Part shown: positions 1-64,000 of the stretch, in pieces
Position numbering within the stretch: the first letter of the stretch is position 1
Layout of the letters: each line of letters starts with the position of its first letter
The notes under the pieces: generated by a model
Told to the model about the DNA's origin: nothing
Database searches by the model: none
The model's input: the letters and a program-made list of their open reading frames with translations, nothing else
Assembly: GCF_013122565.1 (NCBI RefSeq)
Contig: NZ_CP053258.1
Reading direction: 5' to 3' (one strand)
Source: Escherichia coli
GTDB taxonomy: Bacteria > Pseudomonadota > Gammaproteobacteria > Enterobacterales > Enterobacteriaceae
Length of the DNA: 64,000 nt
Program-made: the position numbers and the translations under genes

Positions 1-1219
1 CATCAAAGGCGCTGGCATTGTGCTGCGGGCTTTTGTAATAGCCACGGAAGGTGTACGGACCGCGGGTCATCAGGCGTCCAACTTCCCCTTGCGGCAGTGG
101 TTTTCCTTCGGCATCGGCAACCCACACTTCATCGTCCGGACACATTGGGTAACCCTGGGTATGGATAATTTTCTCCGCGCTATCATCAAGTCGGGTGTAG
201 TTCACCAGCCCTTCCGCCATGCCAAACACCTGCTGCAACTGGCAGCCAATCTCAGCGGGAATACGCGCCGCAAGGGTGGCAGAAAGACGTGCGCCGCCGA
301 CCTGTAACAGTTTCAGCGAGGCAAGCTGCGCCCGGCTTTCGCCTTCAGCCAGCGCCTGCAACCACAGGCTGACTGCCGGCGGCACCAGCGCGGTAACGTT
401 AACCTGATGTTTTGCAATCAACGGGAAGCAAAGCGTGGCGCTGGGATCGGCCGCCAGAACAACCGTTCCTCCGGCAAGAAAGACGCCCAGCGATCCCGGC
501 GAACTCATGGCGTAGTTATGAGCCGCCGGGATCGCGCACAGGTAGCGTGTCTGTTGTGTGAACTGACAAATCTCGACGCTACGACGCACGCTGTAGTAGT
601 AGTCGTTATGAGTGCGCGGGATCAGCTTCGGTGTACCGGTGGTGCCGCCGGAAAGCTGGAAATAGGCCACTTCATCAGCAGGTGACGGCATAGCAGTAAA
701 ACCGTCTGCCGGATGGTTAATCGCATCCTGCAAGTTATGCTCACCGCAGTCGTTGTGCAGTTGCACCACGCGAATGGAGGAGTGCTCTGCAACAAATGTG
801 TTGAGGAAATCATCCCCGCTAAATAGCGCATGTTGGCGATCGGCAATCAGTAACGCCGGTTCAATCTGGCTGGCATAGGCGTTCAGTTCACTACGCTGAT
901 GGCTGAACAGCGCCAGCACCGGCGCAACGCCCAGTTTCAGCAGTGCGAAAAAGGTAATATACAATTCAGCGACGTTACCCAGTTGTACCAGCGCGGTTTC
1001 ACCAGGTTTAATGCCCTGACGGCGCAAACTACAGGCGAGGTTATCCGCCGCCTGATTCAGCTCCCGGTAACTCAACTGCCGCTCGCCGTCGATAACCGCG
1101 ATGCTGTCACTCGCAGCATGTCGTGTCAGAATGTCAGTCAATGGCAAATCCTGCCAGTAGCCTTTTTCCCGATAGCGACGGGCAAACTCTTCCGGCCAGC
1201 GGGTAAATGGAATGCTCAT
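1..1219 (-). CDS. entE: 2,3-dihydroxybenzoate-AMP ligase EntE, N-terminal part only (3' end lies beyond window start)
   Basis: Minus-strand frame from ATG (plus cat 1217-1219) reads [25 protein letters not shown]...; no stop before the window edge; sits immediately downstream of entC as in the entCEBA operon. Confidence 0.9.
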
Positions 1220-1228
1220 CCTCGCTCC

Positions 1229-2404
1229 TTAATGCAATCCAAAAACGTTCAACATGGTAGAAAGTTTGACGCCTGTTTCGCGCCACTCACCCAACGGTGA
1301 CGACGCAGGCACAATCCCCGCTCCGGCAAACAGACGCACCTGATTTTCCCGCAGCTTCGCGCAGCGGATGGTCACCACCCATTCGCCGTTACCTTCGCTG
1401 TCACACCAACCCACGATGCCGCCAAACAGTTCGCGGTCGAACGGCTCCAGTTCAGCAATAACCTGGGTCGCGGCCTGATGCGGGAAACCGCTCAGCGCGG
1501 GGGTCGGATGCAGCAGACAGGCCAGAGTCAGTGCGTTTTCTTGCGAATTCGCTTTACCTTCAAAGGGAGTTGCGAGATGCCACAGCGTCGGCGTGGTAAT
1601 CAGCTGTGGACAGGAGGGAACGTGTAACTCACTACTGCGTTCGCGCAGTACCTCTTTCATCGCCTGAGTCACCAGTTCATGTTCATGGCGATCTTTTTCT
1701 GACGCCAGCAGACGATTACCCGCTTCGCGATCGAGCACTTCATCCGGCTGACGACGCGCGGAACCGGCTAACGGAATGGAGCTAAAACGCTCGCCGTCTT
1801 TACGTAGCAGCAGTTCCGGGCTGGCCCCCAGCAGGACGCCACCATCTGCCAACGGCACATGGAAGTTGTAACTAACCGGGTTTTGCGCAATCAACCGTTC
1901 CAGCAATACGCCACTATCAATGGCGGCGTCAGTGGTGATATCAATCAACCGTGACAACACCACTTTGTCGACCTGCGGCGTGGCGGTAAGTGCGGCAGCG
2001 CGAGCAACCATCTGTTCAAACGTGGTTTGTTCCGGAATTGCCTGGCGTTCCACCACGTTCAGCGACTGGCTGCGGGTGAAACGGCGTGCGGAAGCTTGTT
2101 TTTCCTGACGGGAGAACGACTGCCAGGATTCAGGAATATACAGCGACGAAGGCTGACATGGATCGAAGGGAATCGCCCCGACCATCACCGGATTTTTGAT
2201 GCCCTGCGCTTTGGCGTCGGCAAACAGCGCGGCGAGTTTTTGCTGGAAGGGACTGTCGGGCGAATCCCCATTCACAGCCGGTTCATCGAAGCGGGCGAAA
2301 CATCCTGACGTCGTAAAACTGCGGTACGGCGACATAAAGAAAAAGCGATTGGGCGCAAGTGTTGCCATGGTCTGCTGTACTTCCTCAGCCAGTGACGTAT
2401 CCAT
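1229..2404 (-). CDS. entC: isochorismate synthase EntC
   Basis: ORF track 1229..2416; product [23 protein letters not shown]... recognised as EntC; start placed at the internal ATG giving 391 aa (track frame begins 4 codons upstream at a GTG). Confidence 0.92.
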
Positions 2405-2433
2405 ATCATCCTCCACAAAATGATAAAGGCTTT

Positions 2434-2452
2434 AATAATGATTATCATTTAT
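2434..2452. promoter_or_regulatory. Fur box in entC/fepB divergent promoter region
   Basis: aataatgattatcatttat closely matches the Fur consensus GATAATGATAATCATTATC, about 30 bp upstream of the entC start. Confidence 0.6.
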
Positions 2453-2610
2453 ATTTTCGGTCGCTAACCTAAAAGCAAACGCGCACTATGTCAACTCTTG
2501 AGGTAACGCAATCTGCAACTCGGGGTTGCATCTGGTTGTGGTTACAATGAAAATGAGAAGCATTATTGATGGATTCGCATAAGCGCAATGTGATGGCCTG
2601 CGCCGTTCTG

Positions 2611-2708
2611 CCCCCTCTCCCTTCCAGGGAGAGGGCTGGGGTGAGGGTTAATGCTCGCACCAGTGCTGGCTGTTCCCCTCACCCTCTCCCCAAAGGGGCG
2701 AGGGTACG
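2611..2708. repeat. GC-rich nested inverted repeats in the fepB 5' leader
   Basis: ccctctccc..gggagaggg..gggtgaggg then cccctcaccctctcccc..ggggcgaggg: complementary arms able to form alternative stem-loops; a short burst of high GC within an otherwise AT-rich leader. Confidence 0.45.
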
Positions 2709-2772
2709 GATTGTGCGCTTTGTCGAATTTGTCATTACGCCCTTAACCTTATTAATAACAGGAAGCTGATTT

Positions 2773-3729
2773 GTGAGACTCGCCCCGCTCTACCGCAATG
2801 CCCTTCTATTAACAGGACTTTTGCTTTCAGGAATAGCCGTAGTTCAGGCCGCCGACTGGCCGCGTCAGATTACTGACAGCCGGGGCACTCATACCCTGGA
2901 AAGCCAGCCGCAGCGTATTGTTTCCACCAGCGTCACCCTGACTGGCTCACTGCTGGCGATTGATGCTCCTGTGATCGCCAGCGGCGCGACCACGCCGAAT
3001 AACCGCGTCGCGGATGACCAGGGTTTTTTACGCCAGTGGAGCAAGGTGGCGAAAGAACGCAAACTGCAACGGCTCTATATCGGCGAACCGAGCGCCGAAG
3101 CCGTTGCCGCGCAAATGCCGGATCTGATTTTAATTAGCGCAACCGGTGGTGATTCGGCGCTGGCGCTGTATGATCAGCTTTCCACCATCGCCCCGACATT
3201 AATCATCAATTACGACGACAAAAGCTGGCAGTCGCTGTTAACGCAGCTTGGCGAAATTACCGGGCATGAGAAACAAGCGGCAGAGCGGATTGCACAGTTT
3301 GATAAGCAACTGGCGGCGGCGAAAGAGCAAATCAAATTACCGCCGCAGCCGGTCACTGCCATTGTCTATACCGCCGCTGCACACAGTGCCAATCTCTGGA
3401 CGCCGGAATCAGCACAAGGGCAGATGCTGGAACAACTCGGCTTTACGTTGGCGAAATTGCCCGCAGGGTTAAACGCCAGCCAAAGCCAGGGCAAACGCCA
3501 TGACATCATTCAGCTTGGTGGAGAAAATCTGGCTGCAGGGTTAAATGGCGAGTCACTATTCCTGTTCGCCGGTGATCAGAAAGATGCCGATGCTATTTAT
3601 GCCAATCCACTGCTCGCGCACCTGCCCGCAGTACAAAACAAGCAGGTTTATGCGCTGGGAACCGAGACGTTCCGTCTGGATTACTACAGCGCCATGCAAG
3701 TGCTGGAACGACTTAAGGCGCTGTTTTAA
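2773..3729 (+). CDS. fepB: ferric enterobactin periplasmic binding protein FepB
   Basis: 318-aa ORF with GTG start; signal-peptide-like N-terminus [26 protein letters not shown]; sequence recognised as FepB. Confidence 0.93.
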
Positions 3730-3732
3730 GCA

Positions 3733-4983
3733 TTAACCGTCAGACGCTGTCACCTGCGGCGGCGTCTGGCGAAAACGTCGCAACTCCACCAGCACCAGCA
3801 ATAACAACACGCCGATAATCAACAAACCAAAACCGCTCGCGCTTGCGGAAGCAACCGGTGTCATCATCGCTCCCAAACCGCCCAGCAGCGCCGCGCCTAT
3901 GGCATCGCCCGTCACGTTTTGTGCCGTCCACAAACCATTAATCCGCCCTAACATCGCTTCCGGGGTTTGCGTTTGCAGCATTGTATATTGCAGCAACGAG
4001 CTGACCGCACTCAACCAGCCGAACAGCGCCAGACAAACCACGCCTAAAATCCACATCGGCATCAGGCCAAACAGACCAATGGCGAGGAACGATCCCAGCG
4101 TGGAGAGCAGCATCAATAACCCTGGTCGCGCGCTATGCGCCAACTTCCCGCTGGTTAACGCGCCAATAGCCGCGCCGAGCGGGATCGCCGCATAGAGAAA
4201 ACCAATCTGTGCCGCCGACATCTGCCAGTTGTCAGCCAGCGCCGGATACAGTACCCGCACCGCACTCGCCATCGTCAATAAACCACCCAGCAGCGCAATC
4301 CCTCCCACCAGCGGGCTGGCGAGCAGAAAACGAAATCCTGCCAGTAATGATTTCAACGGATGCTCACGCGGCTGCGGTGGTGGTGGCAGTGCCGGAAGGC
4401 TTAACAACGGTAGCAAGGTAATAAACGTGCCCGCCGCCGCCAGTCCGTAGTTCCAGGCCACACCGCCAGTCGCCAGCAATAAACCGCCAATCATGGGCGA
4501 AATCACCGACCCCAGACGCACGGTCAACATGGTGATCGCCCCGGCCTGCATTAAGTTTTCACGCCCTACCAGTGCAGGTGTCGCCGCCAGTAGCGCCGTA
4601 ACGCCAAGTGATGCGAAAAAACCATCCCATAAACCAAGTAAATAGATTGCCAGCAATGACGGTTCAGGCAGCAGTGCATTAAGGCACAGTCCAATGAAGC
4701 CAATGCCACAGGTGCCGCGCGCCAGCAAAATCACTTTTTTGCGTTCATAGCGATCCGCCAGCACACCGCCGACCATCAGGCCAACAAACATCGCGCCGCC
4801 GGTCAGCGTCACCGAAAGCCCCACCTGCCAGGTGGAATGTGTCATCATCTGGATCTGCACCGGCACCGCGACGCCGAGCAAACCCAGAGAAACAATAGAG
4901 ATGAAACGAGCGAGGAATACTGCGCGAAACGCCGGGTGCGTTTTCAACAGGCTGAGGTTAAGCAGCCAGGATTGTTTATTCAT
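3733..4983 (-). CDS. entS: enterobactin exporter EntS (MFS transporter)
   Basis: 416-aa polytopic membrane protein [27 protein letters not shown]...; divergent from fepD. Confidence 0.93.
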
Positions 4984-5056
4984 TACAATGCCTTGCCATC
5001 AAATATTTTAAATACCTATTCTTAGGCTGCACATGCTAACATATCCAAATAAGATC

Positions 5057-5081
5057 GATAACGATAATTAATTTCATTATC
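5057..5081. promoter_or_regulatory. Fur box(es) in entS/fepD divergent promoter
   Basis: gataacgataattaatttcattatc: overlapping GATAAT/ATTATC hexamers typical of Fur sites, between the entS and fepD starts. Confidence 0.55.
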
Positions 5082-5093
5082 ATGGAAGTTCGT

Positions 5094-6098
5094 ATGTCTG
5101 GTTCTGTTGCCGTGACACGCGCCATTGCCGTGCCCGGATTGCTGTTATTACTGATTATCGCGACGGCATTAAGCCTGCTCATTGGGGCAAAATCACTCCC
5201 CGCTTCCGTAGTGCTGGAGGCCTTCTCCGGCACCTGCCAGAGCGCCGACTGCACCATCGTGCTTGACGCGCGACTGCCGCGCACCCTTGCCGGTTTACTG
5301 GCAGGCGGTGCGCTTGGCCTTGCCGGGGCGTTAATGCAAACCCTCACCCGAAACCCACTTGCCGACCCCGGCTTGCTTGGCGTGAACGCCGGAGCCAGCT
5401 TTGCCATTGTGCTGGGTGCGGCGCTGTTTGGTTACTCATCCGCGCAGGAACAACTGGCGATGGCCTTCGCCGGGGCGCTGGTGGCCTCGTTGATTGTTGC
5501 CTTTACCGGCAGCCAGGGCGGCGGGCAGTTAAGCCCGGTGCGTTTAACCCTGGCGGGCGTGGCACTGGCGGCAGTGCTGGAAGGGCTGACCAGCGGCATC
5601 GCCCTGCTCAACCCTGACGTCTACGATCAGTTGCGTTTCTGGCAAGCCGGTTCGCTGGATATTCGCAATCTTCACACCTTAAAAGTAGTACTGATCCCGG
5701 TATTGATTGCCGGAGCAACCGCGCTATTACTGAGCCGCGCGCTGAACAGTCTGAGTCTCGGCAGCGATACCGCAACGGCGCTGGGCAGTCGCGTGGCGCG
5801 CACACAGTTGATTGGTCTGCTGGCGATTACCGTGCTTTGTGGTAGTGCGACGGCGGTAGTTGGCCCGATTGCCTTTATCGGCCTGATGATGCCGCACATG
5901 GCGCGCTGGCTGGTAGGTGCCGATCATCGCTGGTCGCTGCCCGTCACGCTACTTGCTACCCCTGCCCTGCTGCTGTTTGCCGATATCATCGGGCGGGTGA
6001 TTGTGCCCGGTGAACTGCGCGTTTCTGTGGTCAGTGCGTTTATTGGTGCACCGGTGCTAATCTTCCTCGTGCGACGTAAAACGCGAGGTGGCGCATGA
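5094..6098 (+). CDS. fepD: ferric enterobactin ABC transporter permease FepD
   Basis: ORF track 5082..6098 (MEVRMSGS...); start placed at the second ATG (MSGSVAVTRAIAV..., 334 aa); stop overlaps fepG start. Confidence 0.9.
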   Translation: MSGSVAVTRAIAVPGLLLLLIIATALSLLIGAKSLPASVVLEAFSGTCQSADCTIVLDARLPRTLAGLLAGGALGLAGALMQTLTRNPLADPGLLGVNAGASFAIVLGAALFGYSSAQEQLAMAFAGALVASLIVAFTGSQGGGQLSPVRLTLAGVALAAVLEGLTSGIALLNPDVYDQLRFWQAGSLDIRNLHTLKVVLIPVLIAGATALLLSRALNSLSLGSDTATALGSRVARTQLIGLLAITVLCGSATAVVGPIAFIGLMMPHMARWLVGADHRWSLPVTLLATPALLLFADIIGRVIVPGELRVSVVSAFIGAPVLIFLVRRKTRGGA

Positions 6099-7087
6099 TT
6101 TACGTCTCTCGCCGATTAATCATCACCTGTTTGCTGTTGGTTTCCGCCTGTGTGGTTGCAGGTATCTGGGGATTACGCAGCGGTGCCGTCACGCTGGAAA
6201 CCTCGCAGGTATTCGCCGCGCTGATGGGCGATGCGCCGCGCAGTATGACGATGGTGGTCACCGAATGGCGTTTACCACGAGTGCTGATGGCGCTGTTGAT
6301 TGGCGCGGCGCTGAGCGTCAGCGGCGCGATTTTTCAGTCGCTGATGCGTAACCCGCTCGGCAGCCCTGACGTAATGGGCTTTAACACCGGGGCGTGGAGC
6401 GGCGTGCTGGTGGCGATGGTGCTGTTTGGTCAGGATCTGACGGCTATCGCGCTGGCAGCAATGGCGGGCGGCATTGTCACCTCGCTGTTGGTCTGGCTGC
6501 TCGCCTGGCGTAACGGTATCGACACCTTTCGGTTGATTATTATCGGCATCGGCGTTCGCGCCATGCTGGTGGCCTTTAATACCTGGCTGTTGCTGAAAGC
6601 GTCTTTAGAAACGGCGCTAACAGCGGGTTTGTGGAATGCAGGCTCGCTCAACGGCCTGACGTGGGCAAAAATCTCGCCTTCCGCCCCCATCATTATATTG
6701 ATGCTCATTGCCGCTGCCTTACTGGTACGCCGGATGCGCTTGCTGGAGATGGGCGATGATACCGCCTGCGCGCTGGGCGTCAGCGTCGAGCGTTCGCGTC
6801 TGTTAATGATGCTGGTTGCAGTGGTGCTTACCGCTGCGGCAACGGCGCTTGCCGGGCCGATTTCCTTTATTGCTTTAGTCGCGCCGCACATTGCCCGACG
6901 CATTAGCGGCACCGCTCGCTGGGGGCTGACCCAGGCGGCGCTGTGCGGAGCGCTGTTACTGCTGGCGGCCGATCTCTGCGCCCAACAACTGTTTATGCCG
7001 TATCAACTTCCGGTTGGCGTCGTTACCGTCAGCCTCGGCGGTATTTACCTTATCGTCTTGTTAATTCAGGAGTCTCGCAAAAAATGA
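6095..7087 (+). CDS. fepG: ferric enterobactin ABC transporter permease FepG
   Basis: 330-aa membrane ORF MIYVSRRLIITCLLLVSACVVAG...; 4-bp overlaps with fepD upstream and fepC downstream. Confidence 0.93.
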   Translation: MIYVSRRLIITCLLLVSACVVAGIWGLRSGAVTLETSQVFAALMGDAPRSMTMVVTEWRLPRVLMALLIGAALSVSGAIFQSLMRNPLGSPDVMGFNTGAWSGVLVAMVLFGQDLTAIALAAMAGGIVTSLLVWLLAWRNGIDTFRLIIIGIGVRAMLVAFNTWLLLKASLETALTAGLWNAGSLNGLTWAKISPSAPIIILMLIAAALLVRRMRLLEMGDDTACALGVSVERSRLLMMLVAVVLTAAATALAGPISFIALVAPHIARRISGTARWGLTQAALCGALLLLAADLCAQQLFMPYQLPVGVVTVSLGGIYLIVLLIQESRKK

Positions 7088-7899
7088 CCGAATCAGTAGC
7101 CCGTTTGCGCGGCGAACAGTTAACCCTGGGATATGGCAAATATACCGTTGCGGAAAATCTGACTGTAGAAATTCCTGATGGTCACTTCACGGCAATTATC
7201 GGACCAAATGGCTGTGGTAAATCCACGTTACTGCGTACCTTAAGCCGCCTGATGACGCCTGCTCACGGGCATGTCTGGCTGGATGGCGAGCACATTCAAC
7301 ATTACGCCAGTAAAGAAGTTGCACGCCGGATTGGTCTGTTGGCGCAAAATGCCACCACGCCGGGCGATATCACCGTGCAGGAGCTGGTGGCGCGTGGACG
7401 TTATCCGCATCAACCGCTGTTTACCCGCTGGCGCAAAGAGGATGAAGAAGCGGTAACGAAAGCGATGCAGGCCACGGGAATAACTCATCTGGCAGATCAA
7501 AGCGTGGATACCCTTTCTGGCGGACAACGCCAGCGAGCGTGGATCGCGATGGTGCTGGCCCAGGAAACGGCAATTATGCTGCTCGACGAACCCACGACCT
7601 GGCTGGATATCAGTCATCAGATTGATCTACTGGAACTGTTAAGCGAACTGAACCGCGAGAAAGGCTATACCCTGGCGGCGGTGCTGCACGATCTTAATCA
7701 GGCCTGTCGTTACGCCAGCCATTTGATTGCATTGCGGGAAGGGAAAATTGTTGCTCAGGGAGCGCCGAAGGAGATTGTCACTGCTGAACTGATTGAGCGC
7801 ATTTATGGTCTGCGATGCATGATCATTGACGATCCGGTAGCCGGAACGCCGCTTGTGGTGCCGCTCGGACGAACGGCACCTTCAACCGCAAATAGTTAA
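7084..7899 (+). CDS. fepC: ferric enterobactin ABC transporter ATP-binding protein FepC
   Basis: Start at ATG 7084 overlapping the fepG stop (ATGA); Walker A GPNGCGKST and ABC signature LSGGQRQR present. Confidence 0.93.
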   Translation: MTESVARLRGEQLTLGYGKYTVAENLTVEIPDGHFTAIIGPNGCGKSTLLRTLSRLMTPAHGHVWLDGEHIQHYASKEVARRIGLLAQNATTPGDITVQELVARGRYPHQPLFTRWRKEDEEAVTKAMQATGITHLADQSVDTLSGGQRQRAWIAMVLAQETAIMLLDEPTTWLDISHQIDLLELLSELNREKGYTLAAVLHDLNQACRYASHLIALREGKIVAQGAPKEIVTAELIERIYGLRCMIIDDPVAGTPLVVPLGRTAPSTANS

Positions 7900-9029
7900 A
7901 CTAAGTGGTCTGCCATCATGGCATCCTGTTTTCTGGATGCCATCGCATGGCGCAACAGCACACCACCACAAGCCACCATCCCGCCGATCAACGCGGAAAG
8001 GATCACAATAATCGCCTTACCCGGACCGTCTTTTTTCACTGGCAATGACGGGCTTAACTGATATTTAAACGGCGTAAAATTCACATCGTTGACATTTGCT
8101 TTTGTTAATTGCTCGACAAGATACTGACGATTACGTAATTCACCATTCAGTTCCGCAACGTCAGTAACCGCTTTTTCAATTTCCAGTTTGCGTTCAATAC
8201 CGTCTGCGCCGAGAGAAATAGAGAAATCGGGGTCATCTTTAACGGCCTGACCATTACTGTATACGGGCTTTTTAATTCCTGCCGCGTTGGCAATGTCGAG
8301 TGAATAATTGAGGCGCTGAATGTTTGCATCAAGTTGATTTTTCGTTTTAATGCGATCCTGAGCCAGTTTTTCTTTTTCAAACTGGGTTTTGATCTCCAGC
8401 TTATTACGGACGTTTTCTAGCGACTCTTTCACCACCAACGCAGAGATATAATCGATATACCCGCTCAAAACGGTCTGCGCCTCTTCACTGGTTGGCGCGG
8501 TAAAACTTAGCGTCCAGGAGGTATACAGTGACGGTTCATCTTTTTTCTTACTGGCATTGTCATCAACCGCTTTCATTTTTTCGCTCAATGCGACAATTGC
8601 GCGATGCAAATCCAGTTCGTCGATTTTCGCCTCTTTTAATTGGTCCATCACATAAGGTGATGAACGCAGGTACTCTTCCAGCAAGCTAATTGACTGAAAT
8701 TTCTTGATAAACAGATTAAATACACCGCCACGGTCGATATTAACATCGAGATCAAGAACGCGGAGTTTGGTAAAGGTTTTCTCCAGGTCCTGCCACTGAA
8801 TGGCTTCGGCGGGAGTAATGACGGCTGAGCTGGTCCATTTTTGCGGCAGGATGAAAGAGATCAGCAAGCCTGCGCAGGCAAATGCAAAAACGACTGCCAT
8901 GACCGTTTTTTTGGCCCGCCATAAAACTTCGATTAGATTAAGTAAATCAATTTCATTATTACTGGGCGATGCCAGAGGATACTCAGGAAAATGAGCGTCA
9001 CTTCCCTGTTTAATATTCAGTGATGACAT
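7896..9029 (-). CDS. fepE: Wzz-family polysaccharide co-polymerase FepE (O-antigen chain-length regulator)
   Basis: ORF track 7896..9080; start placed at MSSLNIKQGSDAHFPEYPL (377 aa); convergent with fepC with a 4-bp overlap. Confidence 0.9.
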   Translation of the reverse strand: MSSLNIKQGSDAHFPEYPLASPSNNEIDLLNLIEVLWRAKKTVMAVVFAFACAGLLISFILPQKWTSSAVITPAEAIQWQDLEKTFTKLRVLDLDVNIDRGGVFNLFIKKFQSISLLEEYLRSSPYVMDQLKEAKIDELDLHRAIVALSEKMKAVDDNASKKKDEPSLYTSWTLSFTAPTSEEAQTVLSGYIDYISALVVKESLENVRNKLEIKTQFEKEKLAQDRIKTKNQLDANIQRLNYSLDIANAAGIKKPVYSNGQAVKDDPDFSISLGADGIERKLEIEKAVTDVAELNGELRNRQYLVEQLTKANVNDVNFTPFKYQLSPSLPVKKDGPGKAIIVILSALIGGMVACGGVLLRHAMASRKQDAMMADHLV

Positions 9030-9243
9030 GGGTATAACCTGAAAATGAGTCCAATAGGGGAAAATCTCCACGGCGCTCACTTTACCAGTTGGTGAGAATT
9101 ATCCGAAGCTGAAGTTTGTAAATTCCTTCCACTGAATGAAACATTCACTCTATTTAAGAGAAATGACCAACAAACATATAAATTAAATAAATGATTAACC
9201 CATAATTATTTCCTGTAATTATGGGTTAATAGATAATATTAAT

Positions 9244-12200
9244 TTACCTGTTTAGCGTTTCGCGAATAATCGGCCCAATTTTTTCAAACGCCCCTGGAGA
9301 GATAATATCCACATGCGCACAATCCTGACGATAGATATCCAGCCCGGCTATCCACGGCGACCAGGCGCGTTCGGGGCTCATACCTTCCTGAAGCGTACGT
9401 TCAGCAACAAACAGCGTCGCTCTACCATCAAACGGTACGCTATGAGCAGTCGTCAGCAGGCGCACAGCATCAGCGTAGTTGCCTTCAATGGTGGTAAACA
9501 ACTCCGTTGAAGTACTTCCCTGCTGTGCCGCCAGGAAGGCCTCGCGTTCGCGGTTAATCTCCGCCAGCACTTCCGGGTCCAGGCCATTAGCCTCTTTTTC
9601 CTGCCAGTTTTGCGTTTCTGGCGGCCAGGTATCCAGCAAGCCAAGAAATGCCACCTGTTCGCCACGGGCACGCAGTCGCGCCGCAATACCCTGCGCCAGC
9701 GTACCGCCCAGCGAATAACCCAGCAGGTAATAAGGGCCGTGCGGTTGTTGCTCAAGTAACGTTGCCAGATGCGCTTCGCAGACTTCATCCAGATTTGCCG
9801 CGGTCTGCATGGGGCCATTGGGGCGCGGCGACTGAATGCCGATAATCGACCATTGTGGATCGAGATAACGCGAGAGCACGCTGAACTGCCAGGCAAAACC
9901 GGACGCAGGATGGAAACAAAACAGCGTCGGGCCATTACCTTCACGCAACGGCAGAATGGTTTCGAATCCCATGCGCCGGGAGCTGTCCTCTTCACCATCA
10001 ATAATCGTTGCCAGTTTGGCGACGGTTGATGCGACCATCACCTGCCCCGGCGTCACCTGACGGGCAAACTGCCGACTTAACTGCGCTGCCAGTTTCATTG
10101 CCAGTAGCGAATGACCGCCTAGCGCGAAGAAATCAGCATCGGCATCCTGCACGTCACAACCCAGCAACGACGCGAATGCCGCGGCGATAATCGTTTCACT
10201 GCCCGCTTTCGGCGCACGCCCCGGCGCTTGTGCTTTCAGTTCAGGCAACGGTAAGGCTTTGCGATCCAGCTTGCCGTTGGCGCTAAGAGGTAACTGTGGA
10301 AGTTGCAGCAGAACCACGGGCACCATATGTGGTGGCAATGTTTCGCGAAGCTGCGCCTGTAATGCGCTGGTATCCAACGGCAGGCCCGATTGCGACACCA
10401 GATAGCCCACCAACTGACGCGCATCACCACCGGTGGCTGCCGCCTGGTTAATCACACAGGCGTGGGTAACGGCTTGTTCGACACCCGGCAGCGCCTGCAT
10501 CACGCGATCGATTTCGCCCAGTTCGATACGCTGCCCGCGAATTTTTAGCTGATCGTCACTGCGCCCGAGGTATTCCACCGCGCCGTTATCGAGCCAGCGG
10601 GCAACGTCTCCGGTACGGTACATCCGTTCACCTGGGGCAAAAGGATCGGCAATAAAGCGGCTGGCGGTCAGATCGGGTCGTCCAAGATACCCCTGCGCCA
10701 GTTGAATGCCGGTGAGATAGAGATCACCCGCCACACCCGGCGGCACCGGATGCATCATCGCATCGAGAATGCGCAGGCCCGTATTCCACACCGGATAACC
10801 AATCGGCACACTGCTGCCGCGTACCTGTGCCAGTTCCTCGCCAAAGGCCGGATACCAGCTCACATCTACCGCTGCTTCCGTCGGGCCATACAGATTATGC
10901 AACGGCGCGCCGGTTAACTGTTGCCATTCGCGGCATAAATCAGCCGGTAAGGCTTCACCACTACAGAAAACCTGTTTCAACGTCGCGCAACTCTGGCGAG
11001 CGGTTTGCGGCGTCAGCGATGCAACAAATGCCGCCAGCATCGACGGCACAAAGTGCGTGGTCGTTACGCCATATTCGGCAAAGAATTGCTGCATAGCGAG
11101 CGGGTCGCGGTGCGCTTCCGGTTCAGCCATCACCAGTTTCGCCCCGGCAATAAACGGCCAGAAAAACTCCCACACCGAGACATCAAAACTGCACGGCGTT
11201 TTTTGGGCAACGACATCTTCGCCTGTAAGCGGATAATGATTTTGCATCCACAACAGGCGGTTGACGATAGCCGTCTGCCCGACCATTACCCCTTTCGGCC
11301 TGCCGGTGGAGCCAGAGGTAAAGATGATATAAGCCGTGTGATGCGGTTGTGAAAGTTGCAGCGGCGCACTGCCCTGCGGTGTAAGCGGGGCGTTATAGCA
11401 AAGGCTGGTTAAATCTGGAACATCAACAAAGCGCGGCAGTTGATCGTCGGTGGTGATTAACAGCGACGGACGCGCATCTTCCAGCATCATTTTCAGGCGA
11501 TCGTCCGGATAGCCGGTATCCAGCGGTAGCCAGGCCGCACCAGCTTCAACAATCGCATGTAGCGCCAGGGTCAAAAAGACCGAGCGCGGTAATGCCACCG
11601 CCACGCTGTCCCCTGGTTTAACGCCGTGCTCACGCAGCAGATTCGCCAGCGCCACCACCTGCTCGCGCATTTCCCGATAGCTGAACTGGTAACGCGCATC
11701 TGCCAGCGCCGGAGCATCCGGTGTTTTTGCCGCTTGTTCTGCCACCAGCGCGCTAAGCGTGGTTTCTGGAATCTCAACCTGAGTGGCGTTGATCTGCGCC
11801 AGCTGCGCGTATTCACCTGGCAGCATAATATCGACATCGCCGCACAACAGCGCCGGATCCGCGGCGAATTGGGCGATCAGCATTTTCAGGCGTTCAGCAT
11901 GCTGGATTAACGTTGGCTCAGCGTAACGCTGTTTATTGGCGAGGATTTCAATACTCAAATCACCGTGTTCATCCGGGAACAGGGCCAGTTCAAGGTCATT
12001 AACCGGACCGGTTGCCAGGGTATGGGTTTGCGCCTGAACATCAGGAATATCCAGTTGGTAATCAAAGACCTTGATATTGAGTACCGGACCAAACAGGGGT
12101 TCATCACCTGCCGCTCGCCCGCTGTCACGGACAATTTGTTCGGCATCGTAACGTTGATGGCGACGCATTTTTTTCAGTTGAGCCGCCAGTCGGGTTGCCA

Positions 12201-13125
12201 GTTCCGGCAGCGTTTCTTGCGCCGCAATATGAATACCCAACGGCAAAACGTTGAGCACGGGTCCGGTAGCCGTCAGCGCCGCCGAGCCCAGTCGACGCAT
12301 AAAGATAAATCCGGCAGCGTAGTCCATGCGATTGCACAATCGCCCCAGCCACAAAGCCGCCAGCGCAAGGGCTAAATCGGTACGCTGCACACCTGAAAGT
12401 TGCGTAGCCAGCTGGCGGAATTCCCCGTCAGTAAATTCCAGTTTCAGGCGCAGAATATCTGCCGAAGCGCTGCGCCCCGGTAAAGGTGCCGGAGAAAGTG
12501 ACGCGGGCGGCGGCAATTGACGACGCTGTTCCGCCCAGAATGCCGCATCACGCTGCCAGGCTTCGCTTTCGCGATATTGCTGGTACTCTTCCACTACATC
12601 AGCGAAAGGCGTAAACGGCGAAGCAGGCGTTGGTTCGCCACGCAGCCATGCGCAGTAAATATTGGCGATCTGGCGGGTAATGGCCGGGAAACTGAAGCCA
12701 TCGACCAGCAAATGGTGATAACGCTGATACCAGTACCAGCGGTTATCCGCCACCTGTATCAACTGATGAAAGACCAGTGGTTTACCGCTATCGACGCGCA
12801 GATCTTGTTGCAAATCCGCCTGCATTAATGCCTGCGCAGTACCGTGCGGATCAATGTTGGTTCGCAGGTCGATAATTTCTGGCAGTTCGAACGTCAGCGC
12901 ATCATCGACCCACTGCCAGACTTCGCCGTTATCTTCCGTAAAACGCATCCGCAGCGTATCTGCTTGCGCTAATCCGGCAACCACCGCGCGGGCCAGTAAT
13001 GGCGCATCAACCTCTCCGGTTAACTCAACGTAATGCGCCACGCTCCAGGCGGAGGGTAAATCCGACAGTTTTTCTGCCATCCAGATGCCGGGCTGTGCGG
13101 CGACCAAAGGTAAATGCTGGCTCAT
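9244..13125 (-). CDS. entF: enterobactin non-ribosomal peptide synthetase EntF
   Basis: ORF track 9244..13263; start placed at MSQHLPLVAAQPGIW (1293 aa); C-domain motif HHLLVDG, adenylation core TSGSTGRPKG, carrier-protein motif LGGHSL and thioesterase GYSLGG all visible. Confidence 0.95.
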   Translation of the reverse strand: MSQHLPLVAAQPGIWMAEKLSDLPSAWSVAHYVELTGEVDAPLLARAVVAGLAQADTLRMRFTEDNGEVWQWVDDALTFELPEIIDLRTNIDPHGTAQALMQADLQQDLRVDSGKPLVFHQLIQVADNRWYWYQRYHHLLVDGFSFPAITRQIANIYCAWLRGEPTPASPFTPFADVVEEYQQYRESEAWQRDAAFWAEQRRQLPPPASLSPAPLPGRSASADILRLKLEFTDGEFRQLATQLSGVQRTDLALALAALWLGRLCNRMDYAAGFIFMRRLGSAALTATGPVLNVLPLGIHIAAQETLPELATRLAAQLKKMRRHQRYDAEQIVRDSGRAAGDEPLFGPVLNIKVFDYQLDIPDVQAQTHTLATGPVNDLELALFPDEHGDLSIEILANKQRYAEPTLIQHAERLKMLIAQFAADPALLCGDVDIMLPGEYAQLAQINATQVEIPETTLSALVAEQAAKTPDAPALADARYQFSYREMREQVVALANLLREHGVKPGDSVAVALPRSVFLTLALHAIVEAGAAWLPLDTGYPDDRLKMMLEDARPSLLITTDDQLPRFVDVPDLTSLCYNAPLTPQGSAPLQLSQPHHTAYIIFTSGSTGRPKGVMVGQTAIVNRLLWMQNHYPLTGEDVVAQKTPCSFDVSVWEFFWPFIAGAKLVMAEPEAHRDPLAMQQFFAEYGVTTTHFVPSMLAAFVASLTPQTARQSCATLKQVFCSGEALPADLCREWQQLTGAPLHNLYGPTEAAVDVSWYPAFGEELAQVRGSSVPIGYPVWNTGLRILDAMMHPVPPGVAGDLYLTGIQLAQGYLGRPDLTASRFIADPFAPGERMYRTGDVARWLDNGAVEYLGRSDDQLKIRGQRIELGEIDRVMQALPGVEQAVTHACVINQAAATGGDARQLVGYLVSQSGLPLDTSALQAQLRETLPPHMVPVVLLQLPQLPLSANGKLDRKALPLPELKAQAPGRAPKAGSETIIAAAFASLLGCDVQDADADFFALGGHSLLAMKLAAQLSRQFARQVTPGQVMVASTVAKLATIIDGEEDSSRRMGFETILPLREGNGPTLFCFHPASGFAWQFSVLSRYLDPQWSIIGIQSPRPNGPMQTAANLDEVCEAHLATLLEQQPHGPYYLLGYSLGGTLAQGIAARLRARGEQVAFLGLLDTWPPETQNWQEKEANGLDPEVLAEINREREAFLAAQQGSTSTELFTTIEGNYADAVRLLTTAHSVPFDGRATLFVAERTLQEGMSPERAWSPWIAGLDIYRQDCAHVDIISPGAFEKIGPIIRETLNR

Positions 13126-13340
13126 TGTGCCTCCTGCAACTGGGTGAAATTCGACGGTGTCAGAGTACGCCAGTGGGTTTCCAGCCACTGCTGGCAGGAC
13201 GCCTGTGACTGCGGCTGACACACAACGTCCCAGCCTGCCGGTAAGGCGCATTGTTGCGGCCACAGACTGAATTGCCCCTGCGCATTGCGCAAAATGTAAA
13301 ACGCTCCCTGCGGATCATCGAAGGGATTACTGAATGCCAT
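13122..13340 (-). CDS. ybdZ: MbtH-like protein YbdZ
   Basis: 72-aa ORF MAFSNPFDDPQGAFYILRNAQGQFSLWP...; stop overlaps the entF start (ATGA). Confidence 0.85.
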   Translation of the reverse strand: MAFSNPFDDPQGAFYILRNAQGQFSLWPQQCALPAGWDVVCQPQSQASCQQWLETHWRTLTPSNFTQLQEAQ

Positions 13341-13342
13341 AT

Positions 13343-14545
13343 TCAACTCCTGTCATGGAAAAGTGGTTGCCAGAGGTCGATTAGCCCCTGCATCAAGCCA
13401 CCGCGCCAACAAAGCGCATCATGTCCGCCGTCAACCTGACGCCAGAAAATGGATACTTTTATGGGGTGTAATTGCGCATATAGCGCCTGATTGGCCCGCA
13501 TGATCATCGGCTCGCGAATACCCGCTTCCAGCACAATGCGCAGACCTTCGGCGCTAACTTCACCAGCTTTAAGCTTTTCAAGTAACACGCCCTCTTGCTG
13601 CCCGCCCCGGTGCGGCCACCAGTACGATCCTGACTGGCTTAATACACAGCCAAAGCGTTCAGGCCAGTGCAGTCCGGCATACAGCGCGGAAAGCCCACCA
13701 AAACTCTGCCCGGCGACCACGGTGCGATCGGCGCGATCGCTAAAAGGGGCAATAGCTTTCACCAGGGGTAATAACTCTTGCTGTACTGCCAGCCAGAAAT
13801 CCGCATTACACGGCAGTTCGTGGGCGCGATGCGTGGTGTCGATAGCGTCGATCAACACATACACGGCGGGAGGAAGTTGCTGACGATGGGTCAACGAAGT
13901 CAGCGCAGGCCAGACGGGCATACTCTGCGCCCAAAATTCGCCATCAAGCAAAACTGCCAGCGGGCGTTCTTCTGCTGTTGCATCACCGGTGGTAAAAATC
14001 CATACACGGCGTGAATTTTTCAACCGTTCACTTTTCCAGATAATTTCTTTGGCTGGTATTTCTGGCGCTTGCGGACAATCCCATCCCGGTTGCAGAGGCG
14101 CTTGCGGCATTTCGAGTGCAGAAACAGCGTGCCCTCGCCCGCCTTTCCAGCTTTGTGGATTCAGCGGATCGGCTATTGCCTGGGGTAATAGTTTTCGCCA
14201 GCCTTCACGTAATTCGAGGCGATCGGGGGATGGTGCAGAAAAAATGTCATCGCGTTCGGTGGGAATAAAGCAGTAGCTGCCGCGCCAGTTGGCATTGAGT
14301 TGTGTCGTCCACTGCCAGACATCAGTACCTGCAATTCGCTGCATCGACTGGGGCTGGCTGTTCTGATGATGATCGGTCACACCAGTGATGTAGACCCATA
14401 CGCGCTTTATCGTCGAGTATTCTTCAGAACCTTGGGGATCACGCCACCAGAAAGTGACCTCAAACATTTCGTCATTCAGACGCTGCCATTCCGGGCCATG
14501 TTTCGACTGCCACCAGCTCTCACTTCCTACTTTTAACGCCGTCAC
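13343..14545 (-). CDS. fes: enterochelin esterase Fes
   Basis: 400-aa ORF MTALKVGSESWWQSKHGPEWQRL... with GTG start; esterase motif GQSFGG. Confidence 0.9.
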   Translation of the reverse strand: MTALKVGSESWWQSKHGPEWQRLNDEMFEVTFWWRDPQGSEEYSTIKRVWVYITGVTDHHQNSQPQSMQRIAGTDVWQWTTQLNANWRGSYCFIPTERDDIFSAPSPDRLELREGWRKLLPQAIADPLNPQSWKGGRGHAVSALEMPQAPLQPGWDCPQAPEIPAKEIIWKSERLKNSRRVWIFTTGDATAEERPLAVLLDGEFWAQSMPVWPALTSLTHRQQLPPAVYVLIDAIDTTHRAHELPCNADFWLAVQQELLPLVKAIAPFSDRADRTVVAGQSFGGLSALYAGLHWPERFGCVLSQSGSYWWPHRGGQQEGVLLEKLKAGEVSAEGLRIVLEAGIREPMIMRANQALYAQLHPIKVSIFWRQVDGGHDALCWRGGLMQGLIDLWQPLFHDRS

Positions 14546-14593
14546 ACCATAACCCCATGTTTACTGTGCAATTTTTCATTGATTGCAGAAATA

Positions 14594-14628
14594 TATTGAT
14601 AATATTATTGATAACTATTTGCATTTGC
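14594..14628. promoter_or_regulatory. Fur box cluster in fes/fepA divergent promoter
   Basis: tgataatattattgataactatttgcatttgcaatag contains tandem overlapping Fur-type hexamers; hand-placed coordinates, +/- a few bp. Confidence 0.6.
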
Positions 14629-14787
14629 AATAGCGTAATGGCGCGCCGTGGGAAGCGCGGACATTAATTAACCAACTGCACTGCGTGTCTTTCAGGATCA
14701 AAGGCTTTCGCGGTAGCGGGCTGCGTCATGCTGGTGACGCCCCTGCCCGACAGTTGCAATTCGTGGCAAAAATGCAGGAATAAAACA

Positions 14788-17028
14788 ATGAACAAGAAGA
14801 TTCATTCCCTGGCCTTGTTGGTCAATCTGGGGATTTATGGGGTAGCACAGGCACAAGAGCCAACCGATACTCCTGTTTCACATGACGATACCATTGTCGT
14901 TACCGCCGCCGAGCAGAACTTGCAGGCACCTGGCGTTTCGACCATCACCGCAGATGAAATCCGCAAAAACCCGGTTGCCCGCGATGTGTCGGAGATCATC
15001 CGTACCATGCCAGGCGTTAACCTGACCGGTAACTCCACCAGTGGTCAGCGTGGTAATAACCGCCAGATTGATATTCGCGGCATGGGTCCGGAAAACACGC
15101 TGATTTTGATTGACGGCAAGCCAGTAAGCAGCCGTAACTCGGTGCGTCAGGGCTGGCGTGGTGAGCGCGATACCCGTGGTGATACCTCCTGGGTGCCACC
15201 TGAAATGATTGAACGTATTGAAGTTCTGCGTGGTCCGGCAGCTGCGCGTTACGGCAACGGCGCGGCGGGCGGCGTGGTTAACATCATTACCAAAAAAGGC
15301 AGCGGTGAGTGGCACGGCTCCTGGGATGCTTATTTCAATGCGCCAGAACATAAAGAGGAAGGTGCCACCAAACGCACCAACTTCAGCCTGACCGGTCCGC
15401 TGGGCGACGAATTCAGCTTCCGCTTGTATGGCAACCTCGACAAAACCCAGGCTGACGCGTGGGATATCAACCAGGGCCATCAGTCCGCGCGTGCCGGAAC
15501 GTATGCCACGACGTTACCAGCCGGGCGCGAAGGGGTGATCAACAAAGATATTAATGGTGTCGTTCGTTGGGATTTCGCACCTCTGCAGTCACTCGAACTG
15601 GAAGCGGGCTACAGCCGCCAGGGTAACCTGTATGCGGGCGATACCCAGAACACCAACTCTGACGCTTACACTCGCTCGAAATATGGCGATGAAACCAACC
15701 GCCTGTATCGCCAGAACTACTCGCTGACCTGGAACGGTGGCTGGGATAACGGCGTGACCACCAGCAACTGGGTGCAGTACGAACACACCCGTAACTCGCG
15801 CATCCCGGAAGGTCTGGCGGGCGGCACAGAAGGGAAATTTAACGAAAAAGCGACACAGGATTTCGTCGATATCGATCTTGATGACGTGATGCTGCATAGC
15901 GAAGTTAACCTGCCGATTGATTTCCTCGTTAACCAGACGCTGACGCTGGGTACGGAGTGGAATCAGCAACGGATGAAGGACTTAAGTTCCAACACCCAGG
16001 CACTGACCGGAACGAATACCGGCGGCGCTATTGATGGTGTGAGTGCCACCGACCGTAGCCCGTATTCAAAAGCAGAAATTTTCTCGCTGTTTGCCGAAAA
16101 CAACATGGAGCTGACTGACAGCACCATCGTAACGCCGGGGCTGCGTTTCGATCATCACAGTATTGTCGGCAATAACTGGAGCCCGGCGCTGAACATATCG
16201 CAAGGTTTAGGCGATGACTTCACGCTGAAAATGGGCATTGCCCGCGCCTATAAAGCGCCGAGCCTGTACCAGACTAACCCGAACTACATTCTCTACAGTA
16301 AAGGTCAGGGCTGCTATGCCAGCGCGGGCGGCTGCTATCTGCAAGGTAACGATGACCTGAAAGCAGAAACCAGCATCAACAAAGAGATTGGTCTGGAGTT
16401 CAAACGCGACGGCTGGCTGGCGGGCGTCACCTGGTTCCGTAACGATTATCGCAATAAGATTGAAGCGGGCTATGTGGCTGTAGGGCAAAACGCAGTCGGC
16501 ACCGATCTCTATCAGTGGGATAACGTGCCGAAAGCGGTGGTTGAAGGTCTGGAAGGATCTTTAAACGTACCGGTTAGCGAAACGGTGATGTGGACCAATA
16601 ACATCACTTATATGCTGAAGAGTGAAAACAAAACCACGGGCGACCGTTTGTCGATCATCCCGGAGTATACGTTGAACTCAACGCTGAGCTGGCAGGCACG
16701 GGAAGATTTGTCGATGCAAACGACCTTCACCTGGTACGGCAAGCAGCAGCCGAAGAAGTACAACTATAAAGGTCAGCCAGCGGTTGGCCCGGAAACCAAA
16801 GAAATTAGTCCTTACAGCATTGTTGGCCTGAGCGCGACCTGGGATGTGACGAAGAATGTCAGTCTGACCGGCGGCGTGGACAACCTGTTCGACAAACGTT
16901 TGTGGCGTGCGGGTAATGCCCAGACCACGGGCGATCTGGCAGGGGCCAACTATATCGCCGGTGCCGGTGCGTATACCTATAACGAGCCGGGACGTACGTG
17001 GTACATGAGCGTTAATACTCACTTCTGA
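14788..17028 (+). CDS. fepA: TonB-dependent outer-membrane ferric enterobactin receptor FepA
   Basis: ORF track 14728..17028; start placed at MNKKIHSLALLVNLGIYGVAQA (746 aa); TonB-box region DTIVVTA; terminal aromatic residue (..SVNTHF). Confidence 0.95.
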   Translation: MNKKIHSLALLVNLGIYGVAQAQEPTDTPVSHDDTIVVTAAEQNLQAPGVSTITADEIRKNPVARDVSEIIRTMPGVNLTGNSTSGQRGNNRQIDIRGMGPENTLILIDGKPVSSRNSVRQGWRGERDTRGDTSWVPPEMIERIEVLRGPAAARYGNGAAGGVVNIITKKGSGEWHGSWDAYFNAPEHKEEGATKRTNFSLTGPLGDEFSFRLYGNLDKTQADAWDINQGHQSARAGTYATTLPAGREGVINKDINGVVRWDFAPLQSLELEAGYSRQGNLYAGDTQNTNSDAYTRSKYGDETNRLYRQNYSLTWNGGWDNGVTTSNWVQYEHTRNSRIPEGLAGGTEGKFNEKATQDFVDIDLDDVMLHSEVNLPIDFLVNQTLTLGTEWNQQRMKDLSSNTQALTGTNTGGAIDGVSATDRSPYSKAEIFSLFAENNMELTDSTIVTPGLRFDHHSIVGNNWSPALNISQGLGDDFTLKMGIARAYKAPSLYQTNPNYILYSKGQGCYASAGGCYLQGNDDLKAETSINKEIGLEFKRDGWLAGVTWFRNDYRNKIEAGYVAVGQNAVGTDLYQWDNVPKAVVEGLEGSLNVPVSETVMWTNNITYMLKSENKTTGDRLSIIPEYTLNSTLSWQAREDLSMQTTFTWYGKQQPKKYNYKGQPAVGPETKEISPYSIVGLSATWDVTKNVSLTGGVDNLFDKRLWRAGNAQTTGDLAGANYIAGAGAYTYNEPGRTWYMSVNTHF

Positions 17029-17067
17029 TGCTAACGTCAGATTGTTGACAAAGTGCGCGTCGTTCAT

Positions 17068-17164
17068 GCCGGATGCGGCGTGAACGCCTTATCCGGCCTA
17101 CAAAATCTTGCTAATTCAATATATTGCAGGACTACGTAGGCCTGATAAGCGTAGCGCATCAGGC
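17068..17164. repeat. pair of REP elements (BIME-like) downstream of fepA
   Basis: gccggatgcggcgtgaacgccttatccggcctac and gtaggcctgataagcgtagcgcatcaggc are canonical REP palindromes in inverted orientation. Confidence 0.65.
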
Positions 17165-17201
17165 AGTTTTGCGTTTGTCATCAGTCTCTAATACGGTCGA
17201 C

Positions 17202-17822
17202 ATGAAAACTACGCATACCTCCCTCCCCTTTGCCGGACATACGCTGCATTTTGTTGAGTTTGATCCGGCGAGTTTTCACGAGCAGGATTTACTCTGGCTG
17301 CCGCACTACGCGCAACTGCAACACGCTGGACGGAAGCGCAAAGCCGAACATTTAGCCGGACGGATCGCTGCAGTTTATGCGCTGCGGGAATATGGCTATA
17401 AATATGTGCCCGCAATCGGCGAGCTACGCCAACCTGTGTGGCCTGCGGGGGTATACGGCAGCATTAGTCACTGTGGGACTACGGCATTAGCCGTGGTATC
17501 TCGTCAACCGATTGGCATTGATATTGAAGAAATTTTTTCTGCGCAAACCGCAAGAGAATTGACAGACAACATTATTACGCCAGCGGAACACAAGCGACTC
17601 GCAGACTGCGGTTTAGCCTTTTCTCTGGCGCTGACACTGGCATTTTCCGCCAAAGAAAGCGCATTTAAGGCATCGAAGAGACAAACTGAAGCAGGTTTTA
17701 TGGACTATCAGATAATTAACTGGAATAAACAGCAGGTCATCATTCATCGTGAGAATAAGATGTTTGCTGTGCACTGGCAGATAAAAGAAAAAATAGTCAT
17801 AACTCTGTGCCAACACGATTAA
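17202..17822 (+). CDS. entD: phosphopantetheinyl transferase EntD
   Basis: ORF track 17124..17822 begins inside the REP element; start placed at MKTTHTSLPFAGHTLHFVEF; 4'-PPTase motifs GIDIEE and FSAKESAFK. Confidence 0.88.
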   Translation: MKTTHTSLPFAGHTLHFVEFDPASFHEQDLLWLPHYAQLQHAGRKRKAEHLAGRIAAVYALREYGYKYVPAIGELRQPVWPAGVYGSISHCGTTALAVVSRQPIGIDIEEIFSAQTARELTDNIITPAEHKRLADCGLAFSLALTLAFSAKESAFKASKRQTEAGFMDYQIINWNKQQVIIHRENKMFAVHWQIKEKIVITLCQHD

Positions 17823-17943
17823 TTGACAACATCTGGTACGATTCGCCCGCAGCCATCACTGACCGCGGGCGAAAGTGTAAAGCAGGTGCCCTACCATCCT
17901 GACCTGACAACCGGATATGCGGGGATTGCTCCCCGCACAACGG

Positions 17944-18096
17944 CTACTTCTTCGGTTCGTAAGCGAGAACAGCCTTAAACTCAATATTACGTTCCTTCAC
18001 CGTAAACTCACACAGCGAGTCTCCGACCAGAAGCGTAAATCCCAGTACCGTCAAACACAGCACTATGACTGCCACAAGGGCATATTTCGTCAGCAT
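17944..18096 (-). CDS. hokE: Hok-family type I toxin HokE
   Basis: 50-aa product [50 protein letters not shown]; the 78-aa track ORF is an artefact whose first codons lie inside IS150. Confidence 0.85.
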
Positions 18097-18192
18097 GTTT
18101 ATATTGCCTCCATGCGAAGAAGGGACTACCATCCAAATTGCTAGGTTTGGGTAGGTAGCCCCAGGGTGTACTGACCCCAAAAAGTTGGACAG

Positions 18193-19044
18193 TTAAACAC
18201 GAGGCATATAGGTCTGATTCCGATATTCAATTGGAGTCAGACCTTTTAATTTCAGGCTAATTCTTCTGCTGTTGTAGTATTCAATATATTCCGTAACAGC
18301 ATCCTTCAGTTCGCTTATATTACTGAACTCATCAAGATAAAAACACTCCGACTTTAAGGTTCCAAAGAAACACTCCACCACAGCATTATCCAGACAATTG
18401 CCTTTTCTGGACATGCTTTGTTTAATACCATGTTCTTTAAGGATATTTTGATATCTTCTCATACGATACTGCCATCCCTGGTCAGAGTGCAGAACAGGAT
18501 GCTCGTGAGGATTAAGCTTTTTGAATGCCTGATCGAGCATATTCTCAACCATGTTCATCACTGGTCTTTCCGAAAGGCTGTAAGAAATAACTTCATTGTT
18601 GAAGAGATCTATTACTGGAGACAAATACAGCTTGCGCCCATTGACTGCAAATTCAGTAACATCGGTAACCCACTTCTCGTTTGGCCGCGTAGCCTTGAAA
18701 TCTCTTTGGAGAACATTGGGGGCGGTTTGCCCTACCTCTCCTCTGTAAGAGCGGTATCGCTTGACCTTAATCGCTGCCTTAAGTGAGAGGGTTCCCATCA
18801 GGCGCTGAACAGCTTTATGGTTAATCTGTTTCCCTTCTCGATGAAGAGACAGCGTTACCCTACGGTATCCGTATCGGCCTCTATTCTCATGATAAATCTC
18901 ACCAATACGCTTTTTAACGTCCGCATACTTGTCAGGCTTGCTGAGAGCCTTTAGATGGTAATAAAACGTACTGCGCGGTATCTCCGCAGCCCTGAGAAGC
19001 TCATCAAGAGGATAAAACTGCCTTAGCTCGTTGAGTACTTTCAC
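18193..19044 (-). CDS. insK: IS150 transposase OrfB (InsK)
   Basis: 283-aa [34 protein letters not shown]... with integrase-core region; overlaps the insJ 3' end as expected for a frameshift-fused IS3 transposase. Confidence 0.9.
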
Positions 19045-19562
19045 TTTTTCGTGGGATGAGCTAAGGCTTTCAGCTTTTTTAGATACACAAGCCGCGTTTC
19101 AAGAAATCGAACTTGCCTTTCAAGATCCTCAATGCGTCGGTCTTTTGACAGCTCCAATGCTGATGCCGCTTTTTCTGGATCAACTGATATTGCAATGTTT
19201 CTTTTGGTGCCAATCTTGAGCGCGCGTAAACCAGCTTCTCCGCGCTCTTCATAAACCTTCAGCCACCTGGCTACAGAACCACTACCAGCAAGCATAAAGT
19301 GAGCAGCAGCCTGATTAAGGGACATGTGCTGCTCGATCACAGCTTTCACGACCTTAATACGCAACTCTGGATCAGCACTAACACCTTTAGGTTTGGGAAT
19401 TAAACCTTTTTCTCCATGTTTTTCATAGAGGGCAACCCATGTCCTGACCTGGGTTCGGGGGACACCAAAACGTGCCGAGATGATCCTGTAACCATCATCA
19501 GTAGTGAAGTAGTGATTCACGACTTCAAGGCGCTTTTCAAAAGGGTATTTTGGCTTTGACAT
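19041..19562 (-). CDS. insJ: IS150 transposase OrfA (InsJ)
   Basis: 173-aa ORF MSKPKYPFEKRLEVVNHYFTTDDGYRIISARFGVPRTQV... (helix-turn-helix N-terminus). Confidence 0.9.
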   Translation of the reverse strand: MSKPKYPFEKRLEVVNHYFTTDDGYRIISARFGVPRTQVRTWVALYEKHGEKGLIPKPKGVSADPELRIKVVKAVIEQHMSLNQAAAHFMLAGSGSVARWLKVYEERGEAGLRALKIGTKRNIAISVDPEKAASALELSKDRRIEDLERQVRFLETRLVYLKKLKALAHPTKK

Positions 19563-19984
19563 ATCAGGGGCTATTCCATTTCATCGTCCAACAAAATGGG
19601 TGCAGTACAGGGTTGATAGAAATATCTCCTGGGGCTTCATCTTTCCAGACCTCAGAGTAAACCTGAAACCGGAAAGCTTCAGGCACCCGCCGTTATCTTA
19701 CCCTTCCTCAACAAAATAGCTGTTTATTTATACAGTGAGTCCTGTTTCGGACTTCTCACTCCCCATTTGATCAACTGAAGCTGAACCCGTTTTTTTCTGC
19801 ATGCCGCAATCGTCAAAATTCTTCGCCACCAGCCAGCCGTGCCATAACTTGTCACATTGCAAAAGTAGCCAAATTGCTTCAGGCACCATCAGTTCACCAT
19901 CACCAAAAAAAAGAAACATTCCAGAACTTCCGCATCTCGCCCAGCCGCTCCGACTTCTATACTGAATAGAAAACGCCAACATAA

Positions 19985-21112
<1,128 letters not shown>

Positions 21113-21177
21113 GCCTGGAATTGCCTTACAGAAGAATATCCCTGACAATGGTGTTTTAACTTACATTTAACAATGTT

Positions 21178-21426
21178 ATGAAACACCCTTTAGAAACCTT
21201 GACCACCGCAGCAGGCATTTTGCTGATGGCTTTCCTCTCTTGCCTGCTGCTGCCCGCCCCCGCACTGGGGCTTACGCTGGCACAAAAACTGGTGACCACG
21301 TTCCATCTGATGGATCTTAGTCAGCTTTACACTTTATTGTTTTGTCTGTGGTTTTTAGTGCTGGGCGCTATTGAGTATTTTGTTCTGCGCTTTATCTGGC
21401 GACGCTGGTTCTCGCTGGCGGATTAA
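21178..21426 (+). CDS. ybdJ: small inner-membrane protein YbdJ
   Basis: 82-aa ORF with two hydrophobic segments, [25 protein letters not shown]... Confidence 0.85.
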
Positions 21427-21490
21427 ACGTCGATTATCGCCGTACTTCGCGGCATACTTTGCTTATTCTCCTTCGCCTAAAGGAACGTTT

Positions 21491-21859
21491 ATGGATAAGC
21501 AATCACTGCACGAAACGGCGAAACGCCTGGCCCTTGAGTTACCCTTTGTCGAGCTTTGCTGGCCTTTTGGCCCGGAGTTCGATGTTTTTAAAATTGGCGG
21601 CAAGATTTTTATGCTGTCGTCGGAGCTACGCGGCGTCCCCTTTATCAATCTGAAGTCCGATCCACAAAAATCCCTGTTAAATCGGCAAATATACCCAAGC
21701 ATTAAGCCAGGGTATCACATGAATAAAAAGCACTGGATTTCGGTGTATCCCGGCGAGGAAATCTCCGAAGCGTTACTTCGCGATCTGATCAACGATTCGT
21801 GGAATCTGGTGGTTGATGGTCTGGCTAAACACGATCAAAAAAGAGTGCGTCCAGGCTAA
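21491..21859 (+). CDS. ybdF: uncharacterised protein YbdF
   Basis: ORF track 21371..21859; start placed at [19 protein letters not shown] (122 aa). Confidence 0.85.
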
Positions 21860-21952
21860 AGCGGAAATCTATAGCGCATTTTTCTCGCTTACCATTTCTC
21901 GTTGAACCTTGTAATCTGCTGGCACGCAAAATTACTTTCACATGGAGTCTTT

Positions 21953-22606
21953 ATGGATATCATTTCTGTCGCCTTAAAGCGTCATTCCACTAAGGCATTT
22001 GATGCCAGCAAAAAACTTACCCCGGAACAGGCCGAGCAGATCAAAACTCTCCTGCAATACAGCCCATCCAGCACCAACTCCCAGCCGTGGCATTTTATTG
22101 TTGCCAGCACGGAAGAAGGTAAAGCGCGTGTTGCCAAATCCGCTGCCGGTAATTATGTGTTCAACGAACGTAAAATACTTGATGCCTCGCACGTCGTGGT
22201 GTTCTGTGCAAAAACCGCGATGGACGATGCCTGGCTGAAGCTGGTTGTTGACCAGGAAGATGCTGATGGCCGCTTTGCCACGCCGGAAGCGAAAGCCGCG
22301 AACGATAAAGGTCGCAAGTTCTTCGCCGATATGCACCGTAAAGATCTGCATGATGATGCAGAGTGGATGGCAAAACAGGTTTATCTCAACGTCGGTAACT
22401 TCCTGCTCGGCGTGGCGGCTCTGGGTCTGGACGCGGTACCCATCGAAGGTTTTGACGCCGCCATCCTCGATGCAGAATTTGGTCTGAAAGAGAAAGGCTA
22501 CACCAGTCTGGTGGTTGTTCCGGTAGGTCATCACAGCGTTGAAGATTTTAACGCTACGCTGCCGAAATCTCGTCTGCCGCAAAACATCACCTTAACCGAA
22601 GTGTAA
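21953..22606 (+). CDS. nfsB: oxygen-insensitive NAD(P)H nitroreductase NfsB
   Basis: ORF track 21902..22606; start placed at [26 protein letters not shown] (217 aa). Confidence 0.93.
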
Positions 22607-22665
22607 TTCTCTCTTGCCGGGCATCTGCCCGGCTATTTCCCCTCAGATTCTCCTGATTTGCATAA

Positions 22666-23961
<1,296 letters not shown>

Positions 23962-23963
23962 TT

Positions 23964-23997
23964 AAAAAAACCGCTCTCATCGAATGGATGAGAGCGG
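23964..23997 (-). terminator. rho-independent terminator downstream of pheP (possibly shared with ybdG)
   Basis: Perfect 11-bp stem ccgctctcatc/gatgagagcgg with 5-nt loop; read on the minus strand it is followed by a 7-T run. Confidence 0.65.
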
Positions 23998-24028
23998 ACA
24001 TCGTTTTGTCGGATGTAGCGTGAATGCC

Positions 24029-25405
24029 TTATTTCCGACGCAGCGTTTTAAATGCCACAAACAGGAATACAATCCACACCGGCAGCAGGATCGCTGACAA
24101 GCGCATATCATCCATCGTGCACATCAGCAGCAAAATCATGCCGAGGAAGGCAATGCAGAGATAGTTTCCGAACGGATAGAGCAGCGCCTTAAACTGTGTT
24201 TCACGCCCCTGACGTCGCATCGCTGCACGAAAACGCAGATGCGCCAGACAGATCATAATCCAGTTCAACAGCAGCGTTGCTACCACCAGCGCCATCAGCA
24301 GACCAAACGCTTTTTGCGGCAGCAGATAGTTGATTAACACCACCAGCGAAGTGATCGCTCCGGAAAGCATCAGCGAGTTAATCGGCACGCCGCGACGGCT
24401 AACACGGGTAAGGAACTTCGGCGCATTACCCTGCACAGAAAGGCCAAACAGCATGCGGCTGTTAGAGTAAACCCCGCTGTTATACACCGACAGCGATGCT
24501 ACCAGAATGACGAAGTTCAGCGCAGAAGCTACCACGTTGCTGTCGAGATTATGGAAAATCATCACAAACGGGCTACTGTTGGATTTCACTTCCACCCACG
24601 GATAGAGCGCCAGTAAAACCACCAGTGAACCGATGTAAAACAGCAGGATGCGATACACCACCTGATTTACCGCTTTTGGAATGCTTTTTTCCGGATCGCG
24701 CGCTTCAGCGGCAGTAATCCCAATCAGCTCCAGACCGCCGAAGGAGAACATAATTACCGCCAGCGACAAAATCAGCCCATTCCAGCCGGTGGCGAAGAAA
24801 CCACCGTAGCGCCAGAGGTTGTCGATACTGGCTTTCTCGCCGCCGTGACCAGAAAACAGCAGCCACAGGCCAAAGCCGATCATACCGATGATCGCCAGCA
24901 CTTTAATCAGCGCAAACCAGAACTCGGTTTCGCCATATAAGCGCACGTTCACCAGGTTAACGGCGTTGATGATAATAAAGAAGGCGGCAGCCCAAATCCA
25001 CGTTGGAACATCCGGGAACCAGTACTGCATATAGATGCCCGCAGCGGTCAGCTCTGCCATTCCCACCAGCACGAACATCACCCAGTAATTCCAGCCAGAG
25101 AGGAAGCCCGCGAACGGTCCCCAGTATTTATAGGCAAAGTGGGCAAATGAACCGGATACCGGCTCCTCAACCACCATTTCGCCAAGCTGGCGCATAATCA
25201 GGAAAGCGATGATCCCGGCGACGCCGTAGCCCAGCAATACAGCCGGACCCGCCATCTGAATCGCCGGGCCAATGCCAAGAAACAGACCAGTACCAATTGC
25301 GCCACCCAGCGCAATCAGTTGAATATGACGGTTATGTAATCCGCGATGAAGCGTCGGCTCTTGATTCGACGCAGTATCTTCCGATACGGTTGACGCGTTT
25401 TTCAC
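24029..25405 (-). CDS. pheP: phenylalanine-specific permease PheP (APC family)
   Basis: ORF track 24029..25441; start placed at the in-frame GTG giving (M)KNASTVSEDTASNQEPTLHRGLHNRHIQLIALGG... (458 aa). Confidence 0.9.
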   Translation of the reverse strand: MKNASTVSEDTASNQEPTLHRGLHNRHIQLIALGGAIGTGLFLGIGPAIQMAGPAVLLGYGVAGIIAFLIMRQLGEMVVEEPVSGSFAHFAYKYWGPFAGFLSGWNYWVMFVLVGMAELTAAGIYMQYWFPDVPTWIWAAAFFIIINAVNLVNVRLYGETEFWFALIKVLAIIGMIGFGLWLLFSGHGGEKASIDNLWRYGGFFATGWNGLILSLAVIMFSFGGLELIGITAAEARDPEKSIPKAVNQVVYRILLFYIGSLVVLLALYPWVEVKSNSSPFVMIFHNLDSNVVASALNFVILVASLSVYNSGVYSNSRMLFGLSVQGNAPKFLTRVSRRGVPINSLMLSGAITSLVVLINYLLPQKAFGLLMALVVATLLLNWIMICLAHLRFRAAMRRQGRETQFKALLYPFGNYLCIAFLGMILLLMCTMDDMRLSAILLPVWIVFLFVAFKTLRRK

Positions 25406-25506
25406 GCCTTTCCCCTGTGTGTCTTTTTTGTTGAGGGGCACCTTTTAACATTTAGTGCCCATCGTCGCAAGACACAATCCACACGGTCAAACGGGGTATC
25501 CTGCTT

Positions 25507-28500
25507 TTATTTCCGTACCCGATGTCGGTGCAGCCACATCAGCTTATACGCCGCCGGGATAATAAACAGCGACAGCAAAGGCGCGGTGATCATGCCGCCA
25601 ATCATCGGCGCGGCAATCCGGCTCATCACCTCTGATCCTGCCCCCGTTCCCCACAGAATCGGCAGCAGACCGGCGATAATCACCGCCACCGTCATCGCTT
25701 TCGGGCGCACGCGCAGGACCGCGCCGTGATATAACGCCTCATCCAGCTTCTGCTCGCTGAATGTTTGTGGATTATTCAACGACGGCTCGGCCTCTATGGC
25801 GTGACGTAAATACATCAGCATCACCACGCCAAATTCGGCGGCGACCCCGGCGAGGGCGATAAAGCCAGTGCCCGTCGCCACGGAAAGATGAAAGCCCATC
25901 CACCAAAGCAACCAGATGCCGCCCACCAGCGCAAACGGTACGCTGCTGATAATCAGCAACGCTTCGCCCACCCGACGGAATGCCAGATACAACAGCACGA
26001 AGATGATCATCAGTGTCATCGGCACCATGAGTTTCAGCTTATGGTTGGCGCGCTCCAGTAGCTCGAACTGCCCGGAGAATGCCACGCTGGTGCCCGGTTT
26101 TAACTGCACTTTTTCAGCTATCGCTTTTTGCAAATCGTGAACCACCGACACCATGTCACGATCGCGGGCATCGATATAAATCCAGCTCGTCGGGCGCGCA
26201 TTCTCGGTTTTCAGCATTGACGGTCCGGTAGAGACTTTAACGTCGGCCACGTCTGCCAGGGTGATTTGCTGCTTCATCGGCGTCAGGATCGGCAGCTGGC
26301 GCAGTGCCTGCGGACTATCGCGCCAGCTTTGCGGATAACGCAGATTAATTGGATAACGGGCAATTCCTTCCACCGTTTCGCCAACCATCGCCCCGCCCAC
26401 CGCAGAAGTCACAAACAACTGCACATCCGCCACCGTCATACCGTAACGTGCGGCTTTTTCACGGTTAATCTCAACGTTGATATAGCGCCCACCTTCCAGA
26501 CGCTCGGCAAGCGCAGAAGCTACGCCTGGCACCGTTCGCGCCACTTCTTCAATTTGCTCCGCCATCGCGTCGATATCCGCCAGCACAGTGCCGGAAACTT
26601 TAATGCCGATGGGGCTTTTAATGCCGGTCGAGAGCATATCGATACGGTTACGAATTGGCGGCACCCACAGATTCGCCAGCCCCGGCAGACGCACGGTGTT
26701 ATCCAGTTCCTCAATGATTTTGTCCATCGTCATGCCTGGCCGCCACTGATCCTGTGGCTTAAGCTGGATGGTCGTTTCCACCATCTCCAGCGGAGCAGAG
26801 TCGGTGGCGGTTTCCGCTTTTCCGGTTTTGCCAAATACCCGCGCCACTTCAGGTACGCTCATAATCAGCTTGTCGGTTTTTTGCAGCATACTCGCCGCCT
26901 CTGCTGCGGAAATCCCCGGCAGCGTCGATGGCATATACAACAAGTCGCCTTCATTGATCTGCGGTAAAAATTCCCCGCCAACTTTATTGAGCGGCCAGAG
27001 AACCGTCAGCACCGAAAGCGCTGCCACCAACAGCGTGGTTTTCGGCCAGTGCAGTACTTTCAGCAATAGCGGATGATAAACACGAATCAAAAAGCGATTG
27101 AGCGGGTTACTGCTTTCCGGCGGAATTTTGCCACGGATCCAGTAACCCATCAGGATAGGGATCACCACGATCGCCAGCAGCGCCGCGCCCGCCATCGCAT
27201 ACGTTTTGGTGAACGCCAGCGGGCCAAACAGACGCCCTTCCTGCCCTTCCAGGGTGAAGATCGGGATAAACGACAGTGTGATAATCAGCAGACTGATAAA
27301 CAGCGCCGGTCCCACTTCAACAGACGCATCGGTAATCACCTGCCAGCGCGTTTTATTATCCAGCGTGGCGTCAGGATGCTGGTGCTGCCACTCTTCCAGC
27401 CGTTTATGCGCATTCTCGATCATGACGATAGCGGCATCGACCATCGCCCCGACGGCAATCGCAATACCGCCCAGCGACATAATATTGGCATTCAGCCCCT
27501 GGAAGTGCATGACAATAAAAGCAATACACAACCCCAGCGGCAACGAAATAATCGCCACCAGCGCCGAGCGCACATGCCAGAGAAACAGCGCACAGACTAC
27601 CGCCACCACAATAAACTCTTCCAGCAACTTGCCGCTGAGGTTGTCGATGGCCCGGTCAATGAGCTGGCTGCGATCGTATGTTGTAACTATCTCCACGCCT
27701 TCCGGCAGACTACTTTTCAGCGTTTCCAGTTTGTCCTTCACGGCGGCGATCACTTCTCGGGCGTTTTTGCCGGAGCGCAGGATCACCACCCCGCCCGCAA
27801 CTTCGCCTTCGCCGTTCAGTTCGGCAATGCCCCGGCGCATCTCCGGGCCAACCTGGACCTTCGCAACATCACGCAGATAAACAGGCACGCCATTTTCACT
27901 GGCTTTTAAAACGATGTGATTAAAGTCGTCGAGCGTTTGCAGATAGCCGCTGGCGCGCACCATATATTCCGCTTCCGCCAGTTCGATCGACGAACCGCCC
28001 GCTTCCTGGTTTGAAGCATCTAGCGCGCTTTTTACTTCGGCGAGACTGATACCATATTGCGCCAGGCGCTGGGGATCGATAACCACCTGATACTCTTTCA
28101 CCACGCCGCCCACCGACGCCACTTCCGCAACGTCAGGGATGGTTTTTAGCTCATATTTGAGAAACCAGTCCTGCAATGAGCGTAAATCGGCCAGATCGTG
28201 CTTACCGCTGCGATCCACCAGTGCATATTCATAGATCCAGCCAACACCCGTGGCATCTGGCCCCAGCTCGGCGCTGACTCCCGCAGGCAGCTTACCCTGT
28301 ACCTGGTTGAGGTACTCCAGCACCCGCGTGCGCGCCCAGTACGGATCGGTGCCATCTTCGAAAATGACATACACATAAGAGTCGCCAAACTGCGAGAAAC
28401 CGCGCACAGTCTTCGCGCCAGGTACCGACAACATGGTGGTAGTTAGCGGATAAGTCACCTGATTTTCAACGATTTGCGGTGCCTGCCCGGGATAGCTGGT

Positions 28501-28650
28501 TTTAATAATCACCTGCACATCGGAGAGATCCGGCAGCGCATCCACTGGCGTGTTAATGATGGTCCAGGTACCCCAGATGCTCAGAAACAACGCACCCATC
28601 AGTACCAGAAAACGGTTCGCCACCGAGCGACGAATAATCCATTCAATCAT
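25507..28650 (-). CDS. cusA: RND copper/silver efflux pump CusA
   Basis: 1047-aa [29 protein letters not shown]...; 12-TM RND architecture. Confidence 0.95.
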
Positions 28651-28661
28651 TGGTTATTCCC

Positions 28662-29885
28662 TCAATGCGCATGGGTAGCAGTTTCAGAGCGCATCCGCTC
28701 CAGTGCGCCAGAAATATTGGCTTCGGAATCAATCAGGAACAGGCCGCTGGAAACCACCTTTTCACCTTCCGCCAGACCAGAGCGTAACGCGGTGACACCT
28801 TGCGATGCCTGGAAAACGGCAACGCGTTTCGGTACAAAGCGCCCGTCGGCATCAACGGTAATCACCCGCTGTTCGTTGCCGGTATCAATCAGCGCTTGTG
28901 ACGGAATGAGCAGCATCGGTTCGCTGGCGGTATTGAGTTGCAACCAGGCGTTCATTCCCGGTTTTAGCGCCTCGTCGGCGTTGTCGACTTCCAGACGCAG
29001 CTGCAGCGTGCGGGTCGCGGCATCCACGCCAGGTAGTAGCGTCCATTTGCGGATGGTGAGTGTTTTATCAGGTCGCGCCGGAACGGTGAGCGTAAACTGC
29101 GAGGCATCTTTCACCAGCCAGGCGATGGACTCCGGGATCGCAGCAGTGACCCACACCGGGTCCATACCCTGAATTTTCGCTACCACGTTATCTTTGGCGA
29201 TATTCATTCCCGCGCGCAGATCAAACGCGGTGATCACGCCATCAATGGGTGCTTTGAGCGTAAAGCGAGTCTGGATTTTTTGCGTGGCGATCAGGCGGCG
29301 AATATCCGCCTCCGGCATTCCCGCCAGTCGCAGCCGCTCAAGAATGCCTTCAGTCTGGGTCGCCGTACCGCCGGTTTCGCGCAGCAGTAAATACTCACTC
29401 TGCGCTTCCACCCAGTCGGGAATGGTCAGGTCGAGAAGCGGTGTGCCCTTTTGCACTTTATCGCCCACGGTAAGCGGATACACCTTGTCGATAAACCCGG
29501 CGGCGCGAGCCTGCACAATGGCATACTGATACTCGTTGTAACTGACATTCGCCGGGAAACTCTGGGCAAAAGTCAGCGGCCCGCGCGTGACGGTAGCCGT
29601 TTTCACCCCCAGATTCTGCGTCTGAGTCGGGTCAATGCGCACACCAGACGCAGAACTCTCTTCATCGGCATATTTCGGCACCAGATCCATATCCATAAAC
29701 GGCGATTTACCTGGTTTATCGAACCGCGTATTGGGATACATCGGGTCGTACCAGAATAAGATTTTACGTTCTGCGGTCGACGTTTTTTCTGCGGGTGGTT
29801 CAGCCTTTGCAAACCAGGTAAAACCTGCCGCAGAAATAATACCGCCCGCGATCATGCTGCCGATAATAAGCGCGATTTTTTTCAT
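28662..29885 (-). CDS. cusB: periplasmic adaptor (membrane fusion protein) CusB
   Basis: 407-aa ORF MKKIALIIGSMIAGGIISAAGFTWFAK... Confidence 0.93.
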   Translation of the reverse strand: MKKIALIIGSMIAGGIISAAGFTWFAKAEPPAEKTSTAERKILFWYDPMYPNTRFDKPGKSPFMDMDLVPKYADEESSASGVRIDPTQTQNLGVKTATVTRGPLTFAQSFPANVSYNEYQYAIVQARAAGFIDKVYPLTVGDKVQKGTPLLDLTIPDWVEAQSEYLLLRETGGTATQTEGILERLRLAGMPEADIRRLIATQKIQTRFTLKAPIDGVITAFDLRAGMNIAKDNVVAKIQGMDPVWVTAAIPESIAWLVKDASQFTLTVPARPDKTLTIRKWTLLPGVDAATRTLQLRLEVDNADEALKPGMNAWLQLNTASEPMLLIPSQALIDTGNEQRVITVDADGRFVPKRVAVFQASQGVTALRSGLAEGEKVVSSGLFLIDSEANISGALERMRSETATHAH

Positions 29886-29900
29886 CTCATTAAACCTGGG

Positions 29901-30233
29901 TTACTGGCTGACTTTAATATCCTGTAATAAAGAAAGGTTGCCCTGCTGGACAAAATTAAACGCCACTTTGTCGCCAGTTTTAATTTCACTCATTTTCGTC
30001 TGCGGAGTGATGGTAAAGCGCATGGTCATCTCCGGCCAGTTCACGGCAGCAATCGGATCGTGATGGATGGTGATTTTTTTGCTTTCCAGATCAACACCTT
30101 TTACCACGCCGGTAGCACTAATGACCTGTGGTTGTGCTTCGCTCATGGTTTCATGATGATGTTCGTTAGCCTGGGCATTAAAGCCAATAACGGTAAACAG
30201 ACTGAACATTGCGACTTGCAGTGCTTTTTTCAT
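29901..30233 (-). CDS. cusF: periplasmic copper chaperone CusF
   Basis: 110-aa ORF with signal peptide and His/Met-rich region ANEHHHETMSEAQ. Confidence 0.93.
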   Translation of the reverse strand: MKKALQVAMFSLFTVIGFNAQANEHHHETMSEAQPQVISATGVVKGVDLESKKITIHHDPIAAVNWPEMTMRFTITPQTKMSEIKTGDKVAFNFVQQGNLSLLQDIKVSQ

Positions 30234-30256
30234 TTATTCTCTCCTGGAGTTAAAAA

Positions 30257-31639
30257 TTATTGCTGCCAACCGCCACCAAGTGCGGTATATAAAGAAATTT
30301 CGTTGACCTGACGGGCATAATTCAGGTCAAGTAAGGTTTGTCGGGTTGCAAATAAAGAACGCTCGGCATCCAGCACTTCCAGATAACTTACCGCGCCGTG
30401 CTGATATAATGCCCGCGCCCGTTGCAAAGTAATTTGCAGCGACGCCAGATAACGCTGCTGGGCGCTAATTTGATCGTTCAGGCTTTGACGTAATGCCAGC
30501 GCATCTGCCACTTCTTTAAAGGCGTTCTGGATTTTCTGTTCATAATTCACCACCGACTGCTGCTGGCGAATTTCGGCGATATCCAGATTGGCCTGGTTGC
30601 GTCCGGCATTAAAAATGGGGATCTCAATTTTAGGAATAAAATTCCACATCCCGCTGCTGGCGTTAAATAATGACGACAGATCGCTGCTGGCGGTTGATAT
30701 TCCGCTGGTCAGGCTGATAGACGGGAAAAATGCTGCACGTGCAGCACCAATATTGGCATTAGCCGCCATTAACGCGTGTTCAGCTTCCATAATATCCGGG
30801 CGCTGCAATAAGATTTGCGACGACAAGCCCGCCGGTAATTTAACGCTTTGCAGGCTGTCGCTGTTTACTGTCTGCGCTTGCGGCAGTTTACCGTAGCTTC
30901 CCAGCAACAGTTGCAATGCATTATTCGCCTGCGCCAGTTCCCCCTGACGTTTAGCGATGTCGCTGCGGGTACTTTCAATAACCCCGCGAGCCTGTTCCAG
31001 CGCCAGAACATTGCTGCTACCTGTCAACAGTTGTTTTTCGACAAACGCATATGACTGCTGATAATTACGCAGCGTTTCTTCGGCTATTTGCAATTGCGCA
31101 TACGCCAGCTGCTGATTGAAATAGCTTTGCGCGACATTAGAAACCAGCAGAATATGCACCGCGCGCTGAGCTTCCTCAGTGGCTAAATAATTTTGTCGCT
31201 CGGCTTCGCTCATGTTCTTTAAGCGCCCGAAAAAATCGAGGTCAAAGCTGGCGTTAAGGCCAGTAGAAAACTCCCGCGTCGTGGCTGAATCGCCTTTAAG
31301 ATTGCCGCTCCAGCTGCCGCTGCCCTCACCATTGAGCTGTGGGTAGCGGTCGGCATCAGTCAGACGATATTGCGCCCGTGCCTCCTGCACTTTCAGCGTC
31401 GCCATGCGCAAATCCCGGTTATTCACCAGCGCCTCGCTAATCAGCGTCTTCACCTGATTATCAACAAAAAAGGTGCGCCAGCCCGCGTTCTGATAGTTAT
31501 CTGCTGCGTTAACCAGGCCGTTCTGGCTGAGTGAGAACTGCTGAGGAACGGGCATTGCCGGACGCTGATAATCCGGTGCCAGTGAACAACCGGTTAGCGC
31601 AAGGGCCACACAAAATGGCAGAAGTTTACAAGGAGACAT
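30257..31639 (-). CDS. cusC: outer-membrane efflux channel CusC (lipoprotein)
   Basis: 460-aa ORF MSPCKLLPFCVALALTGCSLAPDYQRP... with lipobox LTGC. Confidence 0.9.
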   Translation of the reverse strand: MSPCKLLPFCVALALTGCSLAPDYQRPAMPVPQQFSLSQNGLVNAADNYQNAGWRTFFVDNQVKTLISEALVNNRDLRMATLKVQEARAQYRLTDADRYPQLNGEGSGSWSGNLKGDSATTREFSTGLNASFDLDFFGRLKNMSEAERQNYLATEEAQRAVHILLVSNVAQSYFNQQLAYAQLQIAEETLRNYQQSYAFVEKQLLTGSSNVLALEQARGVIESTRSDIAKRQGELAQANNALQLLLGSYGKLPQAQTVNSDSLQSVKLPAGLSSQILLQRPDIMEAEHALMAANANIGAARAAFFPSISLTSGISTASSDLSSLFNASSGMWNFIPKIEIPIFNAGRNQANLDIAEIRQQQSVVNYEQKIQNAFKEVADALALRQSLNDQISAQQRYLASLQITLQRARALYQHGAVSYLEVLDAERSLFATRQTLLDLNYARQVNEISLYTALGGGWQQ

Positions 31640-31708
31640 AGGCTCATAATTTCTGGTGATTTTATACCGCCAACTTTACTCGCCAGGCTCTGATTTTCCG
31701 GTGACAGG

Positions 31709-31730
31709 AAAATGACAAAATTGTCATTTT
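31709..31730. promoter_or_regulatory. CusR box, perfect palindrome in the cusC/cusR divergent promoter
   Basis: aaaatgacaaaattgtcatttt: 10-bp inverted repeat around a 2-bp centre, matching the known CusR site AAAATGACAANNTTGTCATTTT. Confidence 0.7.
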
Positions 31731-31795
31731 GCCAATAAGCGATTGCCATCTGATCCCGCTACTCTAGAATTGCCCGGGCAACATGCGGAGGAAAT

Positions 31796-32479
31796 ATGAA
31801 ACTGTTGATTGTCGAAGATGAAAAGAAAACCGGAGAATACTTGACCAAAGGGTTAACCGAAGCCGGTTTTGTGGTCGATTTGGCCGACAACGGGCTGAAT
31901 GGCTACCATCTGGCGATGACCGGTGATTATGATCTGATAATCCTCGATATTATGCTGCCGGACGTGAACGGCTGGGATATCGTGCGCATGTTGCGCTCCG
32001 CCAATAAAGGGATGCCGATTCTGTTGCTTACCGCGCTTGGCACCATTGAACATCGCGTCAAGGGGCTGGAGTTGGGGGCAGATGACTACCTGGTGAAACC
32101 ATTCGCTTTTGCTGAACTACTGGCGCGGGTGCGCACTCTCCTGCGGCGCGGGGCGGCGGTGATTATCGAAAGTCAGTTTCAGGTTGCCGATCTGATGGTC
32201 GATCTCGTCAGCCGCAAAGTCACCCGCAGCGGCACGCGCATCACTTTGACCAGTAAAGAGTTTACTCTGCTGGAGTTTTTTCTCCGCCATCAGGGCGAAG
32301 TGCTGCCCCGCTCGCTTATCGCCTCGCAGGTATGGGACATGAATTTTGACAGCGACACTAACGCCATTGATGTGGCGGTGAAGCGGCTGCGCGGCAAAAT
32401 CGACAACGACTTTGAGCCGAAGCTGATTCAGACCGTGCGCGGCGTGGGCTATATGCTTGAGGTACCTGATGGTCAATAA
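31796..32479 (+). CDS. cusR: response regulator CusR (OmpR family)
   Basis: 227-aa [23 protein letters not shown]...; receiver Asp region [10 protein letters not shown] and winged-helix C-terminus. Confidence 0.93.
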
Positions 32480-33911
32480 GCCATTTCAGCGCCCGTTTTC
32501 GCTGGCAACCCGCCTGACCTTTTTTATCAGCCTGGCCACCATCGCGGCGTTTTTCGCCTTTGCATGGATCATGATCCACTCAGTAAAAGTGCATTTTGCC
32601 GAGCAGGATATTAATGATTTAAAAGAGATTAGCGCCACCCTTGAACGGGTACTAAATCACCCTGACGAAACGCAAGCCCGACGCTTAATGACGCTGGAAG
32701 ATATCGTCAGTGGTTATTCCAATGTGTTGATTTCCCTGGCAGATAGCCAGGGTAAAACGGTGTATCACTCCCCCGGTGCGCCGGATATCCGCGAGTTTAC
32801 GCGTGACGCCATACCCGATAAAGACGCTCAGGGCGGCGAGGTATATCTCCTTTCCGGCCCGACGATGATGATGCCAGGCCACGGTCACGGGCATATGGAA
32901 CACAGCAACTGGCGGATGATCAGTTTGCCAGTTGGCCCACTGGTTGACGGCAAACCGATTTATACGCTCTACATCGCGCTTTCGATCGATTTTCATCTTC
33001 ATTACATAAATGATTTGATGAATAAACTTATTATGACCGCATCGGTCATCAGCATCCTGATCGTCTTTATCGTGCTGTTGGCGGTACATAAAGGTCACGC
33101 GCCGATCCGCAGCGTCAGCCGTCAAATCCAGAATATCACCTCGAAAGATCTCGACGTCCGCCTTGACCCGCAGACCGTGCCCATTGAGCTGGAACAGCTG
33201 GTACTGTCGTTCAACCATATGATCGAGCGTATTGAGGATGTCTTTACCCGCCAGTCCAATTTCTCAGCGGATATCGCTCACGAAATTCGCACGCCAATTA
33301 CGAATCTCATAACGCAAACCGAAATCGCCCTCAGCCAGTCGCGCAGCCAGAAGGAGCTGGAAGATGTGCTCTACTCTAATCTCGAAGAGCTGACGCGAAT
33401 GGCGAAAATGGTCAGCGATATGCTGTTTCTCGCCCAGGCCGATAACAACCAGTTAATCCCCGAAAAGAAAATGCTCAACCTGGCGGATGAAATCGGCAAA
33501 GTGTTCGATTTTTTCGAGGCTTTAGCGGAAGATCGCGGCGTGGAGCTGCGATTTGTTGGCGACGAATGTCAGGTTGCGGGCGATCCGCTAATGCTGCGTC
33601 GGGCGTTAAGCAACCTGCTTTCTAATGCCCTGCGTTATACGCCACCCGGAGAGGCAATTGTAGTGCGCTGCCAGACGGTCGATCACCAGGTGCAAGTTAC
33701 CGTCGAAAACCCCGGTACGCCCATTGCGCCCGAACACTTACCGCGATTGTTTGACCGTTTCTACCGCGTTGACCCCTCCCGCCAGCGAAAAGGCGAAGGT
33801 AGCGGCATTGGGCTGGCGATAGTGAAATCAATTGTTGTCGCACATAAAGGCACGGTTGCAGTAACGTCAGATGCGCGGGGGACAAGGTTTGTTATCACAT
33901 TACCCGCTTAA
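32469..33911 (+). CDS. cusS: copper/silver sensor histidine kinase CusS
   Basis: ORF track 32457..33911; start placed at [16 protein letters not shown] (480 aa); H-box [11 protein letters not shown]; periplasmic Met/His-rich stretch [13 protein letters not shown]; overlaps cusR 3' end. Confidence 0.9.
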
Positions 33912-34060
33912 TTATTCAGCAAACGGCAACTTTTATAACCAGTGTAAAAATAACGTGCCGCAATAGTCATACCTATTAATGGTAAAAAGCTGTCACAATT
34001 CATAAAAAACCTTAATATACGCCACCCTAAACATAACCAGCGTTAATGTAAGGTTTTTGT

Positions 34061-36298
34061 GTGGACTGGCTTCTTGATGTTTTTGCTACCTGGCTCTACG
34101 GCTTAAAAGTAATCGCGATAACGTTAGCGGTCATCATGTTCATCAGCGGGCTGGACGATTTTTTTATTGATGTCGTCTACTGGGTACGCCGCATTAAACG
34201 CAAGTTGAGTGTTTATCGCCGCTACCCGCGAATGAGTTACCGCGAACTGTATAAACCAGATGAAAAACCGTTAGCGATTATGGTTCCGGCGTGGAATGAA
34301 ACGGGCGTCATCGGCAATATGGCCGAGCTGGCGGCGACCACGCTCGACTACGAAAACTATCATATCTTTGTTGGCACCTACCCCAACGACCCCGATACTC
34401 AGCGTGATGTTGACGAAGTGTGCGCTCGCTTTCCGAACGTGCATAAGGTAGTCTGCGCGCGTCCTGGTCCCACCAGCAAAGCCGACTGTCTGAACAACGT
34501 GCTGGACGCCATCACCCAATTTGAGCGTAGCGCCAATTTCGCATTTGCTGGTTTTATTCTGCATGACGCCGAAGATGTGATTTCACCGATGGAATTGCGT
34601 CTGTTCAACTATCTGGTCGAGCGTAAAGATCTGATTCAGATCCCGGTGTATCCGTTTGAACGCGAATGGACGCACTTCACCAGCATGACTTACATTGATG
34701 AGTTTTCAGAACTGCATGGCAAAGATGTTCCGGTGCGTGAAGCCCTCGCCGGACAAGTGCCCAGCGCAGGCGTCGGCACCTGTTTCAGCCGCCGCGCCGT
34801 GACCGCACTGTTAGCTGACGGTGACGGTATTGCTTTCGACGTGCAGAGTCTTACTGAAGATTACGACATTGGCTTCCGCCTGAAAGAAAAAGGTATGACG
34901 GAAATTTTTGTCCGTTTTCCGGTGGTGGACGAAGCCAAAGAACGCGAGCAGCGTAAATTTTTACAGCACGCACGGACATCAAACATGATCTGCGTGCGCG
35001 AATATTTCCCCGATACCTTTTCGACTGCGGTTCGACAAAAATCCCGCTGGATCATCGGCATTGTTTTCCAGGGCTTTAAAACCCATAAATGGACCTCCAG
35101 CCTGACGCTGAACTACTTTCTCTGGCGCGACCGCAAAGGGGCAATCAGTAACTTTGTCAGCTTCCTCGCGATGCTGGTGATGATCCAGCTTTTGCTGTTG
35201 CTGGCGTATGAAAGTTTGTGGCCCGATGCCTGGCATTTCCTTTCTATTTTCAGCGGCAGCGCATGGTTAATGACCCTGCTGTGGCTAAACTTTGGTTTGA
35301 TGGTTAACCGCATCGTGCAGCGGGTGATTTTCGTTACTGGCTACTACGGCCTGACGCAGGGGCTGCTTTCCGTCCTGCGTCTTTTCTGGGGCAACCTGAT
35401 TAACTTCATGGCCAACTGGCGCGCGCTAAAACAGGTACTCCAACACGGCGATCCACGTCGCGTCGCGTGGGATAAAACAACGCATGACTTCCCCAGCGTG
35501 ACTGGCGATACCCGCTCGTTGCGCCCGTTAGGCCAAATTCTGCTGGAAAATCAGGTCATCACTGAAGAACAACTCGATACAGCATTGCGTAATCGCGTCG
35601 AAGGTCTACGCCTGGGCGGTTCAATGCTGATGCAGGGGCTGATTAGCGCCGAGCAACTGGCACAGGCGCTGGCAGAGCAAAACGGCGTGGCGTGGGAGTC
35701 GATCGATGCCTGGCAGATCCCTGCCTCGCTGATTGCCGAAATGCCAGCCTCCGTAGCGCTGCATTATGCAGTACTGCCGCTGCGTCTGGAAAATGATGAG
35801 TTAATTGTCGGCAGTGAAGATGGTATTGACCCGGTTTCGCTGGCGGCCCTGACGCGTAAAGTCGGACGCAAAGTGCGTTACGTCATTGTTCTGCGGGGAC
35901 AAATTGTCACGGGGTTACGTCACTGGTATGCACGCCGACGCGGTCACGATCCGCAGGCAATGTTGTACAATGCGGTTCAGCATCAGTGGCTCACGGAACA
36001 GCAGGCCGGTGAAATCTGGCGGCAATATGTGCCGCATCAGTTCCTGTTCGCCGAAATACTGACCACGCTCGGTCATATTAATCGTTCAGCAATTAACGTG
36101 TTGTTATTGCGCCATGAACGCAGTTCTCTGCCGCTCGGCAAGTTTTTGGTCACCGAAGGCGTTATCAGCCAGGAAACGTTGGATCGCGTCCTGACAATTC
36201 AACGCGAATTACAAGTTTCGATGCAATCACTATTACTCAAAGCAGGTTTAAACACAGAACAGGTTGCGCAACTGGAGTCCGAAAATGAAGGAGAATAA
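34061..36298 (+). CDS. nfrB: NfrB, inner-membrane GT2 glycosyltransferase with C-terminal MshEN-type c-di-GMP-binding region (phage N4 adsorption protein B)
   Basis: 745-aa ORF, GTG start, MDWLLDVFATWLYGLKVIAITLAV...; MshEN-like motif RLGGSMLMQGLISAEQLAQALAEQ near the C-terminus. Confidence 0.9.
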   Translation: MDWLLDVFATWLYGLKVIAITLAVIMFISGLDDFFIDVVYWVRRIKRKLSVYRRYPRMSYRELYKPDEKPLAIMVPAWNETGVIGNMAELAATTLDYENYHIFVGTYPNDPDTQRDVDEVCARFPNVHKVVCARPGPTSKADCLNNVLDAITQFERSANFAFAGFILHDAEDVISPMELRLFNYLVERKDLIQIPVYPFEREWTHFTSMTYIDEFSELHGKDVPVREALAGQVPSAGVGTCFSRRAVTALLADGDGIAFDVQSLTEDYDIGFRLKEKGMTEIFVRFPVVDEAKEREQRKFLQHARTSNMICVREYFPDTFSTAVRQKSRWIIGIVFQGFKTHKWTSSLTLNYFLWRDRKGAISNFVSFLAMLVMIQLLLLLAYESLWPDAWHFLSIFSGSAWLMTLLWLNFGLMVNRIVQRVIFVTGYYGLTQGLLSVLRLFWGNLINFMANWRALKQVLQHGDPRRVAWDKTTHDFPSVTGDTRSLRPLGQILLENQVITEEQLDTALRNRVEGLRLGGSMLMQGLISAEQLAQALAEQNGVAWESIDAWQIPASLIAEMPASVALHYAVLPLRLENDELIVGSEDGIDPVSLAALTRKVGRKVRYVIVLRGQIVTGLRHWYARRRGHDPQAMLYNAVQHQWLTEQQAGEIWRQYVPHQFLFAEILTTLGHINRSAINVLLLRHERSSLPLGKFLVTEGVISQETLDRVLTIQRELQVSMQSLLLKAGLNTEQVAQLESENEGE

Positions 36299-39257
36299 CC
36301 TTAATCGCGTCATCGGATGGTCTGGTTTACTGCTGACGTCTTTATTGAGTACCAGCGCACTCGCAGACAATATCGGCACCAGCGCAGAAGAGCTGGGGCT
36401 GAGCGATTATCGCCATTTTGTTATTTATCCCCGTCTCGATAAGGCGCTGAAGGCACAGAAAAATAACGACGAAGCAACCGCCATCCGCGAATTTGAATAT
36501 ATACACCAGCAGGTGCCGGATAATATTCCGCTGACTTTATACCTTGCGGAAGCCTATCGCCATTTTGGTCATGATGACCGGGCGCGGCTGTTGCTTGAGG
36601 ATCAACTGAAACGTCACCCAGGAGATGCCCGACTTGAGCGCAGTCTGGCGGCTATTCCAGTTGAAGTGAAAAGCGTTACGACAGTTGAAGAACTGCTTGC
36701 CCAGCAAAAAGCGTGCGATGCTGCGCCGACCCTGCGTTGTCGCAGTGAAGTCGGACAGAATGCCCTGCGGCTGGCACAGTTAGCTGTCGCCAGAGCGCAA
36801 CTGAACGATGCGACGTTTGCTGCATCGCTGGAAGGAAAAACGCTGCGAACCGATCTGCTGCAACGGGCAATCTACCTGAAACAATGGTCCCAGGCAGATA
36901 CGCTATACAATGAAGCACGCCAGCAGAACACATTAAGCGCGGCAGAACGCCGTCAGTGGTTTGACGTGCTTCTTGCCGGGCAGCTGGACGATCGGATCCT
37001 GGCACTGCAATCACAGGGGATCTTCACCGATCCTCAGTCATATATTACTTACGCGACCGCGCTGGCTTATCGTGGCGAAAAAGCACGCCTCCAGCATTAT
37101 CTCATTGAAAATAAGCCGCTGTTTACCACGGACGCACAAGAGAAAAGTTGGCTCTATCTGTTATCTAAATACAGCTCCAACCCCGTTCAGGCGTTGGCGA
37201 ATTATACGGTACAGTTTGCCGACAACCGCCAGTATGTTGTTGGCGCGACGCTACCGGTGCTGTTAAAAGAAGGTCAGTACGACGCAGCGCAAAAACTGCT
37301 CGCCACCCTCCCCGCCAATGAAATGCTTGAGGAGCGTTATGCTGTCAGCGTGGCGACCCGTAACAAGGCTGAAGCTCTGCGTCTGGCACGCTTGCTGTAT
37401 CAGCAAGAACCGGCAAATCTTACCCGCCTGGATCAACTAACCTGGCAACTGATGCAGAACGAGCAGTCACGGGAAGCTGCCGATTTATTGCTGCAACGCT
37501 ATCCTTTCCAGGGCGATGCGCGTATCAGCCAGACTTTAATGGCGCGACTGGCGTCTCTGCTGGAAAGTCATCCTTACCTGGCAACGCCGGCGAAGGTGGC
37601 GATTTTATCGAAACCCTTACCGCTGGCGGAGCAACGTCAGTGGCAAAGTCAGTTGCCGGGTATTGCAGATAATTGCCCGGCAATAGTTCGCTTGCTGGGC
37701 GATATGTCACCTTCCTACGATGCCGCCGCCTGGAACCGTCTGGCAAAGTGTTATCGGGACACGCTACCCGGTGTGGCGTTGTATGCATGGCTTCAGGCCG
37801 AACAACGACAACCGAACGCCTGGCAACATCGTGCGGTAGCCTATCAGGCGTATCAGGTTGAGGACTACGCCACCGCACTGGCGGCCTGGCAGAAAATCAG
37901 TCTTCACGACATGAGCAATGAGGATCTGCTTGCTGCTGCCAATACCGCCCAGGCGGCAGGAAATGGTGCGGCTCGCGATCGCTGGCTACAACAGGCAGAA
38001 AAACGTAGACTGGGAAGTAATGCGCTCTACTGGTGGCTGCATGCGCAACGTTACATTCCTGGTCAGCCGGAACTCGCACTGAACGATCTCACGCGCTCAA
38101 TCAATATTGCGCCTTCTGCCAACGCTTACGTTGCGCGGGCGACAATTTATCGCCAACGTCATAATGTCCCGGCCGCGGTGAGTGATTTGCGCGCCGCGCT
38201 GGAACTGGAACCGAATAATAGCAACACCCAGGCAGCGCTTGGTTACGCCTTGTGGGATAGCGGTGATATCGCACAGTCGCGGGAAATGCTCGAACAGGCG
38301 CATAAAGGGCTACCGGACGATCCGGCACTGATCCGACAACTGGCCTATGTGAACCAGCGTCTGGATGACATGCCTGCGACGCAGTACTACGCCCGGCTGG
38401 TGATTGATGACATTGATAATCAGGCGCTGATAACCCCACTGACCCCAGAGCAAAATCAGCAACGCTTCAATTTCCGCCGTCTGCATGAGGAGGTCGGTCG
38501 CCGCTGGACGTTCAGTTTCGATTCTTCCATCGGCTTGCGTTCCGGGGCAATGAGTACCGCTAACAATAATGTTGGCGGCGCAGCGCCAGGGAAAAGCTAT
38601 CGTAGCTACGGGCAACTGGAAGCCGAGTACCGCATCGGACGCAATATGCTGCTGGAAGGCGACCTGCTCTCAGTTTATAGCCGCGTCTTTGCCGATACCG
38701 GAGAAAACGGGGTGATGATGCCGGTGAAAAATCCGATGTCCGGCACCGGTCTACGCTGGAAGCCGCTGCGCGATCAGATCTTTTTCCTCGCCGTCGAACA
38801 GCAGTTGCCGCTGAACGGGCAAAATGGCGCATCCGATACCATGCTGCGCGCCAGCGCCTCATTCTTTAATGGCGGCAAATACAGCGACGAATGGCACCCG
38901 AACGGTTCAGGCTGGTTTGCCCAAAACCTGTACCTCGATGCGGCGCAATATATCCGCCAGGATATTCAGGCGTGGACGGCAGATTATCGCGTCAGCTGGC
39001 ATCAGAAGGTAGCTAACGGACAGACTATTGAGCCTTACGCTCACGTTCAGGACAACGGCTATCGTGATAAAGGCACTCAGGGCGCGCAGCTTGGCGGTGT
39101 CGGGGTCCGCTGGAATATTTGGACCGGCGAGACGCACTACGACGCCTGGCCGCACAAAGTCAGTCTCGGCGTCGAGTATCAACATACCTTTAAGGCGATT
39201 AATCAACGTAACGGAGAGCGCAACAACGCGTTTCTCACCATTGGAGTGCACTGGTAA
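36285..39257 (+). CDS. nfrA: NfrA, outer-membrane TPR/beta-barrel protein (phage N4 adsorption protein A)
   Basis: ORF track 36264..39257; start placed at MKENNLNRVIGWSGLLLTSLLSTSALA (990 aa, signal peptide); overlaps the nfrB 3' end by 14 bp. Confidence 0.9.
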   Translation: MKENNLNRVIGWSGLLLTSLLSTSALADNIGTSAEELGLSDYRHFVIYPRLDKALKAQKNNDEATAIREFEYIHQQVPDNIPLTLYLAEAYRHFGHDDRARLLLEDQLKRHPGDARLERSLAAIPVEVKSVTTVEELLAQQKACDAAPTLRCRSEVGQNALRLAQLAVARAQLNDATFAASLEGKTLRTDLLQRAIYLKQWSQADTLYNEARQQNTLSAAERRQWFDVLLAGQLDDRILALQSQGIFTDPQSYITYATALAYRGEKARLQHYLIENKPLFTTDAQEKSWLYLLSKYSSNPVQALANYTVQFADNRQYVVGATLPVLLKEGQYDAAQKLLATLPANEMLEERYAVSVATRNKAEALRLARLLYQQEPANLTRLDQLTWQLMQNEQSREAADLLLQRYPFQGDARISQTLMARLASLLESHPYLATPAKVAILSKPLPLAEQRQWQSQLPGIADNCPAIVRLLGDMSPSYDAAAWNRLAKCYRDTLPGVALYAWLQAEQRQPNAWQHRAVAYQAYQVEDYATALAAWQKISLHDMSNEDLLAAANTAQAAGNGAARDRWLQQAEKRRLGSNALYWWLHAQRYIPGQPELALNDLTRSINIAPSANAYVARATIYRQRHNVPAAVSDLRAALELEPNNSNTQAALGYALWDSGDIAQSREMLEQAHKGLPDDPALIRQLAYVNQRLDDMPATQYYARLVIDDIDNQALITPLTPEQNQQRFNFRRLHEEVGRRWTFSFDSSIGLRSGAMSTANNNVGGAAPGKSYRSYGQLEAEYRIGRNMLLEGDLLSVYSRVFADTGENGVMMPVKNPMSGTGLRWKPLRDQIFFLAVEQQLPLNGQNGASDTMLRASASFFNGGKYSDEWHPNGSGWFAQNLYLDAAQYIRQDIQAWTADYRVSWHQKVANGQTIEPYAHVQDNGYRDKGTQGAQLGGVGVRWNIWTGETHYDAWPHKVSLGVEYQHTFKAINQRNGERNNAFLTIGVHW

Positions 39258-40148
39258 ATGCGTAAGTTCATTTTCGTATTGCTGACACTGCTTTTGGTCA
39301 GCCCTTTTTCCTTTGCGATGAAAGGTATTATCTGGCAACCACAAAACCGAGATAGTCAGGTTACCGATACCCAGTGGCAGGGGCTGATGAGTCAGTTACG
39401 TTTGCAAGGCTTCGATACCCTGGTTTTGCAATGGACCCGTTACGGCGATGCATTTACCCAGCCAGAACAGCGCACGTTATTGTTTAAGCGTGCCGCAGCT
39501 GCGCAACAGGCTGGCCTGAAGCTGATTGTCGGGCTGAACGCCGATCCGGAATTTTTTATGCACCAGAAACAGTCGTCCGCAGCGCTGGAAAGCTATCTTA
39601 ATCGCCTGCTGGCTGCCGATCTCCAGCAAGCCAGATTATGGAGCGCCGCGCCTGGCGTAACGCCGGATGGCTGGTACATCAGCGCGGAAATTGACGACCT
39701 GAACTGGCGCAGCGAAGCCGCCCGTCAGCCTTTGCTAACATGGTTAAACAACGAGCAGCGGCTGATTAGCGATGTTTCAGCAAAACCGGTTTATATCAGT
39801 AGTTTTTTCGCCGGAAACATGTCGCCAGATGGCTATCGCCAACTGCTGGAACAAGTTAAAGCAACCGGCGTTAATGTCTGGGTACAGGATGGCAGCGGCG
39901 TGGATAAACTTACCGCTGAACAGCGTGAACGTTATCTACAGGCCAGCGCCGATTGCCAGAGTTCCGCCCCAGCAAGCGGCATTGTTTATGAACTGTTTGT
40001 CGCCGGCAAAGGCAAAACCTTTACAGCGAAACCGAAACCGGACGCAGAAATTGCCTCGCTGTTAGCGAAACGTTCCTCTTGCGGTAAAGACACTCTCTAT
40101 TTCTCTCTGCGCTATTTGCCCGTCGCGCACGGCATTCTCGAGTATTAA
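39258..40148 (+). CDS. ybcH: YbcH, secreted protein of the nfrBA-ybcH operon
   Basis: 296-aa ORF MRKFIFVLLTLLLVSPFSFA... (signal peptide); ATG immediately follows the nfrA TAA stop (TAAATG). Confidence 0.85.
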   Translation: MRKFIFVLLTLLLVSPFSFAMKGIIWQPQNRDSQVTDTQWQGLMSQLRLQGFDTLVLQWTRYGDAFTQPEQRTLLFKRAAAAQQAGLKLIVGLNADPEFFMHQKQSSAALESYLNRLLAADLQQARLWSAAPGVTPDGWYISAEIDDLNWRSEAARQPLLTWLNNEQRLISDVSAKPVYISSFFAGNMSPDGYRQLLEQVKATGVNVWVQDGSGVDKLTAEQRERYLQASADCQSSAPASGIVYELFVAGKGKTFTAKPKPDAEIASLLAKRSSCGKDTLYFSLRYLPVAHGILEY

Positions 40149-40330
40149 ATCTCCTCCAGGTAAGTCGGGTACGACCTGGCTTACCTCTTTCGCTCTCGTC
40201 AGAATTCCATCAAGATTAATTGCTAAAAAGCGTGCTAAAGAAAGAAGATCGTTATCGGCGAACGGGCCGATCACTCATGCAGGAAGCATAGATCCTTTGA
40301 GCGGAGTTTCTGATATCTGAGGAGTGCGAA

Positions 40331-41092
40331 ATGCAATTGAGCAGCAGTGAACCTTGCGTGGTGATCCTGACCGAAAAAGAGGTAGAGGTAAGCGTCAATA
40401 ACCATGCTACGTTTACCCTTCCGAAAAACTACCTGGCCGCCTTCGCGTGCAACAATAACGTCATTGAACTCTCAACGTTAAATCACGTATTAATCACCCA
40501 CATCAACCGTAACATCATCAACGATTATCTGTTGTTTTTAAATAAGAACTTAACCTGTGTAAAGCCCTGGTCGCGGCTGGCTACCCCGGTTATCGCTTGT
40601 CATAGCCGTACACCGGAAGTGTTCCGGCTAGCCGCCAACCACAGCAAGCAGCAACCCAGCAAACCCTGCGAAGCGGAGTTGACGCGCGCATTGCTTTTTA
40701 CCGTATTGTCTAACTTTCTTGAGCAATCGCGGTTTATTGCCCTACTGATGTATATCTTACGCAGCAGCGTCCGCGACAGCGTCTGCCGCATTATTCAAAG
40801 CGATATTCAGCATTACTGGAATCTGCGAATTGTCGCCAGTTCGCTATGTTTAAGCCCCAGCCTGCTCAAAAAGAAATTAAAAAACGAAAATACCAGCTAT
40901 AGCCAGATTGTCACAGAGTGTCGTATGCGTTACGCCGTACAGATGTTATTGATGGATAACAAAAATATCACTCAGGTGGCGCAATTATGTGGCTATAGCA
41001 GCACGTCGTACTTTATCTCTGTTTTTAAGGCGTTTTACGGCCTGACACCGTTGAATTATCTCGCCAAACAGCGACAAAAAGTGATGTGGTGA
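40331..41092 (+). CDS. envY: AraC-family regulator EnvY
   Basis: 253-aa ORF MQLSSSEPCVVILTEKEVEVSVNNHATF... with C-terminal AraC-type HTH (..ITQVAQLCGYSSTSYFISVFKAFYGLTP); AT-rich gene. Confidence 0.82.
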   Translation: MQLSSSEPCVVILTEKEVEVSVNNHATFTLPKNYLAAFACNNNVIELSTLNHVLITHINRNIINDYLLFLNKNLTCVKPWSRLATPVIACHSRTPEVFRLAANHSKQQPSKPCEAELTRALLFTVLSNFLEQSRFIALLMYILRSSVRDSVCRIIQSDIQHYWNLRIVASSLCLSPSLLKKKLKNENTSYSQIVTECRMRYAVQMLLMDNKNITQVAQLCGYSSTSYFISVFKAFYGLTPLNYLAKQRQKVMW

Positions 41093-41137
41093 AGGGCAAA
41101 GCGGAAACGGATAAGACGGGCATAAATGAAGAAGAAA

Positions 41138-41214
41138 TGGCGCGCCCTGCAGGATTCGAACCTGCGGCCCACGACTTAGAAGGTCGTTGCTCTATCCAAC
41201 TGAGCTAAGGGCGC
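41138..41214 (-). tRNA. argU: tRNA-Arg (anticodon UCU)
   Basis: Minus strand reads GCGCCCTTAGCTCAGTTGGATAGAGCAACGACCTTCTAAGTCGTGGGCCGCAGGTTCGAATCCTGCAGGGCGCGCCA: 7-bp acceptor stem, TCT anticodon in the CTTCTAAG loop, GGTTCGAATCC T-arm, encoded CCA. Confidence 0.92.
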
Positions 41215-41456
41215 GTTGATACCGCAATGCGGTGTAATCGCGTGAATTATACGGTCAACCCTTGCTGAGTCAATGGCTTTTGATCTGGTTGCTGAACAAG
41301 TGAACGACCGCGTCTGATTTTCTGATTTATTTCGCTATAGCGGCAAACAAATGCACACCGCTGCGCGTCTGAATCAAGAAAACCCGTATTTTCATGTATC
41401 AAAGTACAATTTACCGCCCTAACGGAAAATTGTCCGCTCCTATGAGACTGGTAACT

Positions 41457-42089
41457 ATGAAACCAACGTCGGTGATCATTATGGATACTCATCCTATCAT
41501 CAGAATGTCTATTGAAGTTCTGTTGCAAAAAAACAGTGAATTGCAGATTGTCCTGAAAACGGATGATTACCGCATAACCATCGATTATCTCCGAACCCGT
41601 CCTGTTGATTTAATCATTATGGATATAGACTTGCCCGGAACAGACGGTTTTACCTTCCTGAAAAGGATCAAACAAATCCAGAGCACAGTGAAAGTGTTAT
41701 TTTTATCATCGAAATCAGAATGCTTTTATGCTGGCAGAGCGATACAAGCTGGTGCTAACGGTTTTGTCAGTAAATGCAATGATCAGAATGATATTTTTCA
41801 TGCCGTTCAGATGATCCTCTCCGGATACACGTTTTTTCCCAGCGAAACGCTTAACTATATAAAAAGCAATAAATGTAGTACGAATAGTTCAACGGTCACT
41901 GTGCTATCTAATCGTGAAGTGACCATATTACGTTATCTAGTTAGCGGATTATCTAATAAAGAAATTGCCGATAAGTTATTACTTAGTAATAAAACAGTTA
42001 GTGCGCATAAATCTAATATTTATGGCAAGCTAGGTTTGCATTCAATTGTAGAGCTTATCGACTACGCCAAATTATACGAATTAATATAA
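41457..42089 (+). CDS. fimZ: LuxR-family response regulator FimZ (SfmZ)
   Basis: ORF track 41394..42089; start placed at MKPTSVIIMDTHPIIRMSIEVLL (210 aa); receiver domain plus C-terminal LuxR HTH. Confidence 0.88.
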   Translation: MKPTSVIIMDTHPIIRMSIEVLLQKNSELQIVLKTDDYRITIDYLRTRPVDLIIMDIDLPGTDGFTFLKRIKQIQSTVKVLFLSSKSECFYAGRAIQAGANGFVSKCNDQNDIFHAVQMILSGYTFFPSETLNYIKSNKCSTNSSTVTVLSNREVTILRYLVSGLSNKEIADKLLLSNKTVSAHKSNIYGKLGLHSIVELIDYAKLYELI

Positions 42090-42091
42090 TA

Positions 42092-42607
42092 TTAATTATA
42101 ATTGATCATAAATATCGCATCCGCTTTCGCCACACCTGGCCGAACACCGCTGGCTAACGCTCGATAATTGGCAAAAAAGTTTAGTGTGACATTGCCATTT
42201 GCATCTACTTCCTCAGTCGGGCTCGCCGCTCCCAGTGCGAGCCGGGAGCGATCGCTATTACGTAATTCGATGGCGACGGTTTGTGCCATTGCGGGATCAT
42301 CCAGAGCCAGCAGGTTGGCATCAGATGCCGGCGTTCCCGTAAATAAAATCGCGACCGAACCCGGAGGACATCCCTCCAGCCGCAGGCTAAAAGGGACGAG
42401 TGCCGTGGTATCGCCAGCGGTCAGTAGTTGTGTCGTAGGCCATCTGCCTAAATCTACCGTCTTATCATTATCCGCTGTGTTTACGGTACAAGAAAAATCA
42501 ACCACGTTACCGTGCAAATTGATATTAATCGTTCCTAAAGGGTCAGCTGCCCATCCACTGGAACTCCACAGTAACCCGCAGAAACAGCTAAAGAGTACTC
42601 TTCTCAT
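42092..42607 (-). CDS. sfmF: fimbrial minor subunit SfmF
   Basis: ORF track 42092..42802; start placed at MRRVLFSCFCGLLWSSSGWA (171 aa, signal peptide); fimbrial subunit fold. Confidence 0.85.
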   Translation of the reverse strand: MRRVLFSCFCGLLWSSSGWAADPLGTININLHGNVVDFSCTVNTADNDKTVDLGRWPTTQLLTAGDTTALVPFSLRLEGCPPGSVAILFTGTPASDANLLALDDPAMAQTVAIELRNSDRSRLALGAASPTEEVDANGNVTLNFFANYRALASGVRPGVAKADAIFMINYN

Positions 42608-42617
42608 TCTCCGTACC

Positions 42618-43625
42618 TCATTGATAATCGACGCGTAAATACCCCAGCGCGCTAAACGGCCCTTCGGTCGGTTTTTGACCGGTAATACTGATAGGCCAGG
42701 CGCGAAGTGTGACATTGGCTGCCGCAGCTGCATCCAGACGGAAAGGAATAACGCTATTGAGATCGTTAGGCGTGATCGGCGTATCGTTCTGATCGGCGAC
42801 AATAAAACCTAAATCCTGATTGTCCGACACCATCGCCTGACCAGAAACGGCACTGGCTTCCAGACGCATTGTTAAATAAGCCTGCGCAGCAACATTCGTA
42901 CATTTGACCGCAATGCTCTTGGTTTGCGGCATGACACCAGCAGGCCGATTACCCGGCCCTGCCGCACTAAATAACGATGCGCCGATATCACCAAAATCAA
43001 ATTCAACAATCTGCCCGGCATTTAATTCGCAGTTTTGCGGTACTTCAACCCGGCCACCAAAACTAATGGTATAAACAGGTGTAACCAACGGATCGTAAGG
43101 CGTTGATGTCACATACACGGTAAACATCACCTGTCTGGGGATCTCCACCATGTTAATAAAGGGCCGAATAACCTTTAAACGAAATATCAAACGAGAATCC
43201 ATCACCCCGAACGGAAGGTTTTGCGAAACGTTAGGATCTGTTCCCATACGAATATAATTTTGCGGGGGAAATTGAATATCCATCACACTATCAACCAGAC
43301 TCATCGCACCTAATAGATAATCATTTAATTGCATATATTTATAATTATCGATAGTTTCCTGAACAATAAAGTTAGTGACATAACTACGGTATGTATAATT
43401 CACCAGCGTGCCGGGTGGACAAATTGCTGAGACACCTACCCAGCCGGATTTTTCCGGTAAAACAACAATCTGCCCTGGCTGGTTATTGGTGCTATTAAAG
43501 ACATTTGAGAGATCATAGTGTTCATCTTCTGCTACGCCAGTACTATTTGCACAAACAGTAGCCCAGGATATGTTTGCCAGACACAAACATGCCATCGCCA
43601 ATAATAATCTGCAGATTATCTTCAT
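42618..43625 (-). CDS. sfmH: fimbrial adhesin-like protein SfmH
   Basis: 335-aa ORF MKIICRLLLAMACLCLANISWA...; the true start may be a downstream Met. Confidence 0.83.
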   Translation of the reverse strand: MKIICRLLLAMACLCLANISWATVCANSTGVAEDEHYDLSNVFNSTNNQPGQIVVLPEKSGWVGVSAICPPGTLVNYTYRSYVTNFIVQETIDNYKYMQLNDYLLGAMSLVDSVMDIQFPPQNYIRMGTDPNVSQNLPFGVMDSRLIFRLKVIRPFINMVEIPRQVMFTVYVTSTPYDPLVTPVYTISFGGRVEVPQNCELNAGQIVEFDFGDIGASLFSAAGPGNRPAGVMPQTKSIAVKCTNVAAQAYLTMRLEASAVSGQAMVSDNQDLGFIVADQNDTPITPNDLNSVIPFRLDAAAAANVTLRAWPISITGQKPTEGPFSALGYLRVDYQ

Positions 43626-43637
43626 TGATAATTTCCT

Positions 43638-46247
43638 TTATGAGCCAGGATGTGTGCAAACTGCCGAAATAACAGTGACGGCTTGCTGTAAGCTTTGCTT
43701 CGGCAATACATAGTGCGCAATGCAGCGTGAGTTCGCGCCGTCTCCCCACTGAACCAGTAATTCACCAGACAATGGCGCACCACTTAAATAAACTTGCCCG
43801 TCATCACCCACCATACTGGTTATTCCGGTACTGTTTTCCCGTACCAGTGATCCAAACGGCACCGGTTTTCCGCCCTGGGTAACGGTAATGAGCGCCCGCA
43901 CGCCTATGCGGGTATCAAAATTGGCACGAACCAACGCGCCTTGCGTCGGCACAACGCTGCTAATATTTTTTTCAACATCGATGGAATTCCCCATCGTATT
44001 GGTATCAAGCGCGATACGGTTATACCGATAAACCGTGGCATACGGCATCACCGCATAGCCGCGCCAGTCGGTTAAAATGCCAGTTTGATTTTCAATGCGT
44101 ACACCGCCTGCGCCAGGCGCTTTAATCAAAACATTGGTATCCCCTAAAGGCTGGCTCAGCGTTATGCCATTTTCATGCCCGACCACACCGCCAGACAGCT
44201 GCCAGTTAACGTCATGTTGATCGCGGTCGTAGTTATACCCGACTCCCAGCGTACCGTAAGCGGCCTGCCAGTTTGCCGTGGCGCTGCCCGTATACCCATT
44301 ATTCGAGGTATCACCCTGGCTTACGTGATAACTCAGGTTGTGGCCTTCCAGTAAGGTCCCACCTACACCTGCCAGCCAGCTATTTTGCCCGTTGCTGTTA
44401 CGGTTGGCGTTAAAGGAGGCATAAGCGCGGTCGAGCGCATTTTCCCGGGTGTAGCGACGTTTGGTCAAAACATTGAAAGGCACTGAAACATTAAGTCCGA
44501 CAATACGTTCGTTATCGGGGATCCCTACAGATTCATTCCACGAAAATGAGAGCGAATAACTGATGCCAACCCAGCTGCTGGTATACCCCACCTGATACCA
44601 CGTATCTGAATCCGAAGTATTCCAGTATTTTTGATGGGTACCAGAAATATAAAGCGAGCCAAAGTCATTAAGTGATTGTGAAATATTTAACTGCAAACGG
44701 TCTTTACGGCTAAAGCGTAAATTGTGGTAATTCACGATTATCGGTTCATCCCGATGCTCACCGTCATAATCGTAATCATATTCGTACCCCTCCATTCGAC
44801 GATACGCAACATCATCAAGGGTATAAAAACCTTGTGTCGAATAGCGGTAACCCATTAACTGAAAATTGGTGCCGAAGGTGTTCATCGATTTCGCATAGAG
44901 GAAGCGAATGGAATCCCCCTCATGACGACTGTCGTCGGCTAACTGGCTGCGCGCATGGGTCACATCCAGCGACACTGCGCCCCAGTTCCCGAGGTTGCGC
45001 CCCAGCCCTAATAAAAAGGCGGTGTAATTGGCAGATAATTGCGTCCCGCCGTAGGCAGTAAATTCCTGTGGTAAACCGCCGAGTGCCGTGCCCTGAAAAA
45101 AGAAAGGCGATGATTGCTGACTATTACCGCTACGAAAATCGCCCGCCGTCAGGTCAAATTTGAAACGCCCTTCGCGTTGTAAAATTGGCACTGTTGAATA
45201 CGGAATAGTGTAATTCTGCTGATTGCCATCGCGTTCGTCGATGGTGACGTCCAGATCGCCATTTGAAGATGTCGGGTGCAAATCTGTAATTTCAAAAGCG
45301 CCGGGGGAAACATAGCTTTGATAGATAATAAAACCATTTTGCCGAATCGTTAGCTGGGCCGCCGTACGGGCAATCCCACGTACTGTTGGGGCAAACCCTT
45401 GCTGGCTATCAGGATACATATTATCGGAAGAATAAAGCCGTACACCACGAAATCCAACACCATCGAAAATATCACTTCCTGTATTGCCGTCTCCCATTAC
45501 CAGTTCACTTTTCAGCGGAATAATGGCGCGCTGTACCCAGGTGCCAATATTATTCCACTGTTCTGAATGATATCCATTTCCGCGAAAATAGTTCCAGGAA
45601 CCATTGTTGCGTAAACGCCACGGGCCAATATTAATCCCGCTGAGCTCACTAAAAAAATAGCTATCGTTACCATTACCTCTGTTACCGGTGAAATTATAAT
45701 TCAGGAGTAAAGCAGGAATACCTTCATCCCACTCTTCAGGCGGAATGTAACCGTGAGCGCTACTCAACAACGCTATCTGAGGAATAGTGATGTTCAGGCG
45801 CATCGCTGCAAAATCAAAGTTAATTGTGGCATCAGGTACAGCTTTCAGTAAATTGATGCATTTATTGTTTTGCTGCTGGGCTAACTCGGGAAATGCACTG
45901 CTATTAAGGCCAATTCGTTCAAGGAGTACCTGGTTAAAACAGGGCATTAACCCACCTGATTTATCACCTGTATTTTCTGTTGTCGATTCAAATACGATAT
46001 CCTGTGAACCAATGAACTCATCATTACGCCAGAGATCCACCCGATACACGCCCGCAGGTTGATGATTACCTCTCTCAAAGCGCGATAAATCAGCAACGGA
46101 TGTGCCATTCTCTAATAAAAATGCCGGGTTGAAATAACTTTCCGCATAGCTTAAAAAGGAGGGTAAAATGGCAAGAGATGAATAACAAATTCCGGCCAGA
46201 CACCAGGTATACCTCTGCGGAATATCCGTAGTAGTGGGTATTTTCAT
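43638..46247 (-). CDS. sfmD: fimbrial outer-membrane usher SfmD
   Basis: 869-aa ORF typical of chaperone-usher ushers. Confidence 0.9.
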
Positions 46248-46277
46248 AATTAGCTCTGATATTGTCAGATGATTCGG

Positions 46278-46970
46278 TTAGTTTAAGTTCACTTCTCTGA
46301 CCGGGGTTACTGAACCATAATCATTAACGGTCTGAAATTTCAGCTTTCCCTGCACTCCTGAGGGTAAGGGAATTTGTGAATTAACTCTGGGTGCAGCCAT
46401 AGCATTCCCCAACTTTTGGCTGCCCACTTGTAAGTTAACCAGGGTGACATAAAAAGGTGATGGATTATGAACATTGATATAGTTACCGGATCGCGAAAAC
46501 TTGAGTGTGTCCGGCGCTTCTGCGGGTAATTCTTGTAATTGAATTGGACGGAGAAATAACTTCATGCGCGATAAAATCGCCAGTTGCAAAACATTCCTGC
46601 CGTTCAATGCATTTTTATCTACCGAAGGGATCGTCTTAACATTCATCCAGAACAGAGACTCACGATCTGCCGCCAGCGGTGGACCGGTGTAAATAATACG
46701 CAAAGTATTTTCGCTTTTGGGTTCACTAACAAACAGTGGAGGTGTAATGATGAATGACTTTTCTTTTACACCGCTGCTGTTTTCAATCCACGAATTGACC
46801 AGAAAGCGCTCATTGGTATGGCTATTTCTAATCCATACCGCAGTCTGTTTAGCATCAGCGGGATAAATAATACGCGTGGCACCTAATGCGATCCCTCCGG
46901 CAGCATGGGCGCTGGCCGAAATGATTAAATAAAATATAATGAGCATCAATAACTTTATTTTAGTCATCAT
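46278..46970 (-). CDS. sfmC: periplasmic fimbrial chaperone SfmC
   Basis: 230-aa [26 protein letters not shown]... (PapD-like chaperone). Confidence 0.9.
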
Positions 46971-47189
46971 AGTTAATACGCCTTGTGTATTCCTGACGGC
47001 AAAAATAAGAAATATAAAGAAATGATTGCTTTGGTTTCTTACAACACATCATTCCCTTTTCATTTAATAAAGCGGCATGATACAAAGTGAACATGATTTC
47101 GATTTACATTGCCACCATACCGCTTCAGACAACCGGTACATTACTTTGTTATAAGACGTGGTATATAATTCAAAACAACGTGGTTTTGA

Positions 47190-47732
47190 TTATTCGTATC
47201 TCATAATAAAAGTCGCGTCAGCATTTGCTTGCCCTGCTGATGCACTTGTACCGGTGCCTTTATAACGTGCAGAAAAATGAAGAACGTTGGTCCCGGGGAT
47301 CAAGTTCTGGTTGGTTGAGAAGCTATTCCCATCAGGTTTGAGAATTGCGGATGTATTATCAAGTATTTCAATACCGACACCCGTTGCTGTTGTTGTATTG
47401 GTACTGGATGCAATGGCCAATAAATTATCATTGATTGCATCAGCCTGACCAGAAAATGCAACGGCAGCATTAGCGGCAACAACAGGATCGCAGTCGTTCA
47501 ACTGTATAGTGAATGGAATTAATGCAGAGGTATTACCAACAGCATTGAAAATATCGGTACGATATTGACCGAGTGTGACAACCTGGTCTGCCGAGTCAGT
47601 ATTCACTGAACAGGCAGCATTCACCAGTTCGCCTTCAAAGTGAATTGTACCGCCATCTACAACGGCAGCATAACTACCCGTAGCGGCGAATAGTGCGGCA
47701 GCCAGCGCAGACGAAATAAATCTTAATTTCAT
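47190..47732 (-). CDS. sfmA: fimbrial major subunit SfmA
   Basis: ORF track 47190..47765; start placed at [22 protein letters not shown] (180 aa). Confidence 0.88.
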
Positions 47733-48210
47733 ATATATTCCTTCAATCTCATTTATCGACTCCACATCCGTATATAACCGATTACTTTATTTAAGACACT
47801 GATAGTAGTAAATTCCTTTTTATCCTCTAAGAATGTCTTAATTGAAAATATGCACTCTATTCTAAAAAATAGAGAGCCCCGTTAGATGAATACTTCCGCG
47901 CAAAATATATTCAACACAAATATAGACCTGAAGCGGTAAATTACCAGGCTGAAAATTCTTTTTATATTGTCAGGTATTTCTTAAATTATCTTAATCCTTT
48001 GACAAGGAAATAAGTCAGTTCCAGATTTACAACGCCATCATGGACGAAAAATGAAGCTTTCAATCTCAGCGACCTCAGCGACGGTGCGCCTAACCTTCGC
48101 AAGAGGCGCTTCACGCGATAAATCTGAAACGAAACCTGACAGCGCGCCCCGCTTCTGACAAAATAGGCGCATCCCCTTCGACCTACGTAACAGATGGAAT
48201 CCTCTCTCTG

Positions 48211-49077
48211 ATGGCAGCAAAGATTATTGACGGTAAAACGATTGCGCAGCAGGTGCGCTCTGAAGTTGCTCAAAAAGTTCAGGCGCGTATTGCAGCCGGA
48301 CTGCGGGCACCAGGACTGGCCGTTGTGCTGGTGGGTAGTAACCCTGCATCGCAAATTTATGTCGCAAGCAAACGCAAGGCTTGTGAAGAAGTCGGGTTCG
48401 TCTCCCGCTCTTACGACCTCCCGGAAACCACCAGCGAAGCGGAGCTGCTGGAGCTTATCGATACGCTGAATGCCGATAACACCATCGATGGCATTCTGGT
48501 TCAACTGCCGTTACCGGCGGGTATTGATAACGTCAAAGTACTGGAACGTATACACCCGGACAAAGACGTAGACGGTTTCCATCCTTATAACGTCGGTCGC
48601 CTGTGCCAGCGCGCGCCGCGTCTGCGTCCCTGCACCCCGCGCGGTATTGTCACGCTGCTTGAGCGTTACAACATTGATACCTTCGGCCTCAACGCCGTGG
48701 TGATTGGCGCATCGAATATCGTTGGCCGCCCGATGAGCATGGAACTGCTACTGGCAGGTTGCACCACCACCGTTACCCACCGTTTCACTAAAAATCTGCG
48801 TCACCACGTAGAAAATGCCGATCTACTGATCGTTGCCGTCGGCAAGCCGGGCTTTATTCCTGGTGACTGGATCAAAGAAGGCGCAATTGTGATTGATGTC
48901 GGCATCAACCGTCTGGAAAATGGCAAAGTTGTGGGCGACGTCGTGTTTGAAGACGCGGCTAAACGCGCCTCATACATTACGCCTGTTCCGGGCGGCGTTG
49001 GCCCGATGACGGTTGCCACGCTGATTGAAAACACGCTACAGGCGTGCGTTGAATATCATGATCCACAGGGTGAGTAA
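48211..49077 (+). CDS. folD: bifunctional methylenetetrahydrofolate dehydrogenase / methenyl-THF cyclohydrolase FolD
   Basis: 288-aa [26 protein letters not shown]... Confidence 0.95.
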
Positions 49078-49078
49078 C

Positions 49079-49291
49079 ATGGCGACATTTTCTTTAGGTA
49101 AACATCCGCACGTTGAGCTGTGCGACTTGCTGAAACTGGAAGGCTGGAGCGAAAGCGGCGCGCAGGCGAAAATCGCGATTGCCGAAGGCCAGGTGAAAGT
49201 TGATGGCGCGGTTGAAACGCGCAAACGCTGCAAAATCGTCGCCGGTCAGACAGTGAGTTTTGCAGGTCACAGCGTACAGGTTGTTGCCTGA
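49079..49291 (+). CDS. ybcJ: S4-like RNA-binding protein YbcJ
   Basis: ORF track 49025..49291; start placed at MATFSLGKHPHVELCDLLK (70 aa), 1 bp after the folD stop. Confidence 0.85.
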   Translation: MATFSLGKHPHVELCDLLKLEGWSESGAQAKIAIAEGQVKVDGAVETRKRCKIVAGQTVSFAGHSVQVVA

Positions 49292-49398
49292 TCCCTTTCC
49301 CGGCCTGTATCAACAGGCCGGTTCTCTTTTCAGACTTTTGCCCTCTACGCCCCGTTCATCCATGCTGATAGCATCGACATTTTGCCGAAGCGACCATC

Positions 49399-49920
49399 AT
49401 GCCAACCGTTATTACGCACGCCGCCGTTCCCCTATGCATTGGTTTAGGGTTGGGTTCGAAAGTCATCCCTCCGCGTCTGTTATTTGCCGGAATCATCCTG
49501 GCGATGCTGCCCGACGCAGACGTATTGTCGTTTAAATTTGGCGTTGCTTACGGCAATGTTTTTGGTCATCGCGGGTTTACCCATTCGCTGGTGTTTGCGT
49601 TTGTTGTCCCGCTGTTATGTGTGCTGATTGGACGCCGATGGTTCAGGGCTGGGCTGATTCGCTGCTGGCTGTTTTTAACCGTCTCGTTGCTATCGCACAG
49701 CATGCTGGATTCGGTAACCACTGGTGGTAAGGGTGTTGGCTGGCTGTGGCCGTGGTCAGATGAACGCTTTTTCGCTCCCTGGCAGGTGATTAAAGTCGCG
49801 CCGTTTGCATTGTCTCGTTACACCACAGCGTACGGGCATCAGGTGATTATTTCTGAATTGATGTGGGTGTGGTTGCCGGGGATGCTACTGATGGGAATGT
49901 TGTGGTGGCGCAGACGATAA
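49399..49920 (+). CDS. ybcI: inner-membrane protein YbcI (DUF457)
   Basis: 173-aa hydrophobic ORF MPTVITHAAVPLCIGLGLGSK... Confidence 0.85.
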   Translation: MPTVITHAAVPLCIGLGLGSKVIPPRLLFAGIILAMLPDADVLSFKFGVAYGNVFGHRGFTHSLVFAFVVPLLCVLIGRRWFRAGLIRCWLFLTVSLLSHSMLDSVTTGGKGVGWLWPWSDERFFAPWQVIKVAPFALSRYTTAYGHQVIISELMWVWLPGMLLMGMLWWRRR

Positions 49921-49944
49921 CCGGATGCGAAAACTCGCATCCGG
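49921..49944. other. stable hairpin between the convergent ybcI and cysS 3' ends
   Basis: ccggatgcg-aaaact-cgcatccgg, 9-bp perfect stem; no clear U-tract on either strand, so terminator function is uncertain. Confidence 0.35.
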
Positions 49945-49955
49945 CAATAGCGCAA

Positions 49956-51341
49956 TTACTTACGACGCCAGGTGGTCCCTTGCGGGCCATCTTCCAGCAC
50001 GATCCCCATCTCATTAAGACGGTCACGCGCCGCATCTGCCGCCGCCCAGTCTTTCGCTTTACGGGCATCCAGACGCTGTTGAATTAACGCTTCAATCTCA
50101 GCCACTTCGCTGTCGTCTGCCTGCGCGCCGCTTTGCAGGAACGCTTCCGGTTCTTGCTCCAGCAGGCCCAGTACGGCGGAAAGTTTACGCAGGTGAGATG
50201 CCATTGCATTCGCCGCTGCCATATCTTCTGCTTTCAGACGGTTCACTTCACGCGCCATATCAAACAGCACGGAATAGGCTTCCGGGGTGTTGAAATCGTC
50301 GTCCATCGCTTCAATAAAGCGCGCTTCAAACGCTTCGCCACCGGCAGGGGCAACAGATTTATCCGTACCGCGCAGCGCAGTGTAGAGACGCTCCAGCGCC
50401 GCACGCGCCTGCTTCAGGTTCTCTTCGCTGTAGTTCAGTTGGCTGCGATAGTGGCCCGACATCAGGAAGTAACGCACGGTTTCCGCGTCGTAGTATTTCA
50501 GCACATCACGCACGGTGAAGAAGTTACCCAGCGATTTGGACATCTTCTCGCGGTCAACCATCACCATCCCGGAGTGCATCCAGTAGTTCACATACTGGCC
50601 ATCATGCGCACAGGTGGACTGAGCGATTTCGTTCTCGTGGTGCGGGAACATCAGGTCTGAACCGCCGCCGTGGATATCAAAGTGGTTACCCAGCTGCTTG
50701 CAGTTCATTGCCGAACATTCAATGTGCCAGCCTGGACGGCCCGCGCCCCACGGAGACGGCCAGCTCGGTTCGCCCTCTTTCGACATCTTCCACAGAACGA
50801 AGTCCATCGGGTTGCGTTTGTCATCAACCACGTCAACGCGCGCGCCAGCCTGCAACTGGTCGAGATCCTGACGCGACAGCACGCCATAAGTCGGATCGGT
50901 CGGGACGTCGAACATCACGTCGCCGTTGTCCGCCACATAAGCGTGACCTTTGGCGATCAGTTGTTCAGTGAGTTCAATAATTTCTGCGATATGGTGTGTC
51001 GCGCGCGGCTCCATATCCGGGCGCAAAATGTTCAAAGCATCAAAATCTTTGTGCATTTCGGCGATCATGCGATCCACCAGCGCCACAAAGCTTTCGCCAT
51101 TTTCATTGGCGCGTTTGATGATTTTGTCGTCGATATCGGTAATGTTGCGTACATACTTCAGCTTATAGCCGAGGAAACGCAGATAGCGCGCAACCACGTC
51201 AAAGGCAACAAAGGTACGCCCGTGACCGATATGACAGAGATCGTAAACGGTGATTCCACACACGTACATGCCGACTTCCCCGGCGTGAATAGGCTTAAAT
51301 TCCTCTTTTTGGCGTGTCAGAGTATTGAAGATTTTTAGCAT
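49956..51341 (-). CDS. cysS: cysteine--tRNA ligase CysS
   Basis: 461-aa [18 protein letters not shown]... with HIGH motif (CHIGHGRT) and KMSKS motif. Confidence 0.95.
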
Positions 51342-51514
51342 CGAAGATTCCGTTTAGACATGTGTGGGTAATTGAGTTGCGTATAATACCCATATTTCCC
51401 GCGCGAATCAGCATACATTGCGTGATGATCCGATCGTGCGGTTATGCTATAACACCACCCTATATATGACCCGAACTGGGTTGAAGCACCAATCAAACGG
51501 AACAGGATGCAAAA

Positions 51515-52009
51515 ATGGTTACTTTCCACACCAATCACGGCGATATTGTCATCAAAACTTTTGACGATAAAGCACCTGAAACAGTTAAAAACTTCCTGGA
51601 CTACTGCCGCGAAGGTTTTTACAACAACACCATTTTCCACCGTGTTATCAACGGCTTTATGATTCAGGGCGGCGGTTTTGAACCGGGCATGAAACAAAAA
51701 GCCACCAAAGAACCGATCAAAAACGAAGCCAACAACGGTCTGAAAAATACCCGTGGTACGCTGGCAATGGCCCGTACTCAGGCTCCGCACTCTGCAACTG
51801 CACAGTTCTTCATCAACGTGGTTGATAACGATTTCCTGAACTTCTCTGGCGAAAGCCTGCAAGGTTGGGGCTACTGCGTGTTTGCTGAAGTGGTTGAAGG
51901 CATGGACGTGGTAGACAAAATCAAAGGTGTTGCAACCGGTCGTAGCGGTATGCACCAGGACGTGCCAAAAGAAGACGTTATCATTGAAAGCGTGACCGTT
52001 AGCGAGTAA
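51515..52009 (+). CDS. ppiB: peptidyl-prolyl cis-trans isomerase B (cyclophilin)
   Basis: 164-aa [30 protein letters not shown]... Confidence 0.95.
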
Positions 52010-52011
52010 TC

Positions 52012-52734
52012 GTGGCGACACTCTTTATTGCAGATCTTCATCTCTGCGTGGAAGAACCGGCGATCACCGCCGGTTTTCTGCGTTTTTTAGCGGGGGAAGC
52101 TCGCAAGGCCGACGCGCTGTATATTCTTGGCGATCTGTTTGAAGCGTGGATTGGCGACGACGATCCCAACCCACTCCATCGCCAGATGGCGGCAGCGATC
52201 AAAGCGGTGTCCGATTCCGGCGTTCCCTGTTATTTCATTCATGGCAACCGTGATTTTCTGCTCGGCAAACGCTTTGCCCGTGAAAGCGGCATGACGTTAT
52301 TGCCGGAAGAAAAGGTGCTCGAACTTTATGGTCGTCGGGTGTTGATTATGCATGGCGACACGCTGTGCACCGATGACGCGGGTTATCAGGCTTTTCGCGC
52401 CAAAGTCCACAAACCCTGGCTGCAAACGCTATTCCTCGCCCTGCCGTTGTTTGTGCGCAAACGCATTGCCGCGCGAATGCGCGCGAACAGTAAAGAAGCC
52501 AACAGCAGTAAATCGCTGGCGATCATGGACGTTAACCAAAACGCGGTGGTCAGTGCGATGGAAAAACATCAGGTGCAATGGCTGATCCACGGGCATACCC
52601 ATCGCCCGGCGGTACATGAACTTATCGCCAACCAGCAACCTGCTTTTCGCGTGGTACTGGGTGCCTGGCATACGGAAGGTTCGATGGTGAAAGTCACGGC
52701 GGATGACGTTGAACTGATTCATTTTCCGTTTTAA
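52012..52734 (+). CDS. lpxH: UDP-2,3-diacylglucosamine pyrophosphatase LpxH
   Basis: 240-aa ORF, GTG start, [19 protein letters not shown]...; metallophosphatase motifs GDLFE and GNRD. Confidence 0.93.
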
Positions 52735-52763
52735 ATACCCACAACTTTGCTGATTTCACAGCC

Positions 52764-52779
52764 ACGCAACCGTTTTCCT
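52764..52779. promoter_or_regulatory. candidate PurR operator upstream of purEK
   Basis: acgcaaccgttttcct resembles the 16-bp PUR box (ACGCAAACGTTTTCNT-like), about 70 bp upstream of the purE ATG. Confidence 0.5.
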
Positions 52780-52850
52780 TGCTCTCTTTCCGTGCTATTC
52801 TCTGTGCCCTCTAAAGCCGAGAGTTGTGCACCACAGGAGTTTTAAGACGC

Positions 52851-53360
52851 ATGTCTTCCCGCAATAATCCGGCGCGTGTCGCCATCGTGATGGGGTCCAA
52901 AAGCGACTGGGCTACCATGCAGTTCGCCGCCGAAATCTTCGAAATCCTGAATGTCCCGCACCACGTTGAAGTGGTTTCTGCTCACCGCACCCCCGATAAA
53001 CTGTTCAGCTTCGCCGAAAGCGCCGAAGAGAACGGTTATCAGGTGATTATTGCGGGCGCAGGCGGCGCAGCGCACCTGCCGGGTATGATTGCCGCCAAAA
53101 CGCTGGTGCCAGTGCTGGGCGTGCCAGTACAGAGCGCCGCACTGAGCGGTGTCGATAGCCTCTACTCCATCGTACAAATGCCGCGCGGCATTCCGGTGGG
53201 TACGCTGGCGATTGGTAAAGCTGGCGCGGCAAACGCGGCGTTACTGGCAGCACAAATTCTTGCGACTCATGATAAAGAACTGCACCAGCGTCTGAATGAC
53301 TGGCGCAAAGCCCAGACCGACGAAGTGCTGGAAAACCCGGACCCGCGAGGTGCGGCATGA
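52851..53360 (+). CDS. purE: N5-carboxyaminoimidazole ribonucleotide mutase PurE
   Basis: ORF track 52824..53360; start placed at [20 protein letters not shown] (169 aa). Confidence 0.95.
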
Positions 53361-54424
53361 AACAGGTTTGCGTCCTCGGGAACGGGCAGTTAGGCCGTAT
53401 GCTGCGTCAGGCAGGCGAACCGTTAGGCATTGCTGTCTGGCCAGTCGGGCTGGACGCTGAACCGGCGGCGGTGCCTTTTCAACAAAGCGTGATTACCGCT
53501 GAGATAGAACGCTGGCCGGAAACCGCATTAACCCGCGAGCTGGCGCGCCATCCGGCCTTTGTGAACCGCGATGTGTTCCCGATTATTGCTGACCGTCTGA
53601 CTCAGAAGCAGCTTTTCGATAAGCTCCACCTACCGACTGCACCGTGGCAGTTACTTGCCGAACGCAGCGAGTGGCCTGCGGTGTTTGATCGTTTAGGTGA
53701 GCTGGCGATTGTTAAGCGTCGCACTGGTGGCTATGACGGACGCGGTCAATGGCGTTTACGCGCCGATGAAACCGAGCAGTTACCGGCTGAATGCTACGGC
53801 GAATGTATTGTCGAGCAGGGCATAAACTTCTCTGGTGAAGTGTCGCTGGTTGGCGCGCGCGGCTTTGATGGCAGCACCGTGTTTTATCCGCTGACGCATA
53901 ACCTGCATCAGGACGGTATTTTGCGCACCAGCGTCGCTTTCCCGCAGGCCAATGCGCAGCAGCAAGCGCAAGCCGAAGAGATGCTTTCGGCGATTATGCA
54001 GGAGCTGGGCTATGTGGGCGTGATGGCGATGGAGTGTTTTGTCACCCCGCAAGGTCTGCTGATCAACGAACTGGCTCCGCGTGTGCATAACAGCGGTCAC
54101 TGGACACAAAACGGTGCCAGCATCAGCCAGTTTGAGCTGCATCTGCGGGCGATTACCGATCTGCCGTTACCGCAACCGGTAGTGAATAGTCCGTCGGTGA
54201 TGATCAATCTGATTGGTAGCGATGTGAATTATGACTGGCTGAAACTGCCGCTGGTGCATCTGCACTGGTACGACAAAGAAGTCCGTCCGGGCCGTAAAGT
54301 GGGGCATCTGAATTTGACCGACAGCGACACATCGCGTCTGACCGCGACGCTGGAAGCCTTAATCCCGCTGCTGCCGCCAGAATATGCCAGCGGCGTGATG
54401 TGGGCGCAGAGTAAGTTCAGTTAA
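53357..54424 (+). CDS. purK: N5-carboxyaminoimidazole ribonucleotide synthetase PurK
   Basis: 355-aa [23 protein letters not shown]...; overlaps the purE stop (ATGA). Confidence 0.95.
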
Positions 54425-54441
54425 CCTGGTGCTCATTTGAT

Positions 54442-54529
54442 TGCCGGATGCGGCGTGAACGCCTTATCCGGCTTAACGCTCCGGTACCCATTGTAGGCCT
54501 GATAAGACGCGTCAAGCGTCGCATCAGGC
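54442..54529. repeat. pair of REP elements (BIME-like) between purK and ybcF
   Basis: tgccggatgcggcgtgaacgccttatccggc and gtaggcctgataagacgcgtcaagcgtcgcatcaggc; coordinates anchored to the purK and ybcF stops. Confidence 0.6.
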
Positions 54530-54560
54530 ATAGTGCACCGATTGCTGGATGCTCTCATCA

Positions 54561-55454
54561 CTACAGCGAAATACAGGTCCCCGCTTCGCCCGCCAGCGTC
54601 TCTTCAATTCGCGATAACGCCCCAATCCACGCGGGTTTACCACGGCTTCTGACATAACCACTCACCGCCGTTACCTTCGGCCCCATCGAACCATCGGCTT
54701 TGGCAAATGGCGCTAACTCATCCGGTGTGGCATGGCGAATGGCACGTTGCTGCGGCGTTCCCCAGTTTTCATATACCGCATCAGCATCGGTGAGGATCAC
54801 CAGTCCATCGGCGTTAATCTGCTCAGCGAGCAACGCAGCAGCGAGATCTTTATCAATCACCGCTTCACTCCCTGCCCCATCTTCCGTCACAGGCACACCG
54901 CCGCCGCCACTGCAAATCACCACATGCCCCTCTTTGAGCAACAACTCAATGGCTTCGCTGTCGAGAATTTTACGCGGTTGCGGAGACGCCACCACCCGGC
55001 GCAAATATTTACCATCACGTTTCATCTGCCAGCCGTAAGCCGCTTCCAGTGCCTTTTGTTCTTCTGGCTGATAAACCGGACCGATAAACTTCTCTGGCTG
55101 CAAAAATGCCGGATCATCAGGCGAAACTTCAATGCGCGTCAGCACTGTCGTGACAGGCGGCATCTGCGGCTGTGCGCTCAAGCTCTGCGCCAGCATATAG
55201 CCAATCATCCCCTGGCTTTCCGCCACCAGCACATCCAGCGGATACGGTTCTACCTCTTTCCACGCCAGATTCTGCAATGCCAGCAGCCCCACCTGCGGCC
55301 CGTTGCCGTGAACAATCGCCAGCCGATAAGAACGGGCCAGGCGCGCCAGCGCGGGTACAGCACTGGCAATATTGCGATATTGATTTTCTGCCGTCAGCGC
55401 CTCACCGCGCTGGAGTAAGGCGTTGCCCCCAAGAGCCACAACCAACGTTTTCAT
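54561..55454 (-). CDS. ybcF: carbamate kinase-like protein YbcF (ArcC family)
   Basis: 297-aa [28 protein letters not shown]... typical of carbamate/amino-acid kinases. Confidence 0.88.
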
Positions 55455-56266
55455 GGTTTTCCTTGTAATAATTGTTGACCAAGCCAGAACCCCAGCAGCG
55501 TATCTGCCCCTGACGTATGCCCCAGCGCCAGCAGCGAATCAATCGCCGCAGCAGTACGTTTCGGGCAACTCAGAGCATGAGCAAAGTGCAGGAGTGGCGA
55601 GGCGAAATATCCTTGCGCGGCATAACGTAAATAACTGACGCTCACCGCTGTGGTAACGAGTTGAAGATTGTCGGAACAGGCAAAAAACGGGCGACCGGCG
55701 CGCGCATCTAAAGCACCATAATACCAGGCCGCCAGCAGCATTCCGCTCAACGTGTCATCATGACTTGGCGTTAATCCGGGGCCTTTACCCAGCCAGTGCC
55801 GCCAGTCGGTCTTAACGCCATTGAGCGCGGCCTGAAAACAGTGACGAAACTGGCGTAATTCAGCGGGCAGCGGATCGCTTGCCGCCATCGCCAGTGGCCC
55901 GAAAAGTCCGGTTTCCTCCGCGCGTTGCATCCATGCAGCTGCAAGCGGTTGAGGATGCGCAGGCGGCGTAATACGCAGCAAACAATAACGCTGTGGCTGT
56001 TTAACCGTGAAACGCCCGAGGCGAATACCTTGAGCCACAACCTGTGGTCGTTCATTGCCGCATAATCCACCGCATAACGCATCGAATTGCGCGCGGCGAA
56101 GCACCCATCCTCCGGGGCCGAAACCACTACCCTGACGATGCAGCGTTAACAGTTCGCCGCTTTCCGTCATCAGGTTAATCGCCCGTCGCCACACTCCCGC
56201 TAACCGCCAGGACTGGCGATAATTCGGTGCGCTACGGCTGGCAAGCAGAGGATGGATGATCGTCAT
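55451..56266 (-). CDS. ylbF: YlbF (DUF2877)
   Basis: ORF track 55451..56359; start placed at [20 protein letters not shown] (271 aa); 4-bp overlap with ybcF. Confidence 0.83.
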
Positions 56267-56276
56267 TGCGCGTTCC

Positions 56277-57536
56277 TCAACCAATACCCATGCTTTCAGC
56301 CAGTGCTTCCAGCGCCTGTTCAAAGCACGCCAGCGGTGCCCGCACGGTGCCTGCGCCAATCTGCCCGATCCCCGCCTCTTTATGGGCGATACCGGTATTG
56401 ATGAGTGGCGTAATGCCGGTTTCTACCACGCGACGAATGTCCAGTCCCAGGCACGCGCCCTGAAAATCCCAGCCTGGGATCTGCAACTGCATATTGCGTT
56501 CAAGGTAAATTTCCGCCATCTCTTCAGATACCGCCCTGGCCGCTTCCATGCCACCCGCACCGACAAAGCGCGTTACGCCAGGCGCTGCGATCATTGCCGC
56601 ACCTCCGATACCAAAGGTTTCGGTAATCGCGCTATCGCCCATATCCGGGTTCGCCTGCTCCTGCGAGAAGCCGGTGAAAAACAGACCTTGCGGAGTGTTT
56701 ACAGGCGCAGTAAACCAGCGTTCGCCCAGCCCGCTTACCCGAATCCCGAACATATTGCCGTTGCGGGTCATTGCCGTGACGATGCTGCCTGCGCGGATCA
56801 TCGCGCCAGCATCCATCGCCGCCTTGCAGTAAGCCATCGCGAGGTTGAGGAAGAACTGATCGGTCACGCTGAGGAAATCCATCACTTCCGCAATGTGCTG
56901 TTTATCATGATCGAGGCGAGCAATTTGTGGGGCCAGCGTACGCATTAACAGTGCTGAGGAAGCAATATTGCGTTGATGGAACTCATCGCCCATGGTAATG
57001 CCCTGCGCCATCATTGCCGTGAGATCGATACCGCGCTCCATGCGCCCCAGCGCCGCGCTTAATACTGGCATTAACACATCGCGCATCCAGCGATGGCGAG
57101 TCAGGACATCTTCGCCGTAAGCGCCAAAACGCATCACTTTGCCGATACCTTCGTTGAGGTTGCAGTACGCCCGATTGCCGTCGGTCACGTTCTCGACCAC
57201 CAGCATCGGCATACTGGCAGAAGTAATGCCGCCCATTGGCCCGACGGCATTCACATGGTGACAAGGAATGAAGTTCACTTCCCCCTGCTCCAGTATTGCC
57301 AGCGCCTGCGCTTCATCTTTCGCCCAGCCTTCGAACAGACATGCGCCCACGCACGCCCCTTTCATGGGTCCGGTCATCTCCTGCCAGCGCATTGGCGGCC
57401 CGGCGTGAAGCAGTGTTTTGCCCTCGTTTAGTTCGCTGATAAGTGAAGAAGCCGGTTGCACATCCAGCCAGTGTGGACGAGCACGACGAATTTGTTCGAT
57501 AACCGCAGCATTGGCTTGCGCCACTGATGTAAACAT
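56277..57536 (-). CDS. ylbE: YlbE (DUF1116), single uninterrupted reading frame
   Basis: 419-aa continuous [29 protein letters not shown]... Confidence 0.85.
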
Positions 57537-57545
57537 GGGAACCCC

Positions 57546-59213
57546 TTATTGCAAACGTTCTAATAAACGAGCCAGTTTTTTATTGCCGCCGGCGACTGGC
57601 GACCATTGGTAATGCACAACCGGTTTGCTGGCGCTTTGTAGCTCCAGCGCAAAACTGCGTAATCCGATGTTAATCACGGCGACGTTTTCCAGTAATGACG
57701 GTGTGTGTTGCTGTGCGGCAGGCGAGAGCGGATGAATTAACGCTGCCGCCAGCAAGGTGGCTTCCGGTAGCGAACTCACGACCGCAATCCCCGCATCTTC
57801 CAGCGTGGCGATTTGCTGCGAGCGGCATTGCGGGTCACGTTCGGTACCTGTCACCGTGGCAATGGCGTACAGCGGTTGGCTGTCTGAACGCGCGGCACAG
57901 GCTTTTTGCCAGGCGCTCACCAGCGAGGCGGCAGGATCGGCGGTCGCACCGAAGCCAATCACGACATCAAGCAGCAGCACACGCACTTGCGGTTTAGCGC
58001 CGAGATCGGCAATTAACTGGTTGCGTAAGGTTGGGTCGATCATCGGATGGGGACGCCCGACTGTGTAGAAATCATCGCCGAGGTCAATAATCTGGTGACC
58101 ATCGGCGTCGAGCATCATGCCGTGATGATGGGCATCATCGGCTTCCACGCCAAGGTGTCCGGCAAGTAATCCCGCCGCTTCGGCAGCCAGCGTACCGCCG
58201 GTATACAAACCGCAAATAAATCCGCTGCTGGCAGGCGTTATCGCGTTACGTCGCGCCGTAACGCGTGAAAGCAGGCAAGCCAGGCGTGCGGCCTCATCCA
58301 GCGAGGAGGCAAACCAGACATTCTCGTCGCGGGCCACCGCCGGGGTATAACCTAAAAACAGCGCCACCGTCGGTTTGCCGGTTGCTTTCATGGCATTAAC
58401 AATTTTCAGACGCACAGCTTCGGCAGGTGGTTTTGAAACAAATGCCAGCACTTCGCTTTTCTCGTCTGCACTGAGCATTTCCAGCGCTGTTAGCGCACTG
58501 ATGCCGCCCACTTCACGGCTGAGGTCGCGGCCGCCAAGGCCAATCGCGTGAGTAATTCCCTCCCCTGCCAGCGCAATCTGCGAGCACAGCTCCTGAATCC
58601 CAGTACCGGAAGCGCCAATGACGCCAATGTTGCCTTCCGGCATCACGTTAGCAAAAGCCAGCGGCGTGCCGGCAATCATCGACGTACCGCAGTCCGGCCC
58701 CATCACCAGCAAGCCTTTTTCCCGCGCGCGGGTTTTAAGTTGGATTTCATCTTCCAGCGTGACGTTATCGGAGAACATCATCACGTTGAGGTTGCGATCC
58801 AGCGCCTGCTTCGCCAGCTCCGCCGCATACTCGCCAGCCACTGAAATCAGCGCCAGACTGGCGTCGGGTAATTTCTGACAGGCACTGTCCCAGCGACGCA
58901 CCTGCGTCAACGCCTGGCTGCTGCCTGACCCCTGCGCCAGTTGTTTTAGCGCCTCTTCAAGCTGCTGCATAATCGCCTGCGCGATCCCCGCATCCGCCGC
59001 TTCGCTACGAATTGCCACGCAAATATCGTTCGGCGTGGCGTTATTAAAATCGTCATGCCAGAAACCTGTGGTATCTAATAACGCTTTATTGGCGGGCGTA
59101 CCCATCATTACGGAAACATCATCAACATTTTCTGATTCGCTGAGTTTTCGTGAAATAATCATTAAACTGACCGAATCCTGAAAACACCCTTTTTTAATAA
59201 AGGCGTGGATCAT
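57546..59213 (-). CDS. fdrA: FdrA (succinyl-CoA synthetase alpha-like CoA-binding protein)
   Basis: 555-aa ORF MIHAFIKKGCFQDSVSLMIISRKL... Confidence 0.9.
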   Translation of the reverse strand: MIHAFIKKGCFQDSVSLMIISRKLSESENVDDVSVMMGTPANKALLDTTGFWHDDFNNATPNDICVAIRSEAADAGIAQAIMQQLEEALKQLAQGSGSSQALTQVRRWDSACQKLPDASLALISVAGEYAAELAKQALDRNLNVMMFSDNVTLEDEIQLKTRAREKGLLVMGPDCGTSMIAGTPLAFANVMPEGNIGVIGASGTGIQELCSQIALAGEGITHAIGLGGRDLSREVGGISALTALEMLSADEKSEVLAFVSKPPAEAVRLKIVNAMKATGKPTVALFLGYTPAVARDENVWFASSLDEAARLACLLSRVTARRNAITPASSGFICGLYTGGTLAAEAAGLLAGHLGVEADDAHHHGMMLDADGHQIIDLGDDFYTVGRPHPMIDPTLRNQLIADLGAKPQVRVLLLDVVIGFGATADPAASLVSAWQKACAARSDSQPLYAIATVTGTERDPQCRSQQIATLEDAGIAVVSSLPEATLLAAALIHPLSPAAQQHTPSLLENVAVINIGLRSFALELQSASKPVVHYQWSPVAGGNKKLARLLERLQ

Positions 59214-59528
59214 AACAACTCCTTAAAAATTGCACCCATGGCAATTGCACGAGCAGTGTTAATGTGGCGATTACGGTATCGATGACAACGGGTAAATAAG
59301 GTGATGAATATCACACAGGGATTATTAACAAAAGAATTCAAATAACCGTCAGGCTATTACGCGTTATTTTTTAATAAGCATGGTTGTTTTAAAAACAGGT
59401 TAAAAGCGCGAAGATTATCAAATAAATTCTAACTATATTTTTTTGCCTGTCTGGATCACATAATCCAGATATTTTCCCTGTATGTTAATTGCAGTCATGC
59501 TTCACACCGTCGTTAAAAAGGAAGACAG

Positions 59529-60578
59529 ATGAAAATCAGTCGGGAAACACTCCACCAGCTAATCGAGAATAAACTCTGCCAGGCTGGGTTAAAACGTGAG
59601 CACGCTGCAACCGTGGCTGAAGTATTGGTTTACGCCGATGCCAGAGGGATCCACTCTCATGGCGCGGTGCGCGTTGAATACTACGCAGAACGCATTTCAA
59701 AAGGCGGCACCAACCGCGAACCGGAATTTCGTCTTGAAGAAACCGGGCCGTGTTCGGCAATTTTACATGCCGACAATGCCGCCGGACAGGTCGCGGCGAA
59801 AATGGGTATGGAACATGCCATCAAAACCGCCCAGCAAAATGGCGTTGCGGTGGTCGGTATCAGCCGGATGGGTCACAGCGGCGCAATCTCTTATTTTGTG
59901 CAGCAGGCCGCCCGCGCCGGATTAATTGGCATTTCGATGTGTCAGTCCGATCCGATGGTGGTGCCGTTTGGCGGCGCGGAAATTTACTACGGTACTAACC
60001 CACTGGCCTTTGCCGCGCCGGGAGAAGGCAACGAGATCCTTACCTTTGATATGGCGACTACCGTACAGGCATGGGGAAAAGTGCTCGATGCCCGCTCGCG
60101 TAATATGTCTATCCCGGATACCTGGGCGGTCGATAAAAACGGTGCACCAACAACCGATCCGTTCGCGGTACATGCTCTGCTCCCCGCCGCCGGGCCGAAA
60201 GGGTATGGCCTGATGATGATGATTGACGTCCTCTCAGGCGTCTTACTCGGCTTACCGTTCGGGCGACAGGTTAGTTCGATGTATGACGATTTACACGCAG
60301 GGCGTAATTTGGGGCAATTACATATAGTTATTAATCCGAACTTTTTCTCCTCCAGCGAATTATTCCGTCAACATCTTAGCCAGACCATGCGCGAATTAAA
60401 TGCCATTACCCCCGCGCCCGGTTTTAATCAGGTTTATTATCCCGGACAGGATCAGGATATTAAACAACGCAAAGCCGCCGTCGAAGGCATCGAAATTGTT
60501 GATGATATTTACCAGTATTTAATTTCCGACGCGCTTTATAACACGTCATACGAAACGAAAAATCCCTTTGCGCAATAA
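59529..60578 (+). CDS. allD: ureidoglycolate dehydrogenase AllD
   Basis: 349-aa ORF MKISRETLHQLIENKLCQAGLKREHAATV... Confidence 0.93.
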   Translation: MKISRETLHQLIENKLCQAGLKREHAATVAEVLVYADARGIHSHGAVRVEYYAERISKGGTNREPEFRLEETGPCSAILHADNAAGQVAAKMGMEHAIKTAQQNGVAVVGISRMGHSGAISYFVQQAARAGLIGISMCQSDPMVVPFGGAEIYYGTNPLAFAAPGEGNEILTFDMATTVQAWGKVLDARSRNMSIPDTWAVDKNGAPTTDPFAVHALLPAAGPKGYGLMMMIDVLSGVLLGLPFGRQVSSMYDDLHAGRNLGQLHIVINPNFFSSSELFRQHLSQTMRELNAITPAPGFNQVYYPGQDQDIKQRKAAVEGIEIVDDIYQYLISDALYNTSYETKNPFAQ

Positions 60579-60599
60579 TTATTGAGACAGGACTTTCTT

Positions 60600-61835
60600 A
60601 TGATTACACATTTTCGCCAAGCCATAGAAGAAACGCTGCCCTGGCTTTCCTCTTTTGGCGCTGACCCAGCGGGTGGGATGACCCGTTTACTTTATTCGCC
60701 GGAATGGCTGGAAACCCAGCAGCAATTTAAAAAAAGAATGGCAGCAAGCGGGCTGGAAACACGTTTCGATGAAGTGGGGAATTTATACGGTCGCCTGAAT
60801 GGCACCGTATATCCACAGGAAGTGGTTCTGAGCGGTTCGCATATCGATACCGTGGTTAACGGCGGTAACCTCGACGGGCAATTCGGCGCGCTGGCGGCGT
60901 GGCTGGCAATTGACTGGTTGAAAACGCAATACGGCGCGCCGTTACGTACGGTTGAAGTGGTGGCGATGGCGGAAGAAGAAGGCAGCCGCTTCCCGTATGT
61001 TTTCTGGGGCAGTAAAAATATCTTTGGGCTGGCGAATCCTGACGACGTGCGGAATATCTGTGATGCCAAAGGAAATAGTTTTGTCGATGCGATGAAGGCT
61101 TGCGGATTTACTCTGCCGAACGCACCACTAACTCCGCGTCAGGATATTAAAGCCTTTGTCGAACTGCATATCGAACAGGGCTGTGTGCTGGAAAGTAATG
61201 GGCAATCAATTGGCGTGGTGAATGCAATTGTCGGGCAGCGTCGCTATACGGTGACGCTGAACGGCGAATCAAACCATGCAGGCACCACGCCGATGGGTTA
61301 TCGTCGTGATACGGTTTACGCTTTCAGTCGCATTTGCCATCAGTCGATCGAAAAAGCGAAAAAGATGGGCGATCCGCTGGTTCTGACCTTTGGGAAAGTA
61401 GAGCCGCGCCCGAATACGGTGAATGTGGTGCCGGGTAAAACCACGTTCACCATTGATTGTCGTCATACCGACGCCGCCGTGCTGCGTGATTTCACCCAAC
61501 AGTTAGAAAACGACATGCGGGCGATTTGCGATGAAATGGACATTGGTATTGATATCGATTTATGGATGGACGAAGAACCCGTGCCGATGAATAAGGACCT
61601 GGTCGCCACCCTGACAGAATTGTGTGAAAGTGAAAAACTGAATTACCGGGTGATGCACAGTGGTGCCGGGCACGACGCGCAAATTTTCGCGCCTCGCGTA
61701 CCAACCTGCATGATTTTTATCCCCAGCATCAACGGGATCAGCCATAACCCGGCGGAACGCACCAATATTACCGACCTTGCCGAAGGGGTCAAAACGTTGG
61801 CACTCATGCTTTATCAACTTGCCTGGCAGAAATAA
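60600..61835 (+). CDS. allC: allantoate amidohydrolase AllC (M20 peptidase family)
   Basis: ORF track 60582..61835; start placed at MITHFRQAIEETLPWLSSFG (411 aa). Confidence 0.92.
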   Translation: MITHFRQAIEETLPWLSSFGADPAGGMTRLLYSPEWLETQQQFKKRMAASGLETRFDEVGNLYGRLNGTVYPQEVVLSGSHIDTVVNGGNLDGQFGALAAWLAIDWLKTQYGAPLRTVEVVAMAEEEGSRFPYVFWGSKNIFGLANPDDVRNICDAKGNSFVDAMKACGFTLPNAPLTPRQDIKAFVELHIEQGCVLESNGQSIGVVNAIVGQRRYTVTLNGESNHAGTTPMGYRRDTVYAFSRICHQSIEKAKKMGDPLVLTFGKVEPRPNTVNVVPGKTTFTIDCRHTDAAVLRDFTQQLENDMRAICDEMDIGIDIDLWMDEEPVPMNKDLVATLTELCESEKLNYRVMHSGAGHDAQIFAPRVPTCMIFIPSINGISHNPAERTNITDLAEGVKTLALMLYQLAWQK

Positions 61836-61845
61836 GGAGTCATAA

Positions 61846-62631
61846 ATGGGATATTTAAATAACGTCACCGGTTACCGCGATGATTTACTGGCTAACCGTG
61901 CGATTGTGAAACACGGTAATTTCGCACTGTTAACACCAGACGGTCTGGTAAAAAATATTATTCCGGGCTTTGAAAATTGTGACGCGACAATCCTCTCCAC
62001 GCCAAAGCTGGGTGCCTCTTTTGTTGATTATCTGGTCACACTGCATCAAAACGGCGGCAACCAACAGGGCTTCGGTGGTGAAGGCATTGAAACGTTCCTG
62101 TATGTGATTTTCGGGAATGTGGCGGCAGAAGTTGATGGGGAAAAATTTGCCTTAAGTGAAGGCGGTTATCTTTACTGCCCGCCAGGCTCCTTAATGACGT
62201 TTGTTAACGCCCAAGCCGAAGACAGCCAAATCTTTTTATATAAGCGCCGCTATGTTCCGGTAGAAGGCCATGCACCGTGGCTGGTTTCTGGCAATGCCAG
62301 CGAACTGGAACGCATTCATTATGAAGGCATGGACGATGTTATTCTGCTGGATTTTCTGCCCAAAGAGTTAGGTTTTGATATGAACATGCATATCCTCTCT
62401 TTTGCACCAGGTGCCAGCCACGGTTATATCGAAACACATGTTCAGGAACACGGTGCCTATATTCTTTCCGGTCAGGGGGTTTATAACCTCGATAATAACT
62501 GGATCCCGGTGAAAAAAGGCGATTACATCTTTATGGGCGCTTATTCTTTACAGGCTGGTTATGGCGTAGGGCGTGGTGAAGCGTTCAGCTATATTTACTC
62601 GAAAGATTGTAACCGCGACGTAGAGATTTGA
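61846..62631 (+). CDS. allE: (S)-ureidoglycine aminohydrolase AllE (YlbA, cupin)
   Basis: 261-aa ORF MGYLNNVTGYRDDLLANRAIVKHG... Confidence 0.9.
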   Translation: MGYLNNVTGYRDDLLANRAIVKHGNFALLTPDGLVKNIIPGFENCDATILSTPKLGASFVDYLVTLHQNGGNQQGFGGEGIETFLYVIFGNVAAEVDGEKFALSEGGYLYCPPGSLMTFVNAQAEDSQIFLYKRRYVPVEGHAPWLVSGNASELERIHYEGMDDVILLDFLPKELGFDMNMHILSFAPGASHGYIETHVQEHGAYILSGQGVYNLDNNWIPVKKGDYIFMGAYSLQAGYGVGRGEAFSYIYSKDCNRDVEI

Positions 62632-62673
62632 GTCCTACCACTCGCCTGATTATTTTTAGCTATGTTGGATTTT

Positions 62674-62700
62674 GCCACGGTTTATACCGTGGCTTTTTTT
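62674..62700 (+). terminator. rho-independent terminator of the allD-allC-allE transcript
   Basis: gccacgg-tttata-ccgtggc followed by tttttt; itself flanked by inverted repeats gctatgttg / caacatagc. Confidence 0.65.
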
Positions 62701-62708
62701 GCAACATA

Positions 62709-62813
62709 GCCTGATGCGCTTCGCTTATCAGGCCTACATGATCTCTGCAATATATAGAATTTACGCGATTTTCAGGAAGGATATGGTACTCATGCCGCAT
62801 CCGGCATGAGTAC
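62709..62813. repeat. REP-like palindromes between allE and glxK
   Basis: gcctgatgcgcttcgcttatcaggcctac (REP-like) and the perfect palindrome gtactcatgccg-catc-cggcatgagtac at 62786..62813. Confidence 0.45.
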
Positions 62814-62858
62814 TGCACTCTTATGCGATATAAATCGCATCCGCTTTAAAGGTAAGGG

Positions 62859-64000
62859 TCAGTTTTTAATTCCCTGACCTATTTTAATGGCGCAGGCAAT
62901 ATTTCGCGCGCTGTTGAAGAGATTGGTTTCACCGCTGGCGAGCACTTCGGCTAAAGGTGCCAGACGTGGCAAAATGCTGAATACCGCGTCAATGCCGTAC
63001 TGGTGCACCACTTCCACGCCATCACCCAATACGCCAGCAATCCCAATCACCGGTACATTAAACTGCTTCGCCACCGACGCAACGCCCAGCGGCGCTTTAC
63101 CGCCTGCCGTTTGCGAGTCGATGCGCCCCTCCCCGGTGATCACCAGTGCTGCCCCCTGCACTGCCTGCTCCAGGTTGACCGCCCGCAGTACAATCTCAAT
63201 ACCCGGTCTAATATCCGCATTGAGAAATACCGCCGCCGCAATACCCATACCGCCCGCCGCGCCGCCGCCCGCCATCTGACAAACATTAATTTCAGTTTGC
63301 TGTTGTAAAACACGGGCGTAATTTTGCAGCCCCTGTTCCAGCTCTTCGACCATCTCCGGCGTTGCCCCTTTTTGCGGGCCAAACACCGCCGCCGCGCCGC
63401 GTGCCCCGACCAGCGGGTTATCAACGTCACATGCTACTTCAATATGGCAATTCGCCAGACGCGGATCGCATTCATCCATCTCAATGCTTGCCACGCGCGC
63501 TAAATTGCTGCCGTTAGCTGCCAGCACCTGACCGTCGGCATCGAGAAAACGCACACCAAGCGCCTGCGCCATGCCCATACCGCCGTCTACCGTCGCGCTA
63601 CCACCAATGCCGAGAATAATATGGCGAATACCGTTATCCAGCGCATGGCGAATTAACTCCCCCGTACCAAAACTGGAGGCCAGCAACGGATTACGCTTTT
63701 CAGGCGCGACCAGCATCAGGCCACTTGCTGCCGCCATCTCAATCACCGCCGTTTTCCCGTCGCCGGTAAGGCCATAAAAAGCATTCACTTTTTCGCCCAT
63801 CGGCCCGCAGACTTCAAGCGTCACGATGTTGCCGCCCGTCGCGGCGACCATCGCATCCACCGTCCCTTCGCCGCCATCCGCTATCGGTAAACAGATATAG
63901 TGCGCATCGGGAAAGAGGGTCGAAAACCCGGCTTTAATTGCCTGACAACATTTTTCTGCACTTAAGCTCTCTTTAAAAGAGTCTGGCGCAATGACAATCT
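62859..64000 (-). CDS. glxK: glycerate 2-kinase GlxK (5' end truncated; start codon about 4 bp beyond window end)
   Basis: Minus-strand frame open to the window edge; in-window translation ..[26 protein letters not shown]...[23 protein letters not shown]... matches glycerate kinase. Confidence 0.9.

Follow-up and report, generated by a model that had tools for sequence, protein, structure and literature searches.

Rare codons of Escherichia coli fimZ probably follow base composition, and its proximity to argU an inherited gene order shortened by deletion

The rare AGA, AGG and ATA codons of fimZ in Escherichia coli are best read as compositional, the linkage of the gene to the minor arginine tRNA gene argU as inherited gene order, and the present layout of the locus as the outcome of two deletions in Escherichia, one of fimY-stm0551-fimW and one of a hairpin behind fimZ; we put this reading as a whole at roughly three chances in four. 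There is no sign of special tRNA-based control of fimZ. The analysis was carried out on a 64-kb stretch of E. coli DNA, hereafter the window, and follows up a first-pass annotation which had proposed that translation of FimZ is sensitive to argU supply. Both the rare-codon content of fimZ and a link between Hha and argU were already known, having been published in 2008 (PMC2408971). The Escherichia-restricted deletion of fimY-stm0551-fimW and the loss of the hairpin appear to be new and are both minor.

The interval forms the regulatory end of the sfm cluster of E. coli, whose orthologue is the fim cluster of Salmonella type. It runs from argU across a divergent spacer to fimZ, on which sfmF converges from the other side. 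The features are as follows.

41138-41214, minus strand: argU, tRNA-Arg(UCU), orthologue of Salmonella fimU (ARAGORN, Rfam, annotation)
41215-41456, no strand: divergent spacer between argU and fimZ, with 242 bp between the 5′ end of argU and the fimZ ATG
41246-41273, minus strand: promoter-like site of argU, TTGACT-16 nt-TATAAT, 11 of 12 matches (consensus scan)
41457-42089, plus strand: fimZ, response regulator of NarL/FixJ type, 210 aa (NCBIfam, Pfam, RefSeq annotation)
42092-42607, minus strand: sfmF, fimbrial minor subunit, 171 aa, convergent with fimZ (annotation, NCBIfam)

The sole tRNA identified by ARAGORN within the 64 kb is this 77-nt tRNA-Arg with anticodon tct, which scores 72 bits as a tRNA in Rfam (RF00005) and is annotated as tRNA-Arg in matching E. 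coli genomes including K-12. FimZ belongs to the NCBIfam FimZ equivalog NF007403 (447.1 bits against a cut-off of 271, residues 1-210 of 210); the receiver domain PF00072 and the GerE/LuxR helix-turn-helix PF00196 match a protein identical to it, and its residues D10, D56 and K106 are invariant in an alignment of 13 sequences. SfmF is assigned to NF007402 (331 bits, cut-off 168). The order folD-sfmA-C-D-H-F-fimZ-tRNA-Arg is present with orthologous proteins, as seen from annotation and from mapping to the window, and FimZ shares 72% identity with its Salmonella counterpart. Four genes of the cluster are missing here, namely fimI, fimY, stm0551 and fimW. The orthology of sfm and fim as well as the sfm/argU gene order were published in 2013 (PMC3604780).

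The codon counts given in the first-pass annotation are correct. Three of the eight arginine codons of fimZ, codon 16 included, are AGA or AGG (AGR; two and one, respectively), and 6 of its 23 isoleucine codons are ATA. Their positions, with those of an arginine pair in sfmF, were taken from the codon listing.

41502-41504, plus strand: AGA, fimZ codon 16
41664-41666, plus strand: AGG, fimZ codon 70
41736-41738, plus strand: AGA, fimZ codon 94
41574-42086, plus strand: the six ATA codons of fimZ (40, 57, 96, 135, 157 and 210), first bases at 41574, 41625, 41742, 41859, 41925 and 42084
42599-42604, minus strand: tandem AGA-AGA, sfmF codons 2-3

Whether fimZ is rich in rare codons depends on what it is compared with. 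Against 47 other genes pooled (AGR in 33 of 956 arginine codons, ATA in 57 of 1020 isoleucine codons) it is enriched, with binomial P = 0.002 and 0.001, respectively; against its sfm neighbours and its own composition it is not. The AGR share of arginine codons is 3/9 in sfmF, 4/11 in sfmC and 2/4 in sfmA, and no rare-codon excess of fimZ over the neighbouring sfm genes is found (Fisher tests: AGR P = 0.16, ATA P = 0.12). The base frequencies at four-fold sites of fimZ, whose GC content of 36.5% is the lowest in the window, predict 2.2 AGR and 6.1 ATA codons, where 3 and 6 are observed. Composition likewise predicts 21.0 AGR and 27.8 ATA codons for the five sfm genes (14 and 14 observed), and 153 and 183 for the 42 other genes of the window (19 and 43 observed). 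The codon adaptation index, here referenced to these 42 non-sfm genes, does not set fimZ apart from its AT-rich neighbours, with 0.538 for fimZ, 0.539 for both sfmA and sfmC, and 0.544 for sfmF; the first-pass annotation had itself named such an outcome as refuting its proposal. An AGR codon within the first 16 is found in 5 of the 6 sfm/fimZ genes vs 1 of the 42 others. The three AGR codons of fimZ are isolated, without a tandem pair, and a single AGA falls within the first 25 codons. The AGA-AGA pair of sfmF was considered as a conserved feature and set aside, as it is peculiar to E. coli; CGG CGT stands in its place in Salmonella, and no arginine in E. albertii.

We regard the AGA, AGG, ATA and CTA codons of fimZ as a probable by-product of the composition of an AT-rich, accessory and weakly expressed gene. 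Selection purging rare codons from core genes would be relaxed in fimZ because of these three properties; sfmA, sfmC and sfmF resemble it in their codons. AT-rich, horizontally acquired, H-NS-silenced genes of enterobacteria are low in GC and in codon adaptation, rich in AGA, ATA and CTA, and patchy across strains; nothing sets fimZ apart from this class on the measures tested. The argU tRNA decodes AGA and AGG but leaves ATA to tRNA-Ile2 (ileX/ileY) (PMC2408971), and ARAGORN finds no ileX/ileY-type tRNA gene in the 64-kb window, so the statement that the tRNA next door decodes the rare codons of fimZ is right for AGA and AGG and wrong for ATA. Garcia-Contreras et al. (2008) had already found AGA, AGG, six ATA, CCC and CTA codons of E. 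coli fimZ above the genome average, correctly giving ATA to ileX/ileY, and a limitation of the translation of fimbrial genes by rare-tRNA supply was proposed there (PMC2408971). Their comparison differs from ours in that it was made with genome-wide usage only, and not with composition, neighbours, orthologues or the fimZ/sfmF junction.

The distance of about 240 bp reported between argU and fimZ was measured as 242 bp, the two genes being divergent. Of 80 orthologous loci, 58 have a tRNA-Arg(tct) gene upstream of fimZ and on the other strand, K-12 has it in the same position, and the linkage is an inherited gene order common to at least 10 enterobacterial genera. In E. coli 242 bp separate the two genes and in E. 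albertii 256 bp, whereas the distance in 57 further species is 1.7 to 6.4 kb, with a median of 2.5 kb. The gap is unusually short in Escherichia because fimY-stm0551-fimW was deleted in this lineage, which brought argU to about 250 bp from fimZ. FimY-like genes are found in 75 orthologous loci and not in the window, in which tblastn gives no match to fimY at E ≤ 1e-3; nor does tblastn find remnants of FimY or FimW in the spacer. Homology of the spacer to Salmonella is confined to its tRNA-proximal 72 bp (41236-41307). The promoter-like site of argU is located 32-59 bp upstream of the 5′ end of the mature tRNA; on the plus strand of the spacer no strong sigma-70-like site is detected by the consensus scan. 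The Shine-Dalgarno sequence of fimZ is GAGA, the family consensus being GAGG. Among 5426 E. coli genomes, argU, which is essential in K-12 (PMC11480407), is present in essentially all and the argU-fimZ-sfmF block in 4156; about 1126 keep argU without fimZ, the latter being missing from about one quarter. No tie between adjacency of the tRNA and AGR load of fimZ is seen across orthologues, the mean number of AGR codons being 3.09 with the tRNA adjacent and 2.94 without (P = 0.45).

The first-pass annotation had seen in this locus the same arrangement as in Salmonella, which is true of the gene order and not of the tRNA dependence. The two clusters are orthologous (sfmACDHF-fimZ and fimAICDHF-fimZ), the same tRNA-Arg(UCU) gene stands at the cluster end on the strand opposite fimZ, and fimZ has AGA at codons 16 and 94 in both, S. 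enterica fimZ carrying AGA16, AGA94 and AGA97. However, the tRNA-sensitive gene of Salmonella is fimY, not fimZ, and Escherichia has lost fimY, stm0551 and fimW. The control of type 1 fimbriae by fimU through FimY was described by Swenson (1994) and Tinker and Clegg (2001), whose work is reviewed in PMC6527747 and PMC11316696. Deficiency of fimU affects only FimY (PMC6527747), and recoding of fimY's three earliest rare arginine codons brings back both FimY and the fimbriae of a fimU mutant (PMC11316696). The fimY gene of S. enterica has three AGR codons among its first 14 (AGG7, AGA9 and AGA14); in Enterobacter and most Citrobacter the N-terminal arginine motif of FimY is without AGR and the tRNA is still adjacent. 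With fimY, the deletion in Escherichia took away the only gene by way of which an effect of the tRNA is known in Salmonella. As for the hallmarks of fimU-type control, the window has no regulator with an AGR cluster in its first ~15 codons, and the rare codons of fimZ are not enriched beyond its neighbours. A second precedent, which both PMC2408971 and PMC11316696 cite, is the control of FimB by the leuX tRNA in uropathogenic E. coli (Ritter et al. 1997), in which a minor tRNA likewise limits translation of a fimbrial regulator rich in the cognate rare codon. It differs in tRNA, codon (UUG) and fimbrial system, and its dependence is experimental whereas FimZ is judged from sequence.

The three AGR codons of fimZ differ in their conservation. 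AGR stands at codon 16 in 75 of 81 orthologues, at codon 70 in 66 of 79 (CGG or CGA in Salmonella, AAA in E. albertii), and at codon 94, where Salmonella has it too, in only 7 of 80. At codon 16, AGR is present in all 58 loci with the tRNA adjacent vs 12 of 16 without it (Fisher P = 0.0016, phylogeny being ignored), and all six orthologues with CGN belong to loci without an adjacent tRNA-Arg(UCU); this split probably reflects one or two events. Rare arginine codons are said by Chen and Inouye to act most strongly within the first 25 codons. That AGR is selected for at codons 16 and 70 was considered and rejected, as the minority fractions of AGR/CGN switches (0.07 and 0.16) resemble those of CGN-dominated arginine columns (0.01-0.28). 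The AGA:AGG ratios, moreover, are like those of other A/G-ending two-fold codons of an AT-rich gene. Codon 16 was also rejected as a case of rare-codon selection on account of its surroundings: it lies within a block of reduced synonymous diversity (codons 1-25) in which most codons are equally conserved, with a relative diversity of 0.50 against a mean of 0.48-0.63 for the surrounding block.

It is conceivable, if somewhat unlikely, that AGA16 is kept not for its rarity but because the initiation region of fimZ (about −20 to codon 22) is constrained as a nucleotide sequence, plausibly as a target site of post-transcriptional regulators, small RNAs among them. Across 78 species the share of the majority base is 0.92-0.96 from the ATG to +60, but ~0.70 downstream and ~0.5 upstream of −20. 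Over codons 1-20 synonymous diversity is down to about half of the mean for the gene, conservation extends to non-rare codons (TCC5 in 94%, ATT8 in 99%, CCT13 in 91% and GTC15 in 95%), and effects on FimZ have been reported for two sRNAs, InvS of Salmonella and sRNA103 of EHEC. Against a target site, no covarying RNA structure is found in the region (consensus fold of −6 kcal/mol, 1 of 15 pairs double-changed), it matches no Rfam family (the tRNA alone is found), and E. coli differs from the conserved block at about ten positions. Bacterial genes commonly show fewer synonymous changes close to the start codon.

A close examination of the 3′ end of fimZ confirmed that it is tail-to-tail with sfmF with exactly 2 bp between the stop codons.

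42087-42094, no strand: junction of fimZ TAA, 2 bp and sfmF TAA in reverse complement (sequence)

The fimZ TAA (42087-42089) is followed by TA and the sfmF stop (42092-42094), an arrangement identical in five E. coli genomes including K-12. No terminator-like site is found at the junction on either strand by the consensus scan, the three matches between 40900 and 43000 all lying elsewhere and not exceeding chance (shuffled sequences give 2.0 ± 1.5), and the 70 nt after the fimZ stop do not form a stable hairpin (−8 kcal/mol, z = −0.3). In contrast, fimZ is followed in 73 of the 79 other species by a hairpin of −15 kcal/mol or lower, with medians of −22.6 kcal/mol for energy and −3.9 for z; other genera have a fimZ-fimF spacer of 36-93 bp with a GC-rich hairpin, Salmonella one of 45 bp. 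This hairpin is probably a bidirectional terminator, with a T-rich tail on only 19 of 79 by a crude count. A second Escherichia-specific deletion removed it and left the stops 2 bp apart. As the hairpin is missing in Escherichia, fimZ and sfmF converge without a terminator. The earlier statement that transcription must collide here goes too far, as collision needs both promoters to be active simultaneously.

A consequence of the terminator-less junction, which would then be the functionally important feature of the locus, could be, in keeping with a compositional origin of the codons, that read-through from sfmACDHF is antisense to fimZ and read-through from fimZ antisense to sfmF, with interference or antisense pairing coupling the two units. 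The stops 2 bp apart without a terminator-like site, the weak fold where other species have a strong hairpin, and the invariance of the junction in the five genomes are all in line with it, as is a sigma-S RNA polymerase SELEX peak inside sfmF near the junction in K-12 (PMC5493296). We nevertheless consider such coupling unlikely. With so few T-rich tails, the hairpins of the other species are themselves no more than putative terminators, and untranslated antisense read-through is normally curtailed by Rho and H-NS. The sfm operon is generally held to be cryptic under laboratory conditions. Loss of the hairpin may be neutral decay of a degenerating cluster: sfmA has a 5′ deletion and the B2 group is without sfm (PMC3604780), and sfmD is frameshifted in strain GF3-3.

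Taken further, the two Escherichia-specific deletions could have rewired the locus. The ancestral promoter region of fimZ would have been lost with fimY-stm0551-fimW, and FimZ output would be set not by tRNA supply but by sfm antisense read-through together with H-NS/Hha silencing that also touches the essential argU promoter ~200 bp away. The fimZ gene and sfm would then be a terminator-less convergent feedback pair found in no other sampled genus. This extended scenario strikes us as improbable.

The proposal that FimZ synthesis is gated by the argU tRNA through AGA and AGG, especially AGA16, and that the tRNA is kept adjacent for this reason as fimU is in Salmonella, has the AGR share of fimZ, the position of codon 16 and its association with adjacent tRNA, and the persistence of the linkage across many genera in its favor. 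Salmonella fimU mutants are non-fimbriate, and in E. coli overproduction of Hha represses argU and lowers fimbriation (PMC2408971). We find it very unlikely all the same. The rare codons of fimZ are as numerous as its composition predicts, its codon adaptation is at the level of the sfm genes beside it, the AGR codons stand singly, their number is independent of tRNA adjacency, AGA16 is no more conserved than the codons around it, and ATA is not an argU codon. In Salmonella, recoding of fimY is enough for rescue despite three AGA codons in fimZ, and fimY is absent from Escherichia; argU, for its part, is essential and near-universal where fimZ is dispensed with by a quarter of E. coli genomes. 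The sensitivity of FimZ translation to argU supply is thus unsupported. A literature search found no experiment on E. coli FimZ translation. A modest argU dependence of FimZ may exist, and we infer that three isolated AGR codons impose little of it at the natural expression level.

The inverse relation, by which H-NS/Hha-type silencing from the AT-rich fimZ/sfm region would reach the argU promoter ~200 bp away and make argU expression depend on the state of the fimbrial locus, is entirely inferential and just as doubtful: GC is 0.35-0.42 across 41300-42199, beside the promoter-like site, Hha is reported to bind argU and fimZ in vivo, with 5.6-fold repression of argU (PMC2408971), and a plasmid argU under its natural promoter failed to complement a chromosomal deletion (PMC11480407), but the binding data are array-based and of low resolution, and argU does not need the fimZ context, since ~1126 E. 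coli genomes hold it without fimZ.

If gating of FimZ by argU were true, it would link minor-tRNA supply to adhesin regulation in E. coli, by way of a tRNA that is under repression by Hha and is used by prophages as an integration target. On the reading favored here, that the codons are compositional and the linkage inherited, rare codons in AT-rich accessory genes call for caution and should be judged against local composition and neighbours, not against the genome average. The fimZ/sfmF junction provides a natural terminator-less convergent pair usable to study transcriptional interference, and the two deletions in this lineage modestly extend the view of sfm as a decaying cluster.

The window is most closely matched by the chromosome of E. 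coli strain GF3-3 (99.8%), in which the annotated order is nfrA, ybcH, envY, tRNA-Arg, fimZ, sfmF, sfmH, sfmD, sfmC, sfmA, folD. The features considered here are:

41138-41214, minus strand: argU, tRNA-Arg(tct), the sole tRNA found in 64 kb by ARAGORN and confirmed as a tRNA by Rfam
41457-42089, plus strand: fimZ, 210 aa (NCBIfam FimZ equivalog, 447 bits, cut-off 271)
42092-42607, minus strand: sfmF (NCBIfam, 331 bits, cut-off 168)

The 5′ end of argU lies 242 bp from the ATG of the divergent fimZ, and 2 bp separate the fimZ TAA (42087-42089) from the sfmF stop codon (42092-42094). The fimZ codon pattern and this junction also occur in K-12 and four further E. coli genomes, among which fimZ differs by at most 14 nucleotides. 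The start at 41457 is backed by RefSeq and by 79 of 80 species loci, the lone exception being Pseudocitrobacter vendiensis (L073, 209 aa by alignment). An alternative in-frame ATG at 41394 (41394-41456) would give a 231-aa protein, a form carried by a few database entries (group P0002, 11 members). Antisense to argU (41140-41214, plus strand), Rfam reports a sub-threshold match to “Plastid-ycf2 5UTR RNA” (34.7 bits, gathering score 65.7), almost certainly an artefact of the tRNA-like sequence. The 3′ end of argU carries no prophage in the window, the envY stop codon being just 45 bp from the tRNA (41093-41137); in K-12 and strain MS1718 this site is occupied by a DLP12-type integrase, intD. 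The gene argU, essential in K-12 (PMC11480407), is found in essentially all 5426 E. coli genomes, the argU-fimZ-sfmF block in 4156 of them, and envY-argU-fimZ is contiguous in about 2423.

The first-pass annotation proposed that translation of FimZ is sensitive to the supply of argU through rare codons, and its rare-codon counts, argU spacing and 2-bp stop gap were all reproduced on recounting. Three of the eight arginine codons of fimZ are AGA or AGG (AGR), namely AGA16, AGG70, and AGA94, and 6 of its 23 isoleucine codons are ATA. Of these codons, the adjacent tRNA decodes only AGA and AGG; ATA is read by ileX/ileY (PMC2408971), and the tRNA scan of the 64 kb found neither gene. Both fractions are above chance when set against the pool of the window's 47 remaining genes (AGR 33/956 Arg, binomial P = 0.002; ATA 57/1020 Ile, P = 0.001). 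However, fimZ has the lowest GC content in the window (36.5%), and the AGR bias is common to its neighbors sfmF (3/9), sfmC (4/11), and sfmA (2/4). With the 42 non-sfm genes as reference set, the codon adaptation index of fimZ (0.538) is matched by those of sfmA (0.539), sfmC (0.539), and sfmF (0.544), and no other gene in the window scores as low; the first-pass annotation had itself listed such agreement with AT-rich neighbors as refuting its proposal. A neutral expectation, calculated gene by gene from base frequencies at four-fold sites, gives fimZ 2.2 AGR and 6.1 ATA codons, where it holds 3 and 6, and gives the 42 other genes 153 and 183, where they hold 19 and 43. The expectation is thus matched by fimZ and far undershot by the others: rare codons are not enriched in fimZ, which is simply without the purifying selection that purges them from core genes.

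AGA or AGG occurs within the first 16 codons in five of the six sfm/fimZ cluster genes (fimZ, sfmF, sfmH, sfmD, and sfmA; 41457-47732) versus one of 42 others (fepB), those of the sfm structural genes being located at the signal peptide's basic start. In sfmF the start reads ATG AGA AGA, with tandem AGA at codons 2-3 (42599-42604, minus strand), a more classical argU-sensitive arrangement than any in fimZ. The pair is E. coli-specific, Salmonella having CGG CGT at this position.

Conservation of the codons was compared across 80 fimZ loci, one genome per species, and a further locus from S. enterica subsp. enterica. AGR is present at codon 16 in 75/81 sequences and at codon 70 in 66/79, and at codon 94 in merely 7/80, Salmonella among them. 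Conservation of rarity at codons 16 and 70 was rejected, since CGN-dominated arginine columns are equally faithful (minority fractions of 0.01-0.28 versus 0.07 and 0.16). Selection for rarity at codon 16 was likewise rejected, synonymous diversity over codons 1-25 as a block being roughly half that in the remaining gene; ordinary codons in this block are conserved equally or more (TCC5 94%, ATT8 99%, CCT13 91%, GTC15 95%), and the block extends from the Shine-Dalgarno sequence at about −20 to about +80.

One observation favors gating of FimZ translation by argU supply: the six sequences whose codon 16 is CGN (L026, L027, L028, L033, L034, and L075) are all from loci with no tRNA-Arg(UCU) in the available upstream flank (7 kb in four, 4.2-4.3 kb in L034 and L075); AGR is found in 58/58 loci with the tRNA adjacent versus 12/16 of the others (Fisher P = 0.0016, uncorrected for phylogeny). 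These sequences, however, come from a small number of related clusters of Cedecea, Buttiauxella, and Dryocola type, and the association probably goes back to one or two events. The AGR load of fimZ does not differ with tRNA adjacency (3.09 adjacent versus 2.94 not, P = 0.45).

Between the Shine-Dalgarno sequence and roughly codon 22 (window 41437-41530; about 6980-7080 in comparison loci L004-L082), the nucleotides are nearly invariant in 78 non-Escherichia species. A search for covarying RNA structure in this initiation region found none. E. coli differs from the conserved block at about 10 positions, including a Shine-Dalgarno change of GAGG to GAGA. The small RNAs InvS and sRNA103 have been reported to affect FimZ.

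The Salmonella precedent also argues against FimZ as the tRNA-sensitive step. Reviews of the primary work name FimY as the only target affected by deficiency of fimU, the orthologue of argU (PMC6527747), and in a fimU mutant swapping the three earliest rare arginine codons of fimY restores FimY and fimbriae (PMC11316696). S. enterica fimY has AGG7, AGA9, AGA14, and two further AGR codons, and fimW two AGA codons. Recoding of fimY suffices although Salmonella fimZ itself has AGA16, AGA94, and AGA97, and therefore enough FimZ is made without fimU. The sensitive gene of the proposed parallel is thus fimY, present in Salmonella fim and lost from Escherichia sfm. With the tRNA adjacent, the N-terminal arginine motif of FimY has 3-4 AGR codons in Salmonella, Pluralibacter, and Pseudocitrobacter and none in Enterobacter and most Citrobacter (L004-L082); the linkage thus persists without such a codon cluster.

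That linkage is not confined to Escherichia. Of the 80 species loci, 58 have a tRNA-Arg(tct) upstream of fimZ and on the other strand, in genera including Salmonella, Citrobacter, Enterobacter, Lelliottia, Kosakonia, Trabulsiella, Yokenella, Pluralibacter, Leclercia, and Pseudocitrobacter, and it is already published that sfm and Salmonella fim, tRNA included, are orthologous (PMC3604780). The tRNA and fimZ are 1.7-6.4 kb apart (median 2.5 kb), except in E. albertii (256 bp; L003, 6254-6509), and FimY- and FimW-like proteins are encoded in between; the window holds no trace of such genes. Within the 242-bp spacer (41215-41456), 72 bp on the argU side only (41236-41307) align with Salmonella, and for the ~150 bp nearest fimZ no homologue could be detected, not even in E. 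albertii, bar the last 14 nt. The wide spacing elsewhere and the lack of fimY/fimW traces here mark the close spacing in Escherichia as the scar of a fimY-stm0551-fimW deletion, not a designed pairing.

The junction with sfmF is altered as well. In non-Escherichia loci the fimZ-fimF stop gap is mostly 36-93 bp, with a mode near 50, and holds a GC-rich hairpin whose sequence varies by genus and whose position is kept (L004 7634-7678, L086 5134-5178, also L052, L053, L039, and L025). For the 70 nt past the fimZ stop, folding energy has a median of −22.6 kcal/mol (median z −3.9) and reaches −15 kcal/mol or lower in 73/79 of these loci. E. coli and E. albertii have a gap of 2 bp with no hairpin (−8 kcal/mol; z −0.3 and −1.3), and a consensus scan of the junction detected no terminator. 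Escherichia has thus lost a probable bidirectional terminator; a terminator role for the hairpins is inferred, because a T-rich tail follows just 19/79 by a crude count. Whether transcription of fimZ and sfmF collides depends on the activity of both units. A sigma-S RNA polymerase peak from a genomic SELEX study (PMC5493296), at K-12 562966 within sfmF and close to the junction (about window 42190, between sfmH and fimZ), suggests an intragenic promoter-like site in this AT-rich region.

Garcia-Contreras et al. (2008) had tabulated the AGA, AGG, six ATA, CCC, and CTA codons of E. coli fimZ, reported that Hha binds argU and fimZ and represses argU, and proposed that rare tRNAs limit translation of fimbrial genes (PMC2408971); no direct experimental test of argU dependence for E. 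coli FimZ was found in the literature. The rare-codon pattern of fimZ is real, yet it is compositional, common to neighboring genes, and already published, and together with the FimY-specific effect in Salmonella this leaves argU gating of FimZ unsupported. The terminator-less junction and the fimY-fimW deletion are minor traits peculiar to the Escherichia lineage. A 5′ deletion of sfmA and the absence of sfm from the B2 group have been described (PMC3604780), and sfmD is annotated as frameshifted in GF3-3. Both Escherichia-specific features are consistent with sfm being a degenerating cluster.

Follow-up and report, generated by a model that had tools for sequence, protein, structure and literature searches.

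The window, the whole 64-kb stretch of Escherichia coli DNA analysed here, opens with a lambdoid prophage (1-41122) ending in intD, followed by tRNA-Arg(UCU) (41138-41214), fimZ (41457-42089) and, on the minus strand, sfmF, sfmH, sfmD, sfmC and sfmA; beyond these lie folD, ybcJ, ybcI and cysS. All sfm open reading frames and fimZ are intact, and nothing lies between fimZ and the tRNA gene. The prophage, inserted at tRNA-Arg (argU) beside intD, is full-length, with complete head, tail and terminase modules, and carries DLP12-type genes (essD, rrrD, rzpD, quuD, rusA, ybcK-ybcO, emrE and a porin gene); the K-12 DLP12 remnant at the argU site is not known to carry such modules. In the fimbrial cluster (42618-47732), PGAP assigns the names FimA, FimC and 'FimH, D-mannose specific adhesin', which looks like name transfer from a Salmonella-type family. 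The literature treats these genes as Sfm and reports an absence of mannoside binding (PMC3604780).

The interval between sfmA and folD is bounded by two divergent start codons. sfmA starts at 47732 on the minus strand (ATG complementary to 47730-47732), with an AGGA Shine-Dalgarno sequence ahead of it, and its product opens with a typical signal peptide beginning MKLRF. The folD ATG lies at 48211 on the plus strand. The 478 bp given for the spacer in the first-pass annotation agree with these codons and with the RefSeq annotation; the interval is 100% identical to that of E. coli strain PapRG-06-5 (NZ_CP048605.1). An in-frame GTG at 47765 was rejected as the sfmA start and regarded as an ORF-finder artefact, because all orthologs begin at the MK... 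methionine. The features discussed below are the following.

47733..48210, no strand: whole sfmA-folD divergent intergenic region, 478 bp, with gene starts as read in the sequence and as annotated by RefSeq in the identical strain.
47733..48010, minus strand: AT-rich sfmA promoter and leader, delimited by GC profile and homology; main part of the published K-12 'promoter island'.
47750..47759, minus strand: TCGATAAATG, agreeing at 9 of 10 positions with the high-affinity H-NS motif TCGATAAATT and lying 18-27 bp before the sfmA ATG.
47919..47924, minus strand: putative sfmA -10 element TATATT, aligning with the Salmonella fimA -10 element TTTAAT.
47979..47995, minus strand: tandem heptamers ATTAAGA (47995-47989) and TTTAAGA (47985-47979), candidate degenerate FimZ boxes by alignment with the Salmonella FimZ-protected region holding AATAAGA repeats.
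48011..48126, no strand: spacer block between the two promoters, 49% GC, variable and, by comparison, part of the sfm-bearing haplotype.
48065..48082, plus strand: 9-bp tandem repeat, CTCAGCGAC twice, variable in copy number within E. coli, with a single copy in K-12 and O145.
48127..48210, plus strand: core-genome folD promoter and short leader, common to E. coli genomes with and without the sfm cluster.
48136..48164, plus strand: predicted folD sigma-70 promoter from a promoter scan, with -35 CTGACA, a 17-bp spacer and extended -10 TGaCAAAAT.

Base composition divides the interval into unlike parts. The whole spacer has 39.1% GC compared with 52.2% for the window, and the sfmA-proximal segment (47733-48010), at 30.6%, is the lowest-GC 278-bp stretch in the window, within the lowest 0.09% of such stretches. 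Its AT content is thus far above that of its surroundings, as in targets of H-NS. The window has three other low-GC troughs (41817-42140, 46910-47226 and 9007-9288), the first two of which also lie inside the sfm/fimZ cluster. In contrast, the GC content of 48011-48126 is 49.1% and that of 48127-48210 is 53.6%, or 51% for 48011-48210 together. The earlier description of the region as very AT-rich therefore holds for 47733-48010 and fails for the remainder, about 40% of the interval, which has normal GC, belongs to or would buffer the conserved folD promoter, and had been overlooked.

Only two open reading frames of at least 20 aa lie inside the spacer, one of 35 aa on the plus strand (48051-48158) that starts with ATG and one of 60 aa on the minus strand (48038-48220). 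A 1-bp indel breaks the frame of the former in K-12, 28RC1 and FORC_029, three of the five E. coli strains aligned. Both sit in a block largely missing from E. albertii, and neither is conserved outside E. coli. Since the 35-aa frame is broken in most of these strains and its block is largely missing from E. albertii, we concur with the initial judgement that the interval holds no convincing ORF. RefSeq annotates nothing inside the spacer, either in K-12 or in the window's own strain. A scan of 47000-49000 against Rfam 15 at E <= 10 returned no family match, the best scores being 10-19 bits against thresholds of 43-100 bits (E of at least 2), and a terminator scan placed no site within the spacer and its sole site inside folD. 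The five E. coli spacers, K-12 included, differ at only 24 of 480 alignment columns. By segment, this within-species variation amounts to 8 of 279 columns in the AT-rich part and to 14 of 117 in the middle block, the highest of the three segments.

We searched the spacer with megablast against 5426 complete E. coli genomes. Matches were obtained in 5424 of them, 4174 of which carry at least 80% of the spacer, and the 84 bp before folD (48127-48210) were matched in all 5424. To compare species, six spacers were aligned (E. coli, E. albertii, two Citrobacter, Pseudocitrobacter and Salmonella). Across these six species (five genera), 55 of the 84 folD-proximal positions are invariant, as are 46 of 278 in 47733-48010 and 4 of 116 in the middle block. 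The predicted sigma-70 promoter listed above (CTGACA-17-TGaCAAAAT) is the only strong folD-facing promoter-like site in the conserved segment, and both of its hexamers are invariant in all six species. From its position, folD transcription would start near 48171 and produce a leader of about 40 nt, which is predicted to be unstructured (fold z = +1.7). On this length and the absence of structure, a riboswitch or attenuator in the folD leader was rejected. Literature searches yielded no usable paper on a mapped start site of sfmA or folD.

Immediately upstream of the folD -35 element (48120-48141; spacer positions 60-100 of the Salmonella contig L084), the Salmonella and Citrobacter sequences ACACAAACGTTAAC and ACGCAAACGAAAAC resemble a PurR operator half-site. 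The E. coli counterpart is the weaker CTGAAACGAAACC.

The sfmA side has a different character. A consensus scan found three promoter-like sites in the spacer, compared with 0.40 +/- 0.71 per 478-bp bin, all of them facing folD, and this count is not above that of shuffles of the region. In the sfmA direction no site reached the threshold of 9 of 12 consensus positions, and the best candidates match the -35 consensus at only 3 of 6 positions; such weak -35 elements are as expected of an activator-dependent promoter. -10-like TAnnnT hexamers are abundant, with 23 in 47733-48010 against a window mean of 5.2 per 278 bp (4.4-fold). A-tracts number 6, compared with 5.6 in shuffles, and hence show no enrichment beyond base composition. 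The E. coli sfmA-proximal 270 bp (30.4% GC) are AT-richer than every ortholog (35.6% in E. albertii, 37.0% in Salmonella, 36-38% in Citrobacter and 40.7% in Pseudocitrobacter), which fits either selection for silencing or simple decay.

The orthologous Salmonella promoter supplied landmarks for placing the sfmA start. Two landmark sequences published for the mapped fimA promoter of Salmonella, AAAATAAGA (-100 to -92) and ATTAAAAGA (-51 to -43), the latter overlapping the FimZ site (Baek et al., PMC3203922), each occur once in the spacer of the Salmonella contig L084, and both place +1 at spacer position 353. This placement gives Salmonella fimA a 194-nt leader and the -10 element TTTAAT, which aligns with E. 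coli TATATT (47924-47919). The E. coli spacer thus has both the position, upstream of a fimA ortholog and divergent from folD, and a putative -10 element at the aligned place of a fimA-type promoter. By homology, sfmA transcription would start near 47912 with a leader of about 180 nt; a second TATATT would place the start near 47897. Calling the whole interval an untranslated region was accordingly loose: the term suits this presumptive leader, whereas the remainder is promoter DNA of two genes. The fold of the sfmA leader is unremarkable (z = -1.6). Within it, an imperfect 10-bp hairpin on the minus strand (47852-47877; GCUCUCUAUU / AAUAGAGUGC followed by AUAUUUUC) is weakly terminator-like, although the terminator scan did not pick it up and E. 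albertii does not share it.

The regulatory features of the Salmonella promoter are only partly recognizable. The exact AATAAGA heptamer, which forms a pair between -98 and -47 in Salmonella, is absent from the E. coli spacer. The second Salmonella copy aligns with TTTAAGA (47985-47979), and ATTAAGA (47995-47989) lies roughly where the first would be, with a start-to-start spacing of 10 bp compared with 27 bp in Salmonella. The degenerate form [AT][AT]TAAGA occurs four times in the 278 bp against 0.83 expected from dinucleotide shuffles, about 1% of which reach four, in a test chosen post hoc. Because of this choice, and because the heptamers are not conserved in E. albertii, we only infer that ATTAAGA and TTTAAGA may be FimZ boxes. 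No paper was found in a literature search for FimZ activating sfmA in E. coli. The Salmonella regulator set is also incomplete, fimY and fimW being absent from the E. coli cluster in the window.

Functional evidence on sfmA silencing comes from the K-12 literature, the present strain being read from sequence. The K-12 folD(-)/sfmA(+) spacer corresponds to promoter island 557105_351 (Panyukov and Ozoline 2013, PMC3661553, Table 1). These authors mark it as bound by H-NS according to the ChIP data sets of Kahramanoglou and Oshima, and they compare it with Salmonella folD-fimA (PMC3661553). Poor expression of sfm, its functionality if artificially driven and its repression by H-NS are stated in PMC5797941 with reference to Korea et al. 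2010. sfmHF is up 2.6-fold on SlyA overproduction (Curran et al., PMC5797941), and sfmA and sfmH are up after treatment with the Rho inhibitor bicyclomycin (bioRxiv 10.1101/2023.10.23.563548). The proposal of a silenced, cryptic fimbrial promoter is supported by these K-12 data, both for H-NS binding by ChIP (PMC3661553) and for repression (PMC5797941). In the window, matches to the H-NS motif, taken as quoted in PMC3661553, are at chance level (5 found, 4.4 expected), with one in the spacer. Our simple scans, with a higher site density and the 4.4-fold excess of TAnnnT, point in the same direction as the published island list, although they are cruder than the PlatProm criterion.

The middle block (48011-48126) is present as a single copy in 4299 of the 5426 complete E. 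coli genomes. A 12-nt inverted repeat bounds 48018-48130, with an inner palindrome GCGAnGGT-N7-ACCnTCGC, and the block folds better than shuffles on both strands (z of -2.5 and -2.9 here, -2.1 and -2.9 for the K-12 allele). We rejected a dispersed repeat or MITE, since no genome with the block carries more than one copy. Beside the polymorphic CTCAGCGAC repeat, a 1-bp indel at 48107 is likewise polymorphic in E. coli. As the block lies upstream of both putative promoters, it need not be transcribed. A function for it is unproven and unlikely; that it buffers the active folD promoter from the silenced sfmA promoter is purely inferential.

Comparison of flanking regions indicated that the cluster is old and missing from part of the E. 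coli genomes. In a search anchored on FolD, an sfm-type fimbrial cluster divergent from folD was found, among the matches listed, in E. albertii (L004), Citrobacter werkmanii and Citrobacter sp. FP75 (L006 and L007) and Pseudocitrobacter faecalis (L005). The Salmonella enterica contig L084, reached via a FimA homolog, carries its fim cluster divergent from folD across a 546-bp spacer. Wurpel et al. and Kisiela et al. conclude that sfm and the Salmonella fim cluster are orthologs sharing one chromosomal location; they regard the cluster as ancestral in the two genera, with losses in phylogroup B2 and E. fergusonii (PMC3559732, PMC3604780). With the cluster lying beside folD in Salmonella, Citrobacter, Pseudocitrobacter and E. 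albertii, and two papers calling it ancestral (PMC3559732, PMC3604780), the first-pass label 'horizontally acquired' is not supported in any recent sense, and on this synteny horizontal acquisition of the cluster appears doubtful. Because the cluster is ancestral to several enterobacterial genera, being AT-rich and H-NS-bound need not mean recently imported.

About one fifth of E. coli genomes are without the sfm cluster, with the breakpoint within the spacer near 48127. In BH100 (L003), an example of this type, the match to the spacer is limited to 48127-48210, the 84 bp nearest folD. The tRNA-Arg gene with its 104-bp flank connects to about 48127 through some 82 bp matching nothing in the window, and fimZ and the whole sfm operon are absent. 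This junction indicates a variable segment of about 6.8 kb (window 41319-48126), the right edge of which falls inside the spacer under study. RefSeq predicts a 65-aa hypothetical protein across the junction (L003 5847-6044; junction L003 5815-6084), which is probably spurious. FACU 2024 (L002 5248-6182) presents another arrangement, with IS1A between tRNA-Arg and folD; the strain lacks fimZ, the sfm operon and the AT-rich promoter, and its sequence matches the window again from 48021, beside IS1. Inside the E. coli cluster, a 219-bp spacer of 34% GC (46971-47189) separates sfmA from sfmC at the position taken in Salmonella and Citrobacter by fimI, a second pilin gene. A tblastn search with Salmonella FimI matched only the paralogs sfmA and sfmF, which indicates that fimI has been lost from the E. 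coli cluster.

Taken together, we consider it likely that the interval is a composite, back-to-back control region that combines a conserved folD promoter with an H-NS-silenced, AT-rich sfmA promoter and leader and a block of normal GC between them. Its anatomy, conservation pattern and synteny are established by the present comparison, and H-NS binding and repression by the K-12 literature; the interval itself is real, ordinary and already described. On the folD side, 48127-48210 would supply an extended -10 sigma-70 promoter and a short leader lacking structure for constitutive, housekeeping expression of folD-ybcJ. On the opposite side, 47733-48010 would act as the promoter and roughly 180-nt leader of sfmACDHF, an ortholog of the Salmonella fimA promoter that has drifted to 30.6% GC and keeps a -10-like TATATT, no usable -35 and only degenerate FimZ-type heptamers. 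H-NS would coat this AT-rich DNA and Rho would reinforce the silencing, so that the sfm operon stays off, and its transcription would need an H-NS antagonist or an activator, such as SlyA or FimZ, in a species that lacks FimY and FimW, the co-regulators present in Salmonella. The 116 bp of normal GC (48011-48126) would separate the silenced promoter from the active one.

Of the other readings, we give a minor but real weight to the spacer of a dying operon, in which AT-richness and promoter-like hexamers are by-products of relaxed selection and AT-biased mutation, and the activator circuit has been lost so that no working switch is left. The E. coli segment is indeed AT-richer than every ortholog (30.4% GC over the sfmA-proximal 270 bp versus 35.6-40.7%), with 54 AT-increasing and 34 AT-decreasing substitutions reported (PMC3661553); its FimZ boxes are degenerate, fimY, fimW and fimI are missing, and the cluster has been lost in about one fifth of E. 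coli genomes, including by IS1-associated deletion. The SfmA donor strand also has a 5-residue deletion, and natural expression is not known (Kisiela et al., PMC3604780). However, all sfm ORFs and fimZ are intact in the window, five strains differ at only 8 of 279 columns in the AT-rich part, sfmA diversity is reported to be low (PMC3604780), and the operon is functional under an artificial promoter and responds to SlyA and H-NS (PMC5797941). A more specific role for the hairpin block, with 48018-48130 as a boundary stopping H-NS spread onto the folD promoter or as an operator for some regulator and, together with the re-spaced TTAAGA heptamers, as a mark of E. coli-specific rewiring of an ancestral FimZ-controlled promoter, seems to us improbable.

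We rate still lower a hidden product of the interval, whether a small protein from the 35-aa ORF or a small or cis-regulatory RNA from the hairpin block. The ATG start of this ORF, the better-than-shuffled folding on both strands here and in K-12 (z -2.1 to -2.9) and a mention of short RNAs from the K-12 promoter island (PMC3661553) would be consistent with it. Yet the frame is broken in three of five strains, the block is mostly absent in E. albertii and is the most variable of the three segments within the species, no Rfam match appears even at E <= 10, and a z near -3 for one hand-picked stretch is weak evidence. A phase-variable invertible promoter, like fimS of the E. coli type 1 fim operon, has next to no likelihood and was rejected, although the spacer contains a fimbrial promoter of about 300 bp, AT-rich, with several short imperfect inverted repeats. 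Every full-length match listed among the 4174 genomes with at least 80% coverage aligns in a single collinear piece, as do the five aligned strains; no recombinase gene was found in or beside the cluster, the repeats are as short and imperfect as chance would give, and inversion is reported not to occur at the orthologous fimA promoter of Salmonella (PMC3203922).

Read as a back-to-back control region, the interval offers a textbook-style example in which a silenced, AT-rich fimbrial promoter lies some 200 bp away from a housekeeping promoter that is active, and it matters little beyond tidy annotation. The breakpoint near 48127 is of practical use as a marker of sfm presence or absence, and it delimits a minimal folD promoter, the sole part of the spacer common to genomes with and without sfm.

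A close counterpart is PfimA of Salmonella enterica, with FimZ and FimY as activators and Lrp and H-NS as modulators. It occupies the same position divergent from folD and shares the bipartite composition (49% GC in the folD-proximal 200 bp, 37% in the fimA-proximal 270 bp), the long leader, the aligned -10 and TAAGA-containing heptamers upstream. The two differ in sequence, with 135 of 278 positions identical in the sfmA-proximal part and the exact AATAAGA repeats of Salmonella replaced in E. coli by ATTAAGA and TTTAAGA, and in their setting: Salmonella expresses fim fimbriae and has fimY, fimW and fimI, whereas the E. coli sfm operon is cryptic and has none of the three.

The K-12 island 557105_351 is the same locus, with the same AT-rich stretch and surplus of promoter-like signals, and H-NS binding and poor transcription are reported for it; its spacer measures 470 bp instead of 478 bp, as the present one has two CTCAGCGAC copies and one T fewer. 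The authors of the promoter-island study call sfmA 'alien', with Salmonella as the donor, while the present synteny and published work on fimbriae favour vertical inheritance followed by loss. H-NS-silenced promoters of further cryptic chaperone-usher operons in E. coli, among them yad, yeh and elf/ycb, likewise combine AT-rich upstream DNA and poor laboratory expression with H-NS repression and SlyA-type counter-silencing (PMC5797941). In contrast to these, the silenced promoter of sfm lies about 200 bp from the housekeeping promoter of an essential-pathway gene, folD, that must stay active.

Follow-up and report, generated by a model that had tools for sequence, protein, structure and literature searches.

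Promoters activated by LysR-type regulators have a classical layout, with a recognition site near -65/-70 and an activation site overlapping the -35 region. In the allantoin regulon of Escherichia coli, allD strictly requires AllS for its expression (Rintoul 2002, as cited in PMC12535856), and that of the divergent gene allF (fdrA) depends on both AllS and ArcA (Kim & Kim 2025, PMC12535856). The AllS site predicted in the latter study has its centre at -181 relative to the allF ATG, and a fragment covering -203/-144 was shifted in gels by a crude lysate; ArcA gel shifts were obtained with the fragment -142/-83 of allF (PMC12535856). An allR deletion left allF'-lacZ unchanged, predictions gave no AllR site between the two genes, the OxyR and SoxS sites predicted near the palindrome described below have little genetic support, and the factor that makes allD anaerobic-specific is stated as not yet identified (PMC12535856). 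A CRP site in the same spacer, bound in vitro with a Kd of 9.8 nM and centred at NC_000913.3 546586, is listed as novel in a 2026 preprint (PMC12871828). AdnB (AdnB/YdhB), a paralogue of AllS, binds TsttwTCAAwAwwwTTGaaGGCA.

The window analysed here is a stretch of 64,000 nucleotides in which the fdrA (allF) coding sequence (57546-59213, minus strand) and the allD coding sequence (59529-60578, plus strand) diverge from a spacer of 315 bp with 35.6% G+C; both gene identities are backed by the annotated K-12-like region. A sequence-only reading of the window had pointed to this AT-rich divergent spacer and, within it, to a palindrome with perfect 7-bp arms and a 6-bp centre upstream of allD, and both descriptions proved correct. 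The palindrome, TCTGGAT-CACATA-ATCCAGA (TCTGGATCACATAATCCAGA), occupies 59450-59469, has no strand, and is separated by 59 nt from the allD ATG; if the arms are extended, eight of nine positions are paired. Perfect palindromes with 7-bp arms and a spacer of 0-10 bp occur 81 times in the 64-kb window against 52.8 ± 7.5 expected from Markov-1 simulations, and 27.8% of 3000 simulated spacers of the same length and composition contain at least one. Taken alone, the palindrome is statistically unremarkable, and by itself it is weak evidence. A coordinate map anchored on the published CRP site (centre NC_000913.3 546586, corresponding to 59297-59318 of the window) places the K-12 fdrA ATG at 546680, the allD ATG at 546363 and the palindrome at 546423-546442 of NC_000913.3. 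The window itself is not K-12: it is 99.4% identical to the frog strain ET201 and about 96% identical to K-12 derivatives, its AllD is 99% identical to that of E. coli E69 and to that of E. whittamii, and its spacer of 315 bp compares with 316 bp in most E. coli, the difference lying at 59402.

A scan for AllD with one genome per species returned 80 loci, about 40 of which have the divergent fdrA-allD arrangement, and conservation of the palindrome was examined at about 50 gammaproteobacterial allD loci. Nineteen spacers, from Escherichia, Citrobacter, Klebsiella, Raoultella, Superficieibacter, Buttiauxella, Atlantibacter and others, were aligned with MAFFT, and 36 distinct Enterobacterales sequences were anchored on the heptamer GATCACA and aligned without gaps. 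In both sets the right arm ATCCAGA was found in Escherichia only, and the palindrome is complete in that genus only. At the equivalent positions of the MAFFT alignment Citrobacter has ATCAATT or TTAGATT and Klebsiella TTTAAGT, Superficieibacter has ATTTAGT, and the right-arm columns carry 0.2-1.2 bits. Across 19 genera, only 51% of the cells formed by paired arm positions are still complementary, which does not exceed the 50-56% obtained when the arms are slid by one to three columns; where the promoter is kept, the two arms are thus neither retained together nor co-varying. Lack of conservation of the palindrome in species with the allD/fdrA arrangement is the outcome that the sequence-only reading had named as speaking against its proposal, and it is the outcome observed.

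The 116 bp adjoining allD are almost invariant in Escherichia, with variation in the spacer confined to 59284-59292 and 59316-59412, and this makes right-arm conservation at genus level uninformative. Of 5304 E. coli genomes, 5020 carry a 50-bp core with 100% identity, whereas over the full spacer nearly all diverge by 1-5%. Even so close a relative as E. whittamii has ATCCAGT as its right arm, an uncompensated A-to-T change at 59469. Comparison of Citrobacter werkmanii (TAATCAATTT) with Escherichia (TAATCCAGAT) reveals three right-arm substitutions, each of which raises complementarity. Judged from these alignments, the symmetry of the palindrome looks like an Escherichia-only accident and not like an operator; a tempting palindrome would be mostly a lineage-specific coincidence, and recognising it as such spares operator hunting.

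The proposal of an operator nevertheless retains one part of its content, as the left arm overlaps the most conserved non-coding element upstream of allD and the DNA is regulatory in character; what fails is the dyad symmetry. The ungapped alignment of the 36 sequences displays three elements at fixed spacing. The most distal from allD is a 23-bp block, ATTATCAAATAAATTCTAACTAT (59414-59436, plus strand), with the pattern ATT-N5-A-N5-T-N4-C-N-AT, the key columns of which are kept in 31-36 of the 36 sequences. It extends from -40 to -18 relative to the G of the heptamer, ungapped, leaves 17 nt before GATCACA, would lie at about -80 to -58 of the allD promoter, and is a candidate AllS recognition site. 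The heptamer GATCACA (59454-59460, plus strand) overlaps the left arm and would correspond to about -40 to -33. It is invariant in all 19 spacers of the MAFFT alignment and exact in the 36 Enterobacterales sequences, for which it served as the alignment anchor, while both flanks drift. With a trailing wwwTT it covers 59454-59465, positions 0 to +11 of the 36-sequence alignment; its G and A (positions 0 and +1) are invariant, and a T is found at +10 from its start in 31 of 36. The sole variant of the heptamer is GATCACG in Proteus, and the 26-kb allantoin cluster of K-12 has only one intergenic copy of GATCACA. The third element, TATGTT (59481-59486, plus strand), is always 20 nt past GATCACA and conforms to TAnnTT at +27 to +32 (T1 in 35, A2 in 34, T5 in 31 and T6 in 34 of the 36 sequences), a signature by which it would be the -10 hexamer of the allD promoter.

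The arrangement GATCACN-N20-TAnnnT (N being A or G), sought at most 160 nt upstream of allD, is present at 43 of 52 gammaproteobacterial loci, at none of 27 Firmicutes loci and in seven of 15,600 shuffled upstream regions. The module is kept in at least five Enterobacterales families. Proteus, where fdrA is not the upstream neighbour, also retains it, with the 23-bp block at the same distance. Serratia sp. Ag1 has an insert of about 125 bp that separates the -10 region from the allD start codon and pushes the complete module back to about -206. Upstream of allD at three Wohlfahrtiimonas loci, GATCACA is replaced by GATCAAG within CTTAAC-TCAG-ATCAAG; this FNR-like TTGAT-N4-ATCAA arrangement suggests that half-sites of the CRP type and of the FNR type can replace each other in this element. 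No description of the allD module was found in the searchable literature, and queries with the sequences of the palindrome, the block and the CRP site returned the Footprint-seq CRP site only.

About 7 nt past the hexamer, a conserved CAG opens a leader that is highly conserved in Enterobacteriaceae. Because of the -10 signature and the onset of this leader, transcription of allD would be expected to start near 59493, at the A of the CAG (59493-59494, plus strand), which would give a 5' UTR of about 36 nt. A -35 hexamer is absent at 16-19 bp from the putative -10 element, as expected for an activator-dependent promoter. On the plus strand of K-12, which is not the strand of allD, Cappable-seq recorded no start between U00096.2 545500 and 546099. 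The allD 5' leader (59490-59528) is almost identical from Escherichia to Klebsiella, with the consensus CAGTCAkGCTyyACACCGTCGTTAAAAAGGAAGACAG. Conservation to this degree is not required by a ribosome-binding site alone and might be due to post-transcriptional control.

The functional unit is therefore best sought outside the symmetry, and it is probably the asymmetric, ancient allD promoter module and not the palindrome. In the direction of transcription the module would consist of the block at 59414-59436, 17 nt, GATCACA at 59454-59460, 20 nt, TATGTT at 59481-86 and a start at about 59493. The left arm of the palindrome would then be the -35-region element of an activator-dependent promoter devoid of a recognisable -35 hexamer, and the right arm, ATCCAGA, would be ordinary spacer that gained its complementarity via about three substitutions in the Escherichia lineage. 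In terms of mechanism, AllS would bind the 23-bp block for recognition (centre at about -70) and GATCACA(wwwTT) for activation (about -40 to -28), recruiting RNA polymerase to TATGTT; this step is put forward tentatively, with somewhat less than even confidence. The account as a whole, module and AllS reading together, is the best explanation at hand and is moderately likely to be right. Even then, the biology of allD is that of an ordinary activator-dependent promoter, and the module is a known kind of element; its phylogenetic footprint indicates the bases worth mutating, namely those of GATCACA, the 23-bp block and TATGTT.

The geometry of heptamer and block would fit the LysR layout if the start is at about 59493, as predicted. 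With LysR-regulated promoters such as those of BenM/CatM and CbnR, allD shares the dependence on a regulator of this type (AllS), a block at about -70, a second element over the -35 region and the absence of a -35 hexamer. It differs from them in that the palindrome is an even-length 7-6-7 dyad without a symmetric T-N11-A, its symmetric T/A pairs occurring at N6, N14 and N18 only, and in that the proximal element is more invariant than the block. The block of E. coli, ATCAAATAAATT, agrees at 11 of 12 positions with the AdnB core wTCAAwAwwwTT, and Erwinia has TTCAAAGAAAATTTGAA in the same place; in E. coli alone an AdnB-like box is at chance level, with 37 matches in the window scan against 35 expected. 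In favour of AllS, the conserved positions go past a CRP half-site at either end, to the G, the A and the T at +10. Against it, a proximal site more invariant than the distal one is atypical for a LysR regulator and argues for a universal reader such as CRP, and the fragment published as bound by AllS, at a distance of 35-110 bp, comprises neither block nor heptamer. The allS gene was outside the 3-kb flanks of allD at all but one locus.

Mapped by alignment, the AllS gel-shift fragment allFp-203/-144 corresponds to 59356-59415 of the window (no strand), with the -181 centre at about 59394. The palindrome, at -237 to -256 from allF, falls outside the DNA reported to bind AllS, and comparison with the known AllS site, as called for by the sequence-only reading, consequently lends it no support; AllS could still make promoter-proximal contact with the left arm. 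The stretch attributed to AllS (59383-59405) varies by indels of 1-2 bp between strains of E. coli itself and shows little conservation from genus to genus. Such polymorphism is unexpected for a spacing-sensitive LysR box, and all that is shared is a weak y-TAA-y-AA-like element. The evidence for the only mapped AllS site in the spacer is a gel shift with crude lysate, on DNA that is poorly conserved. It is conceivable, though rather doubtful, that the module is the true allD control region across Enterobacterales, that the database AllS site (allF -181) is secondary or mis-assigned, and that GATCACA is read by a universal factor, as a CRP-type half-site together with AllS. If true, the oxamate branch would come under the direct control of carbon status or anaerobiosis through such a reader.

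As the reader of GATCACA, AllS is a plausible candidate that falls short of an even chance, and CRP and some other factor are each possible at a lower and mutually similar level; the right arm is outside the conserved element in each case. If CRP is the reader, GATCACA would be a CRP-type half-site in a class II position (about -40.5/-41.5), from which CRP, possibly stabilised by AllS, would activate allD, with the right arm again incidental; we regard this as possible but on balance doubtful. The stretch TCTgGATCACAtt equals the right half of the CRP 22-mer consensus tctaGATCACAttt, and the presumed CRP centre at 59452.5 would be 40.5-41.5 bp from the putative allD start. The heptamer is invariant across families while the upstream block drifts, and its single variation (GATCACG in Proteus) affects the outermost base of the half-site, the least important for CRP (PMC12871828). 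CRP can moreover bind sequences with one half-site, such as TCCGC-N6-TCACA of yidL with a Kd of 10 nM (PMC12871828), and the divergent fdrA side carries a conserved class II CRP site that allD would mirror. The allD element resembles class II CRP promoters (-41.5), including that of fdrA/allF 150 bp away, in its perfect TCACA half-site, consensus flanks and putative class II position, but it has one half-site only: the left half, GCCTG at 59445-59449, matches at none of five positions and is not CRP-like in any genus, so that against TGTGA-N6-TCACA there are five matches among the ten core positions. The gap to the allD -10 element is 20 nt in all species, 1 bp shorter than the 21 nt at the fdrA class II promoter. 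CRP would also leave unexplained the invariant G and A before TCACA and the conserved T at +10, and the published CRP list gives only 546586 in this spacer and none at the palindrome (PMC12871828).

A different placement of the core promoter would make CATAAT in the palindrome centre (59459-59464, plus strand) the -10 element, with a start at about 59471, the palindrome spanning -21 to -2 and GATCACA kept as core promoter. CATAAT agrees with TATAAT at five of six positions, and across species it reads C-A-w-w-w-T with A2 invariant and T6 in 31 of 36; the published AllS centre (about 59394) would come to lie near -77, a typical LysR position. Its first base is nevertheless an invariant C and never T, the invariant upstream GAT would be left unexplained, and the downstream TATGTT looks more like a -10 element (T 35/36, A 34/36, T 34/36) and has a conserved leader at the expected distance, which makes CATAAT an unlikely choice. 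Slightly less likely still is that the palindrome is a true dyad operator of Escherichia origin, for instance for an aerobic allD repressor or for a dimer of the GATCACA reader. Such an operator would account for the perfect arms, which extend to eight of nine, for their presence in essentially all E. coli and for an overlap with the core promoter of a gene whose anaerobiosis regulator is still sought; the three Escherichia-specific substitutions all add complementarity, which is an after-the-fact observation. The symmetry is nonetheless absent from every other genus with the same module, the near invariance of the 116 bp by allD makes arm conservation unspecific, the change in E. whittamii is uncompensated, a palindrome of this size is expected by chance, and the motif matches no known regulator. 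The Escherichia right arm may even so add a lineage-specific operator to the allD promoter module. Finally, that the palindrome acts as a nucleic-acid hairpin, whether terminator, attenuator or DNA cruciform, is highly improbable: a terminator scan flagged 59448-59471 followed by TTTT, and the E. coli RNA folds at -10.9 kcal/mol (z = -3.6), but the fold is absent elsewhere (0 kcal/mol in Klebsiella, -2 kcal/mol in Serratia), it has 3 G-C pairs and 4 T's only, less than an intrinsic terminator requires, and it lies upstream of the putative start. Rfam returned no credible family for the hairpin.

AllR, which the sequence-only reading had named beside AllS as a regulator, does not suit the site. 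The operator of this IclR-family regulator, TTGGAA-N5-TTCCAA, a 17-bp inverted repeat derived from TTGGAAAAATATTCCAA (allS-allA) and TTGGAAAAATTTTCCAA (allR-gcl), belongs to the same regulon and is likewise an inverted repeat with TGGA/TCCA cores. The palindrome shares TGGA and TCCA only, separated by N8 instead of N7, and thus differs in a core spacing 1 bp wider, in the lack of an A/T centre and in its other arm bases; furthermore, the adjacent allF promoter is unaffected by deletion of allR (PMC12535856).

Several other candidates were compared with their consensus sequences by inspection and rejected: for FNR the right half, ATCAc, matches at four of five positions and the left half at one of five; ArcA direct repeats were dismissed by inspection; for IHF, the W and the second A of WATCAA are mismatched; the GG of sigma-54 is not conserved; the left part of a SoxS/marbox is not conserved; and for a MerR-type spacer operator the spacer is not conserved. 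Deletion of soxS has a slight effect only (PMC12535856). The spacer is not listed in FNR and ArcA ChIP supplements, which were obtained with glucose-grown cells and are hence uninformative here.

On the fdrA side of the spacer, the CRP site TAAGGTGATGAATATCACACAG (GGTGA-N6-TCACA; 59297-59318, no strand) agrees with the core consensus at nine of ten positions, and its GTGA and TCAC are invariant. TACCGT (59273-59278, minus strand) is the putative fdrA -10 element, its T, A and T being invariant or nearly so, and the distance from the CRP half-site to this TA.C.T hexamer is a constant 21-22 nt from Escherichia to Serratia and Erwinia. These features point to fdrA/allF as a class II CRP promoter, with the site at -41.5 and a predicted start near 59266. 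The CRP site falls inside the ArcA gel-shift probe of Kim & Kim (-142/-83). Further towards fdrA, a leader element conserved in Enterobacteriaceae, AATTGCACCCATGGCAATTGCAC (59228-59255), contains a TTGCA near-repeat and, on the fdrA strand, a terminator-like hairpin followed by TTTTT; it might form a structure in the leader or, lying past the putative fdrA start, serve as a binding site.

Downstream of allD, published genome-wide peaks lie inside allC (about 61330-61650 of the window), namely an anaerobic peak at U00096.2 543785 in the supplement of an FNR study and minor-sigma SELEX peaks at 543470 and 543560. These hint at an internal promoter ahead of allE.

Follow-up and report, generated by a model that had tools for sequence, protein, structure and literature searches.

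The gap between the convergent genes allE and glxK does not hold one designed or functional stack of structures, as a preliminary description of this DNA had suggested, but is a composite of two unrelated things: probably an ancient, conserved 3' end of allE, followed by a decayed pair of REP elements. It is textbook knowledge that convergent E. coli genes can have terminators and REP elements between them, and the finding is mostly without wider weight. The gap is ordinary overall, and its single lead is a conserved candidate for a 3'UTR-derived small RNA (sRNA).

Layout of the intergenic region

The window, by which we mean the whole 64-kb stretch of DNA that was analysed, contains the following features in and around the gap:

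61846-62631, + strand: allE open reading frame, whose stop borders the gap
62650..62673, + strand: conserved allE 3'UTR motif TTAGCTATGTTGGATTTT with a T-rich run before it, a candidate Hfq-binding or seed region
62659-62667 and 62702-62710, no strand assigned: outer inverted repeat GCTATGTTG/CAACATAGC, 9/9 complementary, enclosing the terminator
62674..62700, + strand: predicted Rho-independent terminator of allE with an 8-bp stem, a 4-nt loop and T7, the core of STnc480 / allE.EST3UTR
62709..62737, + strand: z2-type REP, intact, in iREP orientation, ending in CTAC
62738..62771, no strand assigned: linker of the REP pair, CTGCAATATATAGAATTT...
62772..62806, - strand: putative decayed y-type REP
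62786..62813, no strand assigned: perfect palindrome with 12-bp arms GTACTCATGCCG (62786-62797) and CGGCATGAGTAC (62802-62813) and the loop CATC
62823..62840, - strand: remnant of the glxK terminator hairpin, ATGCGAT/ATCGCAT, 7 bp, lacking a T-tract
62859-63860, - strand: glxK open reading frame, whose stop borders the gap

The coordinates of the two reading frames bear out the preliminary description in placing a gap of 227 bp (62632-62858) between convergent genes. An inverted-repeat search, set against shuffles, likewise recovered all four structures that it had listed (a terminator, a longer inverted repeat around it, a REP-like element and a perfect palindrome) at their positions and beyond chance; the glxK hairpin remnant was absent from it. 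Folding of the RNA, which it had proposed as a check, gave a structure for the 227-nt gap far more stable than those of dinucleotide shuffles, with z = -6.1 on the + strand and -7.0 on the - strand. Two open reading frames of 45 and 52 aa that span the gap were rejected, being unconserved and running through the REP.

A conserved predicted terminator and its motif at the 3' end of allE

By its anatomy, the hairpin at 62674-62693 with the T7 behind it is the predicted intrinsic terminator of allE. We understand an intrinsic terminator as a G+C-rich stem-loop with a short loop, followed by at least five T on the sense strand. Here, the stem is G+C-rich and the loop short: the terminator scan counts eight pairs, six of them G-C, between GCCACGGT (62674-62681) and ACCGTGGC (62686-62693), after which T7 occupies 62694-62700. 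The element folds with -15.4 kcal/mol and lies on the strand of allE, 42 nt past its stop, so that calling it canonical had been right.

This module is conserved separately from the rest of the gap. In an alignment of 20 enterobacterial species, the stems have a mean pairwise identity of 0.95-0.975 and an 18-nt motif next to them one of 0.80, compared with 0.79 in coding sequence, 0.45 at fourfold sites and 0.385 (upstream) and 0.337 in the flanking UTR. Six core pairs of the stem are invariant across the 20 species, and three pairs changed on both sides, which is covariation. The sequence TTAGCTATGTTGGATTTTGCCACGGTnnnnACCGTGGCTTTTTT is kept downstream of allE at 23 species-level loci, and the motif adjoins the hairpin even at loci where REP-like insertions part it from the allE stop. 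Within E. coli, the terminator element is found as a single copy, at least 95% identical, in 5,336 of 5,426 genomes. With AUUUU at 62668-62672 before the hairpin and U7 at 62694-62700 after it, the transcript would combine a long U-tail, a U-rich stretch ahead of the hairpin and a conserved seed-like segment, as expected of 3'UTR-derived sRNAs.

Could the conserved block instead encode a peptide? A frame of 15 codons, MLDFATVYTVAFFAT, runs from an ATG at 62663, within the conserved motif, to a TAG at 62708 and stays open through the hairpin. We find this reading hardly credible, as there is no Shine-Dalgarno sequence upstream, Buttiauxella and Atlantibacter keep motif and hairpin but not the ATG, differences of 1 nt in the length of the T-run (GGATTTTGCC versus GGATTTGCC) shift the frame, and its downstream end is different in every genus.

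The terminator had also been described as nested within a longer inverted repeat. Arms with 9/9 complementarity are indeed present in the window, as they are in O157:H7, but the complementarity is 7/9 in K-12, E. coli B and Escherichia sp. E1V33 (cryptic clade), and the perfect form is confined to the O157-like lineage. Moreover, about 5% of gap-sized shuffles hold at least one 9-mer inverted repeat, which makes the outer repeat alone marginal. Its left arm is part of the conserved motif, while its right arm consists of the junction sequence before the REP and is missing from the short allele of the gap described below. Since it reaches only 7/9 in K-12, the outer repeat is probably incidental, and may be a lineage-specific by-product of the junction sequence.

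Relationship to STnc480 and allE.EST3UTR

The terminator is already known, being catalogued as STnc480 and as allE.EST3UTR. Its locus is the glxK/ylbA(allE) intergenic region, as for STnc480, and the Rfam model RF02068 (STnc480) matches it over its full length (1-72) with 85.8 bits, against a gathering score of 72, on the - strand. Other Rfam matches, among them PrrF, SorY, Spot42 and naRNA4, are far under threshold and driven by the terminator or REP hairpins.

In Salmonella, STnc480 was located in the glxK/ylbA gap with the orientation '-> <- <-' (Sittka 2008, Table S3) and yielded 4 control versus 74 Hfq-coIP reads, an 18.5x enrichment; its northern blot result is given as 'nd' (Sittka 2008). 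For E. coli, Supplementary Table 1 of Bar 2021 gives allE.EST3UTR sRNA scores of 0.107, 0.165 and 0.104 in three RIL-seq conditions. The same dataset, as far as its tables go, holds 169 chimeric fragments with 6 partners in stationary phase, second-in-chimera scores implying that allE.EST3UTR takes the second position in every chimera of the exponential- and stationary-phase sets, a U-tract of length 7, and RIL-seq segments at most 50 nt from this 7-U tract (Bar 2021). Finally, allE.EST3UTR:::sdsR chimeras with 36 and 77 reads were reported after 24 h of nitrogen starvation (McQuail 2023, PMC10954441). The RIL-seq chimeras could map to the head of the REP, which lies inside the 100-nt 'EST3UTR', instead of to the motif and terminator. 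In duplex and cofold calculations, CCAAC/UAGC of SdsR is predicted to pair with GCUA/GUUGG of the motif at a ddG of -5.7 kcal/mol, a value that shuffled UTRs equal (fraction 0.28-0.64). When 19 genes in or flanking the allantoin cluster were scanned at their translation-initiation regions with the motif as seed, gcl gave the best value (-13.2 kcal/mol), no better than shuffled seeds.

The strand of the Rfam match deserves comment. Probe JVO-3257, GCCACGGTTCTCACCG, detects the allE-sense RNA (Sittka 2008): it is identical to the Rfam strand, and the detected RNA is therefore the opposite one. The RF02068 model thus appears to be reverse-complemented with respect to the published orientation and probe, which we read as a curation error; if so, it would mis-strand annotations in every enterobacterial genome.

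Taken at face value, the Rfam strand would place the function of the conserved hairpin in the glxK-sense RNA, where it would be a bidirectional terminator or belong to an RNA from the glxK 3'UTR, and the motif would serve glxK. In most genera, the glxK stop indeed lies 5-20 nt from the A/T run with no other hairpin, and the segment after the hairpin is C-rich and G-poor, resembling a Rho-loading site. We nevertheless judge this improbable. In a glxK-sense RNA, A7 precedes the hairpin and CAAAAUCC follows it, so that there is no U-tract; the orientation '<-' reported for STnc480 is the same as that of ylbA, and its probe detects the allE-sense RNA (Sittka 2008); the strand-specific RIL-seq label allE.EST3UTR comes with a U-tract of 7 in the tables of Bar 2021; and in the short alleles of E. 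coli, glxK has a separate terminator of its own.

Returning to the allE-sense RNA, we consider it possible, if somewhat doubtful, that terminator and motif make up a genuine overlooked Hfq-dependent regulatory RNA. Such an RNA, whether an sRNA derived from the 3'UTR or a molecule that acts on SdsR as sponge or partner, would link purine/allantoin catabolism to stationary-phase or nitrogen-starvation control, and its conservation would reach through the Enterobacteriaceae and into Erwiniaceae (Izhakiella). It would have been overlooked partly because the sole database model, RF02068, is on the wrong strand; a full-text literature search returned no paper under 'STnc480' and nothing relevant for 'ylbA' with 'Hfq'. 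A promoter-like site on the - strand (62678-62649) is one found against 1.3 expected. On the side of allE, there is no conserved upstream promoter, so an allE 3'UTR RNA would arise by processing. Three independent datasets (Salmonella Hfq coIP, E. coli RIL-seq and nitrogen-starvation RIL-seq) point to one 50-nt RNA, and together with the conservation across genera they make a northern blot and a target test worthwhile.

A decayed REP pair and its palindrome

The REP-like element of the preliminary description proved to be a z2-type REP, 28/29 identical to the canonical copy at 17136-17164 of the window. We define a REP as an imperfect palindrome of 20-40 nt with GTAG/CTAC at its foot, dispersed, multi-copy and extragenic. 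The stem GCCTGAT/ATCAGGC (62709-62715 / 62727-62733; 7+2 pairs) is followed by CTAC (62734-62737) and folds with -13.2 (+) and -11.5 (-) kcal/mol, and the REP part matches other, dispersed loci, for example pfkA-sbp.

The REP is not alone: over its full length, 62709-62806 aligns with a canonical REP pair at another position of the window, a pair that occurs in at least 40 places per genome. The linker is 23/34 identical to that at 17102-17135, and the following 62772..62806 is 25/35 identical to the canonical y-type REP at 17068-17101. A colinear alignment of 62709-62825 with 17164-17040 scores 50, whereas shuffles score -28 +/- 5.5 with a maximum of -13. The y REP reads TCAG in place of GTAG and GGAAGGAT in place of the stem GGCCGGAT, while the head GCCGGATGCG is intact, with an exact match at 62796-62805 on the - strand; its hairpin is weakened to -7.9 to -9.5 kcal/mol, compared with -21.3 in the canonical copy. 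We therefore read 62709-62806, from its alignment, as the fossil of a REP pair rather than a working one.

Among the BIME classes, BIME-2 is a tandem array of several z2 and y REPs joined by a short linker S (Ton-Hoang 2012, PMC3333891), whereas the window has a single pair with a conserved 34-nt linker. BIME-1, taken as z1 and y REPs in single copy with a long conserved linker L that holds an IHF site, does not apply either: the REP is of the short z2 type, not z1, and the IHF-like match in the linker has, by our own reading, 2 mismatches. With a long linker although its REP is z2-type, the pair fits neither class; its homology to the canonical pair is clear, its second REP carries TCAG for GTAG and folds weakly, and the closest label is 'atypical or degenerate'. 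The linker also gives a sub-threshold Rfam match to ES036/CssrF (32.8 bits, gathering score 37.6). The K-12 RefSeq annotation has no REP features here, and equally none at the known fepA-entD pair, hence it is uninformative.

The palindrome at the end of this block is perfect (12/12 complementary, 4-nt loop), as had been described. Its first arm is the decayed y-REP interior, and its second consists of the REP tail CGGCA and the flanking TGAGTAC. It folds with -22.2 (-) and -21.3 (+) kcal/mol and is present as a single copy in 2,371 of 5,426 genomes; of perfect hairpins with a short loop and arms of 12 bp or more, the 64-kb window holds two, where 0.02 are expected. In the canonical copy, the alternative hairpin of the y-REP interior with its 3' flank is 10/12 complementary. 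In the best explanation, the palindrome would be a local derivative and not a subfamily of multi-copy repeats carrying GTACTCATGCCGCATCCGGCATGAGTAC.

The palindrome varies between strains: it has 13 bp in E. coli B, a one-sided T>C in WCHEC035148, and an A>G with a compensatory T>C in E1V33, which keeps it paired in this related Escherichia lineage, the evidence being one pair of sites. The one-sided, intermediate variant retains a G.U pair only on the glxK-sense RNA. Either weak selection or hairpin-templated correction may have kept the arms paired.

With its perfect 28-bp dyad symmetry, the palindrome might alternatively act not as an RNA hairpin but as DNA, either as a cruciform or as a protein-binding site (an operator, or an architectural site of the gyrase/IHF type). 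Gyrase, IHF and Pol I all bind to REP pairs (Ton-Hoang 2012, PMC3333891), and the linker contains ATTCTATATATTG on the - strand, a degenerate IHF-like match by our own comparison with the consensus WATCAANNNNTTR. This seems very improbable to us: the palindrome is single-copy and strain-variable, with 4/28 positions changed in E1V33; it lies between two gene ends, with no promoter to regulate; the one-sided variant keeps its pairing only as an RNA G.U; and the structure of the y-type REP, which gyrase prefers, is gone.

Two alleles at the 3' end of glxK

The full-length gap with the repeat block is found in 2,366 of 5,426 E. coli genomes, while the others are ~99 bp shorter; 56% of complete E. 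coli genomes lack the block from REP to palindrome, as do all other genera examined. K-12 carries the long allele, Nissle 1917 the short one. Two canonical convergent terminators stand back to back in the short allele, where the same glxK hairpin runs into a T7 and the scan accepts it as a terminator (L002 484-463). In the repeat allele, this T-tract of glxK is gone. The remaining hairpin folds with -8.4 kcal/mol, three of its pairs no longer match in long alleles of the E. coli B type, and the terminator scan found no terminator-like site on the - strand of the window. The two alleles differ by replacement, not by clean insertion; that the REP pair entered as an insertion, as opposed to having been lost, is the direction of change that we infer. 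In one strain, an IS1 has inserted at the REP site, a trait resembling those of REP/BIME elements.

This distribution bears on the view closest to the preliminary description, in which selection maintains terminator, outer repeat, REP and palindrome together, as a set that stabilises both transcripts and insulates the convergent genes. The folding of the gap far beyond shuffles on both strands and the compensatory change in the palindrome speak for it, and roles in stabilising mRNA, in termination and in topological insulation have been attributed to the REP family (Ton-Hoang 2012, PMC3333891). Still, we hold it to be unlikely. Most E. coli genomes do without the block, the outer repeat is imperfect in K-12, B and E1V33, the y-type REP, gyrase's preferred cleavage type, has decayed, and the glxK-side hairpin has decayed further in B-type strains. 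REP and palindrome also lie beyond the allE terminator, which limits any stabilising role to glxK transcripts or read-through; only on the glxK side would stabilisation or insulation be plausible. Should 56% of genomes be able to dispense with the block, it may have no function whatsoever.

A model for the origin of the region

Under the composite reading that we prefer, polymerase transcribing allDCE would stop at the T7 run of the Rho-independent terminator, as its canonical anatomy suggests, behind the 18-nt motif and the AUUUU stretch. Hfq binding of STnc480 / allE.EST3UTR is documented in Salmonella (Sittka 2008) and, in the RIL-seq tables of Bar 2021 and in McQuail 2023 (PMC10954441), in E. 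coli. Hfq would bind the 3' end set free in this way, or a processing product of it, with the U-tail and the upstream U-rich stretch as presumed contact points, and the resulting RNA would be STnc480 / allE.EST3UTR, a candidate 3'UTR-derived sRNA or sRNA partner.

Independently of this, a z2 REP, linker and y REP would have entered the ancestor of part of the Escherichia lineage and replaced a spacer of ~20 nt together with the T-tract of glxK's own terminator. The y REP would then have lost its REP fold, and the latent hairpin of its interior and 3' flank (10/12) would have become the perfect palindrome of 12-13 bp. Transcripts of glxK from this allele, now presumably deprived of an intrinsic terminator, would most likely terminate in a factor-dependent or run-on manner, after which 3'-to-5' exonucleases would trim them as far as the palindrome (-22 kcal/mol) or the REP hairpin, as in the classical mechanism of REP stabilisers. 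The Term-seq supplements of Adams 2021 have no entries for 3' ends of allE or glxK; both statements on termination are read from anatomy.

The two natural alleles offer a ready system for studying REP effects on a convergent pair, with back-to-back terminators in one and a REP fossil and no glxK T-tract in the other. If the model holds, ~44% of E. coli would carry a REP insertion that removed the glxK terminator and would provide natural, isogenic-like variants for the study of interference between convergent genes.

Comparison with known systems

Quasipalindrome correction by intrastrand template switching is an established mutational mechanism in E. coli. The palindrome resembles its products in that a 10/12 quasi-palindrome of canonical copies is 12/12 here, with clustered differences that are symmetric on both arms, although the same differences would be expected if an RNA hairpin were under selection. 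With the REP/BIME families (y, z1, z2; BIME-1, BIME-2, atypical), the block shares an intact z2 with CTAC, a homologous linker, an inverse y REP, an extragenic location between convergent genes and a strain-variable presence. It differs from them in a y REP without GTAG and fold, in being a single pair, not a tandem array, and in having a new perfect palindrome instead of a REP hairpin.

The allE 3' end, in turn, resembles 3'UTR-derived sRNAs such as CpxQ, SdhX, UhpU, MalH and AllZ, the last of which derives from allR in the same regulon: it has an intrinsic terminator with a long U-tract, a U-rich stretch before the hairpin, a short conserved single-stranded segment and second-in-chimera behaviour. 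Unlike these, the candidate allE.EST3UTR has low chimera counts and low sRNA scores (0.10-0.16), and it is the first RNA in its SdsR chimera under nitrogen starvation, as a target or sponge would be.

Its closest relatives are the catalogued RNAs themselves. Like allE.EST3UTR, it corresponds to an Hfq RIL-seq node in E. coli in the tables of Bar 2021; like STnc480 (RF02068; Sittka 2008), which is Hfq-enriched in Salmonella, it occupies the glxK/ylbA locus and ends in a 7-U terminator. The differences from STnc480 are that its Rfam model matches the strand antisense to the RNA reported and probed, and that the window element is followed by an extra REP block of 120 bp, whereas Salmonella lacks this block and its whole gap measures 79 bp.

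Layout of the allE-glxK gap

In the window, allD, allC and allE (61846-62631) lie on the + strand and face the convergent glxK on the - strand, whose stop is at 62859. The gap between allE and glxK (62632-62858) measures 227 bp, as in E. coli K-12 (543,034-543,260), and contains the following elements:

62674-62693, + strand: terminator hairpin with an 8-bp stem, then T7 (repeat finder and terminator scan)
62659-62667 and 62702-62710: outer inverted repeat, 9/9 (repeat finder)
62709-62733: REP stem, with CTAC at 62734-62737 ending the REP (repeat finder, pattern scan)
62786-62813: palindrome, 12/12 (repeat finder)
62823-62840: glxK-side hairpin, 7 bp (repeat finder)

The first four had been named in the preliminary description, and the repeat finder recovered each of them at exactly these coordinates; the glxK-side hairpin is an addition. 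RNA folding, the check proposed there, found the gap more stable than shuffled sequences on both strands (z = -6.1 and -7.0), and the 64-kb window has two perfect short-loop hairpins whose arms reach 12 bp or more, where 0.02 would be expected. The proposed reading of the first four elements as probable transcript-stabilising or insulating structures holds in part: the terminator is real. The outer repeat lies beyond the T-run and can therefore play no part in termination. Its left arm falls within a conserved 18-nt motif directly upstream of the terminator hairpin, and the junction sequence before the REP forms its right arm. By itself, this 9-mer repeat is marginally unusual (chance about 5%); it is 9/9 in the window and in O157:H7, 7/9 in K-12 due to T at both 62702 and 62708, and not found in gap alleles that lack the REP block. 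We treat it as incidental.

Several further structures were seen in the window: a 6-bp inverted repeat, GGTCAG / CTGACC, spanning the glxK stop codon (62857-62879; from sequence only), perfect short-loop hairpins at 9194-9230 (15-bp arms, ATTAACCCATAATTA...) and 23971-23997 (11-bp arms, CCGCTCTCATC...), a perfect 10-bp REP-head-like palindrome at 49921-49944 (CCGGATGCGAAAACTCGCATCCGG) and a perfect short-loop 10-bp pair at 2613-2635 (CCCTCTCCCT/AGGGAGAGGG). Around the gap, only 3 positions in 371 bp (62630, 62635, 62763) separate the window from O157:H7 strain PV15-279; one of them turns the allE stop from TAA into TGA. Given this closeness and a top E. coli match of only 97.3% for the fepA-entD region among the matches listed, the genome looks mosaic or derived from a less-sampled lineage.

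A probable decayed REP pair

The window holds two canonical REP pairs:

17040-17164, between fepA and entD: z2-type REP, long linker, y-type REP, flank motif
54443-54529: z1-type REP, short linker, y-type REP

Each E. coli genome holds at least 40 places related to the fepA-entD pair, and 62709-62825 is colinear with this pair (score 50; shuffles -28 +/- 5.5, maximum -13). Identity to this canonical copy is 28/29 in the z2-type REP, 23/34 in the linker and 25/35 in the y-type REP. The 3' flank is also recognisably related (TGAGTAC-TGCACTCTT versus TGAACGACGCGCACTTTG), and the pfkA-sbp REP pair of another strain gives an alignment of the same kind. In the y-type REP of the gap, GTAG has become TCAG, the stem is gone and the REP fold is down to -7.9 to -9.5 kcal/mol, against -21.3 in the canonical copy. 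On these alignments, REP, linker and palindrome are best read as one decayed REP pair. The two established classes, BIME-1 (z1 and y with a long linker) and BIME-2 (z2 and y repeated in tandem, linker short; Ton-Hoang et al., 2012, PMC3333891), do not describe this pair, which we class as a degenerate, atypical REP pair. A role of the gap in gyrase action at the DNA level is unlikely, since y-type REPs are the preferred gyrase cleavage sites and the y-type REP of the gap has decayed.

The first arm of the palindrome is the old REP interior, and the second consists of the REP tail CGGCA and the flank TGAGTAC. These segments show 10/12 complementarity even in the canonical copy (GCGTTCACGCCG / CGGCATGAACGA; manual reading of the alignments); in the window, they pair 12/12 and fold at -22 kcal/mol. 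The palindrome is single-copy, found in 2,371 of 5,426 E. coli genomes, and varies as follows:

Variants of the palindrome
K-12 and window: 12 bp
E. coli B type: 13 bp; a flanking G>A adds an A-T pair
WCHEC035148: one-sided T>C (arm 2), giving A.C on the + RNA and G.U on the glxK-sense RNA
Escherichia sp. E1V33: shares this T>C and has a matching, compensatory A>G in arm 1

The palindrome of E1V33 also carries one disruptive C>A beside the loop. The compensatory change, at one pair of sites, suggests either that the palindrome is under selection as a hairpin in the glxK-sense RNA or that hairpin-templated correction keeps it paired.

Gap alleles and the glxK terminator

The gap has its full length in 2,366 of 5,426 genomes and is about 99 bp shorter in the remainder. 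This short allele, found in about 56% of complete E. coli genomes, has neither REP nor palindrome: GTAGTAAATTCAGGTAAAAAAAG stands in place of 62701-62822 (L002, the locus of E. coli 2013C-4225, 415-484). There, the terminator scan finds two canonical convergent terminators back-to-back, allE's own on the + strand and, on the - strand, that of glxK (GGATGCGATTTATTTCGCATCT, then TTTTTTT). The window keeps the hairpin of the latter (62823-62840) with its T-run lost, and the scan of its - strand returned no terminator-like site. In B-type strains, 3 of the 7 pairs of this hairpin are broken, as expected upon loss of function. Judging from these alleles, the presence/absence polymorphism of the REP block appears to have cost glxK its terminator; on the sequence scans, glxK transcripts of long-allele strains have no intrinsic one. 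Exonucleases probably trim these transcripts back to the palindrome or the REP hairpin and so set their 3' ends, in line with the stabilising role classically ascribed to REPs (Ton-Hoang et al., 2012, PMC3333891).

Further alleles mark the gap as a hot spot of repeat turnover. E. whittamii (L006, ~2000-2125) has a z2 REP, a truncated linker and a different right half, with a flank motif (GGCATAAACAACACGCACGTTGTCAGCAATCTGAAG) resembling that adjoining the pfkA-sbp pair. E. coli E69 (L004, ~2000-2140) is of the short type with a further GC-rich repeat (CCCCTCGCCCCTTTGGGGAGAGGGGG) that has a diverged copy of the glxK-side hairpin on either side. In E. coli MLI104K1 (L087), IS1B occupies the gap together with a deletion from the terminator stem to the second palindrome arm (equivalent to ~62676-62808), which fits the view of REP regions as insertion-sequence targets.

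Conservation of the allE 3' end

We scanned AllE relatives in one genome per species and found TTAGCTATGTTGGATTTTGCCACGGTnnnnACCGTGGCTTTTTT 3' of allE in 23 species-level loci from Escherichia, Citrobacter, Superficieibacter, Klebsiella, Raoultella, Buttiauxella, Atlantibacter and Izhakiella. Most genera have the glxK stop only 5-20 nt further on, so that one hairpin makes up the entire gap. In Raoultella, K. oxytoca, Buttiauxella and a MAG (L015, L017, L018, L020, L022), REP-like insertions lie within the allE 3'UTR, between the allE stop and the motif, and leave the motif-hairpin unit unbroken. Two records, titled 'Chryseobacterium sp. 18061' (L013) and 'MAG: Sporobacter termitidis' (L018), hold enterobacterial allE loci with Citrobacter- or Klebsiella-type terminators; these assemblies are probably mislabelled or contaminated.

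Mean pairwise identity in the 20-species alignment
18-nt motif: 0.80
Terminator stem arms: 0.95 and 0.975
Terminator T-tail: 0.88
Terminator loop: 0.53
Upstream allE 3'UTR: 0.385
Segment 3' of the T-run: 0.337
allE coding sequence, all positions: 0.79
allE third codon positions: 0.55
allE fourfold-degenerate sites: 0.45

Within the stem, six pairs are invariant in this alignment and three have changed on both sides (for instance GCCACGG..CCGTGGC to GACCACGG..CCGTGGTC). Among 5,426 complete E. coli genomes, 5,336 carry the terminator element once, with at least 95% identity. This pattern argues that the constraint on terminator and motif exceeds the needs of a mere terminator.

An Hfq-associated RNA

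Hfq binding of the allE 3' end has been reported in two species, Salmonella (PMC2515195) and E. coli (PMC8175672, PMC10954441). In Salmonella, Sittka et al. (2008; PMC2515195, Table S3) placed STnc480 between glxK and ylbA (allE) with the orientation '-> <- <-', that is, on the strand of ylbA. Its coordinates, 587848-587926, cover the entire intergenic region in ascending order; reads rose from 4 in the control to 74 in the Hfq coIP (18.5-fold), and the northern blot is entered as 'nd'. The Rfam model of STnc480 (RF02068) matches 62638-62704 on the - strand (85.8 bits, gathering score 72). In an RNA of that strand, A7 would precede the hairpin and no U-tract would follow it; the Rfam consensus likewise opens with an A-run ahead of the hairpin. 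The probe JVO-3257 (GCCACGGTTCTCACCG) has the same strand as this consensus and hence detects the complementary, allE-sense RNA. As the orientation arrows and the probe both indicate the allE-sense strand, RF02068 appears to be reverse-complemented relative to the reported RNA, which is the one point for curation.

For E. coli, Bar et al. (2021; PMC8175672, Suppl. Table 1) include allE.EST3UTR among their computational sRNA predictions for each of the three RIL-seq conditions of Melamed 2016, as a candidate with scores of 0.107, 0.165 and 0.104 (threshold 0.1) and a U-tract of 7. Its chimeric fragments number 43 (2 partners) in exponential and 169 (6 partners) in stationary phase. Its second-in-chimera scores of 0.5 and 0.833 equal 1 - 1/k, so that in both of these datasets it always stood second, the sRNA-like place. 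From canonical anatomy, and with this U-tract as indirect support, allE transcripts would end at T7; Hfq would contact them via the U-tail and AUUUU, as in the established sRNA 3' module.

In nitrogen-starved E. coli, allE.EST3UTR:::sdsR chimeras were reported in two of three 24-h replicates (36 and 77 reads; PMC10954441). Cofolding picks SdsR CCAAC/UAGC against GUUGG/GCUA of the motif, at an energy no better than with shuffled UTRs; the motif likewise has no better-than-chance match in the start regions of 19 genes in or flanking the allantoin cluster. The allE 3' end is a candidate sRNA, or a candidate target or sponge of SdsR, and the one lead here that deserves bench work.

The kinds of elements in the gap are all known already, and the terminator itself has an Rfam entry. 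The K-12 annotation has no feature at the allE 3'UTR, although the RIL-seq scores exceed the candidate threshold of Bar et al.; it does list AllZ (533,629-533,863; L090, the K-12 comparison locus, 7630-7864), a 3'UTR-derived sRNA of allR from the same allantoin regulon.
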